Shown: positions 1-64,000, counted from the first letter of the stretch. The stretch: 64,000 bases of DNA from a virus (IMGVR_UViG_3300012952_003952:96001-160000); one strand, 5' to 3'. A program made the numbers and translations. The notes: a model not told the origin generated them from the letters alone.

Positions 1-2790
1 CCTGCGCTATGCCCTAAGCGGAGATATGGACAATTCTGGGAGCACACACAAGTACAACATGTCGTTTCTGGAAACTGGTATTATTTATCTGCTTGGGGAG
101 CTCTATCTTTAAGGCCACCCATCGCGGGTGTAGGCACAGGTGGAAACCTCAATATCATTGGATACGTTACACGTGAAGATGTAAGGTATCCTCCATACAC
201 CAACCAGAAGAACGGCGCGGCCGTTATTGGGCTACCTACTCAGAATAAATCTTTCTGGTCTGATGACTGGGAATTCATGAATAGAGAGATACTCTATGCT
301 TCAGCTTGCTTTAGTGCTCGTAATCCCGATATGGATATTATGACTCCTTCAACCGATATATCTGAATCTTTAAACTATGGATATTTTGGTAGCACTACGG
401 AAGCTAGATCAACAGATGGAAAAGCGGCTATCATTAATATAGCCTCTGTCCCTCCAGACTACAACCGCGGAACCCCAGTGTTTTGTTCTTGGCTTGGAGG
501 AACTACGTATGTTGCTTCGCCTCTAAATAAAGAAGCTATAAAACCTCAGTTTAGAGGCGGCTATAGAATTAGATCTAGCTCCAATGATAGAAGGCAGTGG
601 TATGGACAGAGATTGCCTCCAAAACCAAAAAACTTTAATATTTCTCCAGAGCCAGAAACTTTTATGACGCCTTTAGGCGCAGTGTGGGAAACAGGATCTA
701 TATGGGCCCAGCATCGCCAAAACTACGGTGGTGAACCATGGTCTTCTATGCCCCCTGTAACTCCGACCACTTTCTTGGAAATTAATCAAATAAACGAAGA
801 AGCTACTAAAAACTTTTTAGCTGCAGAAAAACTAGATCCTCGAACTAGAAATATAGGAACTCGATATTCTAGCTATGTTCAACAGGGTTCTGCTTCTTAC
901 TTTAATATAACATCTTCGGTCAACCAGATCACAGGCTCGAATCCAGGCTGGAGGCAACAATTAATATGGAACGGAACACGCAACGTATTTGATTCACCTA
1001 CTCAAGCAGGGCAGAGAAAGACAGGATATTTGCTTCTGCCTGGAGATGATCTAATATTAGGTTTAGATGCAGCGTTAGCGGCTCCAAAAGGGCAAGTTTC
1101 AGGAAGCGTTACATGCCTTACCGGTTCGTATTTAAGGCTCTCTCGAAGAGAGTTTAAATTAACTCTAGTTGGATCTTATGTAAAAGACAACAGGCGAATT
1201 GCGATAAGTTCTGACCAGCAGCTTCTCAATGCGAACGCTTCACTAGCTATAGGCACAGACAGAGTGACAGATCAGTTCTTGGTAGGAACCCGAACTGATT
1301 ACCAAGGGTCTTATCTATCAAAGCATATGACTGGCTCTATGATGCGGTGGATATCCAATAAGCCACTTAACCCTGACTTAGAATCAGACCCTCTGTGGAC
1401 AGGCAGAAATCTTGTTGATTACGTAGCTCCTACTGCAGGAGACTATAGACAATTTAGAAGAATTTTTTCTAGTGAATTAAGTAAATCTCTTGGAGACACC
1501 GCATCGTTCCAAAGGTTTACTAGCTGTTATGATTCAGGATCAGTCTATTATGACAGCTTAGTACCGCTCCCGCAAGAACTATATAAGCCTTTCGATCTTA
1601 CCGAATTTAATGAAAAGGGTAACTACGAAGGTGGCACTCTGCCAGGAAGTGGAGACTACGGTTATCGAGGCCCCGATGGTCGTATAGTGACAAAAAATGC
1701 CGTAGCTGGATTTGGGCTATCTTCCCGCCATGATTTAAAAAATCTTTGGAACCCAGATTCAGTGGGCCAACCAAACAATGCAGGCAATGTCGTCGATGCT
1801 TACAATGAAAATTGGTATCGTTCTTTTCCATATGAATCTAAATACACCAGAAAGAGAAAAGCAGCCGATGGATCTATAGTTGTAGTTCATCCGCTGAGGC
1901 AACCTACTCCAAACATGGAATCTAAGACGGCTGTGCTCTCCAGCGGGTCTTCTACCGACATCAATGTGCGCAGGTTACCTCTTGCAAAAGGAAGAATATT
2001 TTTAGCTGGAGATATTGGAAGTAGCATTGATGGTAACGTGGGTTATGCTGCAAATAATTGGCGTACATGGAGAAAAGCTGGATTGCTGGTAGCTGCTCCT
2101 AAGATTTTAGTAGGAAGCGTTGTGCCTTCGTGGTCTACTGGGGCGGGTGGTACCAATATCAACCCCTTCTTCACCGCATACGCTCCAGAAGCGCAGCATT
2201 CTTGGTTCCGTAGCACAGATGTTGGCATGCACTTAAGGTATCAATATGGATACGTTAACTGTAATGATTTCTTTGGCTTAACTACATATTCTACCTCGTC
2301 CGGAGTTCCGTTGAGAACGTCGCTCGAATACGCAACAGGCCTCTCTTATGATCGAATTGGAATGACTGGAGAAGTTGGTTTCTATCCGATGTTCGTGGCT
2401 AGTCGTAAACCATCCGGGTGGAAATATGGAGTAATGAACCCAGTCCCAATCGGTCCGTCAGCCAAGTTTCGACCTGATCGCTTCGGCCAATTTAGAGACA
2501 TGCTTGAACAAAGGTTAGACGCTGTTATTTATGATACGCAGACTGAAGTTTTAGTTGAAGACAGTTATCCTGTCGTTTCTGCTTTTAGAGACCCAGCATG
2601 GGCAAACCCAACAGATTGGGTACCTAGAGCCGCTGAGGCAACTCGCAGTTCTAATTTAAGCATATATTCTACAAGTTCTCTTCCTTACTTCGATGATCCG
2701 CAAGGGTCTGTATATCCAGACGGAAGAAACAGAAGCGGTCCAATCGATGATGAAGCTGAGGAATACGTTGTTGTTGTAGCAGACGAATAA
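1..2790 (+). CDS. Large uncharacterised (probably virion structural) protein, 5'-truncated by the window edge
   Basis: I translated frame 1 from base 1 (PALCPKRRYG...) and it is stop-free into the listed ATG at 277, so the gene starts left of the window; ends TAA 2788-2790. No recognisable catalytic motif; context is the virion gene cluster. Confidence 0.6.
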   Translation, partial: PALCPKRRYGQFWEHTQVQHVVSGNWYYLSAWGALSLRPPIAGVGTGGNLNIIGYVTREDVRYPPYTNQKNGAAVIGLPTQNKSFWSDDWEFMNREILYASACFSARNPDMDIMTPSTDISESLNYGYFGSTTEARSTDGKAAIINIASVPPDYNRGTPVFCSWLGGTTYVASPLNKEAIKPQFRGGYRIRSSSNDRRQWYGQRLPPKPKNFNISPEPETFMTPLGAVWETGSIWAQHRQNYGGEPWSSMPPVTPTTFLEINQINEEATKNFLAAEKLDPRTRNIGTRYSSYVQQGSASYFNITSSVNQITGSNPGWRQQLIWNGTRNVFDSPTQAGQRKTGYLLLPGDDLILGLDAALAAPKGQVSGSVTCLTGSYLRLSRREFKLTLVGSYVKDNRRIAISSDQQLLNANASLAIGTDRVTDQFLVGTRTDYQGSYLSKHMTGSMMRWISNKPLNPDLESDPLWTGRNLVDYVAPTAGDYRQFRRIFSSELSKSLGDTASFQRFTSCYDSGSVYYDSLVPLPQELYKPFDLTEFNEKGNYEGGTLPGSGDYGYRGPDGRIVTKNAVAGFGLSSRHDLKNLWNPDSVGQPNNAGNVVDAYNENWYRSFPYESKYTRKRKAADGSIVVVHPLRQPTPNMESKTAVLSSGSSTDINVRRLPLAKGRIFLAGDIGSSIDGNVGYAANNWRTWRKAGLLVAAPKILVGSVVPSWSTGAGGTNINPFFTAYAPEAQHSWFRSTDVGMHLRYQYGYVNCNDFFGLTTYSTSSGVPLRTSLEYATGLSYDRIGMTGEVGFYPMFVASRKPSGWKYGVMNPVPIGPSAKFRPDRFGQFRDMLEQRLDAVIYDTQTEVLVEDSYPVVSAFRDPAWANPTDWVPRAAEATRSSNLSIYSTSSLPYFDDPQGSVYPDGRNRSGPIDDEAEEYVVVVADE

Positions 2791-2877
2791 ATAATATTTT
2801 TAAAATTTGGCTCTAATTTTTTAACCTATGGTATCAAAACACTTACAAAACAGCCTAATTAGTTCAAGAGTGAAAAG

Positions 2878-5800
2878 ATGGCCATAAAGAAATCTACAAA
2901 AAAATCTTCGCTTAAAACTACAGACTTTTTAAAAATAAAAGAGGGTAGGTCTGGTGCTATAAGTAAAATTGTTGCGCCGCATGATTTTCAAGTTGGAGTA
3001 GGTTCCGATTCATATAGGTCTTCTCTTACTTCTACCGGTATCATAGTAGCACAAAGAGGTTTCTCAGGCTCTCTCACTAGATTAGAAGATGGAAATCCAT
3101 ATCTACATGCTGGTTCTAATATTGCTTTGGCAACAGGTTCCGATGGATCTATTACAATTGCAGCTTCTGGATTTTCTAACAATCCCCTAACAGCTACAGT
3201 CGCCGGTGGTTTATTCTTTGACGCTGGAACCACTTACGATGGATCAGCATCAAAAACATTGGCTATAGATATATACCAAAACAGAGGCTTAAGTATTCAT
3301 CCTACTGCTGGTTTGAGGATCGATTTCACTTCAGCTTCTTCAGTGGCGCCTGCAACGTCTGATCGTGTTTTAATTGGCGACGCTGGATCTTCTTATAATG
3401 CGAAATATTGCACCATAAACGATATATTGAGTCTAGGTTCAGCTGGAACTCTAGCTAATGCAATAACTTTAGGCAACGGAATAGAAGATTCGGCTGGTGG
3501 AGTTAGCAGCTATAATAACACCGCAGCTATTACTTTAGCTGTGACTGTTTCTGCATCTTCTGGTTTGGGTGTTACATCAGATGGAGTGAGGATATCTCCA
3601 TCTACTTTACCCCTTGCTACAGTAGCCACAGGAGACAAAGTTTTAATTGGAGATGTCTCTGATAGCGATAATGTAAAGTATGTTACAGCTCAATCAATAG
3701 CAAACTTAGCTACTGTTGGAACACTTTCTAACGCTCTAACTGCCGGTAATGGCTTACAGCTAAACTCTGGCGCTACATTTGATGGCTCTGCAGCCAAGAC
3801 TATATCTGCAAAAGCAGCAGACGCAACAATTTCTGTCGGAGGTTCTGGAATAAGTGTTTTAAAAGTTCCAAACAACCTCACAAGTTCACGGGGAATTTCT
3901 AGCTTTACTTATGATGGATCATCATCTGGTGTCGGAATTCAAGTAGCCATAGATGCAAATGGAGGCCTCGGTTTCGATGCTGCTGACGCGCTGTCTTTAG
4001 AAATTTCAAATCTTCCAAGCGCAGATATAACCATCAACGACTATATTCCATTTTATGATGCGAGTGGAGGAACCACCGCAGTATCAAAAACTACTGCTAA
4101 CCAATTAAGAACTTTAATATCAGGAGATATTACTTCTGTTACTGCTGGAACTGGATTAACAGGTGGTGGATCAACTGGAGACTTGACGTTAGCTATAAAC
4201 AATAATGTAGTAGCCACTATTTCTGGATCCACTTTTACAGGTGGAGTCAAATTTGATACTGGCCTTACTGGTTCTCTTACTAAATTACCAGACGGTACAT
4301 CATTTTTAAGAGCCGGTTCTAACGTATCTTTAAATACCGGGTCTAAAGGTGAGATTACGATTAGCGCTGTAGCTGGCGGCGGCGGTGTCGCAGATGGAAA
4401 CGCTAAATATCTAGTCCTAGCAGCCACAAGCTCTCTTAGCGAAGAAAGAGTTTTCTCTATGGGTACCGGCCTATCGGCTTCTGATGGCGGAGCTGGAAAT
4501 AATTACACAGTTTCGGTAAGAGACTCAATTTTTGCTTCCCTGACAGGCTCTCAGTTCTCTGGCAATGTTGGAGTAACTGGATCTATAGGATCTACGTCTT
4601 TAGTGACCTCTCCAGCTTTCTCTGGGTCTTTAACGCACCTTCAAGATGGCACTTCTTTTATAAAGGCTGGAAACAATATTCAGGTAGCCACAAGTTCCAA
4701 CGGAGGCATAACCATCACCGGCACTGTTCCTGCAGCCACGACATTTTTCAGCAGTCCAGCAAATGGTTATATTGTGACTACTGGGTCTACTAGTTTTGCT
4801 GGATCTCACGGAGCATCTTACCCTACAACTAATGTAGGAACTGATGCATTTTTCTTTGTCAGCGGCACTATAGGTTCTGCTAATTCTTCTACTGCTGGAA
4901 CTGCAGTCTTTAGCGGAGATGTTGTAGTTTCCGGCACAATGTACGGTACTGGAACCATTGGTCCAGCAGAAGATGGAGTCTATACAGACGGGCTCTTTAC
5001 AGATTTTATTTCGTCAACGCCGATTGGAACTGCGATAGATAGAATAAATGAGGTGCTTTTAGGCGTTGCCCCATCTGCAGCTCCAGCTTTAGATGATATG
5101 GGGTGTGGAAACACTGGAACAACCGCAGTTCTTTCTTTTGGTTCATCTCAGTCTATTTCCGGCTATACGAACGTTCAACCTTCTACTCTCAGCAGTCCAA
5201 GCAACACCCTTTCTAACATAGATATTAATGGAACTTATAGCTCTACTACTTCTAATAACAATATTAGGGCAGCAGCTTTCGCAGGTTCGACAACCATAGA
5301 AGGAGTCTTAAACTTAGATGTTTCTGCTGATGGCACTAATTATCCAAATTACGCTTTTGGAAATGGCGACTCTGGAACCCTTTATCTCTACGTAAACAAT
5401 AATTCTACCGCTATTCACTCTACATCTTTAGGTTCTTTTGCGTCTGGAAATTCATTAAACACGAGTGGAAGCGGATTTATCAGTCTAGGCGCTGCAACTA
5501 CAGGCTCTTTTTCAGACGGTAGCGCTTTTACAATATTTCAACACCGTACTGGTTCTTTTAGAGTAAGTACAAACGATCAAAGAAATGGTTGGAATTATGC
5601 TAGAGTAACTCACGTTGTGGGGAGCACGACTAACACCTGCAACTATGTCAGCTGGGTCAATGACTCTGATTCTAACGCTCTAAGCTCAGACAACTCAGCT
5701 TTCGATAGTCTTTCAATGACTGGGCTAGCTAGTCTATCAGGCGTAAAATATAACACTGCAGGCTCAGCACAATATAGGCTTAGAGTTTTAAATGCTTATA

Positions 5801-6729
5801 GAAATGTTTATTCTAATTCTAATATTTCTTTTAATGGTACCAATTGTTCAGTTTCATCCCAGGCGTTTCCTTCTATAAATTATGCCGGTGGCGAAAATGA
5901 GACAAAAATTCTTCACCTAACTGGATCGGCGACGATTAATGCTAATTCTCTCCTAAATGAATCTATCACGGTAAGTTCTAACGTGCCTCATCCGCTTAAA
6001 TCGAATCTTTCTAGTGCGGGATCTCAATCTATTGCTGGCATTTTGATGTGGGCTTATTCTAATAATTCTACTACTACAGCTGAATATTTTAGAGCAGAAA
6101 ACTACAGGATTATATCTGGAAGCTATACAACACAAGCTTCAGTAACTGCTGGTGGAAACACTTGGGATTCTTCAAAGCATATGTCTGGTAGTAATGCTGG
6201 TTATGAAGATGGCTTAATGTTTTATAATAGACGACTTTATGCACCGGTTCAAGGTGGCGCTTCTGGAGATTTTAGAAATAGTACCGACGGAGGATCTATT
6301 GCTAACGGACCAGCAGACAATGTGAACTATAGCGGAATAACCAGTGGTACACGTACTTTCTATAGATATTTTCAAAATACCTCAGGCGGATCTCAAACTG
6401 GGTTTTCGTTAACTATTAATGGATCAGGAACTATAGTTTCTAATGGCACTTCTTTGGGAACTGGAAATATTTCTGTTTTAGTTAAGCTGCCAACAACATC
6501 CGCAGCTCAATCTACGGGGTGGATGGATTTGGCGCTAGCTTTTGCAACTGGGCAAATTAGTGACGGAGACGGATGCTTAGAGGGTAGTTTAGACTCTAGT
6601 TTAAATGCAACTAACACGGTTACTTTTGGTACAGTTTTCGTAGAAAGCAATGAATATGTAGTAGTTAAAATTTTAGCTGATGCATCTTTTACAGGCTACT
6701 CAAGCCAAATTTCAGTGAGCTGGAGCTAA
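2878..6729 (+). CDS. Ser/Gly/Thr-rich repeat-containing virion structural / fibre-like protein (1283 aa)
   Basis: Long ORF; three copies of SGSLTxLxDGxSxLxAGSNV module and about three ~90-aa tandem repeats (TLxNAxTxGNG...TYDGSA); beta-rich low-complexity composition typical of phage fibres. Confidence 0.65.
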   Translation: MAIKKSTKKSSLKTTDFLKIKEGRSGAISKIVAPHDFQVGVGSDSYRSSLTSTGIIVAQRGFSGSLTRLEDGNPYLHAGSNIALATGSDGSITIAASGFSNNPLTATVAGGLFFDAGTTYDGSASKTLAIDIYQNRGLSIHPTAGLRIDFTSASSVAPATSDRVLIGDAGSSYNAKYCTINDILSLGSAGTLANAITLGNGIEDSAGGVSSYNNTAAITLAVTVSASSGLGVTSDGVRISPSTLPLATVATGDKVLIGDVSDSDNVKYVTAQSIANLATVGTLSNALTAGNGLQLNSGATFDGSAAKTISAKAADATISVGGSGISVLKVPNNLTSSRGISSFTYDGSSSGVGIQVAIDANGGLGFDAADALSLEISNLPSADITINDYIPFYDASGGTTAVSKTTANQLRTLISGDITSVTAGTGLTGGGSTGDLTLAINNNVVATISGSTFTGGVKFDTGLTGSLTKLPDGTSFLRAGSNVSLNTGSKGEITISAVAGGGGVADGNAKYLVLAATSSLSEERVFSMGTGLSASDGGAGNNYTVSVRDSIFASLTGSQFSGNVGVTGSIGSTSLVTSPAFSGSLTHLQDGTSFIKAGNNIQVATSSNGGITITGTVPAATTFFSSPANGYIVTTGSTSFAGSHGASYPTTNVGTDAFFFVSGTIGSANSSTAGTAVFSGDVVVSGTMYGTGTIGPAEDGVYTDGLFTDFISSTPIGTAIDRINEVLLGVAPSAAPALDDMGCGNTGTTAVLSFGSSQSISGYTNVQPSTLSSPSNTLSNIDINGTYSSTTSNNNIRAAAFAGSTTIEGVLNLDVSADGTNYPNYAFGNGDSGTLYLYVNNNSTAIHSTSLGSFASGNSLNTSGSGFISLGAATTGSFSDGSAFTIFQHRTGSFRVSTNDQRNGWNYARVTHVVGSTTNTCNYVSWVNDSDSNALSSDNSAFDSLSMTGLASLSGVKYNTAGSAQYRLRVLNAYRNVYSNSNISFNGTNCSVSSQAFPSINYAGGENETKILHLTGSATINANSLLNESITVSSNVPHPLKSNLSSAGSQSIAGILMWAYSNNSTTTAEYFRAENYRIISGSYTTQASVTAGGNTWDSSKHMSGSNAGYEDGLMFYNRRLYAPVQGGASGDFRNSTDGGSIANGPADNVNYSGITSGTRTFYRYFQNTSGGSQTGFSLTINGSGTIVSNGTSLGTGNISVLVKLPTTSAAQSTGWMDLALAFATGQISDGDGCLEGSLDSSLNATNTVTFGTVFVESNEYVVVKILADASFTGYSSQISVSWS

Positions 6730-6738
6730 GGAGGGAAA

Positions 6739-8145
6739 ATGGGATTAAACGATACCACAGCAACTAAATTGTCTCTTAAGCGTCTCTCTGGAAAAGCCAT
6801 GACTTCAGACGAGAAGGGCGTTGCTAACGAAGCTTTACCTTCTAATGTAGTTATTTCTGCTCAGACTATATTTGGTAATGTTATACCTCCCAACCCTGTA
6901 GCTTCTTTTTATACAATAACTGATGGAAACGCTGAATACTTAAGACTTTCTGCTTCGTTTATTGCAGGTAGTGATACGTCAAGTGGTAGACACGCTTTTT
7001 CTCTCCAACTACCAGACGACTATGAAGCTAACAGCTCTAATCCGAAAAAGGGCACATACCCCTTTATAAATAAGCAGTCTATTCCGATCACCAGTGGATC
7101 TCTTCAGCTAATACCTACTTCCTTTGGCAATTCTTATGAGGCGCTGCCTTATCATACTGGATCTGGCCAAACACAAATACCAGTTTTAGATGCTAGAGAT
7201 TGGGTTCTAGATTATTTTTCTGGAATATTCTTTCAGCAAGACCCGCCTGGAACTGGAGACCAGTCTACAAACCCAAGATACGTAGATGCTTATCTTTACG
7301 TAGGAGATTTTTTAGTAGCTTCTACAGCATCTTCTGGCGGAGGCTCAGGAGATTCAGCAGCTGAATATCTTGTTTTAGCCGCAACAGGTTCTTTAAGCGC
7401 AGAAAGAGTTCTCGCGATGGGAACCGGTCTTTCATCGAGCGATGGAGGAGCAGGAGGAAATTATACGCTTAGTGTTAGAGATTCTATTTTTGCTTCTCTT
7501 ACAGGGTCTCAGTTTTCAGGTAATGTAGGAATCACCGGGTCTTTTGGAGCTACTTCTAACTCAATATTTGGAAATAACAGCAGTTTATCAGGAGTGGACA
7601 ATAACTTCTTCGTGTCTGGAGCTATTGACTCAAGAGGCACTTCAGCTAGAGGAACTTCAGTATTCGGCGGAGACATAGTAGCTTCTGGAGCTTTCGTAGC
7701 TCAAAATGGGCTTTCTGGATCCCTCACTCATTTAGTTGATGGATCATCCTATCTCATAGCTGGAAGTAACGTGACTATAACTACGGGTTCTTCTGGTGCT
7801 GTTACTATTGCGGCTTCTGGTGCCGGCAGCGGCGATATATCCGGCGTTATAGCTGGAGACGGTTTATCTGGCGGTGGATTAACTGGAACAGTTACCCTCA
7901 CAACTGCTCCAAGTTCTAGTATTTATTTTGTCACTTCATCTCACGGAGCTGGCAGCGAATTAATTGTTCCGAGTGCAAACTTTGCCAGGAATTCTTATGA
8001 TTTTGAAAAAACACAAATATTTGTTAACGGGAATTTAATGTTGTCAGGATCTAGTTTTGACTACAGTCTTTCGGGAACGAGTACTGGCATTAATTTTAAT
8101 TTTGCCTTGCGTAATGATGATATCGTAATAGTAAAATACCTTTGA
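6739..8145 (+). CDS. Virion structural / fibre-associated protein sharing modules with both neighbours (468 aa)
   Basis: SD AAGGAGG upstream; carries the AxYLVLAATxSLSxERV...RDSIFASLTGSQFSGNVG module also in 2878..6729, and a C-terminal FVNGxLxLSGxxxDY domain also in 8556..10733. Confidence 0.6.
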   Translation: MGLNDTTATKLSLKRLSGKAMTSDEKGVANEALPSNVVISAQTIFGNVIPPNPVASFYTITDGNAEYLRLSASFIAGSDTSSGRHAFSLQLPDDYEANSSNPKKGTYPFINKQSIPITSGSLQLIPTSFGNSYEALPYHTGSGQTQIPVLDARDWVLDYFSGIFFQQDPPGTGDQSTNPRYVDAYLYVGDFLVASTASSGGGSGDSAAEYLVLAATGSLSAERVLAMGTGLSSSDGGAGGNYTLSVRDSIFASLTGSQFSGNVGITGSFGATSNSIFGNNSSLSGVDNNFFVSGAIDSRGTSARGTSVFGGDIVASGAFVAQNGLSGSLTHLVDGSSYLIAGSNVTITTGSSGAVTIAASGAGSGDISGVIAGDGLSGGGLTGTVTLTTAPSSSIYFVTSSHGAGSELIVPSANFARNSYDFEKTQIFVNGNLMLSGSSFDYSLSGTSTGINFNFALRNDDIVIVKYL

Positions 8146-8229
8146 AAATCAGTGATCTAGATCTTTTGATGATATATTTATTTTTGACGCGCACTACCCC
8201 CTACGCACTTTAAGTTTTAAGGTACTTTA

Positions 8230-8463
8230 ATGTTTGTAACAAATGATCTCGGACTTGCGGCTTATTTAATGATTAAAGGCCTGTGTCTGCTTGATGCTCG
8301 CATAGATTCATACGGAAGATATGTTTTCGAATTTAATGATTCTAAAAACGAAGCAAGAAAATTATCGATAGACTTTTTAAACTCTGATTGCGCTAAGTTT
8401 GATCAGCAGGTTAGAAATCTCAGAACGCTATTAAAAACTTCTGGAAATTCTAATTTACCGTAA
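8230..8463 (+). CDS. Small protein resembling DUF5659 family (77 aa)
   Basis: Pattern FxTxDLGLAAYL...GRYVFEF...F.NS....F....RxL recalled as DUF5659-like; AAGGT SD-like upstream. Family call from memory only. Confidence 0.5.
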   Translation: MFVTNDLGLAAYLMIKGLCLLDARIDSYGRYVFEFNDSKNEARKLSIDFLNSDCAKFDQQVRNLRTLLKTSGNSNLP

Positions 8464-8555
8464 TATTTACAAGTGTTAAGTTACTTTTAGTTTGTCCGTT
8501 TTTTTAAAGTTTAGTCCTTTTTACGTTTGCCTAATTACAAAAAAAGGAGTAAATA

Positions 8556-10733
8556 ATGGCGAATAGAACACAATTAAGAACCCAACAGGTGACTGCCTCA
8601 TTTGGTAATCCACTGTTAGGTCATATTAACGATAATCTTGCTGCTGCCGCTTCTGGTAGTATTGTTGCCGCAGATTTAACTGACGTTCTCAGTGTATCTC
8701 TTTCAGCAATCAAGAGAATCACGGGTGGTACTGACTTCTCAAGTGCTGCTGCTGGTGTATTCACACATGCACTTACCGACTTTTCTGGAGACATTAAAGT
8801 TACCGGTAACGACATCAAGGGAAGCACGGGTAATACTGCTCTAACCCTTTCTAACACTGACGTAACTGTTGCGGCAGGTTTGAAAATTATCAACAACGCA
8901 ATCACAGCTTCTGATAACGGTACCCCAATTGTTTGGGATGTTTCAGATAACGTAACTATTGGTGGAGATCTTCGAATCAACGGTAACGACATCAGCGACA
9001 GTGGTGGAAATACTCACATCACCTTTACTGCAGGTGCTGCTGGCCTTACAGCTGTAGCTGGAGACCTTAAAATAACCGGTAACTCCATCCAAGGCTCAGC
9101 CGGAAGTGATGCTATTGAGATAGACGGCACTGATGTCGAAGTACTTGGTGATCTTACAGTCACCGGTAACGATATTAAAGGTTCTGGCGGAACTGTTGTT
9201 ACATTCAACGGTGTTAACACTAGCTTAGCTGGTGACCTTACAGTTGTTGGTAACGACCTTGACTTCTCTGCTGGAAACGCTAATATTGGTGCGACAATCG
9301 GCGCAAACCAGCTTACGATTGGTGCTTCATCTACCACTACAGTGATTCCTGGTAGCTTAACTGTCCAGGGTACTACCACTACTATCGATACTACTAACTT
9401 AAACGTTAAAGATCCAGTTATCGCAATGGGTGTTGGTGCACAAGTTGCTAATAGCAACGGTGGTATCGCAATCATGTCCGGTTCTGCTGCTGGTACCGAT
9501 CTTGTCTTCGGACGTATCGCAAACGACACTTTTGGTGTTGGTATTCTTGATACTCAGAGCGGTTCTGTAACTTCGCTTGCAGCAATGGCAGTTACTAACT
9601 TACGTGCTGGAAGATATGAAGTAGATGGTGCTACTAACTACTTCGACATGGGTGGTGCTGATCTTAAAGTGGTCGCTGCTGCTGACGTTGCTATCGCCCC
9701 AGGTGGTGGACAGCTTATGGTAAGTGGTGGAATCCTCCCAGCGTCTAATGGTGCTGGAGCTCTAGGATCTAATGCGTTGCAGTGGTCAGATCTCTTCCTT
9801 CAAGAAGGTGCAGTAATTAACTTTGACAATGGTGATTTCACCATGACTCAAACTAACAATCTTCTCGCTCTCGCAGGTGGTAACACTCGTGTTGAAAGAT
9901 TAGAGATTGATACTGCTACTAACTACATTGATACGGTAGGTGCAGACCTTAACATTATTTCAGCTGGCGATCTTGTTATCAACCCAGGTGGTGGTGATGC
10001 ATATGTAGATGGAGACTTATTCCCATCTGCTTCTAACGGTGGAGCTCTCGGTAGTACGACGCTTCAGTGGTCAGATGCGTTCCTTGCTGCAGGTGCTGCT
10101 ATCAACTTTAGCAATGGTAACTTCGTAATGACTCACGGAGCTGCCGGTAGGTTAACCCTTAACGCTGGTAATAACCTCTGCTTTGGCGATCCTGGAGAAG
10201 CTATTTTCGGAGACGGTACCGACTTGTACGTATCTTCAAGTGGCGATCTAAACCTTATCGGAAGAGGTAATGACATCTCTTTCGTCGGTCAAGGAGCTGC
10301 CCCGGGAATGATGTTTAGTAGAGCTGCTGCCAATACTCAGTATCTTAACTTCTCAACCAATGATGCAGCTGCTATTACTGGCGGAACTACTGGCTTCGGT
10401 ATTCGTAATAATAACGGAACCATGCAGTTCAAGAATAATGGCGGTGATTGGGAGCCGTTTGGTGCAGGTGGATCTGCTGACAAGAAGACACTTCTAGTCA
10501 GTGGAGCTGGAGTACCAGCTAACGCTAGAGCGCACATCAGTGCATTTGATGTAAGTTCAATTCCAGTCGCAGATCGTCCAGATAGAATCGACGCATACGT
10601 TAATGGACAGCTTTTGCTCTCCGGAACGTCTGCCGATTATGTTCTCGATGAAGTTGCTGGAGCTAATGCATGCGATATCAGAGTTAAGTTCACCCTTGTT
10701 GATCAAGATGTTCTTACTGTTGTCGTTAGATAA
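8556..10733 (+). CDS. Repeat-rich fibre/appendage-like virion protein (725 aa), probably abundant
   Basis: Strong SD (AAGGAG); five GDL/IxV/ITGNxIxGSxG repeats and two ~94-aa repeats (ATNY.D..GADL...SNGxGALGSxxLQWSD.FL); codon bias toward GGT/GCT/AAC/ATC like the capsid gene; followed by a terminator. Confidence 0.65.
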   Translation: MANRTQLRTQQVTASFGNPLLGHINDNLAAAASGSIVAADLTDVLSVSLSAIKRITGGTDFSSAAAGVFTHALTDFSGDIKVTGNDIKGSTGNTALTLSNTDVTVAAGLKIINNAITASDNGTPIVWDVSDNVTIGGDLRINGNDISDSGGNTHITFTAGAAGLTAVAGDLKITGNSIQGSAGSDAIEIDGTDVEVLGDLTVTGNDIKGSGGTVVTFNGVNTSLAGDLTVVGNDLDFSAGNANIGATIGANQLTIGASSTTTVIPGSLTVQGTTTTIDTTNLNVKDPVIAMGVGAQVANSNGGIAIMSGSAAGTDLVFGRIANDTFGVGILDTQSGSVTSLAAMAVTNLRAGRYEVDGATNYFDMGGADLKVVAAADVAIAPGGGQLMVSGGILPASNGAGALGSNALQWSDLFLQEGAVINFDNGDFTMTQTNNLLALAGGNTRVERLEIDTATNYIDTVGADLNIISAGDLVINPGGGDAYVDGDLFPSASNGGALGSTTLQWSDAFLAAGAAINFSNGNFVMTHGAAGRLTLNAGNNLCFGDPGEAIFGDGTDLYVSSSGDLNLIGRGNDISFVGQGAAPGMMFSRAAANTQYLNFSTNDAAAITGGTTGFGIRNNNGTMQFKNNGGDWEPFGAGGSADKKTLLVSGAGVPANARAHISAFDVSSIPVADRPDRIDAYVNGQLLLSGTSADYVLDEVAGANACDIRVKFTLVDQDVLTVVVR

Positions 10734-10754
10734 TATTTATCTTAATTAATTCCT

Positions 10755-10788
10755 GTGGGGACCTCTTTTGGGGTCCCCACTTTTTTTT
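10755..10788 (+). terminator. Rho-independent terminator
   Basis: GTGGGGACCTC-TTTT-GGGGTCCCCAC 11-bp stem (one G-U) followed by T8. Confidence 0.9.
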
Positions 10789-10834
10789 ACTTTGGAGAGT
10801 AAAATAATATTTTTTATATGATTTTGGAGTAAAA

Positions 10835-11359
10835 ATGTCTAACGCTATTTCAAATAAAATTTTAGAGATTATTAAAAGTTCAGAGAAAGAAGTAGATCAA
10901 TGCGATTCTGATTTTTCTAAACTTTCAGATTCGTCTACACAAATTTCTGGCTTATGTAATTCTATAACTCAATTTTTAAAAAATTCTGTAGATGGAATAG
11001 TTCAAATAGAAGATGATCAAGAAAAGTTAGTTGTTCTTTTAAATGCTGTAAATCAACTGAATGATTTTGCTAGCAGATACCCTAGAGAAATGGAAAACAG
11101 CTTTATTTCGTTAAGAATTAAAAAAGAAGCGCACATAACAAATCTACAAAAACTAAAAATTCTTCATTCTGAGACACTGGCGTTAGAGAAAGAGCAAGAT
11201 AAGATAATGGAAGAGCTAGAATTAGGAAATTCCACTGCTAAAAAGTCTACTAAAGGTCGTCGAAAACCAGGAGAGAGACCGGTCAGTATAAAAAATAAGA
11301 GGAATTCCTTGCAAGATGTAAAAGATATTGATGGAGAAAGTAGTCTCGAAGATATTTAA
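10835..11359 (+). CDS. Hypothetical helical/coiled-coil protein (174 aa)
   Basis: GGAG SD; charged, heptad-like sequence; no family recognised. Confidence 0.6.
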   Translation: MSNAISNKILEIIKSSEKEVDQCDSDFSKLSDSSTQISGLCNSITQFLKNSVDGIVQIEDDQEKLVVLLNAVNQLNDFASRYPREMENSFISLRIKKEAHITNLQKLKILHSETLALEKEQDKIMEELELGNSTAKKSTKGRRKPGERPVSIKNKRNSLQDVKDIDGESSLEDI

Positions 11360-11376
11360 TCCAATAAGGGACCAAA

Positions 11377-12345
11377 ATGGCCGGAATATTAGACAACAAA
11401 AGCAGGGTGATGGATGTAATCATTACTCCCCTGGGAAGATCGCAGATGGCTTCTGGAAAGATGCGTATAGAATACGCTTCTTTTGCAGATAAATCTATAG
11501 TTTACACATCTAGTTCTTCTGGCGCTTTAGAAAATTTAGCGAATAGAGTTTATTTTGAAGCTGCTAGCAGCGAATACGACCAGATAATATACGAAATAGA
11601 TTCTGATGGAGACCTAGCACCATTCAGATCTGGAGAATATCAAATAAACTCCCAAGACGTTACGTATGTGAGCTCGTCTTCCGGTACTGCAATGCAGTTT
11701 ACCGGCAGCATAGATTTAATTGCGGAAGAGGTGTGTGCAAATGCTTTAAAACATTTTCAATCTCAGCAGATAATAGGAACTAGAGATTTATTTCGTGAAG
11801 ACCATGGATCTCTATTTAGCATTAGCCATACCACAGCATCTTTTAGAGCTACAAACACCTTTCCTCTTAATGTTTATGAAGAAATAACTGACGTCTATGT
11901 AGATGATATTCCAACGGTATTCCAGTCTTCTACATTTGGGCACCTTCCAAACTTTCAATATCTTCCTCCAATAACTAAACCATGGCAAGATCATCCAACT
12001 GGAAGCGAGCTTGGAAACTATAGTAGAATAAATAAACCTGCAGCAACTGAATGGTCTACTATGGAAAGTTATTTGTCAAAATTTGACAAACAAAGAGTAG
12101 AATTCACCGAAACATCTCAAGAAAACAATTTAATATGCCAGCTTTTTGAAGAGAGGTTTGTTAACACGACTGCTGAATCAAATTGCACTTTAGAAAAATT
12201 AGCTATTATAGATTATGGAACCTTTTCAATAGACACCGATAGTAATGCGCACATATTTTTTGCTGGAAAGATATTCAGAGACTCTGCAGGCTGTTTGTGT
12301 TTTGCGAATCTTTTAACTTTAGTTTTTAACGACGAGGAAGAATAA
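11377..12345 (+). CDS. Putative baseplate-region structural protein (322 aa); N-terminus similar to 23798..24508
   Basis: MAGILDNKSRVMDVIITPLGRSQMASG resembles MGFLDHSTNNIIVDAVLTDIGRKKLAEG; stop overlaps the next start (TAATG). Confidence 0.5.
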   Translation: MAGILDNKSRVMDVIITPLGRSQMASGKMRIEYASFADKSIVYTSSSSGALENLANRVYFEAASSEYDQIIYEIDSDGDLAPFRSGEYQINSQDVTYVSSSSGTAMQFTGSIDLIAEEVCANALKHFQSQQIIGTRDLFREDHGSLFSISHTTASFRATNTFPLNVYEEITDVYVDDIPTVFQSSTFGHLPNFQYLPPITKPWQDHPTGSELGNYSRINKPAATEWSTMESYLSKFDKQRVEFTETSQENNLICQLFEERFVNTTAESNCTLEKLAIIDYGTFSIDTDSNAHIFFAGKIFRDSAGCLCFANLLTLVFNDEEE

Positions 12346-15300
12346 TGGGCGGTGGATTAGACGATCATCTTCTTGAAGAAGATCTCCGCGAATCTGGAGG
12401 GTCTTGTGTTATAGAGGGAACTTTAATCCAAACTATACGTGGATCGATTCCAGTAGAGTGGATTGAGATTGGAGACTTAGTTTATTCTTACGATTTTGAA
12501 AAGTCTGATTTCGGTTTTTTCAAAGTTTTAGGGTTAAATGTTCCAGTAGAGAAAAAAGTGTGGTCTACAGTAACTACTGAATTAGGTTACAAATTAAACT
12601 GTACTTTCGATCACCCTATCTTTAGCGACTCTATAGAAAGTGGAGAACTTCCAGTTAAAGATGCTGATATTGGATCTCCAGTATATGTTTTCGAAGATGG
12701 AAATCTGATAAAAGATTCTATAGCTTCTATAGAGGTTAAAAAATCTAAAGTTACAGTTTATAACTTTGAAGTTGACTGTGTCCACACGTATATTTCTGAT
12801 AATGTTTTATCTCATAACGCTTCTGCAAAAGGTGGTGGTTCTTCATTCTCAGCTTCTGGAGCTGCTGCAGGAGGTCCTTCCGGAGCTTCATACGGTATGT
12901 CCGGCGGATCTAGTGGCGCTTCTGCAGATTTAGCTGGAGTAGTTTTCATGGGAGATCTTGATCTTACTCCCGCTGAAGTGATCGGCCCCGCTTCACACGC
13001 TTTTGGAATGGGCGGAGGGGTGGTTTATATAGAAGATCCTGGTGACGCTTCATCAGTAGAATACGAGGGCGGTGGGTCATCACCGGACCCTGTAGAAGCT
13101 ATAATTACTGATTATGATCCGCGGCTCACATTTGATCCTAAGTATTTAACACATTATAACCAGACTCCTGTCGTCACCAATGTGGAGGTAATCCTTGTGG
13201 GCGAAGAAATAGCAGAGTCTAAGAACCATCAAATTACTATAGAGTGTACAGCATACATAGATGAACCTCGATGTTTTGGATTTGGAATAAGCCATATAGC
13301 GGCGCAATTGACGATTGGGGGTAGCGCTAGTCCAATTAGCTATTTTAAATCTACTAAAGCTTCTGCTGCATCAGCTATAATGTCTATTTCTTCTCCTACG
13401 CCTGGACCTAAAAAGCCAACTTATATGGAGATGCCAGAAACAGATACAGCAGTACACGTAGTTGGCCAAGACTATTGGAGCACAGTCAATTTTCCGGATT
13501 ATGGTTCATATGTATCCCACACAGACTACCCTCCAGACGAAGCATATCCAACTGCCGAATGGACGGAGGCAGATCATGGCAGCTCTGAATATAGTTACAG
13601 CACTTTCAATTTTTCCCGTTTTACTACTAGAGAAGGAATGGGCGCTTCATATTTAGCGTTTAGAAATATTGACCCCGCTCTTGTAAATGAATTATCTTCT
13701 CCAATAACAAATTGGTCAGCAATCACCGAAGGCACCATAACATCTCAGTTTAATGATAGCGTTTGGATGAATTTTTCTGAAGACACCCTTGCTTCAATTG
13801 ACGGCTGGTCTGCTCAAAATAAACAATCTCAGTCTTTACTTTACGAATATCAACGTGTAATGTCTGAATTCGACGCTGGCTCAGTGCCAGTAACTATTAA
13901 AAGATCTGCTCGACAAAGATTTACCCCAGTTAAATTTTATTTTTCAGCGATGATTAATGAACAACAATTGTATGATATTACTCATGAACAAGACATACGT
14001 TTAAAAATGCATATGATAAGTAAAGGCGAAAGCAAAGATTATGCTACTGATGATTACATGTTGACTTCATGCAACACGAGTTTGCAAGTCAACATTTGGA
14101 AAGCTGTAAAAGAGTGGAAAGCTGGAAAATTTTTTCCTGCTGAAATAAGCGTAAGTGGCGCTTCACAGTTTTCCAATAGTGATATTATCAATGTGATAAA
14201 CCCAAACTCTTTCTTTACAACTTATGTTTTACAAGAAAGTTATTACAATAGTGAATTATCAAAGTTTGAAAATAAAATTCATGGAGGCATTCTTGACCCT
14301 TATGCAGAGGTAGACATCACGTCTACTAACTCTTATAATCCAGGAGATTTAAGATTCTATAGAGTTACCTCTAGCACTACTCTTCACGAGCAAATAAAAA
14401 AAGTAAATGTCGCAGGTTTTAGTGAGCTCATAAGCGTGCCCGAGTATTTTTCAAGCATCATTATAAATATTGACGAAGCGGGCAATGCAGTTATTAATAA
14501 CATCCCTGAAAATTGTCTCTATATAGAATGGTATGCTTATAGGAAAGGGTGCCTTACACCAGCTTCGCCGCTATTTCCGGAAGGCGCAGCAGAGTATCAA
14601 GGTGTAATTGAAGGTAACCCAGAATTGTTAGAAGGAGAACCTCCCTCTGCCTTTGTAACTTCAGGTGGAACTGCAAAAAAATGGGAGGGTTCTCTCATGG
14701 AAGCCGAGCAAGACGGGTCTTGTTATTTGATTCAAATGATATTTAAAGATTTAATGGGGTCTGTTCTAGGTTGGTACGACGCAACATTTGAATCTAAATT
14801 AAATTTACCAGATCTCGGAGTAGAAACTATTGCTTTCACGGTACAAGAAGAATCAAGAAGTGAAGAGTTCGTAACATTTAAGATTTATGAAAGCAAATCT
14901 GGAAACCTTTCCACTGAAGCTATAGACACTATAATGGATTCATCTGCTTTGTCTGATTGGCAAAGTGAAGTAGACGAAATAAAGACACAAACAGGTACAG
15001 TTACTCAATATAAGGTAGTAAAAATCGACCCTGGGACAGGCTCAAGAACGACAATGCCCGACACATACTTTGCAGGCAGCACAGTTACTTGCGAGCTAAA
15101 TATGGCTACTGGCGAAAAAACACTTTTTGAGTTTAATTTAATGTACGCAAGCTTAGCCGAAAGTTCAAACAACACCGCAATAGAAACAGAGGCTGGTACC
15201 GGAACCGCTGCTACTGCAGATTATAGAGCAGGAGTGAGGTACCAATATAGTTACCTAGCCCAAGAAGTCAACTGGCCTCTCTTAAATTCAGACCACGCAT

Positions 15301-15773
15301 CTCCCGGGCAAACATTCGGTCTAAATGATTACTTTGCAAGGCTTATTTCTACGAAAAAAGTGACCAAAACCGTCACACACACTCCGTATATAGTAGAACC
15401 CTTTATAAGCTCGATATCAGCGGTAAGAAGTGAAATTGGACGATGCAACATTGTAACAGTTTTGGTTGGCGGAACTCAAGAAATGGTAAATCACTATGTT
15501 TTATACGCCCAATACGGTAAGGTAAAAACGCCAATTCAAATTCTACTTCCAGACGACGATGAAGAAATAGTGTTCGTAGATACTCAAAATTTCGATTTCT
15601 ATGGTACAGTAGTATATTCAGTTAAAATTATTTCTGCTAACATGGGAGTCATAACAGATATTACTTGGCCAAGCGCATCTGTAACTAGAAACAATTCAAT
15701 AAGCTTAATAAGTCCAGTTGACGGCCAATGGGGCGACAAGAGTATTTTAATAGACGGAGAATCAGCAGGTTAA
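12345..15773 (+). CDS. Large protein with N-terminal Hint (bacterial intein-like) auto-processing domain (1142 aa)
   Basis: 20-aa leader, Hint domain aa 21-158, Gly/Ser/Ala linker, then ~900 aa of unknown function; translationally coupled to the upstream gene. Confidence 0.75.
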   Translation: MGGGLDDHLLEEDLRESGGSCVIEGTLIQTIRGSIPVEWIEIGDLVYSYDFEKSDFGFFKVLGLNVPVEKKVWSTVTTELGYKLNCTFDHPIFSDSIESGELPVKDADIGSPVYVFEDGNLIKDSIASIEVKKSKVTVYNFEVDCVHTYISDNVLSHNASAKGGGSSFSASGAAAGGPSGASYGMSGGSSGASADLAGVVFMGDLDLTPAEVIGPASHAFGMGGGVVYIEDPGDASSVEYEGGGSSPDPVEAIITDYDPRLTFDPKYLTHYNQTPVVTNVEVILVGEEIAESKNHQITIECTAYIDEPRCFGFGISHIAAQLTIGGSASPISYFKSTKASAASAIMSISSPTPGPKKPTYMEMPETDTAVHVVGQDYWSTVNFPDYGSYVSHTDYPPDEAYPTAEWTEADHGSSEYSYSTFNFSRFTTREGMGASYLAFRNIDPALVNELSSPITNWSAITEGTITSQFNDSVWMNFSEDTLASIDGWSAQNKQSQSLLYEYQRVMSEFDAGSVPVTIKRSARQRFTPVKFYFSAMINEQQLYDITHEQDIRLKMHMISKGESKDYATDDYMLTSCNTSLQVNIWKAVKEWKAGKFFPAEISVSGASQFSNSDIINVINPNSFFTTYVLQESYYNSELSKFENKIHGGILDPYAEVDITSTNSYNPGDLRFYRVTSSTTLHEQIKKVNVAGFSELISVPEYFSSIIINIDEAGNAVINNIPENCLYIEWYAYRKGCLTPASPLFPEGAAEYQGVIEGNPELLEGEPPSAFVTSGGTAKKWEGSLMEAEQDGSCYLIQMIFKDLMGSVLGWYDATFESKLNLPDLGVETIAFTVQEESRSEEFVTFKIYESKSGNLSTEAIDTIMDSSALSDWQSEVDEIKTQTGTVTQYKVVKIDPGTGSRTTMPDTYFAGSTVTCELNMATGEKTLFEFNLMYASLAESSNNTAIETEAGTGTAATADYRAGVRYQYSYLAQEVNWPLLNSDHASPGQTFGLNDYFARLISTKKVTKTVTHTPYIVEPFISSISAVRSEIGRCNIVTVLVGGTQEMVNHYVLYAQYGKVKTPIQILLPDDDEEIVFVDTQNFDFYGTVVYSVKIISANMGVITDITWPSASVTRNNSISLISPVDGQWGDKSILIDGESAG
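12405..12818 (+). other. Hint / mini-intein-like domain (138 aa, no endonuclease)
   Basis: Block A GGS|CVIEGTLI, block B CTFDHP (TxxH), block F VYNFEVDCVHTY, block G VLSHN followed by Ala (+1 is not Cys/Ser/Thr). Confidence 0.85.
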
Positions 15774-15778
15774 AAAAA

Positions 15779-18700
15779 ATGGCAACTTCAACAGACGCAA
15801 CTACTAATTTTAATTTATATACGACAGAAACTTTAGGTGCTTCTGCAGAAGCTGGATCTATGGTTTCTCTTGAAGCTGCTTCTGCTGTATCAAGCACAGC
15901 TCTATCTTCACCTCAAATTGGTACAACAACAACAAAAATAGAGTATGATAATTCTAATAGAATGCTTTCTGAAGTACTTTTAAACCCTTTACGACCAGAA
16001 TTGCTAGCTATCATGGATTTAAGAACTCTCGTCAATGAAGATTTTACCTGGGAAGGTGATAACTACCTTCAGGGGTATACTAAATTTTACGATTACATGG
16101 TTTCTAGATCTTCGGTAAGAACATCAGACGCAGCCACTGTTTCTAGCCTCGTAACGGGGATGCAAAACAATTATTCAGAAGAATTTTCTGAAGCCTATGA
16201 GCAATATGAAACTTCTGTAGCTGCAGCAGTTTCTGAGCTAGAGCTTTTAAAACTTACTTATATGCTGAAAAATTATATGATTTTAGGCACAAATTTTAGA
16301 GATTTTTTAGAAGTGTATGATTGGCAAGGTGTCGTCGAGGCCGAATTACCGATGGAAGAGATCGAAGGCTATTATTTAGGTTCTTCTCCAACTGTTTGGC
16401 TCCCATATGTTCTTGGAGCTAATGCTAGCGGGACTCCGCCATCTTCGGGTTTGTTGCTAGCATCCACGATCCAACAATTAGCTTTCATTCATGCCTTTGG
16501 TTCTCCAGCTACAATTTTTAGTTTAGCGTTGCAGGGTTCTTACTCCGTTCCTGACTTTGACACTGACAATGTTGGTGCTTATAAATTTTTGTCTGAAATA
16601 GGTTCAGATGATCCAAGTATGCACATAAGAAAGTATAATATTGCTCAAAAAGGGCACCAGTCCGATATCGCCTTCGGCAATACTGCTGATGGTAATTTTT
16701 CATTTTTAAACGCTGATAGAGTTACTCGCATAGTCAATGGACAGAGTGATAATAATTCCAGATATGTTTCAGATCACCACCCTTATTACCAAGTGTTTTC
16801 TTCAATAATATCCAGCAATCTAAACCCCAGCTATGTTTTAAAACATTGCAATCTCTCAGCAGGAGCTTACGATACGGTTTTATGGGACATACTTCAGCGT
16901 AGAGCGGGCGCCACAAGCACAACTGCAATTTTGCCAGCTGATAAATCTTTATTTCTTGAATTAGCTGGTTGGGATCCATTTCTTCAAAGCGCGAAAGATG
17001 GTTCTTTTCTCTATGAAGACTGCATGTTACAGACGCAGTTTTTTCCAGATTTAACCATGTTTAAAGACGGGATTATGGCAGACGCTTTTGACGAAGAGCA
17101 AAGCTATGTCGATAAGCATGACGTGGAATATACCGGAAACACCGGAAACACTGTAAGCATTTCTGGTATTAAAAAGACAGTAAACGAAGCTTTCGGATCT
17201 GAATCTGGATTATTGAACTTTTCAGATTACACCGCGGTGGCTGAAAATCTAGAATCTTCATCTAAAGAGCTTGGAACAGCATTAGCAAGACTCCATAGGA
17301 CCGGAAATCATTCTAACTTTAACCCGACCGAAGCTAGTCACCACTCTAATGTGGCTCCTGACGGAGTGTTTCAAAATTATCCACAGGGAGCTTTTGATGC
17401 AGGCTCTATTTTAGTCGCGACTTGCAAAACTTTTAGAGAGAGATTTGCAAGCAGTTTTGAAAAATATTATCTTTGGTATGGATTCCAGCAATCTGATAAC
17501 ACTATTACGAACCCAAGATCTTATAGCGCTATTGATGAAGCAACGACGCATGCGCAGTTCTCGCAACCAGCAGCATCTCATATTAAAAAATTCGCTTCTT
17601 TGATGGCTTACGGAATGATAAATTCTGACAACACACAAGACACTGACGGCAGAGCAAGAGGATTAAACTTTGCTAAGAGAGTCGTCGGAGCATTTGTCAA
17701 AGATTACCACAGCGGTCATCTTACTTTCGTTGACGAACAAGAAGAAGTGGTAGACTTCGAAGCTGATGATACAGGTCAGTTCGTTGAAACTTCTTATTGG
17801 GTTCATAAAAATAAGTCTCCACTTTCTGGGACCCCAGTAAGTTTGAGAGGGGTAAAAACTAATCTTTGGAGCCTTTTAGCCACACCAAAAGGCGTACGCA
17901 CAACTGAAAAAGAGAGTGGTGCAGCATATTACGAAGTTTCAGACCTTTCAACGAACACTCCAAACCATGTAGTAACTACTGATATTTTAGATCTATATGG
18001 CGGACCTCTAGCATTCTATGCGGACAATAAAAACGACTCCTTTAGCTCACAGCCGATGGCTGGATGGCTACAGTGGGCTCCAGTGTATACGCCTGGTGAA
18101 TCTATGACTAATTCACCTAAGTTTTTTACTAAGAGTATTCTCAACACAAAAAGCGCAACAGTCCAAAACACCCGGGCCATGGAAGAAGTGGGAGAAGTTC
18201 CAGATGAACCTTTACATAAAGTATTAAATGCTCTTCAAAACACTGCAGCTATATTAGCGCAAGCCGGAACAGGCGCGCATACGATGAATTTCGGTTTAAG
18301 TCCAGAGGGCACCTGGGCAGAAGCATGTAACATGTGGAAATACTCTTGGCACTACGCAGACAATTCTATTAGAACAGGCTCTCCAGATGATTCTCAAGGC
18401 ATGGTTCCTCTCTTAGCTAATTTGTGGGCAGCAGAAATGATAGAGATGGTCATGCTTACGATGAGATATATTTTAGAAAAACGGGGCCACAAAATCTCGC
18501 CTGCGACTGCTAGTGACCTCTGTTTTCCTTTATATGCTTTTAACGCCCCTTATCACGACGACAAAGGGTGGTGCGATTATTTTGAAGATCAATTAGAACA
18601 GACAGGCTGCGTAGACAACGAGTTTCCATTCCACCAATGCTATTTAGACCGAGCAGCATCTGACACTGATAATCCAACCGGGATAGATTTCTCTAGGTGG

Positions 18701-21700
18701 GTCCCGACTATGAATGCTATCCAAAAGAATTTCTGCCGAGATGATGGAACTTTAATGTCTGGTATGAAACTTGAAAAATTAATGGGACACATTATTGACC
18801 AGATGGCAATATTGATGAAGACCCACTATCCATTTTTTCATATTGCGTACGTTCAACAGTGGACTACCGGTCACGGCAGATATTGGCCACTTTTAGGTAA
18901 TTATAGCGACATGCAAGAGGCCGATACTCTCAGAGCTCGCGTCGCTCATGACTCTACATCTGGTGACGAAAAGCCAGAATACACCCACCGCGGTGAACCA
19001 ATGAGACCAAGGGTTTTATTCCCTTATTATTGCGATAAATACAACATCGCCGACTCTGCTGTGCCTGGGTCCAGCATCATGGCAGCTCTCAATCGTATAA
19101 TATATACCCATGAAAAACGAAATTCGATATGCTCATCCGATGGTGGAGAAGCTTACAACGCGGGAGATATAAAGTACAACGAACAAACCATGATGGCTTG
19201 GGTTGGTGGATTTTCTGCTACGTTTGGAGGTAACGACATGACGCAGATTGTAAGCGATGGAACCCTAGTTGCCGATGGCGACAGCGATTATGTGACAACA
19301 GACGCGCTGTACGGCTACGGCGACGGTTATGATTCATGGGACACGGAAGCAGACAAAGCGTGGATTACAGATTATCCAGACTCATGGATTTCCTATGCGG
19401 CAGACCTTGTTAACTACTGGGGTTCTGGAGGCTACCTCGAAGGCAGTGGCACCTTTCCTAATATGGATTATGTGCTCCGGTATCTTATGCAGGACAATCG
19501 CGGCCTCGACCCCGCTAGCGATCCGGAGACTCCCACCACATACTCGTATAATCCACGAGTGTCGTTGATATACTACTCGATGTGGGCTGCAGTGAGTGGA
19601 AACCCCGACTTGTTTGGATTCGGCGATGACGATGGAGGACGCGGAGCCGCAATCAGCAATGGATCGTATGATTACTCCATCAAGCCAGGCCAAAAGTCTC
19701 CGAACAACATCACTACGACTACTTGTCCGCACGACTTCTGGGCAACTTGGTTCGTGGGAGCTACGCCTCATATTATAGATTATATGACAGGATGCAGCTA
19801 TGAAAAGTATTTGGGTACAGAGTTTAATGGAATAACTCTCTCAATAAATCAGGGCGCTGGAAACCATTTGTGGGCTATGGATTTTGATGATGACAGTGTC
19901 GCTCATCGACACAGCCCTTTAGCAGAAGTCATGTGCAACTATTACAGTAGTGAAGATCTTAAGGATGAAATATGGTCAGCCGGAGAATGTTATGTGGTCA
20001 GTGACCACGGAAATCTTTTGGGATATTCGCCGGGAATAAACCGACCAGACAATGGTTTTATTGATATGGACTACTGGGCACTTGGCGCTCGGACAGGTCA
20101 AACTACCAATGTTTTTGGAAGAGATTCAGGTGGAACCGACACTCAGCCTAGATTCAATGCGTCATTTCAAGGTTTTTTATACGAAATCAATGGTGCAATG
20201 ATTCCTTTGCTTGAGGGAATGATTATGTCGGCTCAAGATCGATATTTTAAAGCTCCGGCGTTCAATATTCTTGAAGAATATGGAGAAAGAATTAAAAATT
20301 ATTCTGGGACAGCGATCGAAGCTTTTGCAGGAAAAGGTTCTTCTAGAAATTTAGAGCCAGTGATAGACTATGTTAGAGATCTTGCAAGCGCTAATGTAGC
20401 AGGACAAGATGTCCTTCAAAACCTAACAGAGCAGCAAATAGCTTTAAAATACTTATCTTTTTATAATCAAAAAGGCGATCCCAAAAATGGTTTGATCCCA
20501 ATGAAAGATACTATAGACGATAATTTACAAAAAGCTATTACACTGATGTTTGACCAAAACGCCCTTAGGGATAGAAAGGGCTTAAAGACATTAGTTTTTG
20601 GAATTCCTGCCGGAGGAGTTGAAGAGTTCGATGCATCTTCAACTACGCTGTCATTAGGCAGTACTGACCAATTTATGGCATACCACCATGGCAGAACGCA
20701 AGCCCAAATGATGATGGTGTTGTTACAGGGCTATAATTTTGAATTTCCTCAAGTAGTCCTCGAACCGATGTTAATCCCTATAGTGCCGAATCTTTTTTTA
20801 ATAAGAGAATCTTTTGATGACTTAGATTGGGATGCAATAGGCACCGACCTTTCTACGCTAAGAAATCACCTTAAATTTCTAAGAGTAGAAATAAGCGTCC
20901 AAGAAGGCCAGGACCAATCCGCGCAAGTAACTGTAAACGATCAAATAGAATTAGACACTATAGCAAACCTCTATGGTGATGGTCTTACTAACCAGATTCA
21001 ACATGCCGCATTTAAAATCATGGAAAGCTATCTATTAGAACAATATTATAAGATCACAACTGGAGTAGTTATAAATGAAGATACTTTTCCAAGCACGTCT
21101 GAAGATATTGGTCTCGGTATTAACGCTTACGCCGCTAATCTTTCGGAGGCGCTATCAGCAGAATTTGCTTCTTACAATTCCACAGTTTCTTCTGCAGTTT
21201 CTCAAGTGATGAATTCTTTAGTGTCTTCTACGCAGAACTATAGTAATATAGCATCTGATTTTACTACTTCTTTAGAAACTACCGAGTACTCTGATTTAGC
21301 TGATGAAATATTAGATTCTGTAACCAATGCAGGAAGCTCGAGGATCTATAGTGCCGAAAAAATGAAAGAGACAATAATAAAAGCTAAAAGATTTGACCGT
21401 ATAATTTATGTGCATTTCCATCCAGACGATTTTGCAGTTAGATGGAAAACACCCGCTGGTGACTGTATGGGAGCAAGCTACACAGAGGCCTCTGCAGGCT
21501 TAGATTACCGCGGCCATGAGGGAGTTTATGGTGGAAAAACTGCGTCTTCATCGGCCGATGTTATAGGTTACACTGCTTATGAAGATTTAGAAATCTTATC
21601 AGGTGGCACAGTGTCAGATTTAATAACAGATGATACAGCTTGGATTCTTACTGCAGATGGGGCAGAAACTATTGAAGAATCGGTATCAATTCGTGATGGA

Positions 21701-21850
21701 CTAACAGCCGATTCGATAAACTACAGCTATTGGGGTGGTGTCACATCCACAGGTATAAAATTTAGAGAGAGATCTGGAGAAGAAAGTATAAATTTCTTTA
21801 GAGCCACTGTATCACTATTAGATTTAAGCCTTAGAAGGGGAGATACGTAA
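15779..21850 (+). CDS. Very large uncharacterised protein (~2023 aa), probably structural
   Basis: Start moved from 15728 to ATG 15779, just after the upstream stop at 15773 with AGGT 8 nt upstream; no catalytic motif recognised; contains a GC-rich internal segment. Confidence 0.65.
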   Translation: MATSTDATTNFNLYTTETLGASAEAGSMVSLEAASAVSSTALSSPQIGTTTTKIEYDNSNRMLSEVLLNPLRPELLAIMDLRTLVNEDFTWEGDNYLQGYTKFYDYMVSRSSVRTSDAATVSSLVTGMQNNYSEEFSEAYEQYETSVAAAVSELELLKLTYMLKNYMILGTNFRDFLEVYDWQGVVEAELPMEEIEGYYLGSSPTVWLPYVLGANASGTPPSSGLLLASTIQQLAFIHAFGSPATIFSLALQGSYSVPDFDTDNVGAYKFLSEIGSDDPSMHIRKYNIAQKGHQSDIAFGNTADGNFSFLNADRVTRIVNGQSDNNSRYVSDHHPYYQVFSSIISSNLNPSYVLKHCNLSAGAYDTVLWDILQRRAGATSTTAILPADKSLFLELAGWDPFLQSAKDGSFLYEDCMLQTQFFPDLTMFKDGIMADAFDEEQSYVDKHDVEYTGNTGNTVSISGIKKTVNEAFGSESGLLNFSDYTAVAENLESSSKELGTALARLHRTGNHSNFNPTEASHHSNVAPDGVFQNYPQGAFDAGSILVATCKTFRERFASSFEKYYLWYGFQQSDNTITNPRSYSAIDEATTHAQFSQPAASHIKKFASLMAYGMINSDNTQDTDGRARGLNFAKRVVGAFVKDYHSGHLTFVDEQEEVVDFEADDTGQFVETSYWVHKNKSPLSGTPVSLRGVKTNLWSLLATPKGVRTTEKESGAAYYEVSDLSTNTPNHVVTTDILDLYGGPLAFYADNKNDSFSSQPMAGWLQWAPVYTPGESMTNSPKFFTKSILNTKSATVQNTRAMEEVGEVPDEPLHKVLNALQNTAAILAQAGTGAHTMNFGLSPEGTWAEACNMWKYSWHYADNSIRTGSPDDSQGMVPLLANLWAAEMIEMVMLTMRYILEKRGHKISPATASDLCFPLYAFNAPYHDDKGWCDYFEDQLEQTGCVDNEFPFHQCYLDRAASDTDNPTGIDFSRWVPTMNAIQKNFCRDDGTLMSGMKLEKLMGHIIDQMAILMKTHYPFFHIAYVQQWTTGHGRYWPLLGNYSDMQEADTLRARVAHDSTSGDEKPEYTHRGEPMRPRVLFPYYCDKYNIADSAVPGSSIMAALNRIIYTHEKRNSICSSDGGEAYNAGDIKYNEQTMMAWVGGFSATFGGNDMTQIVSDGTLVADGDSDYVTTDALYGYGDGYDSWDTEADKAWITDYPDSWISYAADLVNYWGSGGYLEGSGTFPNMDYVLRYLMQDNRGLDPASDPETPTTYSYNPRVSLIYYSMWAAVSGNPDLFGFGDDDGGRGAAISNGSYDYSIKPGQKSPNNITTTTCPHDFWATWFVGATPHIIDYMTGCSYEKYLGTEFNGITLSINQGAGNHLWAMDFDDDSVAHRHSPLAEVMCNYYSSEDLKDEIWSAGECYVVSDHGNLLGYSPGINRPDNGFIDMDYWALGARTGQTTNVFGRDSGGTDTQPRFNASFQGFLYEINGAMIPLLEGMIMSAQDRYFKAPAFNILEEYGERIKNYSGTAIEAFAGKGSSRNLEPVIDYVRDLASANVAGQDVLQNLTEQQIALKYLSFYNQKGDPKNGLIPMKDTIDDNLQKAITLMFDQNALRDRKGLKTLVFGIPAGGVEEFDASSTTLSLGSTDQFMAYHHGRTQAQMMMVLLQGYNFEFPQVVLEPMLIPIVPNLFLIRESFDDLDWDAIGTDLSTLRNHLKFLRVEISVQEGQDQSAQVTVNDQIELDTIANLYGDGLTNQIQHAAFKIMESYLLEQYYKITTGVVINEDTFPSTSEDIGLGINAYAANLSEALSAEFASYNSTVSSAVSQVMNSLVSSTQNYSNIASDFTTSLETTEYSDLADEILDSVTNAGSSRIYSAEKMKETIIKAKRFDRIIYVHFHPDDFAVRWKTPAGDCMGASYTEASAGLDYRGHEGVYGGKTASSSADVIGYTAYEDLEILSGGTVSDLITDDTAWILTADGAETIEESVSIRDGLTADSINYSYWGGVTSTGIKFRERSGEESINFFRATVSLLDLSLRRGDT

Positions 21851-23700
21851 TGTCTGATTCACAATCTATAAACGAAACCGATATAGGAGCTATTAGTTAC
21901 CCATCGATGGGAGGCTTTGTATTCGATGTTCCAGAACCAGGAGATTTTTCAGCTCAATTTATCTATAAAAGATATGTAGTTAACGAAAGATCTTCTACTA
22001 ATTCAGCTGTCTATGAAATGGTCGACGGCGTTCAAACATTTATAGAAGATGCTAGATATATTAACTTGATTATTAACCCGCCTTCTTCTACTAACCTCTT
22101 AGATAATGAAGAAACAATCGTTTTAACTGCTTCTCAAAAAGCTTCTTTAGTAGAAGCTTATATAAGCACAGTTAATTCTGAAGAAGATATTCAAGGATCG
22201 AAATTTTCAACTTTAACAATAGAAGATTCCGTAACAAGCGCAGATATTACAAACTCTATAATAGAAGCCGCAGCTACCCAAGCCGGCTTAACAACTTTAA
22301 GTATAAGTGATGCTTTAAGTTTAATGTCTACAAACAAAGAAACTTTAGACGTCGACGCACTGCTAAACGCAGCTGAAATTGGTTCAAGTGATCCATACAA
22401 ATTTTATGACCCCTCAGAAGGAACTCATGTTTCGTATTCTCAAGTAGAAAACCCATCATCATTTTCGATTAATTTTGCAATCAACAACAAGTTTTTAGCT
22501 GATATCTTAAAAACTTCGGAGTCAGCTAGTTTGAGCCCCCTTTTTGGAAAAATCAATGGAGATATTTCAACAGCAGAATCTCTTCAGATTACCGCTAGGT
22601 CATCTCAAAATTCGTCGATCTTGTCTATGGAAGATTATATGCCCACGATGCAAACTATTAGTGAGTCGACTACTTCAGATTCTTCTTCTGGTTTTTTGCC
22701 GGGTGTAGCATTTTTAGGATATATGATCCAAAAAAATGAAATCATTAATGGAGAAGAAGTTTTAGTAACTAATGCCTATCTTGACGGCGCATTTGAAGCT
22801 TCAGCAGAAGACACCACTACAGAGCTAAACGATTTTTTAGTCAAATATGGTTCAACTTACACATATAAAATCAAAACTTTATATCTTTTGAGATGGAATG
22901 AATATGCATCAACCGGAGAAACTACTCAAAAATACTCAATGGTGTCTTCGAGAAGCGCCCCCTTTGTTAAAGTGGAGTGCGTAGAAAAAATTCCACCTAC
23001 GCCTCCTAACGGAATAGAGTTTGTAAGACAGCAAAACGGTTCAATACAGCTTTTCTGGACTCCTGGATCAAATCCAACTGGCGATGTTGTAAAATACCAA
23101 GTTTTTAGAAGAAAGACAATTGATGAACCTTTTACGCTAATCAGGCAAATAGACTTTGACTACACAGAAGAGCAGGTGGAATCTCCAGAAACAGTACCGA
23201 GCCAGAGTATAATTAAGCAACCCTATGCCTGGTGCAATTTCTTTGATTATGAATTTGATAACTTTAGTGAATACATATATGCGGTATGTGCAGTAGATGC
23301 TCACCACTTAAGCTCTAATTATTCGCCGCAGTTTAAAGTCAAATACGACCAAACTGTAGGCAGACTAAAAGTCGATATGATTTCTCCTGAAGGCGCACCG
23401 AAACCGTACCCTAATTTTCTTTTACCAGAAATTCTCTTTGAAGATTCTGTTAAAGACAGCCTCCACAAGTATTTAGATATATATTTTACACCAAATTATT
23501 ATAAAATTAATGACGGAGACGGCGCCACAGCTAGCGATCCAATTGGAGATTATTCTTTTATTCCATTCGTAAATGACAGCGATGTTGGTGGAATTAGAAT
23601 GCAAATAATTAACTTAGATAGGCAAAATAGTAAAAATGTACATATAATCTTAAACAACGAGCTGGAAACAGACCCCGATGATGGCTCATACGTAACATAA
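21850..23700 (+). CDS. Structural protein with a fibronectin type III-like domain (616 aa)
   Basis: PPTPPNG...IQLFWTP...VVKYQVFRR...YIYAVCAVDAHHLSSNYS fits the FN3 pattern; TAATG coupling to the upstream gene. Confidence 0.6.
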   Translation: MSDSQSINETDIGAISYPSMGGFVFDVPEPGDFSAQFIYKRYVVNERSSTNSAVYEMVDGVQTFIEDARYINLIINPPSSTNLLDNEETIVLTASQKASLVEAYISTVNSEEDIQGSKFSTLTIEDSVTSADITNSIIEAAATQAGLTTLSISDALSLMSTNKETLDVDALLNAAEIGSSDPYKFYDPSEGTHVSYSQVENPSSFSINFAINNKFLADILKTSESASLSPLFGKINGDISTAESLQITARSSQNSSILSMEDYMPTMQTISESTTSDSSSGFLPGVAFLGYMIQKNEIINGEEVLVTNAYLDGAFEASAEDTTTELNDFLVKYGSTYTYKIKTLYLLRWNEYASTGETTQKYSMVSSRSAPFVKVECVEKIPPTPPNGIEFVRQQNGSIQLFWTPGSNPTGDVVKYQVFRRKTIDEPFTLIRQIDFDYTEEQVESPETVPSQSIIKQPYAWCNFFDYEFDNFSEYIYAVCAVDAHHLSSNYSPQFKVKYDQTVGRLKVDMISPEGAPKPYPNFLLPEILFEDSVKDSLHKYLDIYFTPNYYKINDGDGATASDPIGDYSFIPFVNDSDVGGIRMQIINLDRQNSKNVHIILNNELETDPDDGSYVT

Positions 23701-23797
23701 ACTTGACAAACTTTAAACGAAGTATTCTCTTGTTTATTGGGGACCAATATATTTATTTGATGATCATTATTACTATAATTAGAACAATGGAGAAAAA

Positions 23798-24508
23798 ATG
23801 GGATTTTTAGATCATTCTACTAACAACATTATCGTAGATGCAGTTTTAACTGACATTGGAAGAAAAAAATTAGCTGAAGGGACTTTTAGCATCGCAAAGT
23901 TTGCTTTAGGAGATGACGAAGTAGATTATAACATTATTAAACAGTTTGGCAGGACAGTTGGAAAAGAAAAAATAGAAAAAAATACTCCTGTGTTTGAAGC
24001 TCAAACGAACGCTGACTTAGGCCTCAAATATAAACTTCTTACCGTTTCTAATCCATATTTGACAAAATTGCCATATCTCACAGCTACTTCAGTGTCAAAT
24101 ACAGTTAATGCATTGCGCGGCCAAACGGCAACTATTACAGTAGAACAACTTCCAGATTCACTTTTTGCTAGTACTACTTCTACTGGAGCTTCAGATGTAA
24201 GAGACAGTGTATTTAACATAGAGTATGATGCTAGGTTTTTAGCCCTGGGTGGAACTGGCGCGTCGTCTATTGGTTCTAACAACATTGTTGTAGCAAAAAG
24301 GTCGACTGCAACCAGAAGATCAGCTTCTCAATGGGATGGTGCATCTTTAGTGTCTTCTCTAACTGTAGTCAGTTTTTCAGATTCTTATTTTGCATACTAC
24401 TCGTCAAATTCATCCAATGACGTCATAACAACTTACGTCGAATTCTCTGGCCAATTCAGTGGCCAAAGACTAGTTGTCCCAATTACTATTAAGAAATCTT
24501 CTACATGA
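23798..24508 (+). CDS. Putative baseplate / tail-fibre attachment protein (236 aa)
   Basis: GGAG SD; VLTDIGRKKLAEGTFSIAKFALGDD resembles the N-terminal part of tail-collar fibre (DUF3751-like) domains. Confidence 0.45.
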   Translation: MGFLDHSTNNIIVDAVLTDIGRKKLAEGTFSIAKFALGDDEVDYNIIKQFGRTVGKEKIEKNTPVFEAQTNADLGLKYKLLTVSNPYLTKLPYLTATSVSNTVNALRGQTATITVEQLPDSLFASTTSTGASDVRDSVFNIEYDARFLALGGTGASSIGSNNIVVAKRSTATRRSASQWDGASLVSSLTVVSFSDSYFAYYSSNSSNDVITTYVEFSGQFSGQRLVVPITIKKSST

Positions 24509-24565
24509 TGATTGCTTTTTGATATAAAGATGCTTTTTTAAAAGAGTTAACGGAGAAATTATTAA

Positions 24566-25960
24566 ATGCCAACTTTTACTACCTTAAGTACCACTGCTGG
24601 AGATGCTACTACTTCTACTAGCGATTTAACGCAACTTGTTGACGTAGTTCAAGAAGACATTTCTGGCTCAGGAACCAGAAGGTCTTACCAAGTTTTTGTC
24701 ACAGGAGGAATCGGGCCTGGAGTAACTTCTTCGCTGTTTCAAACCGTCTATGACCAAGATTTTTCATTACAAACTGCAAACGCTCTTTTGGATATGACAA
24801 TTGGGTTGTTTGGAGAATCTTCAGTAGTTACATCTGTCAGAACCGGCGTAGACTCTACTGGAAAAAGTCTTTTTCCATCTAGCTCTATAATGATGAGAGA
24901 AAAAGTATCCAATTATTCTCAGTACGCGCAAGTTCTCTTAGGAGACTCCACAGCTTCTTTTTACGCGCCTGGAATAACTAGACAATCAGATTTATCTACT
25001 AACTCTGCAACAGGTATAGAGGGAGATAGAATTGAACAAGCTCTTTTTGTAAACTTCCGCAGGCTATTTGCTAGAGACGAAATCAAAAAAGAGACTTTCG
25101 CTCTAAGACTATTCCAATCAGCTGCTTTTGATAATTTCGATTATTGGGAGTCTAATTCAAACAGGGCTTCTAAATCTGCAACAGCACTTCAGAAGGTGGG
25201 TTATTTTCTTACTGGAGCGGGTGGAGTCTTTAACGGTGTCGTAACCAGCAGCTGGAGAAGAAATATTGCCGTTAACTCAACCAGTGGGTCAACAATATAC
25301 GCTGATATCAACGCATCTACAAGACAACTTAAGTGCGATGGAGGAGACGTTGGATATCTAGTAAACACTAACAACACTAGTCAATATGCAGGTTTGATTT
25401 TTTACGATCAAGGAATAGCAGTTTTAGATATGGGTAAAGTGTTTATGCATAATCAACACATGTCTGGTGCAGTTTCTGCAATGAGAGCAGGAGCGGTTGT
25501 AGATGGCGCCGGAGCCTACGCTTTTACAGTAAAATCAGGTAAGACGCTGCTAGGTCCGACCATACCTAAATTTGCAGGTAATCCAAATGCAACGTTTATA
25601 CCAGATTTCATATGCTCTGGATCGATTGATGATATTGTGAATCATATATCCTCTACGAGATTTGGATCTGGAAGTTTAACTGCGGCAACATTTCAAAACG
25701 TAACAAAAATAAATTCAAATATTTATTTCTGTAGAGCTAAATCTACTGAGTACAATTATTCTTCTAATCCAACTTATACTGACACCAATGGTAATATTAA
25801 TGTAGTCAATGCAACTAGTAACGAGAGATCTTTTACTTATATTACCACGATTGGATTATATGATAGTTCGGGAGCTCTTCTTGCTGTCGCTAAGCTTTCT
25901 AGGCCAATTGAAAAGAATGACGAGAAAGATCTTACTTTGAGAGTACGCCTGGATTTCTAA
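24566..25960 (+). CDS. Putative baseplate structural protein (464 aa)
   Basis: C-terminal YITTIGLYDSSGALLAVAKLSRP resembles the C-terminal part of tail-collar fibre domains; C-terminus similar to 25974..28547. Confidence 0.45.
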   Translation: MPTFTTLSTTAGDATTSTSDLTQLVDVVQEDISGSGTRRSYQVFVTGGIGPGVTSSLFQTVYDQDFSLQTANALLDMTIGLFGESSVVTSVRTGVDSTGKSLFPSSSIMMREKVSNYSQYAQVLLGDSTASFYAPGITRQSDLSTNSATGIEGDRIEQALFVNFRRLFARDEIKKETFALRLFQSAAFDNFDYWESNSNRASKSATALQKVGYFLTGAGGVFNGVVTSSWRRNIAVNSTSGSTIYADINASTRQLKCDGGDVGYLVNTNNTSQYAGLIFYDQGIAVLDMGKVFMHNQHMSGAVSAMRAGAVVDGAGAYAFTVKSGKTLLGPTIPKFAGNPNATFIPDFICSGSIDDIVNHISSTRFGSGSLTAATFQNVTKINSNIYFCRAKSTEYNYSSNPTYTDTNGNINVVNATSNERSFTYITTIGLYDSSGALLAVAKLSRPIEKNDEKDLTLRVRLDF

Positions 25961-25973
25961 GCGATGGATTTAA

Positions 25974-28547
25974 ATGTCGATTATAGCATTAAACGAAAAA
26001 AACTTTGATGTCGTAACGCTACAGATGCACCCGAAGAGAACATTCTCTTCATCTTCTAGTGGCCTTACAGGCTCAGTGTTTGTGTATGCGCAAAGATCGA
26101 CTAGTATAAAAGACCAGGCTCTTCCTTCTGGATCTCTAACAGGATCAAATGGAGTTTTTTCAGACGAAAATATTACCACCCGCCAGATGAACACTTGGTA
26201 TGTTGCAGCCGAAGCGGAAAATAGAACCCAAGAAGGACTAAGGTATCCTAACGGAACCGATTTCACCCCGTCTACTGGAAACTCTAAACTTTTCCCATCT
26301 GCATCAGTACCATGGTCAGTATCAAGCGGATCTTTATCAGCAAGCTTTGTCACTTATTTAGACAGTGTATCTAATCTGGTAAAGTCGCCAAATTTAAAAA
26401 AGCAAGTAGAGATATTCCGGTTTCGCCCTGCTACAGTATTCAACTCTAACACAGTTAGAAAATCGATAGTGATAAACACGTTATCTGACTTTTATAGAAC
26501 CTCTATGCCAAATTCAGATTTTGGTTTTACGAACTATAATTCAATTAACTTTTTTACCGCATCTTCAGTTTCTCCAAATAGAGCGTTAATATATCCATCA
26601 CCAAGCCTTAGAGCAGTTCCCACTTCTGGAACTTTCGCTATCACCGGATCTTTTAACATAAGCTTTTATATAAATCCAAGATATACTACACCTAACCCTT
26701 ACGAAGACTTTAAAGCTGGTGTCATTGCGCATATGAGTTCATGCTACGCAGTATCTCTTCACACTGGGTCAGGAGTAAATCAGTATGGATATCCAAGCAC
26801 TTTTAGAATAGCGCTACAATTATCTCAATCTGCTGATACAAGACCTTCAGAGATCAATCTCAACATACTTAACAATAAGCGATCTTACCCGCAGGATATG
26901 ATTTTTGTGTCAGATGAACATTCTTTAACACATAAACATTGGCATCACGTATCTATAAATTTGGGCCTGGCTACTGTAGGAAAGGTTTCTAGGACTTGGG
27001 GAGGTACCGGCTCATTTTATATAGATGGAACAAAGCAGAAAAAATCTGATTTTATAGTCGCTTCAGAGTCAATAAACACACGCCACTTTCACGATTTTAA
27101 TCCCTTGTTTATAGGAAATTATTACGACGGGACAAATCAGGGAGCTTCATCTGTAAGAGCATTTTTTAATGCGACAGCTGCGAGTAAAGAAGGAGTAGAA
27201 AACTGGGGTCCAGGACACACTGAAGATCCTGCTTCTGCTCTTTTAAATCACCCGCTTAATGCAGAATTTCACGACTTTAGAATCTATGAAAGGCAACTTA
27301 CAACCAATGAGATAATAACTGCTTCTATTCAAGGTCCAACGCAAGAGCAATTTCAGAAAATTATTAAAATGTATTTGCCTCCCTTTTTCACCACAGGGAG
27401 CACAGCCCGGACCGTAATCAACACACCTTTCCAAGCTAAGAAACAATTTACGACTAAACCTTTTAATTCTTTTTTATCTTTTGATGTTGATGGAAGAGAC
27501 ATAAGTTTACAAAATTTCGTGAGAGAACATAGGCATAAAGTTTTTCCAAGGCTCTTTCACCTAACTAGTTCTGAAATATCTGACACAACTAAGAGTTGGC
27601 AAACTGCGAATAGGCTTCTTTATGAGTTTGGGGTCCAATCTTCATATGTCCGAGCGCGCAACTTAACTATTTTACCGTGCGACAACGGACTCTTTCGGCC
27701 AAACTTTAATTTATTGCTGACGCAGTCTGATCCATTCGGGCTTAAAGATATGACTCCAGAAACGAAAGCAGTTTCAGGAACTTTTGTATATCCTTATAGG
27801 AATGACCGTGGTATTATTGACCTCTCTTTAGTCACTTTAAGAGATATGCATGTGATGCCCACGTATATGACAGGAGTAATGCAAGAGTCTGGCCATGGAA
27901 CTACTTTTGCCGACGATGGCGAGCCAAGATATGTAGTGCAACTTACAGAGTCTAACGGCTGGACAAAAAACGCAACTCCCCAGATACTTCAACTGACTAG
28001 GGACAACACTTCAGACGAAATATGTTTTTTTGATGCTTCCAATTTGTTTTACGGGCAATCTATTAAAAAAGGTTCTTATAGTATACTTGATAAAGCAATT
28101 TCTGGCTCAAACACGAGAGTGTCTATAAGATTAAGAGACGATGGCAGGGGAAATATTTTCCGTTCTGACTGCTCAACTCCACCAGCAACTTGGAATTCAG
28201 TAGGAAATATTTACTACGACGAAGGAATAGTTTTGGTTAAAGCTCCAACCATTCCATTTTTTGGAAAAGATCAATTTGAAGTGGAGCTAGAAGGATTCCA
28301 AAACGTTCATATGCAAGAGATAAATGTTAATGCATATACAGGAAGAATTAACTCTTCTTCTAATTCGTCTTTCCGACCAATGCGACCAGACAATTATGCA
28401 AATTCAGTAGATGGAAACTTTGTGGCTATTAGTGAAATATTATTTCACGATGATAATCTTAATATTGTTGCTCGAGCTAAACTTGCACAACCGGTTGTAA
28501 AAAGATTAACAGATAAATACCTTTTTAGAGTAAAGATGGATTATTGA
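25974..28547 (+). CDS. Putative baseplate structural protein (857 aa), possibly with a LamG/concanavalin-like segment
   Basis: C-terminal ISEILFHDDNLNIVARAKLAQP parallels 24566..25960; the WHHVSI...FYIDG...EFHDFRIYERQLT pattern is LamG-like. Confidence 0.45.
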   Translation: MSIIALNEKNFDVVTLQMHPKRTFSSSSSGLTGSVFVYAQRSTSIKDQALPSGSLTGSNGVFSDENITTRQMNTWYVAAEAENRTQEGLRYPNGTDFTPSTGNSKLFPSASVPWSVSSGSLSASFVTYLDSVSNLVKSPNLKKQVEIFRFRPATVFNSNTVRKSIVINTLSDFYRTSMPNSDFGFTNYNSINFFTASSVSPNRALIYPSPSLRAVPTSGTFAITGSFNISFYINPRYTTPNPYEDFKAGVIAHMSSCYAVSLHTGSGVNQYGYPSTFRIALQLSQSADTRPSEINLNILNNKRSYPQDMIFVSDEHSLTHKHWHHVSINLGLATVGKVSRTWGGTGSFYIDGTKQKKSDFIVASESINTRHFHDFNPLFIGNYYDGTNQGASSVRAFFNATAASKEGVENWGPGHTEDPASALLNHPLNAEFHDFRIYERQLTTNEIITASIQGPTQEQFQKIIKMYLPPFFTTGSTARTVINTPFQAKKQFTTKPFNSFLSFDVDGRDISLQNFVREHRHKVFPRLFHLTSSEISDTTKSWQTANRLLYEFGVQSSYVRARNLTILPCDNGLFRPNFNLLLTQSDPFGLKDMTPETKAVSGTFVYPYRNDRGIIDLSLVTLRDMHVMPTYMTGVMQESGHGTTFADDGEPRYVVQLTESNGWTKNATPQILQLTRDNTSDEICFFDASNLFYGQSIKKGSYSILDKAISGSNTRVSIRLRDDGRGNIFRSDCSTPPATWNSVGNIYYDEGIVLVKAPTIPFFGKDQFEVELEGFQNVHMQEINVNAYTGRINSSSNSSFRPMRPDNYANSVDGNFVAISEILFHDDNLNIVARAKLAQPVVKRLTDKYLFRVKMDY

Positions 28548-29098
28548 TGATACTAGGGCTAGATGTTTCTACAAGCTGCACTGGATGGTGTTTGATAGAA
28601 GAAAAAAATTCTAAACTAGTAGATATTGGATTTATAAGTTTGGAAAAGCATAAGGGGGTATACTCTAAAGCTAAAATAGTGGAAAGAGTATTACAAGATA
28701 TTCTAGTGGGACACTTAGTTGAAAAAGTGTTTATAGAAGAGAACCTGCAAGCTTTTAGACCAGGGCTATCATCTGCAAAAACTCTTTCTACGCTGGCAAG
28801 ATTTAATGGAATAGTTTCTCTTTTGTGTTACCAAACTTTTGAACTCGAGCCAATCCACCTTAATGTTAATGCTGCTAGAAAATCATTGGGTATAAAAATA
28901 GAAAGACAATCTAAGTGTGGAAAGTCTACTAAAGAGCAAGTTGTTGAATGGGCTTCTGGAGAATTAAAAGATTTCCTTTGGCCAACTAAAGTCTTAAAAT
29001 CTGGCAAGCGTAAAGGCTTAGAGATATTAGACCCTGTAAGTTATGATATGGCAGATGCTTATGTTATCTCTAGAGCGGGAGTAGCACTTGAACAATAG
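28544..29098 (+). CDS. RuvC-like Holliday junction resolvase (184 aa)
   Basis: ILGLDVSTSCTGW, VFIEE and DMADAY provide the RNase H-fold acidic residues of RuvC-like resolvases; ATGA overlap with the upstream gene. Confidence 0.8.
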   Translation: MMILGLDVSTSCTGWCLIEEKNSKLVDIGFISLEKHKGVYSKAKIVERVLQDILVGHLVEKVFIEENLQAFRPGLSSAKTLSTLARFNGIVSLLCYQTFELEPIHLNVNAARKSLGIKIERQSKCGKSTKEQVVEWASGELKDFLWPTKVLKSGKRKGLEILDPVSYDMADAYVISRAGVALEQ

Positions 29099-29116
29099 CT
29101 TATAAGCTATTATTAT
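29088..29116 (+). promoter_or_regulatory. Candidate sigma70-type promoter whose spacer is an 18-bp perfect palindrome
   Basis: TTGAAC (29088-93), 17 nt, TATTAT (29111-16); palindrome AATAGCTTATAAGCTATT at 29094-29111; primase ATG 7 nt after the -10 element, no SD. Confidence 0.5.
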
Positions 29117-29123
29117 TAAATTA

Positions 29124-30083
29124 ATGCGTGAAGATTTAACTATCAGAGCAAGCTTTTTACAAGAAGTGTTTGGTAGCGGCATAATCAACGGCGAAAGCAT
29201 CGCCCTTACATGCCCTCAGTGTTCTAAAGACAGACCAGACAAAAAGAAGCTAATAGTGAAACTTACAGATGGAATGCACCACTGTTGGGTTTGCGGCCTG
29301 AAAGGAAAAACTCTTAAGTACACTATTAAAAAATTTGCTCCTAATAAATTTTCGAAATACAAGTCTATATTTGAAGACAGTCATGTAGAGGTAGAAAGTA
29401 AGCCAGAAGAAAAAATAGAAATCTCAATTCCCAACGGTTTTTTGTTATTAGCAGAAAATTTAAAATCTATAGATCCTGATATTAGAGACACTATAAATTA
29501 CGCTTACTCAAGAGGTTTATCTATAAAAGATTTGTGGTTTTATAAATTTGGAACGTGCCAATCTGGAAGCTTTAGACGAAGATTGATTATGCCATCTTTT
29601 GATGCCAGTGGAAAATTAAACTACTACACCGGCAGAAGCATCGATTCAGAAATTAATAGAAAATACTTAAACGCTAAAGCAAAGAAGAAAGACTTAATAT
29701 TTAACGAATTAAACATTAAGTGGGACGAAGAGCTTACGATAGTAGAGGGCCCTCTAGATTTAGTAAAGTGCAATTATAATGCAACATCAATTTTAGGCTC
29801 TTTTTTAGGAGAAAACTATATGCTGTTTCAAAATATCGTAAAAAATCGAACTCCAACTCTTTTAGCTTTAGACCCAGACGCTAAGTTTAAACAACAAAAA
29901 ATATGCAAAGCTTTATATTCTTATGGCATCAAAGTAAGAATTTTAGAACTAGAAGATCACGAAGACGTTGGAGAAATGTCAAGAGAGCAATTTTTAAAGC
30001 TACGTGAATCTGCCAAAGTTTGGAATCCCAGAGATATTTTAAAACAAAAAATAAAATCTATTAAAAGCGGATCTTTAGTATGA
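29124..30083 (+). CDS. DNA primase (zinc-binding + TOPRIM; DnaG/T4 gp61-like)
   Basis: CPQC...HCWVCG zinc ribbon; YYTGRSI, KYLN, IVEGPLD, LALDPDA and DVGEM TOPRIM motifs. Confidence 0.85.
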   Translation: MREDLTIRASFLQEVFGSGIINGESIALTCPQCSKDRPDKKKLIVKLTDGMHHCWVCGLKGKTLKYTIKKFAPNKFSKYKSIFEDSHVEVESKPEEKIEISIPNGFLLLAENLKSIDPDIRDTINYAYSRGLSIKDLWFYKFGTCQSGSFRRRLIMPSFDASGKLNYYTGRSIDSEINRKYLNAKAKKKDLIFNELNIKWDEELTIVEGPLDLVKCNYNATSILGSFLGENYMLFQNIVKNRTPTLLALDPDAKFKQQKICKALYSYGIKVRILELEDHEDVGEMSREQFLKLRESAKVWNPRDILKQKIKSIKSGSLV

Positions 30084-30092
30084 GGAGAATTA

Positions 30093-33000
30093 ATGTCTTT
30101 TAAATGTATACATCTGTCTGATGTCCATTTTCGTGGATTATCTAGACATGAAGAATATAGAGAGTCTTTTTTAGACTTTTTTGAAAAGGCTGAAAAAATA
30201 AAGCCAGACCTGATATATGTGGGTGGAGATATTGTACACTCAAAAACGCAAGGTATTTCTCCTGAGCTAATTGACATATTGTCTTGGTGGTTTGATAGTC
30301 TAGCTAAAATTGCACCTACCCATATCATCTTAGGGAACCATGATGGCTTGATATCGAATCCGCAGCGGCAAGATGCGATCTCTCCGATTATCAGCGCGCT
30401 CAACAATCCAAATTTACACCTCTATAAAGACTCAGGAGTTTATCCAACCGGAATTGAAGGATACAACTGGGCAGTTTTTTCGTGCTTCGACGAAGAGAAC
30501 TGGCCAAACGTTAAACCGATCAAGAAAGAAGTCAATATCGCTCTTTTCCACGGCGGCGTAATAGGATCTTTTACTGACATTAACTGGGAAATTGAAGGTG
30601 AAGTAGAGCACACCTTTTTTAAAGATTTTGAATTTGCTTTCCTTGGAGATATTCACAAGTTTCAGTTTTTGAATGAATCAAAAACTATAGCTTATCCAGG
30701 ATCGACAATCCAGCAAAACTATGGCGAAGATCCCGGAAAGGGATTCTTAGTCTGGGACATTCGATCACCCCAAGATTTCGATGTTGATTTTGTAGAAGTT
30801 TTTCATTCAAAACCATTTGTTACTATAAATTGGAAAGATACCGTTGTAGACACCGTCCAAGAAGCCAAGATCCACCCTAATGGGTCAAGGTTCAGAATCA
30901 AATCAGAATTTCAGATTCCTCAAGCAGAAATAAAGCATTTATATTCTGAACTAAAAGAAAAAAAGCAAGCTTCTGAAATTGTTTTTAAGTTTGACGATGT
31001 TAAATCGCAAGTAATAGAAGCATCTGACGATTCAAGTACTATAAATTTAAGAGACCCATCAGTTATCTTAGATCTTCTTAAGCAATACTATAAAGATGTT
31101 GAAGTTTCAGATGAAGAATGGGTAGAGATCTCTAATATGCTAAAGAAATATTGCTCTAATATAGCTACTCACGATTCTCCTAGAAATGTTAAATGGTCTT
31201 TAAAGAATATGAAGTTTGATAATATTTTTTCTTATGGAAAAAACAACAACATAAATTTTGATTCTCTTCATGGCGTTGTTGGTCTTTTTGGAAAAAATAG
31301 ATCTGGAAAATCTTCTATTCCAGCCGCTATAATGTATGGTCTTTATAACACAACAGATCGTGGATCAATTAAAAATCTGCATGTAATCAATACTCGAAAA
31401 GGCCACTGCAAAGTAGAGCTAGATTTCTCAGTAAATGGAATTTGCCATAGGCTAGAAAGGCAATCAGTTAAGCATCAAAATCGCCGCGGAGCCGTGAACG
31501 CAGTCACCCACCTAAACCTTTACCGTATAGAACCTAATGGAAACCTCACTGATTTAACTGGCGGTCAACGTAGGGAAACTGACACCGTTCTAAGATCACT
31601 CGTTGGCACCTACGAAGACTTTCTGCTTACTTCTTTTGCTTCACAAGGAGGGATAAACACTTTCATCAAACATAGAGCAACAAAAAGAAAAGAAATTCTT
31701 GCTAGCTTTTTAGAATTAGATATATTTGAAAAAATTCTAAACTCTTCTAAAGAAGATTCGATTCACATAAAAGCTCTTTTAGATAAATCTCCAGAAAGGG
31801 AATGGAACACACTTATATTAGAAAAAGGTCTAAAGCTAAAAGAGCTGAAAGATACAAGAACAGAAATCGATCAAAATTTGGCTGGGATGAACACGAGAAT
31901 ACAACAGCTAAAACTAGAGTCTGCAACGAGTTCTTCAGGGCTTATTACTGAAGCAGACATTAAAAAACTAAAAATAGAAATAGAAGAAAACAAAAAGAAG
32001 ATAAAGCAATATACTTCTAATGTAGAAAATAACGACATTAGTATTAATAACATAGACGCAAAACTTGAGAAAATAGAATCTATAAGAAAACAATTTCCAA
32101 TCAAAGAACTGAAAGAAAGGCATGCGGCACAACTAGAGTTAGAAAAAACTCTTCTAGTCTTAGAAGGAAATTTAGATCAAGAAAATTCTAACTTAAAAAA
32201 TAAGAAAGATTCTATTTCTTTATTAGATCAAGTTCCTTGTGGAGACAAGTTTCCAACTTGTAAGTTTATAAAGCGTTCTCACCAAGATAAAGATTCTCTG
32301 TCAGAGCAAATAAATTCGATAGAAGAAATTTCTGAAAAAATAAAAGCAGCAAAAAAATCATTTGAAATTCTGCTTAAAGAAGATTTAAAATCTAAGATAG
32401 ATAAATATCAGAGCTTATTAGAAAAAGAAAGTAATTTTAAAATTGAAAAATCTACTATCGAAGCGAAATCTAGAGAGTCAGAAAACGCTATTTCAAGAGT
32501 TACGTCTCTTCTTGAAGCTTTAAAAACAGAATACAAAAATTCTAAAGGAAAAGTTGATAACTCAGAAAAATCTAACAAGATTAATTCTATAAAATTAGAG
32601 CTCATGGATCTAGAAAGCAAAGCGAGAGATTTAGATGCTAAAAGAATGAGCACTAGCGAAACCATCGGCCTTACTACTTCAGAATTAGAAAATTTAAAAG
32701 AAGAAAAAACTAATTATGAAAATCTTTTGATGGAATGGAGAATTTATGAATTGGTAATGAGTGGAGTAAACAAAAAAGGAATCCCGCTTCAGATTTTAAT
32801 GACTCAACTTCCAAAAATTAATAAAGAAATAGCTAAAATTCTTCATGGTGTAGTAGAGTTTACTGTAGAGTTAGAAGCAGACCTAAATTCTAACTCGATG
32901 GATGTGTTTATCAATTACGGAGATTCTAAAAGAATAATTGAGTGCGCTTCAGGGATGGAAAAAATGATATCCTCTATTGCTATTAGAGTAGCTTTAATTA

Positions 33001-33221
33001 ACGTATCCTCTTTACCAAAGTGCGACACGTTTATAATAGATGAGGGGTTTGGAGCTTTAGACGAAACGAATGTAGAATCTTGTAATAGACTTTTACAGTC
33101 TTTAAAGAAGTGGTTTAGGAACATAGTGGTCATTTCTCATGTAGACGCGGTAAAAGATAGTGTAGATACAATTTTAGACATATCTTCTAAAGGCATAGAT
33201 TCTTTGGTGGCCCATGATTGA
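30093..33221 (+). CDS. Fused Mre11/SbcD (gp47-like) nuclease - Rad50/SbcC (gp46-like) ABC ATPase (1042 aa)
   Basis: Metallophosphoesterase motifs HLSDVH, GGDIVH, LGNHD, FHG, LGDIH; then Walker A GKNRSGKS, Q-loop FASQG, coiled coil, signature ASGME, Walker B IIDEGFGALD and H-loop VISH in one reading frame. Confidence 0.92.
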   Translation: MSFKCIHLSDVHFRGLSRHEEYRESFLDFFEKAEKIKPDLIYVGGDIVHSKTQGISPELIDILSWWFDSLAKIAPTHIILGNHDGLISNPQRQDAISPIISALNNPNLHLYKDSGVYPTGIEGYNWAVFSCFDEENWPNVKPIKKEVNIALFHGGVIGSFTDINWEIEGEVEHTFFKDFEFAFLGDIHKFQFLNESKTIAYPGSTIQQNYGEDPGKGFLVWDIRSPQDFDVDFVEVFHSKPFVTINWKDTVVDTVQEAKIHPNGSRFRIKSEFQIPQAEIKHLYSELKEKKQASEIVFKFDDVKSQVIEASDDSSTINLRDPSVILDLLKQYYKDVEVSDEEWVEISNMLKKYCSNIATHDSPRNVKWSLKNMKFDNIFSYGKNNNINFDSLHGVVGLFGKNRSGKSSIPAAIMYGLYNTTDRGSIKNLHVINTRKGHCKVELDFSVNGICHRLERQSVKHQNRRGAVNAVTHLNLYRIEPNGNLTDLTGGQRRETDTVLRSLVGTYEDFLLTSFASQGGINTFIKHRATKRKEILASFLELDIFEKILNSSKEDSIHIKALLDKSPEREWNTLILEKGLKLKELKDTRTEIDQNLAGMNTRIQQLKLESATSSSGLITEADIKKLKIEIEENKKKIKQYTSNVENNDISINNIDAKLEKIESIRKQFPIKELKERHAAQLELEKTLLVLEGNLDQENSNLKNKKDSISLLDQVPCGDKFPTCKFIKRSHQDKDSLSEQINSIEEISEKIKAAKKSFEILLKEDLKSKIDKYQSLLEKESNFKIEKSTIEAKSRESENAISRVTSLLEALKTEYKNSKGKVDNSEKSNKINSIKLELMDLESKARDLDAKRMSTSETIGLTTSELENLKEEKTNYENLLMEWRIYELVMSGVNKKGIPLQILMTQLPKINKEIAKILHGVVEFTVELEADLNSNSMDVFINYGDSKRIIECASGMEKMISSIAIRVALINVSSLPKCDTFIIDEGFGALDETNVESCNRLLQSLKKWFRNIVVISHVDAVKDSVDTILDISSKGIDSLVAHD

Positions 33222-33477
33222 TATAACCTATATAGAAATAGTAGACAAAACTAATAAAGAAAATTTTGTTGATTTTGAGTGTCCTGTTTGCCTAACAGTT
33301 ATGAGAGACGGAAATGACTCTATGTTGATAGATAAATATGGCTGCTGTGCTCTATGTGTTGATGAAGTTGTTTGGCCAAATAAGCCAAGATGGGACCGCG
33401 GTTGGCGCCCTGGAAAAAGAAAGAAGGCACAGATGAGAAAAAAACGACTCGAACTGCCTAGTTATTATGTGTATTAA
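33214..33477 (+). CDS. Small Cys-rich putative zinc-finger protein (87 aa)
   Basis: CPVC...CCALC pattern and a basic C-terminus; overlaps the upstream stop. Confidence 0.6.
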   Translation: MIDITYIEIVDKTNKENFVDFECPVCLTVMRDGNDSMLIDKYGCCALCVDEVVWPNKPRWDRGWRPGKRKKAQMRKKRLELPSYYVY

Positions 33478-33489
33478 AGAGGGTTAACA

Positions 33490-33861
33490 ATGCTTTCAAT
33501 TCAACAGACAAACATCCTTGGTCAAATTTTAGAGACCTCTTGGGGAAAAAGTAGTGATACTTATCAGTGCAAAGCCAATCTAGTCGGCGAAAACACTTTA
33601 AGAATAATGTATAGTACAGTAGTTTATTTAGCATCTGAAAGAGGTATGGAATCTCAAATACCTCCAGTTGCTGAAGAGGCAAATGCAATAATTTCTAATT
33701 TAATTTCAGACTGCAAAAAACAATATAAAGAAATTGCTGGCGAAGCCTTGACTTTAAAAGAAGTTTCGCTAAGAGATAACGTAGAACTTATTCAAGCATC
33801 TCAAGTAAACCCAAGAAGAGTAGTTCTCTATAGAAAATTTGCAGATTTTTCCATAGGCTAA
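33490..33861 (+). CDS. Hypothetical protein upstream of terminase (123 aa)
   Basis: AGAGGG SD-like site; no family recognised. Confidence 0.6.
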   Translation: MLSIQQTNILGQILETSWGKSSDTYQCKANLVGENTLRIMYSTVVYLASERGMESQIPPVAEEANAIISNLISDCKKQYKEIAGEALTLKEVSLRDNVELIQASQVNPRRVVLYRKFADFSIG

Positions 33862-33877
33862 TTAGTGATGGGTAATT

Positions 33878-35476
33878 ATGGCTCCGCAAAATAAAAAAAG
33901 ACAAGTCAATGAAATAATAAAATGCGGAAAAGACCCACTCTACTTTATAAACAGCTATGTGAAGATTCAGCATCCGCAAAGAGGTACGATACCCTTTAAA
34001 ACTTATTCTTTCCAAGACGATTGCATAGAAGAGTTTACTAAAAATAGGTTTAACGTAATTCTTAAATCTAGACAGTTGGGTTTGTCCACACTATCAGCTG
34101 CTTATGCTACTTGGTTAGCGCTTTTTTACAAAGACAAAAATGTCTTAATCATCGCGACAAAGCTTTCAGTTGCGATGAACTTTATCAAGAAAGTAAAAGT
34201 AGCTATTTCTCATTTGCCGCCATGGCTTATTTTACCAGAAATAGTTTCTAATAATAAGCAAAGCATAGAATTTAGTAATGGATCTCAAATAAAAGCCGTT
34301 CCAACTTCAGAAGATGCTGGTAGATCTGAAGCTCTGACTCTTTTGATAGTTGATGAGGCAGCTTTTGTTAGAAATTTTGATGATCTTTGGATGGGCCTTT
34401 ATCCTACTCTTTCTACTGGAGGTAGAGCTATTATCTTGTCTACTCCGAATGGAGTTGGTGGACAATATTATGACCTCTATATAAAGGCGGAATCTGGAGA
34501 AAATGAATTCAATCCAATAAAGCTTAAATGGGATGTCCACCCCGAAAGAGACGACGATTGGTTTGAGAAAGAAACAAAGAATTTAAGCGAAAAGCAAATT
34601 GCTCAAGAGCTCCTTTGCGACTTTGCGGCTTCTGGAGAAACTTTCTTGAAGTCTGAAGACATCGAATACCTAAGATATATGGTAAAATCTCCTATGGAGC
34701 GCTGGGGCCCTGAGATGGCATGTTGGCAATGGAAGTACCCCCTCGCAGAGCATCAATACGTAATTTCGGCTGACGTCTCAAGAGGAGATTCAAAAGATTA
34801 TTCTGCTTTTCACGTAATAGACACTACAGAGTCTGAAGTAGTTTGCGAATTTAAAGGTAAAATCCCGCCAGACCAATTTGGAGTTTTACTTACTGAAGCT
34901 GGAAAAAGATTTAACAATGCAGTGATCTGTCCAGAAAGCAATACATACGGCTACGCTGTCTTAGTAAAACTAAAAGAGCTTGGATACACAAATATTTATT
35001 TTGCTAAAGAAAAAGAAAAATACGACGTTATGTATGGAAATGGCAGTATAGGAAAAGCTGGATTTTCTACTCAGGGTAATAATCGCGGAAAAATTCTCAC
35101 ACGCTTAGAAGAAGTTTTAAGAAATAAGCAGATAAAAGTTTACTCTTCTAGATTTTATGAAGAAATGAAGACTTTTATTTGGAAAAGCAACAAAGCTCAG
35201 GCGATGAGAGACAAGAATGATGATCTAGTCATGGCCTTAGCTATTGGGGTTTGGCTTTATGACACTAGCGAATCTTTTAATAAACAAGCTGTAGATTTAA
35301 ATAAAGTAATGCTAGACGCTATGGGCTTTACTTCAAACGAGCCCAAAGGTGTTTTAGATCCTAAGCTTCGCACTGTTTCTCATTTGAATCCATTTAAGCC
35401 AGTTATTTTAGACGAAGCAGATGTTAAAGAAAATGAACCAGACAGTCCTATAAACTTTGGCTGGTTGCTGAAATAG
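33878..35476 (+). CDS. terL: Terminase large subunit (T4 gp17-like)
   Basis: Adenine-binding YSFQ, Walker A KSRQLGLST, Walker B LLIVDEAAF, coupling STPNG, nuclease ISADVSRG..DYSAF and NDDLVMA. Confidence 0.96.
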   Translation: MAPQNKKRQVNEIIKCGKDPLYFINSYVKIQHPQRGTIPFKTYSFQDDCIEEFTKNRFNVILKSRQLGLSTLSAAYATWLALFYKDKNVLIIATKLSVAMNFIKKVKVAISHLPPWLILPEIVSNNKQSIEFSNGSQIKAVPTSEDAGRSEALTLLIVDEAAFVRNFDDLWMGLYPTLSTGGRAIILSTPNGVGGQYYDLYIKAESGENEFNPIKLKWDVHPERDDDWFEKETKNLSEKQIAQELLCDFAASGETFLKSEDIEYLRYMVKSPMERWGPEMACWQWKYPLAEHQYVISADVSRGDSKDYSAFHVIDTTESEVVCEFKGKIPPDQFGVLLTEAGKRFNNAVICPESNTYGYAVLVKLKELGYTNIYFAKEKEKYDVMYGNGSIGKAGFSTQGNNRGKILTRLEEVLRNKQIKVYSSRFYEEMKTFIWKSNKAQAMRDKNDDLVMALAIGVWLYDTSESFNKQAVDLNKVMLDAMGFTSNEPKGVLDPKLRTVSHLNPFKPVILDEADVKENEPDSPINFGWLLK

Positions 35477-35494
35477 TTTATTCTGGATTAAAAA

Positions 35495-35504
35495 TGAATA
35501 TTTA
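35495..35504 (+). promoter_or_regulatory. Putative late-promoter motif TGAATATTTA upstream of portal
   Basis: The same 10-mer recurs upstream of the scaffold (41382) and sheath 1 (50660) genes. Confidence 0.45.
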
Positions 35505-35525
35505 TTTTATTGAAGAGATATAAAA

Positions 35526-37535
35526 ATGGCTGACAATTCTCCAAGTTTGTTTAGAAGACTATCCGCTCTATTTAGGGCCGGCCCATCTATTAAAAGAAAA
35601 GTTAGAGCTTTTGATGGTAAAAATGTAACAGCTCAAAGTTCTTTACAGCAGTTTAGAAAGTCGCATAGCGACATTTACACTAATACAATGAGCGCGTACG
35701 GCTCTTTTGATAGAATGGCAAGATATTCAGATTTTAGCGAGATGGAAGCCACTCCGGAGATAGCCTCTGCGCTCGACATATACGCAGAAGAAACAGCATC
35801 TGCAGACGACAAAGGAAATGTACTCCACATCTATTCTGAAAACAGAAAAATAAGAGAGTTACTCTTTACGTTATTTTATGATACTCTAAATTTAGATTTT
35901 AACTTGCCGATGTGGACAAGAAATCTTGTAAAATATGGAGACTTCTTTTTGTTTAATGACGTTTCTCCTGAATTTGGAGTCATTGCTTGTTACCCAATTC
36001 CAATATCTGAAATAGAAAGAGAAGAGGGATTTGATCCTGAGAATCCGGCAGCAGTTCAATTTCGTTGGATGACTCAGGGAAATCAAATTTTAGAAAATTG
36101 GCAAGTTTCTCACTTTAGGTTGCTTGGAAACGATTCTTTTTTGCCTTATGGATCAAGTGTTTTAGAGTCTGCTAGGAGAATTTGGAGACAGTTAATTCTG
36201 ATCGAAGATGCAATGCTAGTTTATAGAATTATTAGAGCTCCTGAAAGAAGGGTTTTTAAAATTGATGTAGGTAATATCCCGCCTGAAAGTGTTGCAGAAT
36301 ATTTGGAACAAGCTAAAACGTCTCTTAAGCGCGAGCCCGTAATTAATAAATCGGATGGCAGAGTAGATCTCAGATACAATCCACTTTCAGTAGATGAGGA
36401 TTACTTCATCCCTGTCCGAGGAGGTGATTCAGGGACGGATATAAGCTCTTTGGCTGGAGGTCAAAATACCAGCGCTATTGAAGATGTCGAATATATTCAG
36501 AAAAAACTTTTTGCTGCCCTTAAAATTCCAAAAGCTTATTTAGGTTATGACGAAGAAATAGGATCTAAAGCTACTTTAGCGCAAGAAGATATTAGATTTT
36601 CTAGAACTATTCAAAGAATTCAAAAGACTGTAATCTCTGAACTTAATAAGATTGCGATGATTCACTTGTATTCTCATGGATTTACTGGAGAAGATTTAGT
36701 AGACTTTGACTTAAAGCTTTCAAACCCTTCTAGCATTGCGCAACAGCAAAAACTAGAGCTAATCAATCAAAAATTCGAAATTGCTGGAAAAGTACCAGAA
36801 GGAATGCTCGACAAAGATTGGGTAAGAAAAAATGTGCTGGGTCTCACTGATGAAGAGATCAAGTTAGTTGAAGAAGGCAGAATTTCTGATAAGCTAAGAG
36901 ACGCAGAAGTCGAAGGCGCAGGGGCCGAGGGTGGCGGTGAAGAAGGCGGCGGCGGTGGAGAAGACGCTGGAGGAGACGAAGGCGGAGGATTATTTGCTGG
37001 TGACGCTATTGATGGTGACATCTTAGACGGAAACATGCTTCCGATAGGGATAGCTGCTCTACCCGAAGCCGACGGTTTAAACGAAGAAGATTTAGACGAA
37101 GAAGATGAAGAAGATGATGACGATATTGTCAAATTTTCTTTAAACGACGAAAATGGACCGGTAAAAGCAGATAACATGGTAAAAAATATCTGGAACGAAC
37201 CAATGAGGAAATCTAGAAGCTATAGTGCTGAAAGATTACACTCACCAGATTTTAAATCTATGACAGGTGTAGGGAGTTCTACGAGAAAAAGAGATTCAAT
37301 GAACAGCCCTTACGATTCTGAATTTTTTAAGAATCCATTCGGCGAAAATCTACACACAAAAGTTTCTACTCTTTTAGATAATAGAAAAAGAAATCCACCA
37401 AGAATGGACGCAAGTATGAAACATGTGATAAATAACCTCTCTAATCTTATAGATAATCATAGCGGGAATATTCTTTTAGAAGGAGAAGATCCCGATATAG
37501 AAATTGACTTAGATGAAGAGTCAAGCGAAGGATAA
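35526..37535 (+). CDS. gp20: Portal protein (T4 gp20-like) with a long acidic/Gly-rich C-terminal extension
   Basis: PEIASALDIYAEE, PYGSSVLESARRIWRQL, EDAMLVYRIIRAPERRVFKIDVGN, EDYFIPVRGG, IEDVEYIQKKLFAALKIP motifs. Confidence 0.95.
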   Translation: MADNSPSLFRRLSALFRAGPSIKRKVRAFDGKNVTAQSSLQQFRKSHSDIYTNTMSAYGSFDRMARYSDFSEMEATPEIASALDIYAEETASADDKGNVLHIYSENRKIRELLFTLFYDTLNLDFNLPMWTRNLVKYGDFFLFNDVSPEFGVIACYPIPISEIEREEGFDPENPAAVQFRWMTQGNQILENWQVSHFRLLGNDSFLPYGSSVLESARRIWRQLILIEDAMLVYRIIRAPERRVFKIDVGNIPPESVAEYLEQAKTSLKREPVINKSDGRVDLRYNPLSVDEDYFIPVRGGDSGTDISSLAGGQNTSAIEDVEYIQKKLFAALKIPKAYLGYDEEIGSKATLAQEDIRFSRTIQRIQKTVISELNKIAMIHLYSHGFTGEDLVDFDLKLSNPSSIAQQQKLELINQKFEIAGKVPEGMLDKDWVRKNVLGLTDEEIKLVEEGRISDKLRDAEVEGAGAEGGGEEGGGGGEDAGGDEGGGLFAGDAIDGDILDGNMLPIGIAALPEADGLNEEDLDEEDEEDDDDIVKFSLNDENGPVKADNMVKNIWNEPMRKSRSYSAERLHSPDFKSMTGVGSSTRKRDSMNSPYDSEFFKNPFGENLHTKVSTLLDNRKRNPPRMDASMKHVINNLSNLIDNHSGNILLEGEDPDIEIDLDEESSEG

Positions 37536-37536
37536 A

Positions 37537-38376
37537 ATGTCGAAACATAACAAGAAAAGAAATGTTGGAATTATCTATGAACAACTCCTTTCTTCTCTTT
37601 CTAAATCTTTAGTAGAAGGAAAAAGTGGAGAAGTTAAAATAGTAAAGGGTTTAATAGATAAACATTTCCGACCAGGCACTGAGCTCTACAAAGAGTTCAG
37701 GCTGTTTCAGGCGATGGTAAAAACCAATGTACCAAGAGAGTCTTTAGCAATAAAGATCTTAGAGGAAGCAAAGAAGGCTTCAAATAATCTAGATTCTAAA
37801 AAGTTGCAAATTGAAAAATCTTTATTAATAAAAGATATAAACCACAAGATAGCTGACGGAAATTTCTACAATCAAAGAGTAAACGAGTATAGAGACTTTG
37901 CAACAGTACAAGTTTTATTAAATCTTTGGAATAAGGGAGATTTATCTTCTTTAAAAACAATTTCTGAATATGAAGCTAAAGTTCAAGAAATGCTACTTTC
38001 TGAATCTAAGCAAGCCATATTAGAAAATGAGAAAACTTCTGAAATAAACAGTTTTACGGTTAAGATAATGCTAGAAAAATTCAATAAAAAATACGATGGC
38101 ACCCTAAATGAAGTTCAGGCAAAAATTATCAAAGAGTACGTGTTTTCTCCTAAGAGCGATCTACTCACTAATTTGCTAAAAGAAGTTAAACAAGATACTC
38201 TTAAAGAAATTGCCAACTTGCCAGAAAAACATAGCAATCAAATTCTCTGCGAAAAAGTAAACAACGTTAAGGGTCAAATATCTAGCTTAAAAGAATCAGT
38301 GCATGATGATGATAATATTTCTCGATTTTTATTGCTTTCTAAACTTTGCACAGAGCTTAAGGAGGAATCACCGTGA
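37537..38376 (+). CDS. Hypothetical head-cluster protein between portal and protease (~279 aa)
   Basis: Start moved to ATG 37537, just after the portal stop (MSKHNKKRNVGIIYEQLL); helical. Confidence 0.65.
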   Translation: MSKHNKKRNVGIIYEQLLSSLSKSLVEGKSGEVKIVKGLIDKHFRPGTELYKEFRLFQAMVKTNVPRESLAIKILEEAKKASNNLDSKKLQIEKSLLIKDINHKIADGNFYNQRVNEYRDFATVQVLLNLWNKGDLSSLKTISEYEAKVQEMLLSESKQAILENEKTSEINSFTVKIMLEKFNKKYDGTLNEVQAKIIKEYVFSPKSDLLTNLLKEVKQDTLKEIANLPEKHSNQILCEKVNNVKGQISSLKESVHDDDNISRFLLLSKLCTELKEESP

Positions 38377-38984
38377 GCGATTCAAAATTACATTTATTGA
38401 CTAGTTGGACCCCGTTTGAATATACTCCAGACCAGATTCAAGAATCTAGAGACCAAAATGGCGGCAAGATTATGATGCGTGGTATTTTGCAAAAAGCTGA
38501 TACGCTTAATCAAAATGGCCGAGTATATCCTAGAGTTATACTAGATAGAGAAGTCCGAAATTATCAGAAATTCATTGCAGAAAATAGAGCGTTGGGAGAA
38601 TGTGACCACCCAGACTCTTCGGTGGTTGAACTCAAAAATGTTTCACATATTATCAGAGAAGCTCACATGGATGGAGATATCTGTTATGGTACGGTTGAAT
38701 TATTAGACACTCCTGCTGGAAAAATACTGCAAAGTTTAGTAGAGTCAGGTGTGACTTTAGGCATATCCTCACGAGGAGTGGGATCCACTAAGTCTGAAGG
38801 AGATCACCAAGTCGTCCAAGATGACTTTCAATTGATATGTTGGGATTTTGTCAGTGAGCCTTCTACCCCTGGAGCTTTTATGATGCGTGAAGGAGTGGAA
38901 GTCAGAAGGTCTGATCTAAATAAACATTTTAATAAAACAGACAGAATTGATAGAATATTTAACGATATTTTAGATTGGGAGTAA
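38373..38984 (+). CDS. gp21: Prohead core protease (T4 gp21-like)
   Basis: GILQKADTLNQNGRVYP, ALGECDHP, LGISSRGVGS, WDFVSEPSTPGA motifs; GTG start with GGAGG SD. Confidence 0.95.
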   Translation: MSDSKLHLLTSWTPFEYTPDQIQESRDQNGGKIMMRGILQKADTLNQNGRVYPRVILDREVRNYQKFIAENRALGECDHPDSSVVELKNVSHIIREAHMDGDICYGTVELLDTPAGKILQSLVESGVTLGISSRGVGSTKSEGDHQVVQDDFQLICWDFVSEPSTPGAFMMREGVEVRRSDLNKHFNKTDRIDRIFNDILDWE

Positions 38985-38987
38985 AAA

Positions 38988-39443
38988 ATGTCATACCAAA
39001 ACAGAACCGGCCCAGGTTGGAACTTCGCACCAGAGTATCAGAGCTCTGGTACGCCTTTCGTAACTTCTAGTAGAGATGGTTCAATTGCAACTGACTCAGT
39101 GTATACAGTTAAGTTCCCCACAGTTACAAGGTGGGTCCAAATTAGAAATACGGGGACTGGAAACTTAAAAGTAGGATTTACTTCTAACGGAGTGCAAGGA
39201 AAAGGCGGATCCGTTTCAGGTTCAGCAGCTGAACAAGCTGGTGACAATAGGAACTACTATATAATCCCCTCGGCTTCAAATTCAGATTCTTCTACAGTCC
39301 GCTGGGAGCTTCGTTGCGATAAATTATTTTTTCAAGCTAAAGACGCCGCAACAGGCTTTTCTGTAATAGCTGGACTTACTAATATTCGACCAGCTCAATT
39401 CTTCAAACTTACAGGATCGCAAGGATTCCAGGGAGTTGGATAA
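38988..39443 (+). CDS. Small beta-rich head-cluster protein (151 aa), possibly capsid decoration
   Basis: GGAG SD; alternating hydrophobic pattern; position after the protease. Function is inferred. Confidence 0.5.
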   Translation: MSYQNRTGPGWNFAPEYQSSGTPFVTSSRDGSIATDSVYTVKFPTVTRWVQIRNTGTGNLKVGFTSNGVQGKGGSVSGSAAEQAGDNRNYYIIPSASNSDSSTVRWELRCDKLFFQAKDAATGFSVIAGLTNIRPAQFFKLTGSQGFQGVG

Positions 39444-39865
39444 TGGCTAAAATTTCTAGAAACGCCCTGAAGGGTTTAGTAAAAGAATGTTTAGTAGAAA
39501 TACTCGCAGAAGGTTTGCTGGCTGAAGAAAAACCAGCGGCAAATAAAAAGAGTCTTAGAGAATCTGCTAATTCAAAAAGAAGAGCCCCTACGCGGCGACC
39601 TGCATTAGATCAGATAAGGATGGGAGAGCAAGACCGTCCGGTTGTTAATCCAACTCTGCCAGAAGTAAAAGATCCCATTATGGCTAGTATTTTTGCCGAT
39701 ACTGCGGCCAACACGTTCCAAGCCCAAGTTATGGCGGAGCAAAAAAGTTCAGTGGCTCAGAGGATGACCCACGGAGATGCTGCGACTAAAGCAATGGCCC
39801 AAAATGACCCAATGGATCTTTTTGATGGCGCAAATAATTGGGCAAAATTAGCGTTTGATACCTGA
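39443..39865 (+). CDS. Hypothetical head-cluster protein (140 aa)
   Basis: TAATG coupling; LKGLVKECLVEILAEG N-terminal helix. Confidence 0.6.
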   Translation: MAKISRNALKGLVKECLVEILAEGLLAEEKPAANKKSLRESANSKRRAPTRRPALDQIRMGEQDRPVVNPTLPEVKDPIMASIFADTAANTFQAQVMAEQKSSVAQRMTHGDAATKAMAQNDPMDLFDGANNWAKLAFDT

Positions 39866-39923
39866 AAAAATCTCGAGTAGATGATAAGTAATATAGAACA
39901 ACCCCGTTCTAGGAGTTTTTAAA

Positions 39924-40217
39924 ATGTCAAGAAGAAACAGAAGTATAAAAAAGTTAACCCCATCTCTTCTCAAGAAGATGGTGCTGCAAGAGAGAAAGAG
40001 AATGAACGAAACTTCCGATCCTGTAGCAGCTGGTGTAGAAGATCCTGAAAAAGTAAAAGCCGAAGAAGTAGATGCTGATAAACTTGCGGGTAGTTTAGAA
40101 AAAGACTTAGACCACCTTAAGGCTCTTAAGATTCAAGAGACAAAAATACATCAGAAACTTAAGAAAATTAGGGAAGCTAAGCGAATTCTTGTAAAAAGAG
40201 TTGCAAAAAGAATCTAA
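39924..40217 (+). CDS. Hypothetical basic/charged protein (97 aa)
   Basis: AGGAG SD; Lys/Arg-rich termini. Confidence 0.6.
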   Translation: MSRRNRSIKKLTPSLLKKMVLQERKRMNETSDPVAAGVEDPEKVKAEEVDADKLAGSLEKDLDHLKALKIQETKIHQKLKKIREAKRILVKRVAKRI

Positions 40218-40238
40218 TTTTATTAAGGAGTAATTTAA

Positions 40239-40763
40239 ATGCCTACGCACAAACAAGGAACCACCACTGCTATTCCAGGCGCTGGATATGGAACCGGTAC
40301 AGCAACAAGCCTCGGATCAGCGAACCACGGAGTTCAAGCTGCTAGCTTTCCAGGAAGCCCGCTTAACACAGTAGATCAGCTTACTGACGATGGAAGTTCT
40401 TCACCATCCAAAATGGCCGATTGGTACACCACAAATGTCTTGCAGGCAGTTATTAATGATGGTGGACATACTTTCGGTACCCAAGATATGGATTGGGGAA
40501 ATAACATTCCCGAGGGAGAAATTTCTAACGATGGTGGCGGCGCGCCGGCAAATGCCTTCGTTCCAAACACTGTTTCTCCAGGAGAGGGAAGTACAAACCC
40601 TGCAGATCAGCCTCCTGCTCCAGACGAAATAGCCAACATGGGACCTCACGATGTCTTCGGTACTGGAGTCGGCTCCTCATTGCCTGTGGCAGATTCATCT
40701 ACTACACAAAACACGGCAGCCATTGGAACCCTAGCTTCAGGTAAGTCTCCAGGCTCAGAGTAG
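40239..40763 (+). CDS. Hypothetical Gly/Pro/Thr-rich protein (174 aa)
   Basis: AAGGAG SD; low complexity; highly-expressed-like codon usage. Confidence 0.55.
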   Translation: MPTHKQGTTTAIPGAGYGTGTATSLGSANHGVQAASFPGSPLNTVDQLTDDGSSSPSKMADWYTTNVLQAVINDGGHTFGTQDMDWGNNIPEGEISNDGGGAPANAFVPNTVSPGEGSTNPADQPPAPDEIANMGPHDVFGTGVGSSLPVADSSTTQNTAAIGTLASGKSPGSE

Positions 40764-40766
40764 TGA

Positions 40767-41339
40767 ATGCCCTTTAAGAGCTCAGGACTTGGCCATATAG
40801 CCACTTACGATGCGCGGGACGACCTCGGTTATGGTCGGATTCGCGCAAAGTTTGACTCACCTCGCAGCTTTATGCAATATGGAGAAATAGAGAGGGATCC
40901 TGAAGCTGAAGAATATGTTGACGACGATAGCTATGAAGCTATATTAACAAAAGTTTTGAATTACGATCCCGGTGATCCGTATGCCAAAAATAAAACAGAC
41001 CCATTCCACTTTGTAGATGGATCTACTAAAATATCTGAACTCTCTACCGCAAAGGGAATGGTACCATTTCCTAGAATGTATAAAAATAGAACAGGTTCAG
41101 GAACTGGTGGATCTGGAAAAGCTATAGCTCATGGTGGTCCCACAAATACTTTTAGGTCTATAACAAGGCCTACAGGGACAAAAAAAGGTTATTCTTCTGC
41201 ACCAGAGCCAATAGAAGTTTTACAAGACATAAACGGCCCCAAATATTCTTTAATGGATATTATTTTTGGGGATGAAGACTTAGAACACTTAGAGAGAATC
41301 CAAAATCAAGTATTTAAAATCCAAAATAGTCAAGAATAA
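40767..41339 (+). CDS. Hypothetical protein (190 aa)
   Basis: ORF fills the gap before the scaffold gene; no family recognised. Confidence 0.55.
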   Translation: MPFKSSGLGHIATYDARDDLGYGRIRAKFDSPRSFMQYGEIERDPEAEEYVDDDSYEAILTKVLNYDPGDPYAKNKTDPFHFVDGSTKISELSTAKGMVPFPRMYKNRTGSGTGGSGKAIAHGGPTNTFRSITRPTGTKKGYSSAPEPIEVLQDINGPKYSLMDIIFGDEDLEHLERIQNQVFKIQNSQE

Positions 41340-41381
41340 AGGAAATAATTTGGCACCCGCAGTTAAATCTTCCGTTTTGAG

Positions 41382-41391
41382 TGAATATTTA
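41382..41391 (+). promoter_or_regulatory. Putative late-promoter motif TGAATATTTA upstream of the scaffold/capsid genes
   Basis: Exact repeat of the motif at 35495 and 50660. Confidence 0.45.
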
Positions 41392-41434
41392 CGATTATCA
41401 TAGTGATATTAGTTTCTTCTAATGAGAGAGGCAA

Positions 41435-43084
41435 ATGAGTAAAAATCTTTATAATGAAGCTATCGCAGAAGCGAAACAACTGCGCGAGATGGCGGAACAA
41501 AACGCAAAAAACAAAATAATCGAAGCAGTAACCCCTAGAATTAGAGCTCTTATCGAACAGCAACTTATGGATGATGTCGAAGAAGAGTCCGACTTAGTAG
41601 TTGGCGAAGAGGGTGTTGCTGAAGACGAAGAAATAGAAATTGCAGTTGCCGACATAACCCCCCTTGCTGCCCCGGCTCCAGAAGTAGAAGCCGCTCCAAA
41701 AGTTTCAATCACAGTACAAGGTGATTTAGAAATGGCGCTTGGAGAAGAAGACAGCGAAGAAGACGAGGATTTGATTTTAAGTCAAGAATCATTCTTACGC
41801 TTAGAGAATTTTTTGCACAATGTGTCAAAAACAAAAAGCTTTTCTGATAGAGTAGTTAGTCTTGCTAAAAGATTTAGCATGCTTAGAGAAGCTATCGATG
41901 GAGTAAATCTTAACAGGTGTACTTCCATTGAAAAACAGACGGCCATTATTTTTTATGGTCGTCTATTAGAGGAAGCTATTATATTATCTGATAATTTAAT
42001 ACTTATGAAAGAGTCCATTGACAATAGACTCGAATTACAATTAACTCAACTAATAAAGGAGATGAGCAATATGTCTAGAAGACGTGACGCAGCAGCTTTC
42101 AGGAGACTCTTTGAAGAGTTAACCAAGGATGAGGGTCTTGAGGAAGTGGGCATGTACGAACAAGAAGAAGAAGAAGTCGAAGTAGAGGACGAAGAGGTCG
42201 TAGACGATGTAGAAGTAGCCGCTGAGCCAGATGTGGATGCAGCTGAAGATGCATTATTGGACCTTGGAGCAGCTCTTGGTCTCGACGTCGAAGTCGAGCA
42301 AGCAGAAGAAGAAGTGGAAGTCGACGTAGAGGAAGAAGAAGAGATCACTCTTGAGGGTGAGCACGCAGATGAAACTGATGAAATGGACGAAGTCTATGAA
42401 ATCGATGAAGCGTCTCTCCGTCGTGAACTTCTTAAAATGAGAAGACTTCGTGAGCAAGAAGAGGGAAGAGCTGCTGAGGCAGATCCTGCACTTGCCCATG
42501 GCGGTGATGATGAAGGAGACGTTATTATTGATGTCGACGAAGATGCTTTATTAAATGCATTGGCTGATGAGCTTGGTGATCCAGGCGTTCCAGAGCCACA
42601 AGTAGAAGCATTCATTCGCCGTAGACTTCGCAGAGCTAGCCGACAGCTAGCAGAATCGCAGAGACGCAACAGAAGAGTTTCTCGTCGTAGATCGGCTAGA
42701 AGAACTTCAGCTCCTGCATCTAACAAAAGAGCCGTTATGGCTGAAAGAACTGTTTCTAAATTAAAGAAGCAGCTTAACGAAATGAATCTTTTTAACGCTA
42801 AGCTTCTATTTGCTAATAAGCTCATGCAGAATCGTGGGCTTTCAACGAAGCAGCAACGCGTAGTCGTCGAGGCACTCGACAAGGCACGCACAATCAGAGA
42901 GGCTAAACTCCTTTATAAGAGTCTTAGCGCATCTCTAAATCGAGGTTCCGGTAAGACTCTATCTGAGAGTCGATCTCGATTGCTCGCATCTTCATCCAAA
43001 TCAACCCGGTCAGGCGCGCCTGCCAAAAGTGGGAATGAGGTAGATCGTTGGGCAGTACTCGCCGGACTTGCTTCCAAAAAATAA
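41435..43084 (+). CDS. Probable prohead scaffold/core protein (positional analogue of T4 gp22)
   Basis: Directly upstream of the capsid gene; very acidic core, Arg-rich stretch and C-terminal coiled coil (LNEMNLFNAKLLFANKL). Confidence 0.7.
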   Translation: MSKNLYNEAIAEAKQLREMAEQNAKNKIIEAVTPRIRALIEQQLMDDVEEESDLVVGEEGVAEDEEIEIAVADITPLAAPAPEVEAAPKVSITVQGDLEMALGEEDSEEDEDLILSQESFLRLENFLHNVSKTKSFSDRVVSLAKRFSMLREAIDGVNLNRCTSIEKQTAIIFYGRLLEEAIILSDNLILMKESIDNRLELQLTQLIKEMSNMSRRRDAAAFRRLFEELTKDEGLEEVGMYEQEEEEVEVEDEEVVDDVEVAAEPDVDAAEDALLDLGAALGLDVEVEQAEEEVEVDVEEEEEITLEGEHADETDEMDEVYEIDEASLRRELLKMRRLREQEEGRAAEADPALAHGGDDEGDVIIDVDEDALLNALADELGDPGVPEPQVEAFIRRRLRRASRQLAESQRRNRRVSRRRSARRTSAPASNKRAVMAERTVSKLKKQLNEMNLFNAKLLFANKLMQNRGLSTKQQRVVVEALDKARTIREAKLLYKSLSASLNRGSGKTLSESRSRLLASSSKSTRSGAPAKSGNEVDRWAVLAGLASKK

Positions 43085-43109
43085 TATAACAATATAAAGG
43101 AGATTTCAA

Positions 43110-45020
43110 ATGAGCAAGAAATTTACATTGGAGCAGTTAACCGAGGGTATTCGTCAACGTAACGTTGGATCGGGTAACAGTAGGTTAATTGAAAAGTGGT
43201 CTCGCACCGGTCTTCTCAGAGGACTTGAGGGCACTACTCGCGAAAACATGGCGGCACTGCTTGAAAATCAGGCATCCCAGGTTCTTCGTGAGGCTAACTC
43301 AATTTCCACCGGTGGTGGAAACTTAACTTCTTCTGGCGACCTCCGCGGTTTCCAGAACATAGCATTCCCAATCGTCCGTAGAGTTTTCGGCGGCTTGGTA
43401 GCTAATGAGCTTGTATCCGTACAGCCCATGAGCCTTCCATCAGGCCTCCTTTTCTATCTCGATTACACGTATGGAACTAATGTCGGTGGTGCAAATGCAC
43501 CTAAGGGTTCAACTTACGTCTCAGGAACTTCTATCTATAATGCACCTACAGGAAAGGGCGTTCGCTCCGGTTCTCTTGGAATCGGTGGACAGTACAACCT
43601 TGCAGGTTCTGGTTATTCCAGAGTCCACAAAGTTGCTACTAGTATCACTCTCCTCGCTTCTGGCGCGTTCATGGGAGACTCTACGTTCTCCGCAGGTGGT
43701 TCAGGCGCAAGACAAACTCAGCGTATGGTTGCTACTGGTTCTGACGGCAAGCTTCTACAGTTTGACGAGCAGATCTGTAGATTAATTGAAGATAACCCCA
43801 ACGCTGCTGGCGCTGGTGTTTTCAAAGCATACGTTGTTGATTTTGCTTCAGGCAAATTCGCAGATGCCGACACTAGTATGGTCAAAGACTTCGCTCTTAC
43901 ACCAGACGCAGGTGCTAACCCCACAATCCTCTCAAACACTCTGAAGTCAGAAGACGTTCAGGTCAGTGGTGATAACGTCCTTAACGTACGTCGTCTTAAC
44001 CAGTTAGGTAAGTGGAACAATGGTCAGTTCACCGCAGATCCTCTCGTAAAAGCTGGCGATTCTAACGCTGCGCTTCTATTGATTGTTTCTGGTGGTGGTG
44101 GCACTACTGATGCAACCGCTGAGCAGACTTATGACGTTGGTTATGTTCTTAGCCCAAGCTTGAATGCTGGATCTGATGGTGATACCCTTACGATTCCAAC
44201 TTTCGAGTCTAACTTTGCAACTACACCTTCTCCAGAGATCCCAGAGATCGATATCAAGGTAGAATCTATTGCGGTCACCGCGGTAACTCGTAAGCTTCGT
44301 GCTCGCTGGTCACCAGAACTCGCACAGGACCTAAACGCTTACCACAGCCTTGACGCTGAGGTTGAGCTTACTCAGATCCTTTCCGAGCAGATCGCACTTG
44401 AGCTTGACAGAGAAATTCTTAACGACCTTCTCACCCAAGCCAAGACCAACTTCTACTGGTCACGTGCACCTGGTAAGTTCATGAACAAGAGAAGTGGTAC
44501 TCTTATCACTCCCGGAGGCGCTGGTACTATTGGACCAAGCTTCACCGGTACTGTTCGCGAATGGTATGAGACGCTCGTTGAGACTATTATTGATGTTGCT
44601 AACGAAATTCACAGACTCACACTCCGTGGTTCAGCTAACTTCATCGTAGTTTCTCCAGACATCGCAACCATCCTCGAAGCATCCGTCCTCTACCGCCCAA
44701 GCTACAGCTTAGATGGTGATGGACAGGTCGGTACTCCAATGAGTATCGGAGCTGAGAAGGTTGGTACTCTAAGCAACCGCTTCACAGTCTACAAAGATCC
44801 TTACTTCCCACGGAACAAGGTACTTGTCGGATTCAAGGGTGGTAGCTACTTAGAGACTGGTTATGTCTATGCTCCATACGTACCGCTGATCGTTACGCCT
44901 ACTATCTTCGCTCCTGAGGACTTCACCCCAAGAAAGGGTGTTATGACTCGCTACGGCAAGAAGATGGTTCGTTCCGACTTCTACGGTACCGTTACTGTCG
45001 CAGACATGAACGTTATCTAA
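43110..45020 (+). CDS. gp23: Major capsid protein, copy 1 (T4 gp23-like, HK97 fold; 636 aa)
   Basis: QPMSLPSGLLFYLDY, TRKLRARWSPELAQDL, EQIALELDREI, YAPYVPL, KGVMTRYG motifs; strong AAGGAG SD; strongly biased codons. Confidence 0.95.
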   Translation: MSKKFTLEQLTEGIRQRNVGSGNSRLIEKWSRTGLLRGLEGTTRENMAALLENQASQVLREANSISTGGGNLTSSGDLRGFQNIAFPIVRRVFGGLVANELVSVQPMSLPSGLLFYLDYTYGTNVGGANAPKGSTYVSGTSIYNAPTGKGVRSGSLGIGGQYNLAGSGYSRVHKVATSITLLASGAFMGDSTFSAGGSGARQTQRMVATGSDGKLLQFDEQICRLIEDNPNAAGAGVFKAYVVDFASGKFADADTSMVKDFALTPDAGANPTILSNTLKSEDVQVSGDNVLNVRRLNQLGKWNNGQFTADPLVKAGDSNAALLLIVSGGGGTTDATAEQTYDVGYVLSPSLNAGSDGDTLTIPTFESNFATTPSPEIPEIDIKVESIAVTAVTRKLRARWSPELAQDLNAYHSLDAEVELTQILSEQIALELDREILNDLLTQAKTNFYWSRAPGKFMNKRSGTLITPGGAGTIGPSFTGTVREWYETLVETIIDVANEIHRLTLRGSANFIVVSPDIATILEASVLYRPSYSLDGDGQVGTPMSIGAEKVGTLSNRFTVYKDPYFPRNKVLVGFKGGSYLETGYVYAPYVPLIVTPTIFAPEDFTPRKGVMTRYGKKMVRSDFYGTVTVADMNVI

Positions 45021-45034
45021 ACCCTAACAGTGAT

Positions 45035-45062
45035 GGGGCGGTGCTCTAACGAGCACCGCTCT
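45035..45062 (+). promoter_or_regulatory. Stable RNA hairpin between the two capsid genes (no long U-tract)
   Basis: GGGGCGGTGCTC-TAAC-GAGCACCGCTCT: 9 Watson-Crick pairs extendable to 12 with G-U; followed by TGATC and the GGAG SD at 45068. Confidence 0.6.
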
Positions 45063-45081
45063 TGATCGGAGAAAATATAAT

Positions 45082-46965
45082 ATGTCTAAAAAATTTACAT
45101 TAGAACAACTAACTGAAGGAATTCGCCAACGTAATGTTGGTAAAGGTAATTCTAAGTTAGTTGAAAAGTGGTCTCGTACTGGACTTCTTCGAGGTCTTGA
45201 AGGTACCACTCGCGAGAACATGGCTTCTCTTCTAGAAAACCAGGCGTCTCAAGTTCTCCGCGAAGCTAACTCAATCTCTACCGGTGGAGGAAACTTAACT
45301 TCTTCTGGTGATTTAAGAGGCTTTCAAAACATTGCGTTTCCAATCGTCCGTAGAGTCTTTGGTGGATTAGTTGCTAACGAACTAGTTTCAGTTCAGCCTA
45401 TGAGCCTTCCTTCTGGTCTGCTCTTCTATCTAGACTATACTTACGGCACAAACGTTGGCGGTAATGATGATGCTGGTGATGAAGCCACTTATCCTTCCGG
45501 AAGCTCTATTTATAACGCCCCAACTGGAAAGGGCATTCGCTCTGGCTCGTTAGGCATAGGTGGACAGTACAACCTTGCAGGTTCTGGTTACTCTAGAGTT
45601 CGCCAAGTTGCCAATACGATTACGATCATGGCTTCCGGCGCATACAACGGAGGATCAACTTTTACTGCTGCTAAGAGATTGGCTGCTACCGGTTCAGATG
45701 GTAAACTTCTTCAGTTTGATCCACAGATCTGTAGGTTGATTGAAGATAATCCCAACGCTGCTGGCGCTGGTGTTTTCACCGCAATGTTCATTGACTTAAA
45801 CTCTACGCAGTTTAGCAATGGTGATCTTAGTATGGTTAAGGATTTCTCTCTTATTCCTTCTGGAACAGGTGGTCTTAACTTCAATGAGATAGCTCAAACG
45901 CTGAAAGATGAAGATATTCAGATTTCTGGAAAGAGAGTTGTTAACGTACGTCGTCTTAATCAATTAGGAAAGTGGGATGGAAGTAACTTCACGCATGATC
46001 CTTTAGTTAAGGCTGGCGATTCTAACGCAGCTATATTGATGATCGTTTCTGGTACTCGAATCATGGCAGATGGTGCAGACATAAACTATGTCTTAGCTCC
46101 AGATTTAAATGCTGGATCTGATGGTGACACTCTTACCATTCCAACTTTTGAATCTGACTTCGCGGCTTCTCCATCTCCTGAAATTCCAGAGATTGATATT
46201 AAAGTTGAGTCAATCGCAGTTACTGCAGTTACTAGAAAGCTTCGTGCTCGCTGGTCACCAGAACTTGCTCAAGACTTGAATGCATATCACTCTTTAGATG
46301 CAGAAGTAGAGCTTACACAGATCCTATCTGAGCAGATCGCTCTTGAACTTGACCGTGAGATCCTTAATGATCTACTTACCCAAGCTAAGACTAACTTCTA
46401 TTGGTCAAGAGCTCCCGGTAAGTTCATGAACAAGAGAAGCGGAACCCTCATTACTCCTGGTGGTGCTGGAACTATTGGACCAAGCTTCACAGGAACAGTC
46501 AGAGAGTGGTACGAGACCCTTGTCGAGACCATTATCGATGTTGCTAATGAGATCCACCGCCTGACTCTTAGAGGTTCAGCTAACTTCATCGTAGTGTCTC
46601 CAGACATTGCAACTATCCTTGAAGCCTCAGTTCTTTATCGTCCAAGCTACAGCTTAGACGGTGATGGACAAGTCGGCAGCCCGATGAGCATTGGCGCTGA
46701 GAACGTAGGTACTCTTTCAAACCGTTTCACGGTTTATAAAGACCCATACTTCCCGCGCAACAAGGTTCTCGTCGGATTCAAGGGCGGAAGTTATCTTGAG
46801 ACTGGATATGTATACGCACCTTATGTACCACTTATTGTCACTCCAACAATCTTCGCACCAGAAGACTTCACACCTCGTAAGGGCGTGATGACTCGATATG
46901 GTAAGAAGATGGTTCGTTCCGACTTCTATGGTACAGTTACTGTCGCAGACATGAACGTTATTTAA
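45082..46965 (+). CDS. gp23: Major capsid protein, copy 2 (T4 gp23-like; 627 aa)
   Basis: 123 of the first 127 aa and 262 of the last 264 aa are identical to copy 1; divergent middle; intact frame with its own SD. Confidence 0.93.
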   Translation: MSKKFTLEQLTEGIRQRNVGKGNSKLVEKWSRTGLLRGLEGTTRENMASLLENQASQVLREANSISTGGGNLTSSGDLRGFQNIAFPIVRRVFGGLVANELVSVQPMSLPSGLLFYLDYTYGTNVGGNDDAGDEATYPSGSSIYNAPTGKGIRSGSLGIGGQYNLAGSGYSRVRQVANTITIMASGAYNGGSTFTAAKRLAATGSDGKLLQFDPQICRLIEDNPNAAGAGVFTAMFIDLNSTQFSNGDLSMVKDFSLIPSGTGGLNFNEIAQTLKDEDIQISGKRVVNVRRLNQLGKWDGSNFTHDPLVKAGDSNAAILMIVSGTRIMADGADINYVLAPDLNAGSDGDTLTIPTFESDFAASPSPEIPEIDIKVESIAVTAVTRKLRARWSPELAQDLNAYHSLDAEVELTQILSEQIALELDREILNDLLTQAKTNFYWSRAPGKFMNKRSGTLITPGGAGTIGPSFTGTVREWYETLVETIIDVANEIHRLTLRGSANFIVVSPDIATILEASVLYRPSYSLDGDGQVGSPMSIGAENVGTLSNRFTVYKDPYFPRNKVLVGFKGGSYLETGYVYAPYVPLIVTPTIFAPEDFTPRKGVMTRYGKKMVRSDFYGTVTVADMNVI

Positions 46966-46984
46966 TAATTACGTCAAATAATAT

Positions 46985-47020
46985 TGAGGCGGCGTTTTTG
47001 ACGCCGCCTCATTTGTTTTA
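46985..47020 (+). terminator. Rho-independent terminator after the capsid pair
   Basis: TGAGGCGGCGT-TTTTG-ACGCCGCCTCA 11-bp stem followed by TTTGTTTTA. Confidence 0.88.
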
Positions 47021-47069
47021 TTAAACGTTTAATAAAGCAAGTTATAATATAATCAAATTGGAGTTTATC

Positions 47070-47354
47070 ATGGATGATACTACTAAAAACACAAGAGCTC
47101 GCTCTAGAAAACCCGCAGTTAAAAAAGAAGTTTCAAACTCTGCAGACACTAAAGCGCTTGAAAAAGCAGTGGCGTCTCTTACTAACAGATGCGACGCTTT
47201 AGAAGCAAGGTGCGCTAAATTAGAGAACGCTAAAACACCAAAAGCTTCTGGAAGCAACGATATTTCTGAAGCTAGATGGGAGAGCCTTAAGCTATTTTTA
47301 GAAAAGAAGTTTGGCAGAGATTGGTTAAAGCGCACCGGTATGTGGGAACTTTAA
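47070..47354 (+). CDS. Small hypothetical protein (94 aa)
   Basis: Start moved to ATG 47070, with GGAG at 47060-63; short coiled coil. Confidence 0.55.
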   Translation: MDDTTKNTRARSRKPAVKKEVSNSADTKALEKAVASLTNRCDALEARCAKLENAKTPKASGSNDISEARWESLKLFLEKKFGRDWLKRTGMWEL

Positions 47355-47492
47355 TTTTTTTGAAAAAAAATAAAGCTTTATCTAGACAAATTTATGTGAT
47401 TAATCACACGTAGAAATTTATTAGGGCAAAGTTTACGCTCGGTAACTATGGAAACTAGCTTAATAGTTAGTCATAGTTGCCGAGTTTTTTTT

Positions 47493-48683
47493 ATGTCATC
47501 ACAATTTTTTAAAACCTTAAAGCCTACTCCATTTGGATTCTTTGATGAAGAGCTAGCGTTTCAAAAAGAAGCGGATGCTATTGTCACTTATGTAAAGAGA
47601 AAATTAGGTGATGATATTTTGAGCGTGGAGCTTACTAAAAAGCAGATTTGGGCTTGCTTAGAAGAATCAACTCTAGAATATGGAGCCTTAGTAAATGAAT
47701 TTCAAACGAAATCTCAGCTAAGTAACGTGCTAGGAGCTTCTACTGGTTCTAATATTCAAGGAAAGTACGCGCACGAAACGCTAGACTTTATTTTAAGGCT
47801 AGCAGAGCCGTATGCTCAAGAAGGCGGATTTGGAGGGTCTTATAATACTTTGTCTGGCTCTATTAAACTAGAGAGCGGAAGACAAGATTATGACATGTAC
47901 GATGAGCTTAAAGATGAGAGTGGTAATTTAATTTTCTCTTCTAGCTTAAACGGGAACGGAGCGGGTAGAATGAAGATTATGGAAGTATTCCACTTCTCCC
48001 CTCAAGCAGCCTACAGATTTTTTGATACTACATCTGCAATAAACTATCTTAATAACGAATTTTCTTTTGAATCATTCACCCCCGAAACAGTATTTTATGT
48101 ACTTCCAGTATTTGAAGACGTTTTACGCGGCGGAATGATGGATATGTCTAATAGAGTAAGAAGATCTAATTTTTCTTATAGAACCCAAGGTACAAAAATT
48201 AGAATTTTCCCCACTCCAACTTTTGGCGATGGAAACGATGTCGCTGAGAAAAATAGAAAACTTTGGATAAGAGTTGGGTTTGGAAGCAATCCATTTGATC
48301 CAGCTTATAATGACGAAACTATCGATGGAGTCAGCGATTTTTCTAACATTCCTTATGATAATATAAAATATGAAAATATTAATAGCATGGGAAGGCACTG
48401 GATTAGAGAATATACCCTAGCTTCTTCCAAAGAGCTTTTAGGGTTGGTAAGATCTAAATTCTCTTCAGTTCCAATCCCAGGAGGAGATCTTCAGCTAGAT
48501 GGATCCACTTTAGTAACTCAAGGTAGAGAAGATAAAGATAAACTTAAGACAGACTTGAAAGAATTGTTAGATTCTTTAACTTATGATAAAATGCTTGAAG
48601 GAGAAGCAGGAAAAGCCGGTAATCTTCAAACCGTTCTTAAAACTGTTCCAATTCCTATGGGCAAAGCAATAGTGATAGGTTAA
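47493..48683 (+). CDS. gp13: Neck / head-tail adaptor protein (T4 gp13-like)
   Basis: WIREYTLASSKELLGLVRSKFSSVPIPGGDLQLDG C-terminal motif; position after the capsid genes. Start inferred at the second Met (47493). Confidence 0.7.
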   Translation: MSSQFFKTLKPTPFGFFDEELAFQKEADAIVTYVKRKLGDDILSVELTKKQIWACLEESTLEYGALVNEFQTKSQLSNVLGASTGSNIQGKYAHETLDFILRLAEPYAQEGGFGGSYNTLSGSIKLESGRQDYDMYDELKDESGNLIFSSSLNGNGAGRMKIMEVFHFSPQAAYRFFDTTSAINYLNNEFSFESFTPETVFYVLPVFEDVLRGGMMDMSNRVRRSNFSYRTQGTKIRIFPTPTFGDGNDVAEKNRKLWIRVGFGSNPFDPAYNDETIDGVSDFSNIPYDNIKYENINSMGRHWIREYTLASSKELLGLVRSKFSSVPIPGGDLQLDGSTLVTQGREDKDKLKTDLKELLDSLTYDKMLEGEAGKAGNLQTVLKTVPIPMGKAIVIG

Positions 48684-48690
48684 GGTTAGT

Positions 48691-49368
48691 ATGGCTCGCT
48701 TGTTTATAACTCCAAGAGAAATTGATCTAATCTCAGATATTAATAAGGAGATAGTCAAAGACGTTATCGGGCAAAGAGTCTACTATTACAAAGTTAGAGA
48801 AGAACTTTCTAACGTTCATGATGTTTACGAAGAGGCAATAGATAAGATATTCGACCCCCCTATAGACCTAGACGCAACAATTGAGTGGAATCAAGCTGAG
48901 ATAAGAACTAATCAATTCGGGTCTGAAGAATACAGCACTATTACGGTCTATGTGCAATATAGAGACATTTTAGATAAAGAAATAGACGTCGAAGAGGGAG
49001 ATTACGTAAGCTATGGAGACACTTTTTTCGAAATAGTCACGGCGGTCATTGATAGCACAATTTTCGGCGAAATAGAATATTCTACCGGGTATAAACTAAC
49101 ATGCAAACAAGCCAGAAAAGGCCTGATAGACAAAATTCCTCTTGGGCCTACTGATGAAGCTTACTCAGACGCTGATGCTGTAGAAAAAACGTTTGTCCAG
49201 CAGAGAGGATACACCGAAAACAAACTCGGTCCAACTGGAGACGTAAGAGCGCTTCAGCAACAAGGAAAATTGCAGCGTCCTCCGGAAGGGCCTGTTGAAG
49301 TTTCTCCAAAGGGAGACTCTAAAGGAATATCGTCAGCTTTTTATGGCGATGATGGAGAAGATTGCTGA
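48691..49368 (+). CDS. gp14: Neck / head closure protein (T4 gp14-like)
   Basis: EIVKDVIGQRVYYY...DVYEE motif; position between gp13-like and gp15-like genes. Confidence 0.65.
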   Translation: MARLFITPREIDLISDINKEIVKDVIGQRVYYYKVREELSNVHDVYEEAIDKIFDPPIDLDATIEWNQAEIRTNQFGSEEYSTITVYVQYRDILDKEIDVEEGDYVSYGDTFFEIVTAVIDSTIFGEIEYSTGYKLTCKQARKGLIDKIPLGPTDEAYSDADAVEKTFVQQRGYTENKLGPTGDVRALQQQGKLQRPPEGPVEVSPKGDSKGISSAFYGDDGEDC

Positions 49369-50642
49369 TGTCTACTAGAAAACAAACATCACCTAACTTT
49401 CTCCCCATGGGCGCAAGCATAGATTCAGAGCTTAACCTCCCGTCTTGCACTATTGAAGATGTCGATAGAGCGCTTTTTAATCTTTTTGATAAAGACTTAG
49501 ATTTAATTTATAAAGAAAAGAAAACAACTAGAAAAGTTCCAATTATTTTCGCAACTGGAGAAAGATTTGCAGTTCTCAGAAGAAAGCAGCCGCTTAGAGA
49601 TAAAGCTGGAGCAATTATTCTTCCGTTAATCTCTATTCAGAGGACTGGAATCGATCAAACCCCTTCAAAGGGAGCTGCTACAAACCAGAGTGCTCCTATC
49701 ACTATTAAGAAGAAGTTATCTCCTAGAGATTCTGCTTATCAACAGATTTTAAACAAAGAAAGATTACAAAATTCTGATGACAGAGCTACGCCTAATCACC
49801 AGCTAACCACTAAAGAAACAAAGGGCGGATTAGGGAGAGGTGCTGAGCCAGGAACGATTGCTACAAGAAGAAAAAGGCCAAACGAAAAATCTAATTTTAA
49901 GAATGGCAGACTAATATCTGATAGTATAGCAAACAACATATATGAGATCTATACCATGGAGCCTCCTAAGTATTATGTGGCAACCTACGAGATTACAGTA
50001 TGGGCACAATATACTCAGCAGATGAACGATCTTTTGACTGCTATTATGTCTTCTTATCATTCTTTTGGACAAAGGGTTTACAGAATAGAAACTGAAAAAG
50101 GCTACTTTTTCAGCGCATATTTTGCGTCAAGTATATCTACAAACAATAATTTTGATGATTTTACGGATAGTGAGAGAATAGTTAGAAATACGTTTACCGT
50201 AGAAGTTCCAGGTTATATCGTAAATCCTGATTATCCTGGATCCACTCCTACACACCGCAGATATATTTCTGCTCCATCTATAAGTTTTGATATGACTCAA
50301 GTGAACTCTGTTCCAGATAAAATTTTAGTTGAAGGAATCCCAAGTGGCAATCCAAATGACTACATATTGCAAGACGTAAAAACAAAAGATGATCCAGGTG
50401 TCGCAAGAGTGGCGGGTGGTAAAGCGGCAGTTCCAGGAAATTATTATAAAAATACTAGCGTGGGTGGTTCACAGGCTGGTAATACGCCATTAACGGTTAA
50501 GAGGGTAGAAATTGACCCTGTTACCGGGCAAACCATTAAAAAACAATTAACAATGACTACTAGAATCCAAAGAAAGGGTGAGACAGTTTATAAAGAATTG
50601 CTTACTCATGACTTAGGAGATTTAGTAATTGAACCAGAATGA
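49368..50642 (+). CDS. Tail terminator / completion protein (T4 gp15-like)
   Basis: TIEDVDRAL...KVPIIFATGERF...LPLISIQRTG...YEITVWAQY pattern; start at ATG 49368 (TGATG overlap, GGAG SD). Confidence 0.6.
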   Translation: MSTRKQTSPNFLPMGASIDSELNLPSCTIEDVDRALFNLFDKDLDLIYKEKKTTRKVPIIFATGERFAVLRRKQPLRDKAGAIILPLISIQRTGIDQTPSKGAATNQSAPITIKKKLSPRDSAYQQILNKERLQNSDDRATPNHQLTTKETKGGLGRGAEPGTIATRRKRPNEKSNFKNGRLISDSIANNIYEIYTMEPPKYYVATYEITVWAQYTQQMNDLLTAIMSSYHSFGQRVYRIETEKGYFFSAYFASSISTNNNFDDFTDSERIVRNTFTVEVPGYIVNPDYPGSTPTHRRYISAPSISFDMTQVNSVPDKILVEGIPSGNPNDYILQDVKTKDDPGVARVAGGKAAVPGNYYKNTSVGGSQAGNTPLTVKRVEIDPVTGQTIKKQLTMTTRIQRKGETVYKELLTHDLGDLVIEPE

Positions 50643-50659
50643 GATTTTTGAGTTTGAAA

Positions 50660-50669
50660 TGAATATTTA
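50660..50669 (+). promoter_or_regulatory. Putative late-promoter motif TGAATATTTA upstream of sheath 1
   Basis: Exact repeat of the motif at 35495 and 41382. Confidence 0.45.
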
Positions 50670-50704
50670 TGAAAGACAGCAAATATGCTTGAGGAGAGAT
50701 TTAA

Positions 50705-53700
50705 ATGGCTGAACAGACCTTCCGTTCTCCAGGGTTTTTTGAACAAGAGATAGATCTTTCGCAGAGAGAGAAGGCTCCTAATGGTACCCCTGCAGGTATT
50801 ATTGGAACCGCTGAAAAAGGACCGGCCTTCGTGCCAGTTACCGTAGGTTCTTTTGCAGATTTCGAAACGAGATTTGGAACACTTGACTCAAACCGTTATG
50901 GTCCCTATGCAGTAAGAGAATATTTAAAAAATAAAGATGCAGTAACTTATCTTCGCGTTTTAGGCGCGGGATCTAATGATACCAGTGCAGAGATAAGCAA
51001 CACAGAAAATTATGGATATGTATCCAAAGCAGGATTCATAGTTTCCGGATCGGCCATCGGCGGATTCAAGGGAGACGTTACCCGAAATGACTTTAGAGAT
51101 AGGGGATACGTGCAATTCCTTTGCGCAAGACATTATCTTTCAGCCTCTGAAGCGAATGTTGGATATCCTATTTTCGATGATAATGATTCATTCCCAGATT
51201 TGAACAAAGCCGCGACTCGTAAAGACTCAACAAACGTAGTTAACTTAGTACGCGGAATGATTTTGCCAACAACTGGCTCTAGAGTCTTAGTTTGTGGATG
51301 GGATCATGAGCTTAAAGCAACTAGCGTCCCAAGAGCAGACGTCGCGTCACGAAATGACAACAAGACTTCTGCTGCCTACAACACCTTTAAGATAATAATT
51401 TCATCTTCTGCGGGTACAGGCTTTGCCAACGATGACAATTTACCGGGCTTGAGAATCTATAGTGCTTCTCTAGATCCAAATAACCAAAATTACATTGGAA
51501 AAGTTTTAAATACTGATCCATGGAAATTCCAAGAGAAGCAACACCTTCTTTGGGCTGATTTCCCCGTAGAGCACGAAGTCGCTCCAGTTTCAAATGTCAG
51601 CGGTTCGATTGGAATCAGTTCCGGATCTGCTGCTACTGCTACTGGAACAAACGCTGTCGATGAGCCGTGGAGAACTTCTTTTGGAAGATTTGACACTAGA
51701 TACCAAACACCACAAACGCCTGCGATTATATCACAGCCTTTCGGTAACCTCGAGTATGACTTGTTCCACTTTGAGTCTTTGTCTGATGGTGCATATGCAA
51801 ACTCTAAACTGAAAGTGTCTATTGCCAATGTCCGGGCCTCTACTGATGAATCTAACCCATACGGAACATTCGAAGTTCAGCTTAGAAAATTCGATGACAC
51901 CGACATGGCTAGAGAGATCGTAGAGCAGTATCCAGAATGTACTCTAGATCCAAATGATGATCGCTTCATCGGCCGCCAAATTGGAGATAAGAAAGTTTAT
52001 TTCGACTTTGATGCAGACGATCCAGAAGAGCGCAGGCTCGTAATGGGCGGAAAATATCCAAATGTATCTGCGAACATTAGAGTAGTAATAAATGACGCAG
52101 TCTACAGAGGCGATGTACCAAAAGAATCTGTTCCATTCGGTTTCCGTGGAATTCCAGTCTTAAAGACCACTGATAGTTTTACAGATCTTTCTGATAAGCT
52201 TATCACTGGCTGGGAAGGCGATGATATTGGATCTTCTGGAACTAGAACAGCTCTAGTCACCGGTGATCATGGTAGTGGTTCTTGGGGACACGGTCTTACT
52301 GGATCTATCCTTCCACCACTTCCCTACAGGTTCAAGTGCACTAGAGGACTAGTAAAAGCTTCTCCAAGCTTCTCCGGAGAGCCTGGCAAGAATGAAAGAG
52401 CAGACTCAAGACTATATTGGGGCTCAATGCCCACAAGAGTACCACTGACAGGATCAGTTACTTCCGCCTGCTTAGACGCAAACGTTGGAAGTACGGTAAA
52501 CGAACTCGTTAGAGGTTATACTACCTTCCAGGGTATCGTGAAACTAGATAACTTAGTTACTGGCTCCGGTGCAGATGCTTTCAATAACAATAAGTTCACG
52601 CTAGCAAGAGTGGCACTTTACAATACTGAAACTAACCTAAGCAAAATCACGGGTTCTGCTGCAGAGCATATGTTAGATGCCGCTTATATAAGAAATGGAA
52701 TCTATAGTGCCACTGATTATACCATCAGCGATGGTGTCCGGGCTGGAAGGTTGACGTTGGCGACTCTAGTTAACTCTAGTTCTATTAAGTTCAATCGATT
52801 CCAAGATTATGCTAAGTTTACTATGCCATTCTTCGGTGGATTCGACGGGTTAAACGTTCTAGACAAAGATAGTGCTTTAATGAACGACCGTTCAGCTTCT
52901 ACTGATCCTAAGGGATTAGCTGGAGACGATCCTCCCGGAGGAGGCCTCGGACTGGCAAACACTGAAAATGGTGGAATGTCCGGAAGAGATAGACAAAACA
53001 ACGCAGTTTTCTCTTACAGAAAAGCTGTTGAAATAATGACTGATCCAATGATTGTTAACACTAACATCTTGGCCGTTCCAGGCATTAGAGATCCATACAT
53101 CACAGACTTAGCTTCAGATAGAACAAGAGATTATTCTATGGCTATATACCTCATGGATATTCAACACTACGACGAAGATGAAAACAGACTCTATAATTCT
53201 GATTCTGCAAAGAGAGATGTTAGAGAAACTGCTGAGCAGTTCGAAAGCCGTAGAGTTAATAACAACTATGTCGCTACATACTTCCCAGATGTTTATATTG
53301 ATGATCCAATCAACAATAGATCTGTACAAGTTCCATCTTCCGTAGTTGCTCTTGGAGCTTTGGGTTACAACGATACTGTTTCTTATCCTTGGTTCGCACC
53401 TGCTGGATTCAACAGAGGCGCGCTAGATAATGTTAGAAACACAGTTGTAAGACTAACGGCTGGAGACCGAGACGAGTTGTATGACGCTAGAATTAATCCA
53501 ATTGCGAACTTCCCAAGTGGCGGATTCGTTATCTTTGGACAAAAGACACTACAACTCGCGAAAAGCGCTCTAGACAGAGTAAACGTTCGCAGAATGTTGC
53601 TGGAAGTCAAGAGACTCGTTGTACAAGTCGCAGATCGACTGCTCTTCGAGCCGAATACACCAGCCACAAGAGCTAAGTTTACTTCGCAAGTAGCACCAAT

Positions 53701-53887
53701 CCTTGCTTTAGTGCAATCTCAAGCAGGTATAGAAAAATTCGCGGTTGTTATGGATGACACCAATAATACAGCGGAAGATATTGAATCAAATAGACTAAAT
53801 GGTAGAATCGTCGTCGTACCTACGAGATCTATCGAATTCATCGCTATCGACTTTATCATCACAAATAGTGGCGTGTTGTTCTTGTAG
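50705..53887 (+). CDS. gp18: Tail sheath protein 1 (gp18-like; 1060 aa)
   Basis: FRSPGFFEQEIDLS N-terminus; C-terminal WFAPAGFNRG, INPIANFP, GQKTLQ, SALDRVNVRRML, FEPN, PTRSIEFIAIDF. Confidence 0.93.
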   Translation: MAEQTFRSPGFFEQEIDLSQREKAPNGTPAGIIGTAEKGPAFVPVTVGSFADFETRFGTLDSNRYGPYAVREYLKNKDAVTYLRVLGAGSNDTSAEISNTENYGYVSKAGFIVSGSAIGGFKGDVTRNDFRDRGYVQFLCARHYLSASEANVGYPIFDDNDSFPDLNKAATRKDSTNVVNLVRGMILPTTGSRVLVCGWDHELKATSVPRADVASRNDNKTSAAYNTFKIIISSSAGTGFANDDNLPGLRIYSASLDPNNQNYIGKVLNTDPWKFQEKQHLLWADFPVEHEVAPVSNVSGSIGISSGSAATATGTNAVDEPWRTSFGRFDTRYQTPQTPAIISQPFGNLEYDLFHFESLSDGAYANSKLKVSIANVRASTDESNPYGTFEVQLRKFDDTDMAREIVEQYPECTLDPNDDRFIGRQIGDKKVYFDFDADDPEERRLVMGGKYPNVSANIRVVINDAVYRGDVPKESVPFGFRGIPVLKTTDSFTDLSDKLITGWEGDDIGSSGTRTALVTGDHGSGSWGHGLTGSILPPLPYRFKCTRGLVKASPSFSGEPGKNERADSRLYWGSMPTRVPLTGSVTSACLDANVGSTVNELVRGYTTFQGIVKLDNLVTGSGADAFNNNKFTLARVALYNTETNLSKITGSAAEHMLDAAYIRNGIYSATDYTISDGVRAGRLTLATLVNSSSIKFNRFQDYAKFTMPFFGGFDGLNVLDKDSALMNDRSASTDPKGLAGDDPPGGGLGLANTENGGMSGRDRQNNAVFSYRKAVEIMTDPMIVNTNILAVPGIRDPYITDLASDRTRDYSMAIYLMDIQHYDEDENRLYNSDSAKRDVRETAEQFESRRVNNNYVATYFPDVYIDDPINNRSVQVPSSVVALGALGYNDTVSYPWFAPAGFNRGALDNVRNTVVRLTAGDRDELYDARINPIANFPSGGFVIFGQKTLQLAKSALDRVNVRRMLLEVKRLVVQVADRLLFEPNTPATRAKFTSQVAPILALVQSQAGIEKFAVVMDDTNNTAEDIESNRLNGRIVVVPTRSIEFIAIDFIITNSGVLFL

Positions 53888-53897
53888 TGAATAATTA
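53888..53897 (+). promoter_or_regulatory. Putative late-promoter motif variant TGAATAATTA upstream of sheath 2
   Basis: One mismatch from TGAATATTTA. Confidence 0.4.
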
Positions 53898-53928
53898 CTG
53901 GTAATAGAAATTTTAGGAGCATAAATAA

Positions 53929-56900
53929 ATGGCTGAATTAACTTTTAAAAGTCCAGGGGTATCAACTAGGGAGATAGATCTTTCTGGTCCCACTTCGGTT
54001 GCACCCCAGGGAACCCCAGCAGGAATAATCGCTACAGCGAACCAAGGACCTGCCTTCGTTCCTGTAACTGTGGCGACTTATCAAGACTTCGTTGCTACTT
54101 TTGGACAGTCAAACGGTGAAATGTTTGGTCCGCTAGCAATGAATGAGAGGATGAGAAACGCAAAAGCGGGAACCTATTTAAGGGTTCTTGGTGTAGGAGA
54201 CGGTAAAAAGAGGCTTACTTCTGATTCTACCGACGCAGCTGGAGCCAACATCTATGCGGGAGCAGTTAAAAATGCTGGCTTCATTGTTGGCCAAAAGCAG
54301 GTTAACGACAAAGGTAGCTTAGCAACCAACCCGTTCGCATATGATTACGGCTTGTCAGGCGCAACCTACATGTTGGGATGTTTGATGTCAGAATCTAACG
54401 GTTCTTCAATCTTCTCAGATGCGGGATTACAGCATAAGACGAAAGCTCATAAAAACGCTGGATCAAAAGCGATCCCAATTTTGCGAGCTGTAGTGATGGT
54501 AGCATCTGGAGTTACTATTGGTCTATCTGGAAACCTTGATGGAAATCTCAACACGGTAGTGACAGCTTCTACTGCTGGATCTACTGGAATATTCTCTGCA
54601 TCTGCAGATGGAGGATACAGTTGGGGAGAAATCGATGTGCAATCGGCAAACCATTATAACTTTATAATGTTGTTGAATGGCCATAAGAGTACAGCCCAGT
54701 ATCCCAACACGATTACCGCTTCCATGTCACCATGGAGTCCATCCTATTTTACTAACGTGTTCAACACAGACCCAACGAAGATCCAAGATGCTGGTTACTG
54801 TATGTATGCCCACTATGACATCGCTCCTACCATGGCGGTTGTTACAGGCTCTGGTATCGTTTCGACGACTCACTGGTCTGGATCATACTCAGCTCAAAAT
54901 ACTGAGCCGGCTATATTCGCTTTCACGTCTTCTATGGGCCCTAACGCCGGAAGCACCACGAAGCCAAACTATGAAAACTTTAGTGACAGGTTCCGTACAG
55001 CGAAAAGCCCTTGGGTTGTATCTCAACAGTACGGTGGCCAAAACAGAGACTTGTTTAAACTGCATTGTCTAGATGATGGCGCTTATCCAAATACACTCAC
55101 AAAAATCTCGATTAGTAACTACAAGAAAGCAGAAAAAGATACTGATTATGGTACTTTCGACCTGATGGTAAGAGCGTTTGGAGATACGGACAGCGAGCCT
55201 GAAATTCTTGAATCTTATATGGGAGTAGATCTCAACCCAGGATCTGACAACTATATCGCTCGTCGAATTGGCGATATTCATCGATATTTTGACTTCGACC
55301 ATGCTGCTGCTAGCCAAAAACTTGTAGTGGAGGGAACACACCCGAATATGAGCAAGTACGTTAGAGTTCAAATGCACGGAGAGCTAGAAGCTGGAAACAT
55401 TTCAACCACAGCTCTTCCAGTTGGATACAGAGGTCCTCACCACTTAGTTACTTCTGGTTCGAGTATTTTCAATGGAGGGTATCCCAACCATCCGACCGTT
55501 ACCGGATCTAATGCAGATAGCGGTTTTCATCACGTGAAAGCTAAAAACTCGATTATCGGTGAAACTGCTATTGCTGCAATGGTAGAACCTCCAATTCCGT
55601 ACAGACTCTGCATCTCTAACAATAAAGGAGACAAGAGGACTGCTAACTCAAGCTACTATTGGGGAGTTCAATTTACTAAACAGGACAAACTTTACAACAA
55701 TGATAGTAACTCAAGCAGGATTCTTGATCCCTCTTTAGCTTCTTACACTAAATACTATCCAGTGTTTGCCACTGGCCAGCGCTCTGTTTCGGTTGGAGAC
55801 AACGCTGGAACAGTAGACAGCTCAGGTACTGTTCTAGATTCAGACAAGTTCAATAATAACCTTTTCACTCTAGAAAAAGTACAAGTTCATACCAAGTCGG
55901 CATCTGAAGATAAGGTTGATTCTAAAGAGTGGGCTTTCGCAGTTTATCGAAGAAACGGCGTCTTGTCTTCTTCGCTGATGAAATCTGACGGAACATATAC
56001 CCAGGGAAGATTCTTAAATGTATCTAAAGACTTTGGAGATATTGCTTCTCGTAAGTACATGAAATTCACATTCTTCATGCAGGGAGGATTCGATGGAGTC
56101 AACATCTTTAACAAAGATAAAGCACAGCTCCTAAATGCTGCCGCAATGAGAGAGATGGATGATGAAAGCCAAGGATTTTCATCCGGTCCAACTGTTGCAA
56201 CTTATAGAAAAGCAATCGACGTTATGTCCGAAAAATCAGACTCAGACATTATGCTCTTAGCGATTCCAGGTATTCGTGAAACGAACATTACTGACCACGC
56301 GATAGATCAGACTGAAGCTAGATTCGATGCCATGTATATCATGGATATCGAAGAGAGAGATACCCTGAACAACAAGGTTACTGGATCTGTAGAGGTTGTT
56401 GGAGTAAACAACACTATTACAGACTTCAAATCTAGAAATCTAGATAGTTCTTTCGCGGCGGCCTATTTCCCTGACACATATATTACAGATCCACACACCA
56501 ACACTATCGTTCGCTGTCCACCATCTGTATCAGTCATTGGAGCTATGTCTCTAAACGATAAGGTTGCATTCCCATGGTATGCACCAGCTGGTTTCACTCG
56601 AGGAGCTCTGTCTTCAACTCTCTACTCTCACGTTAAACTAAGTAGAGCTAACTTAGACACCATTTATGATGGAGACGTTAATCCGATCACAGCATTCCCA
56701 ACTTCAGATGGAGTTGTAGTCTTTGGTCAGAAAACTCTGCTTCAAGCAGCTAGCGCACTCGATAGAGTTAATGTTAGAAGGCTTTTGATTGACATTCGTA
56801 GAAAAGTCAGAAAAATTGCCGATACGTTCCTATTTGAACCTAACCGAGCAGATACTTTAGCTAGATTCTCAGCTTCAGTTAGTCCAGTACTCACCAGAAT

Positions 56901-57072
56901 TCAACAGCAACAAGGGCTTGATAAGTTCAAGGTGCTGATTGATACCACCACCACTACGCAAGCGGATGTAGAAAATAATACCATTAGAGGAAAAATATTC
57001 TTACAGCCAACCCGCAGTGTTGAATTCATCTCATTAGATTTCGTTGTTACAAATAATGGAACAGAGATTTAA
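53929..57072 (+). CDS. gp18: Tail sheath protein 2 (gp18-like; 1047 aa)
   Basis: FKSPGVSTREIDLS; WYAPAGFTRG, VNPITAFP, GQKTLL, SALDRVNVRRLL, FEPN, PTRSVEFISLDF. Confidence 0.93.
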   Translation: MAELTFKSPGVSTREIDLSGPTSVAPQGTPAGIIATANQGPAFVPVTVATYQDFVATFGQSNGEMFGPLAMNERMRNAKAGTYLRVLGVGDGKKRLTSDSTDAAGANIYAGAVKNAGFIVGQKQVNDKGSLATNPFAYDYGLSGATYMLGCLMSESNGSSIFSDAGLQHKTKAHKNAGSKAIPILRAVVMVASGVTIGLSGNLDGNLNTVVTASTAGSTGIFSASADGGYSWGEIDVQSANHYNFIMLLNGHKSTAQYPNTITASMSPWSPSYFTNVFNTDPTKIQDAGYCMYAHYDIAPTMAVVTGSGIVSTTHWSGSYSAQNTEPAIFAFTSSMGPNAGSTTKPNYENFSDRFRTAKSPWVVSQQYGGQNRDLFKLHCLDDGAYPNTLTKISISNYKKAEKDTDYGTFDLMVRAFGDTDSEPEILESYMGVDLNPGSDNYIARRIGDIHRYFDFDHAAASQKLVVEGTHPNMSKYVRVQMHGELEAGNISTTALPVGYRGPHHLVTSGSSIFNGGYPNHPTVTGSNADSGFHHVKAKNSIIGETAIAAMVEPPIPYRLCISNNKGDKRTANSSYYWGVQFTKQDKLYNNDSNSSRILDPSLASYTKYYPVFATGQRSVSVGDNAGTVDSSGTVLDSDKFNNNLFTLEKVQVHTKSASEDKVDSKEWAFAVYRRNGVLSSSLMKSDGTYTQGRFLNVSKDFGDIASRKYMKFTFFMQGGFDGVNIFNKDKAQLLNAAAMREMDDESQGFSSGPTVATYRKAIDVMSEKSDSDIMLLAIPGIRETNITDHAIDQTEARFDAMYIMDIEERDTLNNKVTGSVEVVGVNNTITDFKSRNLDSSFAAAYFPDTYITDPHTNTIVRCPPSVSVIGAMSLNDKVAFPWYAPAGFTRGALSSTLYSHVKLSRANLDTIYDGDVNPITAFPTSDGVVVFGQKTLLQAASALDRVNVRRLLIDIRRKVRKIADTFLFEPNRADTLARFSASVSPVLTRIQQQQGLDKFKVLIDTTTTTQADVENNTIRGKIFLQPTRSVEFISLDFVVTNNGTEI

Positions 57073-57112
57073 TTTGCTTAATACTTATATTATACCTTAA
57101 GGAGAAAAGAAA

Positions 57113-57601
57113 ATGGCAGAAACTCTCGCAGTTCAAGATATGCTTCCAAACAAATTTGAGCCTAAAAGAAAATTTAGATGGATATTTGCTATCGAAGGAA
57201 TTGATGCTTTCCTAATGAAAACAGCATCTCGACCAAATGTTACTATTTCTGAACAAGAAATGCACTTTATCAACTCACGTCGATATCTTGCTGGAAAACT
57301 AAATTACGATGCAATAAGCGTAACTCTGTACGATCCAATCGCACCTTCTGGAGCTCAGCAGGTAATGGAATGGGTACGTACTCACTCAGAAACAGTCTCT
57401 GGCCGTTCTGGTTACGCAGATTTCTACAAGAGAGATTGCCAGCTTAAAATGCTGGATCCAGTAGGAACAGTTGTTGAACTTTGGGATCTTAAAGGTTGCT
57501 TTTTAACTAACGCAAACTTCAATGATCTAGATTATGGCGCTGAAGATCCAACCGAAATCGCGTTGACGATTCGATTCGATAATTGCGTACTTCAATACTG
57601 A
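57113..57601 (+). CDS. gp19: Tail tube protein (T4 gp19-like; 162 aa)
   Basis: SRPNVTI...YLAGKLNYDAISVTLYD...ELWDLKGCFL...EIALTIRFD; follows the sheath genes; AAGGAG SD. Confidence 0.88.
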   Translation: MAETLAVQDMLPNKFEPKRKFRWIFAIEGIDAFLMKTASRPNVTISEQEMHFINSRRYLAGKLNYDAISVTLYDPIAPSGAQQVMEWVRTHSETVSGRSGYADFYKRDCQLKMLDPVGTVVELWDLKGCFLTNANFNDLDYGAEDPTEIALTIRFDNCVLQY

Positions 57602-57640
57602 TATTTTATCCATTTTCTTTTTAGTTTTGAACTGTATCAG

Positions 57641-57674
57641 CAGCCCCGTTTAAATACGGGGCTGTTTTATTTTA
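57641..57674 (+). terminator. Rho-independent terminator after tail tube
   Basis: CAGCCCCGT-TTAAAT-ACGGGGCTG followed by TTTTATTTT. Confidence 0.88.
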
Positions 57675-57729
57675 CAAGCTAGAAAAATGGTAAAAATTAT
57701 AATTAAGATATCGCTTTCTAGGAGAATAA

Positions 57730-58596
57730 ATGTCTGATCAAGATAGAGCAAAAAGAAATGAAGTTTTTGGATCTTCAAATAATCCTTCTGGCCACGCTCC
57801 AGGGATCCCAAGTCGAAACGTAATGCGTGATGACTTTGGCTTTGATATTCCAGTAGATACCGTGCCTCTTCCATCAAAGGGAATAGTCTATCCAGTGGAT
57901 TCTCCAATGCATGGAAAAGAAACAGTTCAAATTAGAGCGATGACCGCAAGAGAAGAAGATATTCTGACTTCTAGAGCTCTCATTAAAAATGGTACCGTTA
58001 TTTCAGAACTTCTGAAGTCTTGTATTGTAGATGAGGGTTGGGATCCTATGGCTATGCTTACTGGAGATAGAAATGCTCTGATGACGGCTCTGAGAATTAC
58101 TGGCTATGGATCTGATTATAAGGTTGAAGTCAATTGTCCTGCTTGCGGAGAAAGATCAAAACAAGAATTTGACTTAACTTCACTTCCAATTAAAAGTTTG
58201 GAAATCGAGCCTGTTGCCTTGGGCTCGAATTTGTTTGAAGTAGAATTACCTATCACAAAAAAGAAAGCAAGGTTTAGATTTTTAGACGGCCACGCAGAGC
58301 AAGAAATATCTACAATTTCTGAAAGAAGAAAGAAGTCAGGTCAAAGGACCGATAATTTGGTTACTACAAGACTTCAGTATTCATTGATGCAAGTAGGTAA
58401 TATTACTGATAAATCTAAAATTAATCTTTTTATTAAAAATATGCCAGCTAAAGACTCTCTTTTTCTTAGAAGATACATTGATAAGAATGAGCCTGGAATA
58501 GAGATGAAAGGTTGGGTGGATTGTCCCGCCTGTTTCGAGACATCGGAGGTCAAGATGCCGCTTGGTGCGTCGTTTTTTTGGCCTGACACCGAGTGA
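57730..58596 (+). CDS. Tail/baseplate hub assembly chaperone (T4 gp26-like; 288 aa)
   Basis: VPLPSKG..YP, IRAMTAREEDILT, GDRNALM.ALRI, CPAC twice, C-terminal FFWP; between tube and tape measure genes. Confidence 0.7.
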   Translation: MSDQDRAKRNEVFGSSNNPSGHAPGIPSRNVMRDDFGFDIPVDTVPLPSKGIVYPVDSPMHGKETVQIRAMTAREEDILTSRALIKNGTVISELLKSCIVDEGWDPMAMLTGDRNALMTALRITGYGSDYKVEVNCPACGERSKQEFDLTSLPIKSLEIEPVALGSNLFEVELPITKKKARFRFLDGHAEQEISTISERRKKSGQRTDNLVTTRLQYSLMQVGNITDKSKINLFIKNMPAKDSLFLRRYIDKNEPGIEMKGWVDCPACFETSEVKMPLGASFFWPDTE

Positions 58597-58831
58597 TAAA
58601 GAGATATTTTTAGAACACACTTTCTTATTGATGTATTATGCTGGGTTTGACTACTTAGCGTGCTATAATATGCCTATATGGCAAAGAGTGTGGTTTATTG
58701 AAAGAATAAACAAAGAAATAAAGAGATCTAACGGTCAATCTCACGCTGCCCACCAGAACGATCAAGGCACTAGAGAGATGATGGGTAGAGCGAGAAATCA
58801 AGTTCCGTCTAACTTAAGAAGATTTACGTGA
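58562..58831 (+). CDS. Short gp51-like / chaperone-extension ORF in the +1 frame, overlapping the upstream gene; possibly reached by frameshifting
   Basis: FFGLTPSDKEIFLEHTFLLMYYAGF...YNMPIWQRVWF; only TTG/GTG starts are available before this segment; shares a T7 run with the upstream ORF. Confidence 0.6.
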   Translation: MVRRFFGLTPSDKEIFLEHTFLLMYYAGFDYLACYNMPIWQRVWFIERINKEIKRSNGQSHAAHQNDQGTREMMGRARNQVPSNLRRFT

Positions 58832-58859
58832 GGGTAATATTTATATCCAGAGGTGCAGT

Positions 58860-59120
58860 ATGTCTAATGAAAATAAAGATGGAGAAAAGAAACTTTTCGC
58901 TTCGTCTGCCGCATATATTTTAGGTCTCGGCCCAGTACAAAAGATAAAAGGTTCTGTAGTTCAAATAGAGTCATATCAAAAAGTGTTGTTGGCCTCAAGA
59001 GTTCTTTTCGAAGCTCTTAAAAATAACGAATCTTCTGAAAAGATATTTTCTTTAATCCAAGAAAAGAAAGATAGAGCTAAAGAGCTATATCTTCACACTG
59101 GATTACGCTGGCCATTTTAG
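58860..59120 (+). CDS. Hypothetical protein upstream of tape measure (86 aa)
   Basis: GAGGTG SD; helical. Confidence 0.6.
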   Translation: MSNENKDGEKKLFASSAAYILGLGPVQKIKGSVVQIESYQKVLLASRVLFEALKNNESSEKIFSLIQEKKDRAKELYLHTGLRWPF

Positions 59121-59203
59121 TTTTCTGACTGGACAGAATTAATAACGCAAACTTCTGTTAGAGATATTTAATACATAGGTAAACAATATCTTCGGGAAAA
59201 TAA

Positions 59204-62200
59204 GTGGCTACTGAAAAAGAATTACAAGCTCAGCTGAATATTCAGACTCAAATAAACAAAATGCTCCAAAAGCGAGCTGGTTTATTGAAAGGTGTCACGT
59301 CTGAAATAAGCGCCCAAGTCTCTATGGCGCAAGAGTTGTGTAAAGCTTTAGACTGCGAAGACCTCGACGGTATGAAAGAGCGTATGGAGGGTTTTGGCGA
59401 AGCTCTTAAACAAGCTAGAGAGGGTGCCGAAGGTGCTTCTTCTGCCACAGACCAGCTCGGAGACGCAGCAAAAAAATCAGCTAAGTCTGCAAAAAGTTTA
59501 GGCAGCGAATTAGCTGATCTATCTCCTAAAGCTGTAGCCGCAGCTTCTGCTATAGACGCTATTGGAGGAGTGAAAAATACGCTTAGCTCTGTATGGGATA
59601 CTGTCACCGGGCTCGGTAGTTCTTTAATGAATATAGGCGGATCTATATTGGGAGCTGTGTCTTCTGGAATTGGATTCTTGGCAAACGCATCAATGCAGGC
59701 AGGAAACGCTAATGTAGGTTTTGCCAATGCGATGAATAAGCTTAATGGAACCTTTGGAGAAGCGAGTGCCCAAGCTAACAATGTAAATGCTGCGTTTAAC
59801 AATCTTAAATCAGGTGGAGACGCAATGTCCCAGGCGGGGGTGAGCTTAAGGGATATTTATGGCGCCGGGCCAGATGGCCTAGCTGCTGCAATGGAAGATA
59901 TTACAGCGCTAGCTGAAGAAATGGGTACTGAATTTAATAAGCTCGGTGATGATTTTGCAAAAAATACCGGCTTATACATGAACGCATATAAAGGTTTAGG
60001 CCTCACCGGCGAAGCTATAAGCGAAATAAATAGAAGAGCTCGCTCCGAAGGAAGAGACGCTTCAGATTATCTTGCCGAACAAGCAAGATCAGTAACCATG
60101 CTATCTAGGAAATATGGACTATCTGCTAAACAGATTGGTAAAAATTTAGATGAAATGGCGAAAGACTATGAAACTTTCGGTGGATTGAGCCAAACTGAAA
60201 TGGCGGCTACTGCTGCATTCGCTGCAAAACTTGGGGTAGAGATGAAAGCTCTCCAAGGCATCACAGCTAAAACCGACGACTTTGAAGGCGCGGCCCAAGC
60301 AGCCTCAGAATTAGCTGCTTCTTTCGGTATGACCGTTGACGCTATGGAAATGATGTCTGCAGATCCTGCTGAAAAAGCTGAGATGGTCAGGCAAGCTTTC
60401 TTAGAGACTGGAAAATCTTTCGAAGACATGAGCCGCCAAGAAAAAGCTAGAATGGCTGAAATAACTGGAATGGGCGGAAAAGACCTTGCAGGGTTGTTCG
60501 ATCCAGCAAATGCAGATATAGGTTTAGATGAAATGCAAGCTGCAGCTGAAGATGCTGCAGATGGCGCCATCACTCAAGAAGAAGCTAATATGCACCTAGC
60601 TAAATCTATCACCAAGCTCACCGAAGCTTTTGGCGGTATGACCCAAGTTGGAGGTCCCTTTGATGCGTTTTTACAAGGCATCACCCAAGGTATCATGAAG
60701 TCTCCACAGATGCAAAAGATTCTTGAGAACTTCCGCGAAGTCTTAATGATTATCTTTGACGCTGGTAAACAGATTGGTAAACTCTTTATGGAGCTGTTTC
60801 CAGGCATGGACCAATTTGCTACTGGCTTAGGAGAGCTGCTTAATCCAGAACAGTGGCGCGCCGCAATGGGCGAAGTGGTAGATGCTTTTAGAGACTTCTT
60901 TAATCTTTTAGAGTCTGATCCTGAGCAAGCTATGGAGAATTTGATAGATAAGATTAAAGAGATCTTTGGTAATTTCTTCGGCGGCAATGAAGGCGCAAGC
61001 ATGATGCAAGAAGGCTTCGCGAAAATGTGGTCCGCGATCAAAGCAATCACTGGCTTCTTGGCTAAGAAACTTGCAGAAGTAATGTATGACGTAATTGTAG
61101 AGCTAGTTAAGACGCCAGAATTTAAAAAGGGTATGGCGATTCTCGGAGCCGCAATTACGGCTAAAACAGCTCTTGGATTAATATTAGGCGCAGCTAAAGC
61201 AGTTATTGCTGCTAAGCTTAAAGACATGCTGATGAAAAAATTCGCGCCTGGCTTAGCTGATGGAGCGAAACAAGCTGGCGAAGCAGCTGGCGACGCTGCA
61301 GGCGAAGGAATGTCTGAAGGCGTAGAACAACAAAAATCCATAATAGAAACGCTCAGAGATATAAAACAATCGGATATAACAAAAGCTTTTAAGATCGGCC
61401 TGTATTTAGTTGGCTTCGTTATGATAGCTATGGTTGGATTAGCTACAGCGTTTATGGTAGTTTCTAAAATTATTAGTGTACTCAGCCCGCAAGAGCTAGC
61501 TCAAGGGATCGTAGGTCTCGGAGCTGCGCTAGCTGCAACATACGTCATGATTAGACTGGCTAAAATGATGAAAGAAGCCGATATTCTTAAAGCTGGCATT
61601 GGAATGCTGGCTGCCGGCCTCATGTTCAAGATAAGCGGCAAAATGTACGCAGAGGGGCTTAGAGATATACACAGTATCTTAGAAGGTATTGATCTCATGA
61701 GAATGGTTGAAGTCATGGGTATGCTGGGAATGGCACTCTTGGCCACTTGGGGAATGATACTTTTGGGTTCATTATTGGTAGCTGATGGCGGAATGATGAT
61801 GGCTATGACTACTCTTGGTATGCTCGCAGCTGGTCTAATGTTTATGGTTACCGCACCAATATTTGGGTTAGGGTTAGTAACATTACATGATATCATGGAT
61901 GGTATTGATCTTATGAGAATGATAGAAGTCATGGGTATGTTAGGCATGGCTCTATTAGCTACATGGGGAATGATAGCAGTTGGAGCGATGCTGGGAACTG
62001 CCTTGGTTCCAATAGCTCTTGCTGTTCTTGGGTCTATTGCTGCTGGAGGATTATTTGGCGTAATGGCTGAACACATGGGCAATTCCCTAGTTCTTTTCTA
62101 CCAGACGATGTCTGGAGTAGATGGACAAAGATTATCTATCTTAATGGGAAATCTTATCGTAGCTCTCGGTGCAGTGCTCTTGTTTTTACCAGTCGCTGCC

Positions 62201-63982
62201 GCCTTTGGTTTAATGTTAGCTCTTCAGCCATTTGGCGGAGCTGGAATAAAATTAATAAAAGCAGGCTTTGGAGTGCTTGGTGAATTTGCTGAATCAATGG
62301 TCAATGCTATGGCTCCAGCCCTGATATTAATTGCAAATATGCCACTTGGAGATCCAAAACAACTCTTTTTGAAAATCATGGCTATTGTAGCGTTGCTTCA
62401 GACTGTCCATTCTTTTAGTGGGGTAGCGATAGCCTTGGCTGGGCTAGAGTTAATAAATCAAGAAATGGGTGGAGACTCAGGCACTATAATGGAAGGTGCA
62501 GCTAAGTTCATGGACTCTATGATGGGCGGCTTGTCTGAAATGATTCAAGCAATGACTCTGCTCACCGCCCTTATAAGATTAGAAGACATTCCTAAACTAG
62601 AAGCTATTGGAGCAATAATAGGAGCTATTGCAAGCGTAATACAAGCGATTCAGCCTCCTCCTGGTTTATTAGAGGCGATGAAACCCTCGACAACCATAAG
62701 TTGGAGAGGCGTAAGCACCCAGGCTGCACCAGTTGGAGCTATATTAAAATCATACTCTGAAGCAGTTACTGGAATGATGAAGTCGATGACCACTCTACTT
62801 CCTCCATTTTTCCAAGCCATCATGACCGTAGATTTAGGAGACGATCCAGAAAAAGCTAAAATAAAGATGGAGGCTATATCAGGCGTGATCAAAGCTATTG
62901 GACAGTTTGCTAAAGATATAGGCGAAATATCTGCTATGATCATGTGCATGAACTATGAACAGCAAAGTTGGGCATTCGGTGGGCCAAAAATGGCTGATAC
63001 TATTAGGGAGTTTAATAAATCTTTAAGGGTGATCATGAAAGCTGTTAGAGATTACATGCCAGCGCTATTAGAAAGTGTAATCGAAGCAGCTAAAAATATT
63101 GATGGCTCAGAAAAATCTATAAAGAAAATGGAAGTAGTCTCTATGGCTATTTCAGCAATTGGACAATTTGCTTCTGGCATTGGAGCTATGTCTGATCTAG
63201 TTCCCCAAGACGATAGCTGGAATCCGTTTGCAGATAAACCAGATCGTCTGGGCGAAATGACAAAAATGATAACTGGAATTGTAACTAGCGTCAAAGATAC
63301 GCTTCCTGGTCTCGTCACCGCACTACTTTCAGTAAACGTGCAGTCTGGCGCTGGAGAGAAATTAGACATAATAAGTCGAGTAATAGATGAGATGTCTCAT
63401 TTCACTAGTACGCTCGGAGGCATGGCTGGAGAGATGGAAGATCCAGCCGGCTTTGCAGAGTGGAAGACAAAATTGGCTTCAGTAATGGGTACCATTATAC
63501 AGTTGATCGACCCAACGATATTTAACTCAGAATTACCTGAAGGTCAAGCTAGTCTAAAACAAGTAGTGGAAGCCCTGGGAACCATGACAGGCCTCGAAGC
63601 TGCTGCAACAAACATGGAAAATATGGCTACTTTCATGACGCATCTTGCGACTTTTGGACAAAAGATGGAAGTAGTTGGCCAGATGATGATGGATTTTACA
63701 GCTGACTCCGTTGCCGAAAGTGTTGGAGCGGCTATTACTGCATATAATCAGACTGGAATAGAGTTGGCTAGAATTCGCCATTTTGATATAAACGCTGTCA
63801 TGGAAGACGTTGGCACCGCTCTCTCAGTTAGAAGGCAACAGGTTACAGTAGAAGATAACGGTATTAGTATTGTAATGAACCTTAATGTTACTATGGAAGC
63901 TGATGATGTGGCTAACGTATTAGTAGATAAAAACCTTGTAGTGGCTGGAACAGCGCTAGAAGGTCAAGGTGACGTAAACTAA
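59204..63982 (+). CDS. Tape measure protein (1592 aa)
   Basis: Long Ala/Gly/Met-rich helical protein downstream of tube and chaperone genes, with a hydrophobic repeat block; GTG start. Confidence 0.85.
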   Translation: MATEKELQAQLNIQTQINKMLQKRAGLLKGVTSEISAQVSMAQELCKALDCEDLDGMKERMEGFGEALKQAREGAEGASSATDQLGDAAKKSAKSAKSLGSELADLSPKAVAAASAIDAIGGVKNTLSSVWDTVTGLGSSLMNIGGSILGAVSSGIGFLANASMQAGNANVGFANAMNKLNGTFGEASAQANNVNAAFNNLKSGGDAMSQAGVSLRDIYGAGPDGLAAAMEDITALAEEMGTEFNKLGDDFAKNTGLYMNAYKGLGLTGEAISEINRRARSEGRDASDYLAEQARSVTMLSRKYGLSAKQIGKNLDEMAKDYETFGGLSQTEMAATAAFAAKLGVEMKALQGITAKTDDFEGAAQAASELAASFGMTVDAMEMMSADPAEKAEMVRQAFLETGKSFEDMSRQEKARMAEITGMGGKDLAGLFDPANADIGLDEMQAAAEDAADGAITQEEANMHLAKSITKLTEAFGGMTQVGGPFDAFLQGITQGIMKSPQMQKILENFREVLMIIFDAGKQIGKLFMELFPGMDQFATGLGELLNPEQWRAAMGEVVDAFRDFFNLLESDPEQAMENLIDKIKEIFGNFFGGNEGASMMQEGFAKMWSAIKAITGFLAKKLAEVMYDVIVELVKTPEFKKGMAILGAAITAKTALGLILGAAKAVIAAKLKDMLMKKFAPGLADGAKQAGEAAGDAAGEGMSEGVEQQKSIIETLRDIKQSDITKAFKIGLYLVGFVMIAMVGLATAFMVVSKIISVLSPQELAQGIVGLGAALAATYVMIRLAKMMKEADILKAGIGMLAAGLMFKISGKMYAEGLRDIHSILEGIDLMRMVEVMGMLGMALLATWGMILLGSLLVADGGMMMAMTTLGMLAAGLMFMVTAPIFGLGLVTLHDIMDGIDLMRMIEVMGMLGMALLATWGMIAVGAMLGTALVPIALAVLGSIAAGGLFGVMAEHMGNSLVLFYQTMSGVDGQRLSILMGNLIVALGAVLLFLPVAAAFGLMLALQPFGGAGIKLIKAGFGVLGEFAESMVNAMAPALILIANMPLGDPKQLFLKIMAIVALLQTVHSFSGVAIALAGLELINQEMGGDSGTIMEGAAKFMDSMMGGLSEMIQAMTLLTALIRLEDIPKLEAIGAIIGAIASVIQAIQPPPGLLEAMKPSTTISWRGVSTQAAPVGAILKSYSEAVTGMMKSMTTLLPPFFQAIMTVDLGDDPEKAKIKMEAISGVIKAIGQFAKDIGEISAMIMCMNYEQQSWAFGGPKMADTIREFNKSLRVIMKAVRDYMPALLESVIEAAKNIDGSEKSIKKMEVVSMAISAIGQFASGIGAMSDLVPQDDSWNPFADKPDRLGEMTKMITGIVTSVKDTLPGLVTALLSVNVQSGAGEKLDIISRVIDEMSHFTSTLGGMAGEMEDPAGFAEWKTKLASVMGTIIQLIDPTIFNSELPEGQASLKQVVEALGTMTGLEAAATNMENMATFMTHLATFGQKMEVVGQMMMDFTADSVAESVGAAITAYNQTGIELARIRHFDINAVMEDVGTALSVRRQQVTVEDNGISIVMNLNVTMEADDVANVLVDKNLVVAGTALEGQGDVN
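61601..62240 (+). repeat. Tandem ~72-aa hydrophobic repeats inside the tape measure protein
   Basis: GMLAAGLMF...IDLMRMxEVMGMLGMALLATWGMI recurs at a 216-nt period (61601, 61817), with a third degenerate copy at 62030. Confidence 0.8.
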
Positions 63983-63994
63983 GGAGAGATAAAA

Positions 63995-64000
63995 ATGTCC
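63995..64000 (+). CDS. Start of the next gene (truncated by the window edge)
   Basis: AAGGAG SD then ATG TCC at the window end. Confidence 0.5.

What the first reader, a model, noticed from the sequence alone, without database searches (positions are those of the whole stretch)
43110..46965. Two tandem major capsid genes with near-identical shell cores but different surface insertion domains
Seen in sequence: two intact gp23-like genes (636 and 627 aa). Residues 1-127 differ at 4 positions (S21K, R25K, I27V, A49S) and the last 264 residues at 2 (T/S and K/N in GTPMSIGAEKVG). The intervening ~240 aa has many substitutions and indels in patches between conserved blocks. Established: in T4 gp23 the region between the QPM...F and SRQLKA-equivalent motifs includes the outward-facing insertion domain, and the T4 vertex paralogue gp24 is far more diverged from gp23 than this pair. 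Both copies keep the protease site, and no other gp24-like gene is in the window. Inference: a two-subunit capsid system. It could give mosaic shells displaying two surfaces (binding of decoration proteins or host surfaces, evasion of capsid-sensing defences), switchable capsid types, or an early hexon/penton specialisation via the two A-domain-region substitutions.
Basis: partly seen in the sequence, partly recalled or inferred. Interest (0 to 1): 0.85.

Follow-up and report, generated by a model that had tools for sequence, protein, structure and literature searches.

The report
Two-subunit capsid shell, marine jumbo phage
A clade of uncultured marine giant T4-like phages keeps two adjacent coat-protein genes whose shell-forming parts stay almost identical as proteins while their DNA and their outward-facing domains have drifted far apart. 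This suggests that one capsid is built from two subunits with different surfaces, although no virion protein data exist yet.

Summary

- **Not an assembly artefact.** At least five related lineages carry the same pair in independent JGI, ENA, IMG/VR and Logan assemblies. One is a complete 293-kb genome. Contigs from another study bridge the junction.
- **An old duplication.** Synonymous sites of the two cores are saturated, yet only 6 of 385 core residues differ. The four N-terminal differences lie in the propeptide, which is probably cleaved off.
- **Concerted cores.** In the mature core, all six informative replacement sites are shared by the two copies within a genome rather than by orthologues. 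At two window sites this happened on different codon backgrounds.
- **Paralogue-specific surface domain.** The roughly 250-aa insertion domain is hypervariable and evolves separately in each copy.
- **Expression signals.** Copy 1 has the strongest codon bias in the window. Copy 2 has a weaker ribosome-binding site and sheath-like codon bias, and is co-transcribed past a conserved hairpin with no T tract.

Best reading: both proteins assemble into one lattice. Whether copy 2 mixes into hexamers (favoured) or forms the vertices like T4 gp24 is unresolved.

This scan earlier noted tandem capsid pairs on unrelated DNA, but not in this family.

The parts
41435..43084 (+). Putative scaffold (gp22-position) gene, 549 aa, directly upstream of copy 1
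   Evidence: Assigned by position between the gp21-type protease (38373..38984, PHROG 207) and the capsid genes. It has no family match. A 552-569 aa gene holds this slot in all relatives. One RNA-library contig covers its 3' part together with the copy 1 start.
43097..43102 (+). Ribosome-binding site of copy 1: AAGGAG, 7 nt before the ATG
   Evidence: Read from the sequence. AAAGGAG is conserved upstream of copy 1 and of the single-copy gene in relatives.
43110..45020 (+). Copy 1 (c1): T4 gp23-type major capsid protein, 636 aa, the presumed majority subunit
   Evidence: Pfam Gp23 E 9.8e-76. AlphaFold2 model: pLDDT 85.4, pTM 0.84. Best structural match is T4 gp23 5vf3_A: Z 22.3, 298 residues aligned, rmsd 3.5. 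It has the highest GC3 (0.443) and NNC/NNY fraction (0.68) of all 37 ORFs in the window.
43110..43292 (+). Copy 1 propeptide, residues 1-61, ending in LRE|A
   Evidence: E61 is invariant in alignment A1. T4 gp23 is cut after E65 by gp21 (PMC9958956). A gp21-type protease gene lies at 38373..38984. Cleavage itself is inferred, not shown. The four N-terminal c1/c2 differences (21, 25, 27, 49) all lie here.
43491..44234 (+). Copy 1 variable region, residues 128-375: E-loop linkers plus an enlarged insertion (I) domain
   Evidence: 75-77 substitutions and 15 gap columns against copy 2. About 240 model residues here do not align to T4 gp23, whose I domain has only 60 residues (PMC9958956). The low-confidence loops at 190-205, 270-290 and 330-340 coincide with the indel and hypervariable patches. 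No Pfam or Atlas family matches. A sister strain is 11-13% diverged here, against 2% in the flanks.
44733..44759 (+). A-domain loop and hairpin of copy 1 holding the only two mature-core differences (T542, K550)
   Evidence: The HMM alignment to T4 gp23 places T542 near S405, K550 near F413, and the T4 bypass site K420 near R557. Alignment confidence is moderate (bypass sites from PMC9546572). K550 is N or Q in 3 of 5 copy-2 lineages, and K in every copy 1 and most single-copy relatives.
45031..45068 (+). Conserved GC-rich intergenic hairpin without a T tract, between copy 1 and copy 2
   Evidence: Folding energy is -24.2 kcal/mol, z -4.7. Equivalent hairpins in three other lineages reach -25.9 to -37.4 with compensating changes. 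The stem motif GGCGG..CCGCC matches the terminator after the capsid gene, but the T run is gone, and the terminator scan does not call it. RNA-library contigs run through it.
45068..45071 (+). Ribosome-binding site of copy 2: GGAG, 10 nt before the ATG, weaker than that of copy 1
   Evidence: Read from the sequence. The same short GGAG, or AAGGAA, occurs in the four other lineages.
45082..46965 (+). Copy 2 (c2): second gp23-type capsid protein, 627 aa, with the same shell core and a distinct I-domain type
   Evidence: Pfam Gp23 E 1.1e-75. It is intact in every lineage seen. Core dN/dS against orthologues is 0.014-0.03. GC3 is 0.349 and NNC/NNY 0.50, the same as the tail sheath genes. Fifteen positions are fixed in all copy-2 proteins and absent from copy-1-type proteins, all within residues 174-343. 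Copy-2 I domains form one clade with support 94/98.
45463..46179 (+). Copy 2 variable region, residues 128-366 (I domain and linkers)
   Evidence: It is shorter than in copy 1 by deletions of 7 and 5 residues, and has insertions of 1 and 2 residues.
46985..47021 (+). Intrinsic terminator after copy 2
   Evidence: A 12-pair stem followed by TTTGTTTTAT; -26.8 kcal/mol, z -6.6. It is conserved after copy 2, and after the single gene of L089. Contig depth in the RNA libraries falls beyond it, from 19-21 to 6.9 and 1.75.

Best explanation
The two genes encode two functional subunits of one capsid shell.

**Origin.** One old tandem duplication of the gp23-type gene copied the gene together with its terminator hairpin. 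It happened in the ancestor of a small clade of marine jumbo T4-like phages whose relatives build hexamers and pentamers from a single protein.

**Expression.** Both copies are transcribed on one message with the scaffold gene. The hairpin after copy 1 has lost its T run, so transcription reads through to copy 2.

**Processing.** Both copies carry the same kind of propeptide and the same LRE|A site, so both should enter the prohead on the scaffold and be cut by the gp21-type protease.

**The mature proteins.** After cleavage they have the same N-arm, P domain and A domain, apart from two residues in an A-domain loop. They differ in the large insertion domain, which by analogy with T4 sits on the outside, on top of the neighbouring subunit of the same capsomer.

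**Why co-assembly.** Selection has kept the cores matched. Replacements in the mature core appear in both copies of a genome, partly by short gene conversion and partly by parallel substitution. This is what is expected if the two proteins contact each other and share partners in one lattice.

**Amounts and placement.** Copy 1 is the majority subunit. Copy 2 is made in smaller but substantial amounts. I favour copy 2 sharing hexamer positions with copy 1, either in mixed capsomers or in copy-2 capsomers among the hexons. That gives a shell with two surface types.

**Shown:** the genes, their conservation, their evolutionary pattern, their fold, and contigs in RNA libraries that join them. **Inferred:** cleavage, incorporation, stoichiometry and placement.

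I put co-assembly of any kind at about 0.75, and the mixed-position version at 0.45.
For: - **The tandem is real and conserved.** It occurs in the window lineage, a sister strain (P0274/P0275), the L085/L092 type, the P0007 type and the P0008 type. 77 of 80 IMG/VR relatives and the close relatives L089, L095 and P0011 have one gene.
- **One duplication.** Copy-2 I domains form a clade (94/98) nested among copy 1 and L089.
- **Old and constrained.** 209 of 379 identical-residue core codons differ, against 216 expected at saturation (P=0.20). Every other pair tested is below saturation, including single-copy relatives with 51-60 core replacements. The window pair has only 6 core replacements.
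- **Concerted core, window against L085.** Informative replacement sites: 0 orthologue-type, 5 genome-type, 0 cross. Synonymous third positions: 39, 21, 23. My own Fisher calculation from these counts gives about 0.008.
- **Concerted core, four genomes.** Mature-core sites 453, 466, 551, 571, 573 and 633 are all genome-type and none is orthologue-type. The I domain is the reverse, for example 63/0/0.
- **Parallel change rather than conversion at two sites.** Site 24 is Ser in both window copies through AGT and TCT. Site 466 changes on ATC/GTC in copy 1 and ATT/GTT in copy 2.
- **No conversion tract in the window cores.** The longest identical run is 32 nt. L085 does show tracts of 56 and 53 nt, p 0.0005-0.014.
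- **Expression.** RNA-library contigs of a sister strain tile both genes and bridge the junction. Depths are similar, 25.4/18.8 for the copy 1 middle and 19.1/15.0 for the copy 2 middle, and fall after the terminator.
- **Copy 2 is not a low-copy gene by codon use.** Its NNC/NNY fraction is 0.50, like the sheath genes (0.51 and 0.475) and well above portal (0.31) and protease (0.26).
Against: - There are no protein data. Incorporation of copy 2 into virions is not shown.
- Contig depth is a poor measure of expression, and RNA libraries can contain DNA (tool caveats).
- The concerted pattern rests on about 10 distinct sites in four related genomes. Some of them (551, 571, 573 in the L090 type) lie in identical nucleotide runs, so plain gene conversion could explain them without selection for matching.
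- Copy 2 sits exactly where T4 has gene 24. It has a weaker ribosome-binding site, lower codon bias than copy 1, and a recurrent change in the A-domain loop. All of this also fits a vertex protein.
- No advantage of an irregular two-surface shell has been demonstrated.
- I could not obtain model coordinates, so I did not test whether the variable residues are exposed.
Confidence: 0.45

Rival explanations
1. Copy 2 is a newly evolved vertex protein, an independent and much younger analogue of T4 gp24. Copy 1 builds the hexamers and copy 2 builds the eleven pentamers. Its shorter I-domain loops and its A-domain loop change would adapt it to five-fold geometry or to a vertex-specific decoration.
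For: - Copy 2 occupies the slot directly after the major capsid gene, as gene 24 does in T4. The order portal, protease, scaffold, capsid is the same (T4 order from my own knowledge).
- T4 gp24 is thought to derive from gp23 by duplication (PMC9958956).
- Copy 2 has a weaker ribosome-binding site and lower codon bias than copy 1.
- Its synonymous sites have moved towards the genome's average composition. GC3 falls as low as 0.278 in the L090 type.
- K550 becomes N or Q in 3 of 5 copy-2 lineages and never in copy 1. The site lies a few residues from the position aligned to the T4 bypass mutation K420R (PMC9546572).
- Copy 2 has fixed I-domain deletions of 7 and 5 residues.
Against: - Single-copy relatives, including a 93%-complete 318-kb genome, have no second Gp23-family gene. 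The ancestral protein therefore already made pentamers.
- No core position is fixed differently in copy 2.
- Copy 2 keeps the full 61-residue propeptide, whereas T4 gp24 loses only 10 residues (PMC9958956).
- The whole core, A domain included, evolves in concert with copy 1.
- RNA-library contig depth is about equal for the two genes.
- Codon bias equals that of the sheath genes rather than low-copy head genes.
Confidence: 0.3
2. Copy 2 mainly serves variation or protection rather than regular shell building. It could be a reservoir of I-domain sequence that recombines into copy 1 or is exchanged between phages. Alternatively it could be a decoy or alternative target for host defences that sense capsid protein.
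For: - The I domains are hypervariable between strains: 11-13% and 7.7% divergence, against 1.6-3.4% in the flanks.
- The copy 1 I domain of the window and of the P0007 lineage differ at 21 of 250 positions. Their copy 2 I domains differ at 63 of 240, and P0007's copy 2 is nearer to the L085 type. This points to horizontal exchange of the copy 2 I domain.
- Identical runs of 32 and 28 nt inside the variable region are longer than permutation expects, p 0.004.
- Short conversion tracts exist in L085.
Against: - I-domain sites are overwhelmingly paralogue-specific (63/0/0, 31/2/0, 12/4/3), so exchange between copy 1 and copy 2 is rare.
- Copy 2 keeps a complete, strongly constrained shell core, propeptide and cleavage site. 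A mere sequence reservoir would not need them.
- No defence system or sensing target was tested.
Confidence: 0.1
3. The two genes give alternative capsids. A given infection, or a given host, uses mostly one or the other, producing two particle types.
For: Two complete and otherwise equivalent capsid genes would permit it. The intergenic hairpin could in principle modulate read-through.
Against: - No promoter-like site lies between the genes.
- Single contigs in RNA libraries join the end of copy 1 to the start of copy 2, and both genes show similar depth in the same samples.
- Independent particle types would not require the two cores to change together.
Confidence: 0.07
4. The pair is an artefact or has no function: an assembly chimera of two strains, or a neutral duplicate on its way to loss.
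For: The source is a metagenome assembly. One close relative, L089, has a single gene. One weak joint in an RNA-library contig (44815 to 46804, only 20 nt on one side) would correspond to a copy 1/copy 2 fusion.
Against: - The same arrangement with its own intergenic sequence appears in at least five lineages, many samples and three assembly pipelines. One is a complete genome with terminal repeats.
- Junction-spanning contigs exist.
- Both genes are intact, with core dN/dS of 0.014-0.05, after synonymous saturation.
Confidence: 0.02

Closest known systems
Bacteriophage T4 gp23 (hexamer) and gp24 (vertex pentamer) pair
   Same: - Two paralogous HK97-fold capsid genes derived by duplication, the second directly downstream of the first.
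- The same head module of portal, gp21-type protease, scaffold and capsid.
- Both proteins carry an I domain inserted in the E loop (PMC9958956).
   Different: - T4 gp23 and gp24 share about 20% identity, and gp24 has only a 10-residue propeptide (PMC9958956). Here overall identity is 85% and the mature core differs at 2 residues. Both copies keep the full propeptide.
- All fixed differences lie in the I domain.
- The duplication is independent and confined to a small clade, whose relatives have neither a second copy nor a gp24.
- Placement of copy 2 at vertices is not shown.
Two-component Family 2B encapsulin shell of Streptomyces lydicus (PMC12407261; PDB 9bje appears)
   Same: Two adjacent paralogous HK97-fold shell proteins. 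For the encapsulin, co-assembly into mixed shells of variable composition with irregular tiling has been demonstrated. This is the model I favour for copy 1 and copy 2.
   Different: The encapsulin is a small cellular nanocompartment, not a virus. It has no propeptide, protease or scaffold pathway. Co-assembly of the phage pair is inferred, not shown. I did not compare how the two encapsulin proteins differ from each other.
Single-gene gp23-type capsids of T4-superfamily phages without gp24, such as Sinorhizobium phage PhiM9 (PMC4621102)
   Same: The wider family of the window's phage behaves like these. It has one gp23-type protein and no gp24-like gene, so that protein must fill both six-fold and five-fold positions (PhiM9 statement in PMC4621102).
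   Different: The window's clade added a second full-length copy. Its I domain of about 240 residues is far larger than the minimal I domains of PhiM9/PhiM12 or the 60-residue domain of T4 (PMC9958956, PMC4621102).

Membership tests
T4 gp23-type major capsid protein (Pfam PF07068) | Sequence match to the family model above its curated cut-off | tested here: met
   Both copies score 256 bits against a cut-off of 24.4, E~1e-75. PHROG 138, major head protein, matches at E~1e-70. The profile also matches T4 gp23 chains in the PDB at E 2e-34.
T4 gp23-type major capsid protein (Pfam PF07068) | HK97 fold with an extra domain inserted in the E loop | tested here: met
   The AlphaFold2 model of copy 1 (pLDDT 85.4) aligns best to T4 gp23 5vf3_A: Z 22.3, 298 residues. 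It also aligns to HK97 gp5 at Z about 16. About 240 residues between model positions 125 and 375 are left unaligned. Copy 2 was not modelled separately; it is 69% identical in that region.
T4 gp23-type major capsid protein (Pfam PF07068) | N-terminal propeptide removed by a gp21-type prohead protease at an (L/I)-x-E site | tested here: inconclusive
   LRE|A at residues 59-62 is present in both copies, with E61 invariant. A gp21-type protease gene lies 4 kb upstream. Cleavage itself cannot be tested with sequence tools.
T4 gp24-type vertex protein (considered for copy 2) | A gp23 paralogue encoded next to the major capsid gene | tested here: met
   Copy 2 starts 61 nt after the stop of copy 1.
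T4 gp24-type vertex protein (considered for copy 2) | A diverged core adapted to five-fold positions, and a short propeptide | tested here: not met
   The mature core differs from copy 1 at 2 residues. No core position is fixed differently across copy-2 lineages. The full 61-residue propeptide is retained. In T4, identity is about 20% and the propeptide has 10 residues (PMC9958956).
T4 gp24-type vertex protein (considered for copy 2) | Forms the pentamers at eleven vertices, at about 55 copies per particle | not testable with these tools
   This needs virion proteomics or cryo-EM. The indirect signals conflict. The weaker ribosome-binding site and lower codon bias than copy 1 point one way. 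The similar RNA-library contig depth and sheath-like codon bias point the other way.
Two-component HK97-fold shell (as in Family 2B encapsulins) | Two adjacent paralogous shell-protein genes expressed together | tested here: met
   The genes are in tandem with no promoter-like site between them, and contigs in RNA libraries bridge them.
Two-component HK97-fold shell (as in Family 2B encapsulins) | Physical co-assembly of both proteins in one shell | not testable with these tools
   Supported only indirectly, by concerted evolution of the mature core. I did not send a complex prediction. Two mature chains exceed the size limit, and the contacting cores are identical, so a pass would not separate the hypotheses.

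The most novel reading that the evidence does not exclude
This clade would be the first virus known to build its HK97-type hexamer lattice from two interchangeable subunits. The two share one shell core, kept matched by selection while their DNA has diverged to saturation. They display two different large surface domains, and the second domain type is exchanged horizontally between phage lineages. The capsid surface would then be a mosaic that can change without touching the load-bearing lattice.
Probability: 0.35. Interest if true: 0.8.

Novelty: new variant of a known kind. Interest (0 to 1): 0.66.

Why it matters
Tailed phages are generally held to build their shell from one major capsid protein. 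T4's gp23/gp24 pair is the classic exception, and it is so old that the steps leading to it are erased.

This pair is a much younger, independent duplication, in which the division of labour can still be read. The load-bearing core is frozen and co-evolving, and only the outward I domain has differentiated.

If copy 2 is a vertex protein, this is a living intermediate in the origin of dedicated pentamer proteins. If it mixes into hexamers, it is a natural two-component viral shell, an assembly mode so far shown only for an encapsulin.

Either result bears on three questions:
- how large capsids tolerate heterogeneity;
- how phages vary their surface, for decoration, adhesion or escape from capsid-sensing defences, without risking assembly;
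- how tandem repeats survive in highly recombinogenic genomes.

The contrast between protein-level concerted evolution and synonymous saturation is also a useful general signature for finding co-assembling paralogues in metagenomes.

Tried and rejected
- **Megablast against phage records.** The 3.9-kb region found nothing. Isolates are at most 47% identical in protein.
- **First AlphaFold2 run.** With a shallow alignment of close relatives it gave pLDDT 53, and the Foldseek search with that model found nothing meaningful. A diverse alignment fixed this.
- **Identity of the I domain.** No Pfam family matched, and the Atlas gave no convincing relative.
- **Recent gene conversion as the cause of core identity.** Rejected for the window: the core nucleotide tree shows no within-genome grouping, the longest identical run is 32 nt, and the run test is not significant in the cores.
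- **Active avoidance of nucleotide identity beyond saturation.** Not supported: 209 differing codons observed against 216 expected.
- **Positive selection on the I domain as a whole.** Not seen: pairwise dN/dS is 0.06-0.20. Site-level tests were not run.
- **T4 late promoter motif TATAAATA.** Not enriched, and absent upstream of either gene.
- **Xanthomonas phage Xoo-sp13.** Its second tblastn match is not a tandem capsid gene next to the first.
It occurs only 2-4 times per capsid protein, so there is no enrichment and no clear c1/c2 contrast.
- **Complex prediction.** Not sent, because of the size limit and because the contacting cores are identical.
- **Mapping variable residues to exposed or buried positions.** Not possible, because model coordinates are not returned.
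- **L089.** Whether this single-copy relative lost copy 2 or branched off before the duplication stayed unresolved.

Full report
**1. The observation**

The window holds two intact ORFs on the + strand: 43110..45020 (636 aa, 'c1') and 45082..46965 (627 aa, 'c2'). Both match Pfam Gp23 (PF07068) at E~1e-75 and PHROG 138, major head protein. BLASTP gives 544/639 identities.

- Residues 1-127 differ at S21K, R25K, I27V and A49S.
- The last 264 residues differ at T542S and K550N.
- The segment between has 75-77 substitutions and 15 gap columns, in patches between conserved blocks.

**2. Context**

The window is bases 96001-160000 of a 241,978-bp IMG/VR virus record that CheckV rates 57% complete.

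The neighbourhood is a T4-type head and tail module. In order:
- large terminase (33878);
- portal (35526);
- gp21-type protease (38373);
- several small genes;
- a 549-aa gene in the scaffold position (41435);
- c1 and c2;
- a 98-aa coiled-coil ORF;
- a gp13-like adaptor (47448);
- two sheath genes and the tube gene.

The nearest cultured phages are only 36-47% identical in the capsid protein: Flavobacterium phage immuto, Microcystis phage Mel-JY01 and uncultured huge phages. Metagenomes hold thousands of homologues, many on contigs of 250-320 kb. This is an abundant, uncultured, mostly marine group of jumbo T4-like phages.

**3. The tandem is real**

Of the 80 best IMG/VR relatives, only the three closest carry the pair. 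The other 77, all at or below 73% identity, have one gene. Look-ups by exact protein found the pair in further lineages:
- the L085/L086/L088 type, seen on 13 contigs from JGI and ENA samples;
- L092;
- the P0007 lineage (635 + 629 aa);
- the P0008 lineage;
- a sister strain (P0274/P0275).

One relative is a 293,409-bp genome with direct terminal repeats, rated 100% complete. It contains exactly the two tandem Gp23-family genes and no other. A 93%-complete 318-kb single-copy relative has one.

In the run that probably gave the window, a Logan contig covers 44960-45588 without a mismatch. In two RNA libraries of a different study, contigs of 774 and 791 nt from a strain about 98.5% identical cover 44787-45577. 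That stretch runs from the end of c1 through the spacer into the first 500 nt of c2. An assembly chimera is excluded as far as sequence data can exclude it.

**4. Age and constraint**

The protein-identical flanks are far from identical in DNA, at 75-84% identity.

- Among the 379 core codons that encode the same residue in both copies, 209 differ.
- Shuffling each gene's own codons among positions of the same amino acid gives 216 (95% range 201-232; P=0.20). Synonymous sites are therefore saturated.
- Every other pair tested is below saturation. This includes c1 against single-copy relatives that differ from it at 51-60 core residues.
- c1 and c2 differ at only 6 of 385 core residues.

The I-domain tree places all c2 proteins in one clade (94/98), nested among c1 and the single-copy L089. 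The core nucleotide tree groups c1 with c1 and c2 with c2, never the two copies of one genome. This means one duplication, older than the split of the tandem lineages, followed by very strong purifying selection.

c2 has also moved in composition. c1 has the highest GC3 (0.443) and the highest share of C-ending two-fold pyrimidine codons (0.68) of the 37 ORFs in the window. c2 has 0.349 and 0.50, the same as the two sheath genes, and well above portal (0.31) and protease (0.26). Relaxed codon selection in c2 explains part of its faster synonymous change.

**5. The core evolves in concert, the I domain does not**

For the window and L085 genomes, I counted sites at which two of the four sequences share one state and the other two share another.

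| Sites | Orthologue pairing | Within-genome pairing | Cross pairing |
|---|---|---|---|
| Core replacement sites | 0 | 5 | 0 |
| Synonymous third positions, same codons | 39 | 21 | 23 |
| Synonymous third positions, N-terminal core only | 18 | 4 | 5 |

My Fisher calculation from the first two rows gives about 0.008.

With four tandem genomes at protein level:
- the mature core has six such sites (453, 466, 551, 571, 573, 633), all within-genome, and none of the orthologue type;
- the three orthologue-type sites (21, 25, 37) are all in the propeptide;
- the I domain is the reverse, for example 63/0/0 and 31/2/0.

Two window sites show that this is not simply gene conversion:
- residue 24 is Ser in both copies through AGT in c1 and TCT in c2;
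- residue 466 changes between Ile and Val on ATC/GTC in c1 and ATT/GTT in c2.

A run test finds no conversion tract in the window cores, where the longest identical run is 32 nt. It does find tracts in L085 (56 and 53 nt, p 0.0005-0.014), and the L090 type has long identical runs around its shared sites.

The cores are therefore kept matched by a mix of short conversions and parallel substitutions. This is the pattern expected for proteins that must fit each other and the same partners. The sample is small, about ten distinct sites in four related genomes, and that is the main statistical caveat.

**6. What differs in the mature proteins**

E61 in LRE|A is invariant in the family. It corresponds to the site where T4 gp21 removes the first 65 residues of gp23 (PMC9958956). 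The four N-terminal differences all lie before it.

If cleavage occurs as in T4, the mature proteins differ only in residues 128-375 and at T542S and K550N.

A model built with a diverse alignment (pLDDT 85.4, pTM 0.84) matches T4 gp23 best: Z 22.3, 298 residues. It matches gp24 less well, at Z 17.0. About 240 residues of the variable region are left unaligned, whereas the T4 I domain has 60 residues (PMC9958956).

The low-confidence loops (190-205, 270-290, 330-340) coincide with the indels and the most variable patches. No known family matches this domain.

Fifteen positions are fixed in all c2 proteins and absent from c1-type proteins, all between residues 174 and 343. No core position is fixed differently.

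K550 is N or Q in three of five c2 lineages, and K in every c1. The profile alignment to T4 places it about seven residues from the position aligned to K420. K420 is one of the three gp24-bypass sites (N381S, A387T, K420R) in the A domain (PMC9546572). The alignment is only moderately confident there.

**7. The I domains vary fast and are exchanged**

Pairwise dN/dS is 0.06-0.20 in the middle region, against 0.014-0.05 in the core.

The sister strain in the RNA libraries is 1.6-3.4% diverged in the flanks, but 11-13% in the c1 middle and 7.7% in the c2 middle.

The c1 I domain of the window and of the P0007 lineage differ at 21 of 250 positions. Their c2 I domains differ at 63 of 240, and P0007's c2 is closer to the L085 type. 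The c2 I domain has therefore either been swapped between lineages or evolves much faster.

**8. Expression signals**

- c1 has AAGGAG 7 nt before its ATG. c2 has GGAG 10 nt before its ATG. This contrast holds in all lineages.
- A stable hairpin lies between the genes: -24 to -37 kcal/mol, z -4.2 to -6.1. It is conserved with compensating changes.
- Its stem resembles the terminator that follows the capsid gene, but the T run is missing, and the scan does not call it a terminator. The duplication evidently copied the gene with its terminator, which then lost its T tract.
- A canonical terminator follows c2.
- No sigma-70-like site and no T4 late motif lies between the genes.
- In the RNA libraries, the contigs for the c1 middle have depths of 25.4 and 18.8, and those for the c2 middle 19.1 and 15.0. 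Depth falls to 6.9 and 1.75 after the terminator.

The fall argues for RNA rather than carried-over DNA. Contig depth is only a rough guide, however, and the tool warns against ranking genes by it.

**9. Interpretation**

Both genes are functional capsid subunits, and the evidence favours their assembly into one lattice. I put that at about 0.75. Where c2 sits is open.

*Arguments for a vertex protein:*
- its position in the gene order;
- the weaker ribosome-binding site and lower codon bias;
- the shorter loops;
- the recurrent K550 change.

*Arguments against a vertex protein:*
- the ancestral single protein already made pentamers;
- c2 has no fixed core change;
- it keeps the long propeptide;
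- its whole core, including the A domain, tracks c1;
- its RNA and codon signals suggest hundreds of copies rather than 55.

I therefore favour shared hexamer positions (0.45) over a vertex-only role (0.30). The remaining options carry about 0.2: an I-domain reservoir or decoy, alternative particle types, or an artefact.

Mixed shells of two HK97-fold paralogues are established for a Family 2B encapsulin (PMC12407261). I found no report of them for a virus in my limited literature searches.

**10. Comparison and novelty**

The pair works like T4 gp23/gp24 in being a duplicated gp23-type gene in the same slot. It fails two defining features of gp24, the diverged core and the short propeptide, so c2 should not be filed as a gp24 homologue.

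It is best described as a new variant of the known two-capsid-protein theme: younger, independent, and differentiated only in the surface domain.

Earlier notes of this scan describe tandem capsid pairs on unrelated DNA, namely GTA-like elements of Clostridia and an uncultured phage group. None is in this family, and none reports the contrast between a concerted core and a saturated DNA sequence.

**11. Limits**

- There are no protein data.
- Expression rests on contigs only.
- The concerted-evolution test rests on few sites.
- DNA was available for only some lineages.
- The status of the single-copy relative L089, as a loss or a pre-duplication branch, is unresolved.

Noticed in passing
window 50705-53887 and 53929-57072: Two tandem tail sheath paralogues (1060 and 1047 aa) are 34% identical. 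Their N- and C-terminal parts are conserved and their middles divergent. Both are also present in the 293-kb tandem-capsid relative and in the 318-kb single-capsid relative, so this doubling is family-wide and older than the capsid duplication.
   Followed up: partly
window 45031-45068, compared with 46985-47021: The hairpin between the two capsid genes shares its GGCGG..CCGCC stem motif with the terminator after copy 2, and with the terminator after the single gene of L089. It lacks the T run. It looks like a duplicated terminator turned into a read-through element or an RNA-stabilising element.
   Followed up: partly
window 47058-47354: A small coiled-coil ORF (98 aa) follows the capsid gene or genes in every relative examined, at 88-101 aa, behind a conserved ATATAAT-like motif. 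It has no significant family match. It could be a decoration or cement protein.
   Followed up: no
proteins P0273/P0007 compared with window 43491-44234 and 45463-46179: The copy 1 I domains of the window and the P0007 lineage are 92% identical. Their copy 2 I domains are only 74% identical, and P0007's copy 2 is nearer to the L085 type. This suggests horizontal exchange of the copy 2 surface domain.
   Followed up: partly
window 43586-44312 and 45579-46256, in runs X2 and X3: A sister strain is 1.6-3.4% diverged in the capsid cores, but 11-13% (with indels) in the copy 1 I domain and 7.7% in the copy 2 I domain. The surface domains are hypervariable at strain level.
   Followed up: partly
window 44815 joined to 46804, in run X2: One low-depth contig in an RNA library joins copy 1 to the equivalent point of copy 2, skipping 1988 nt. 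A recombinational fusion of the two genes would look like this. Only 20 nt lie on one side, so it may be noise or a relative.
   Followed up: no
G002:C1:103208-103336 (locus L110): In the 318-kb single-capsid relative there is a weak match (24.9 bits) to the N-terminal part of the Gp23 model, on a 118-aa frame with one TGA, far from the head module. It may be a propeptide-like leader on another protein.
   Followed up: no
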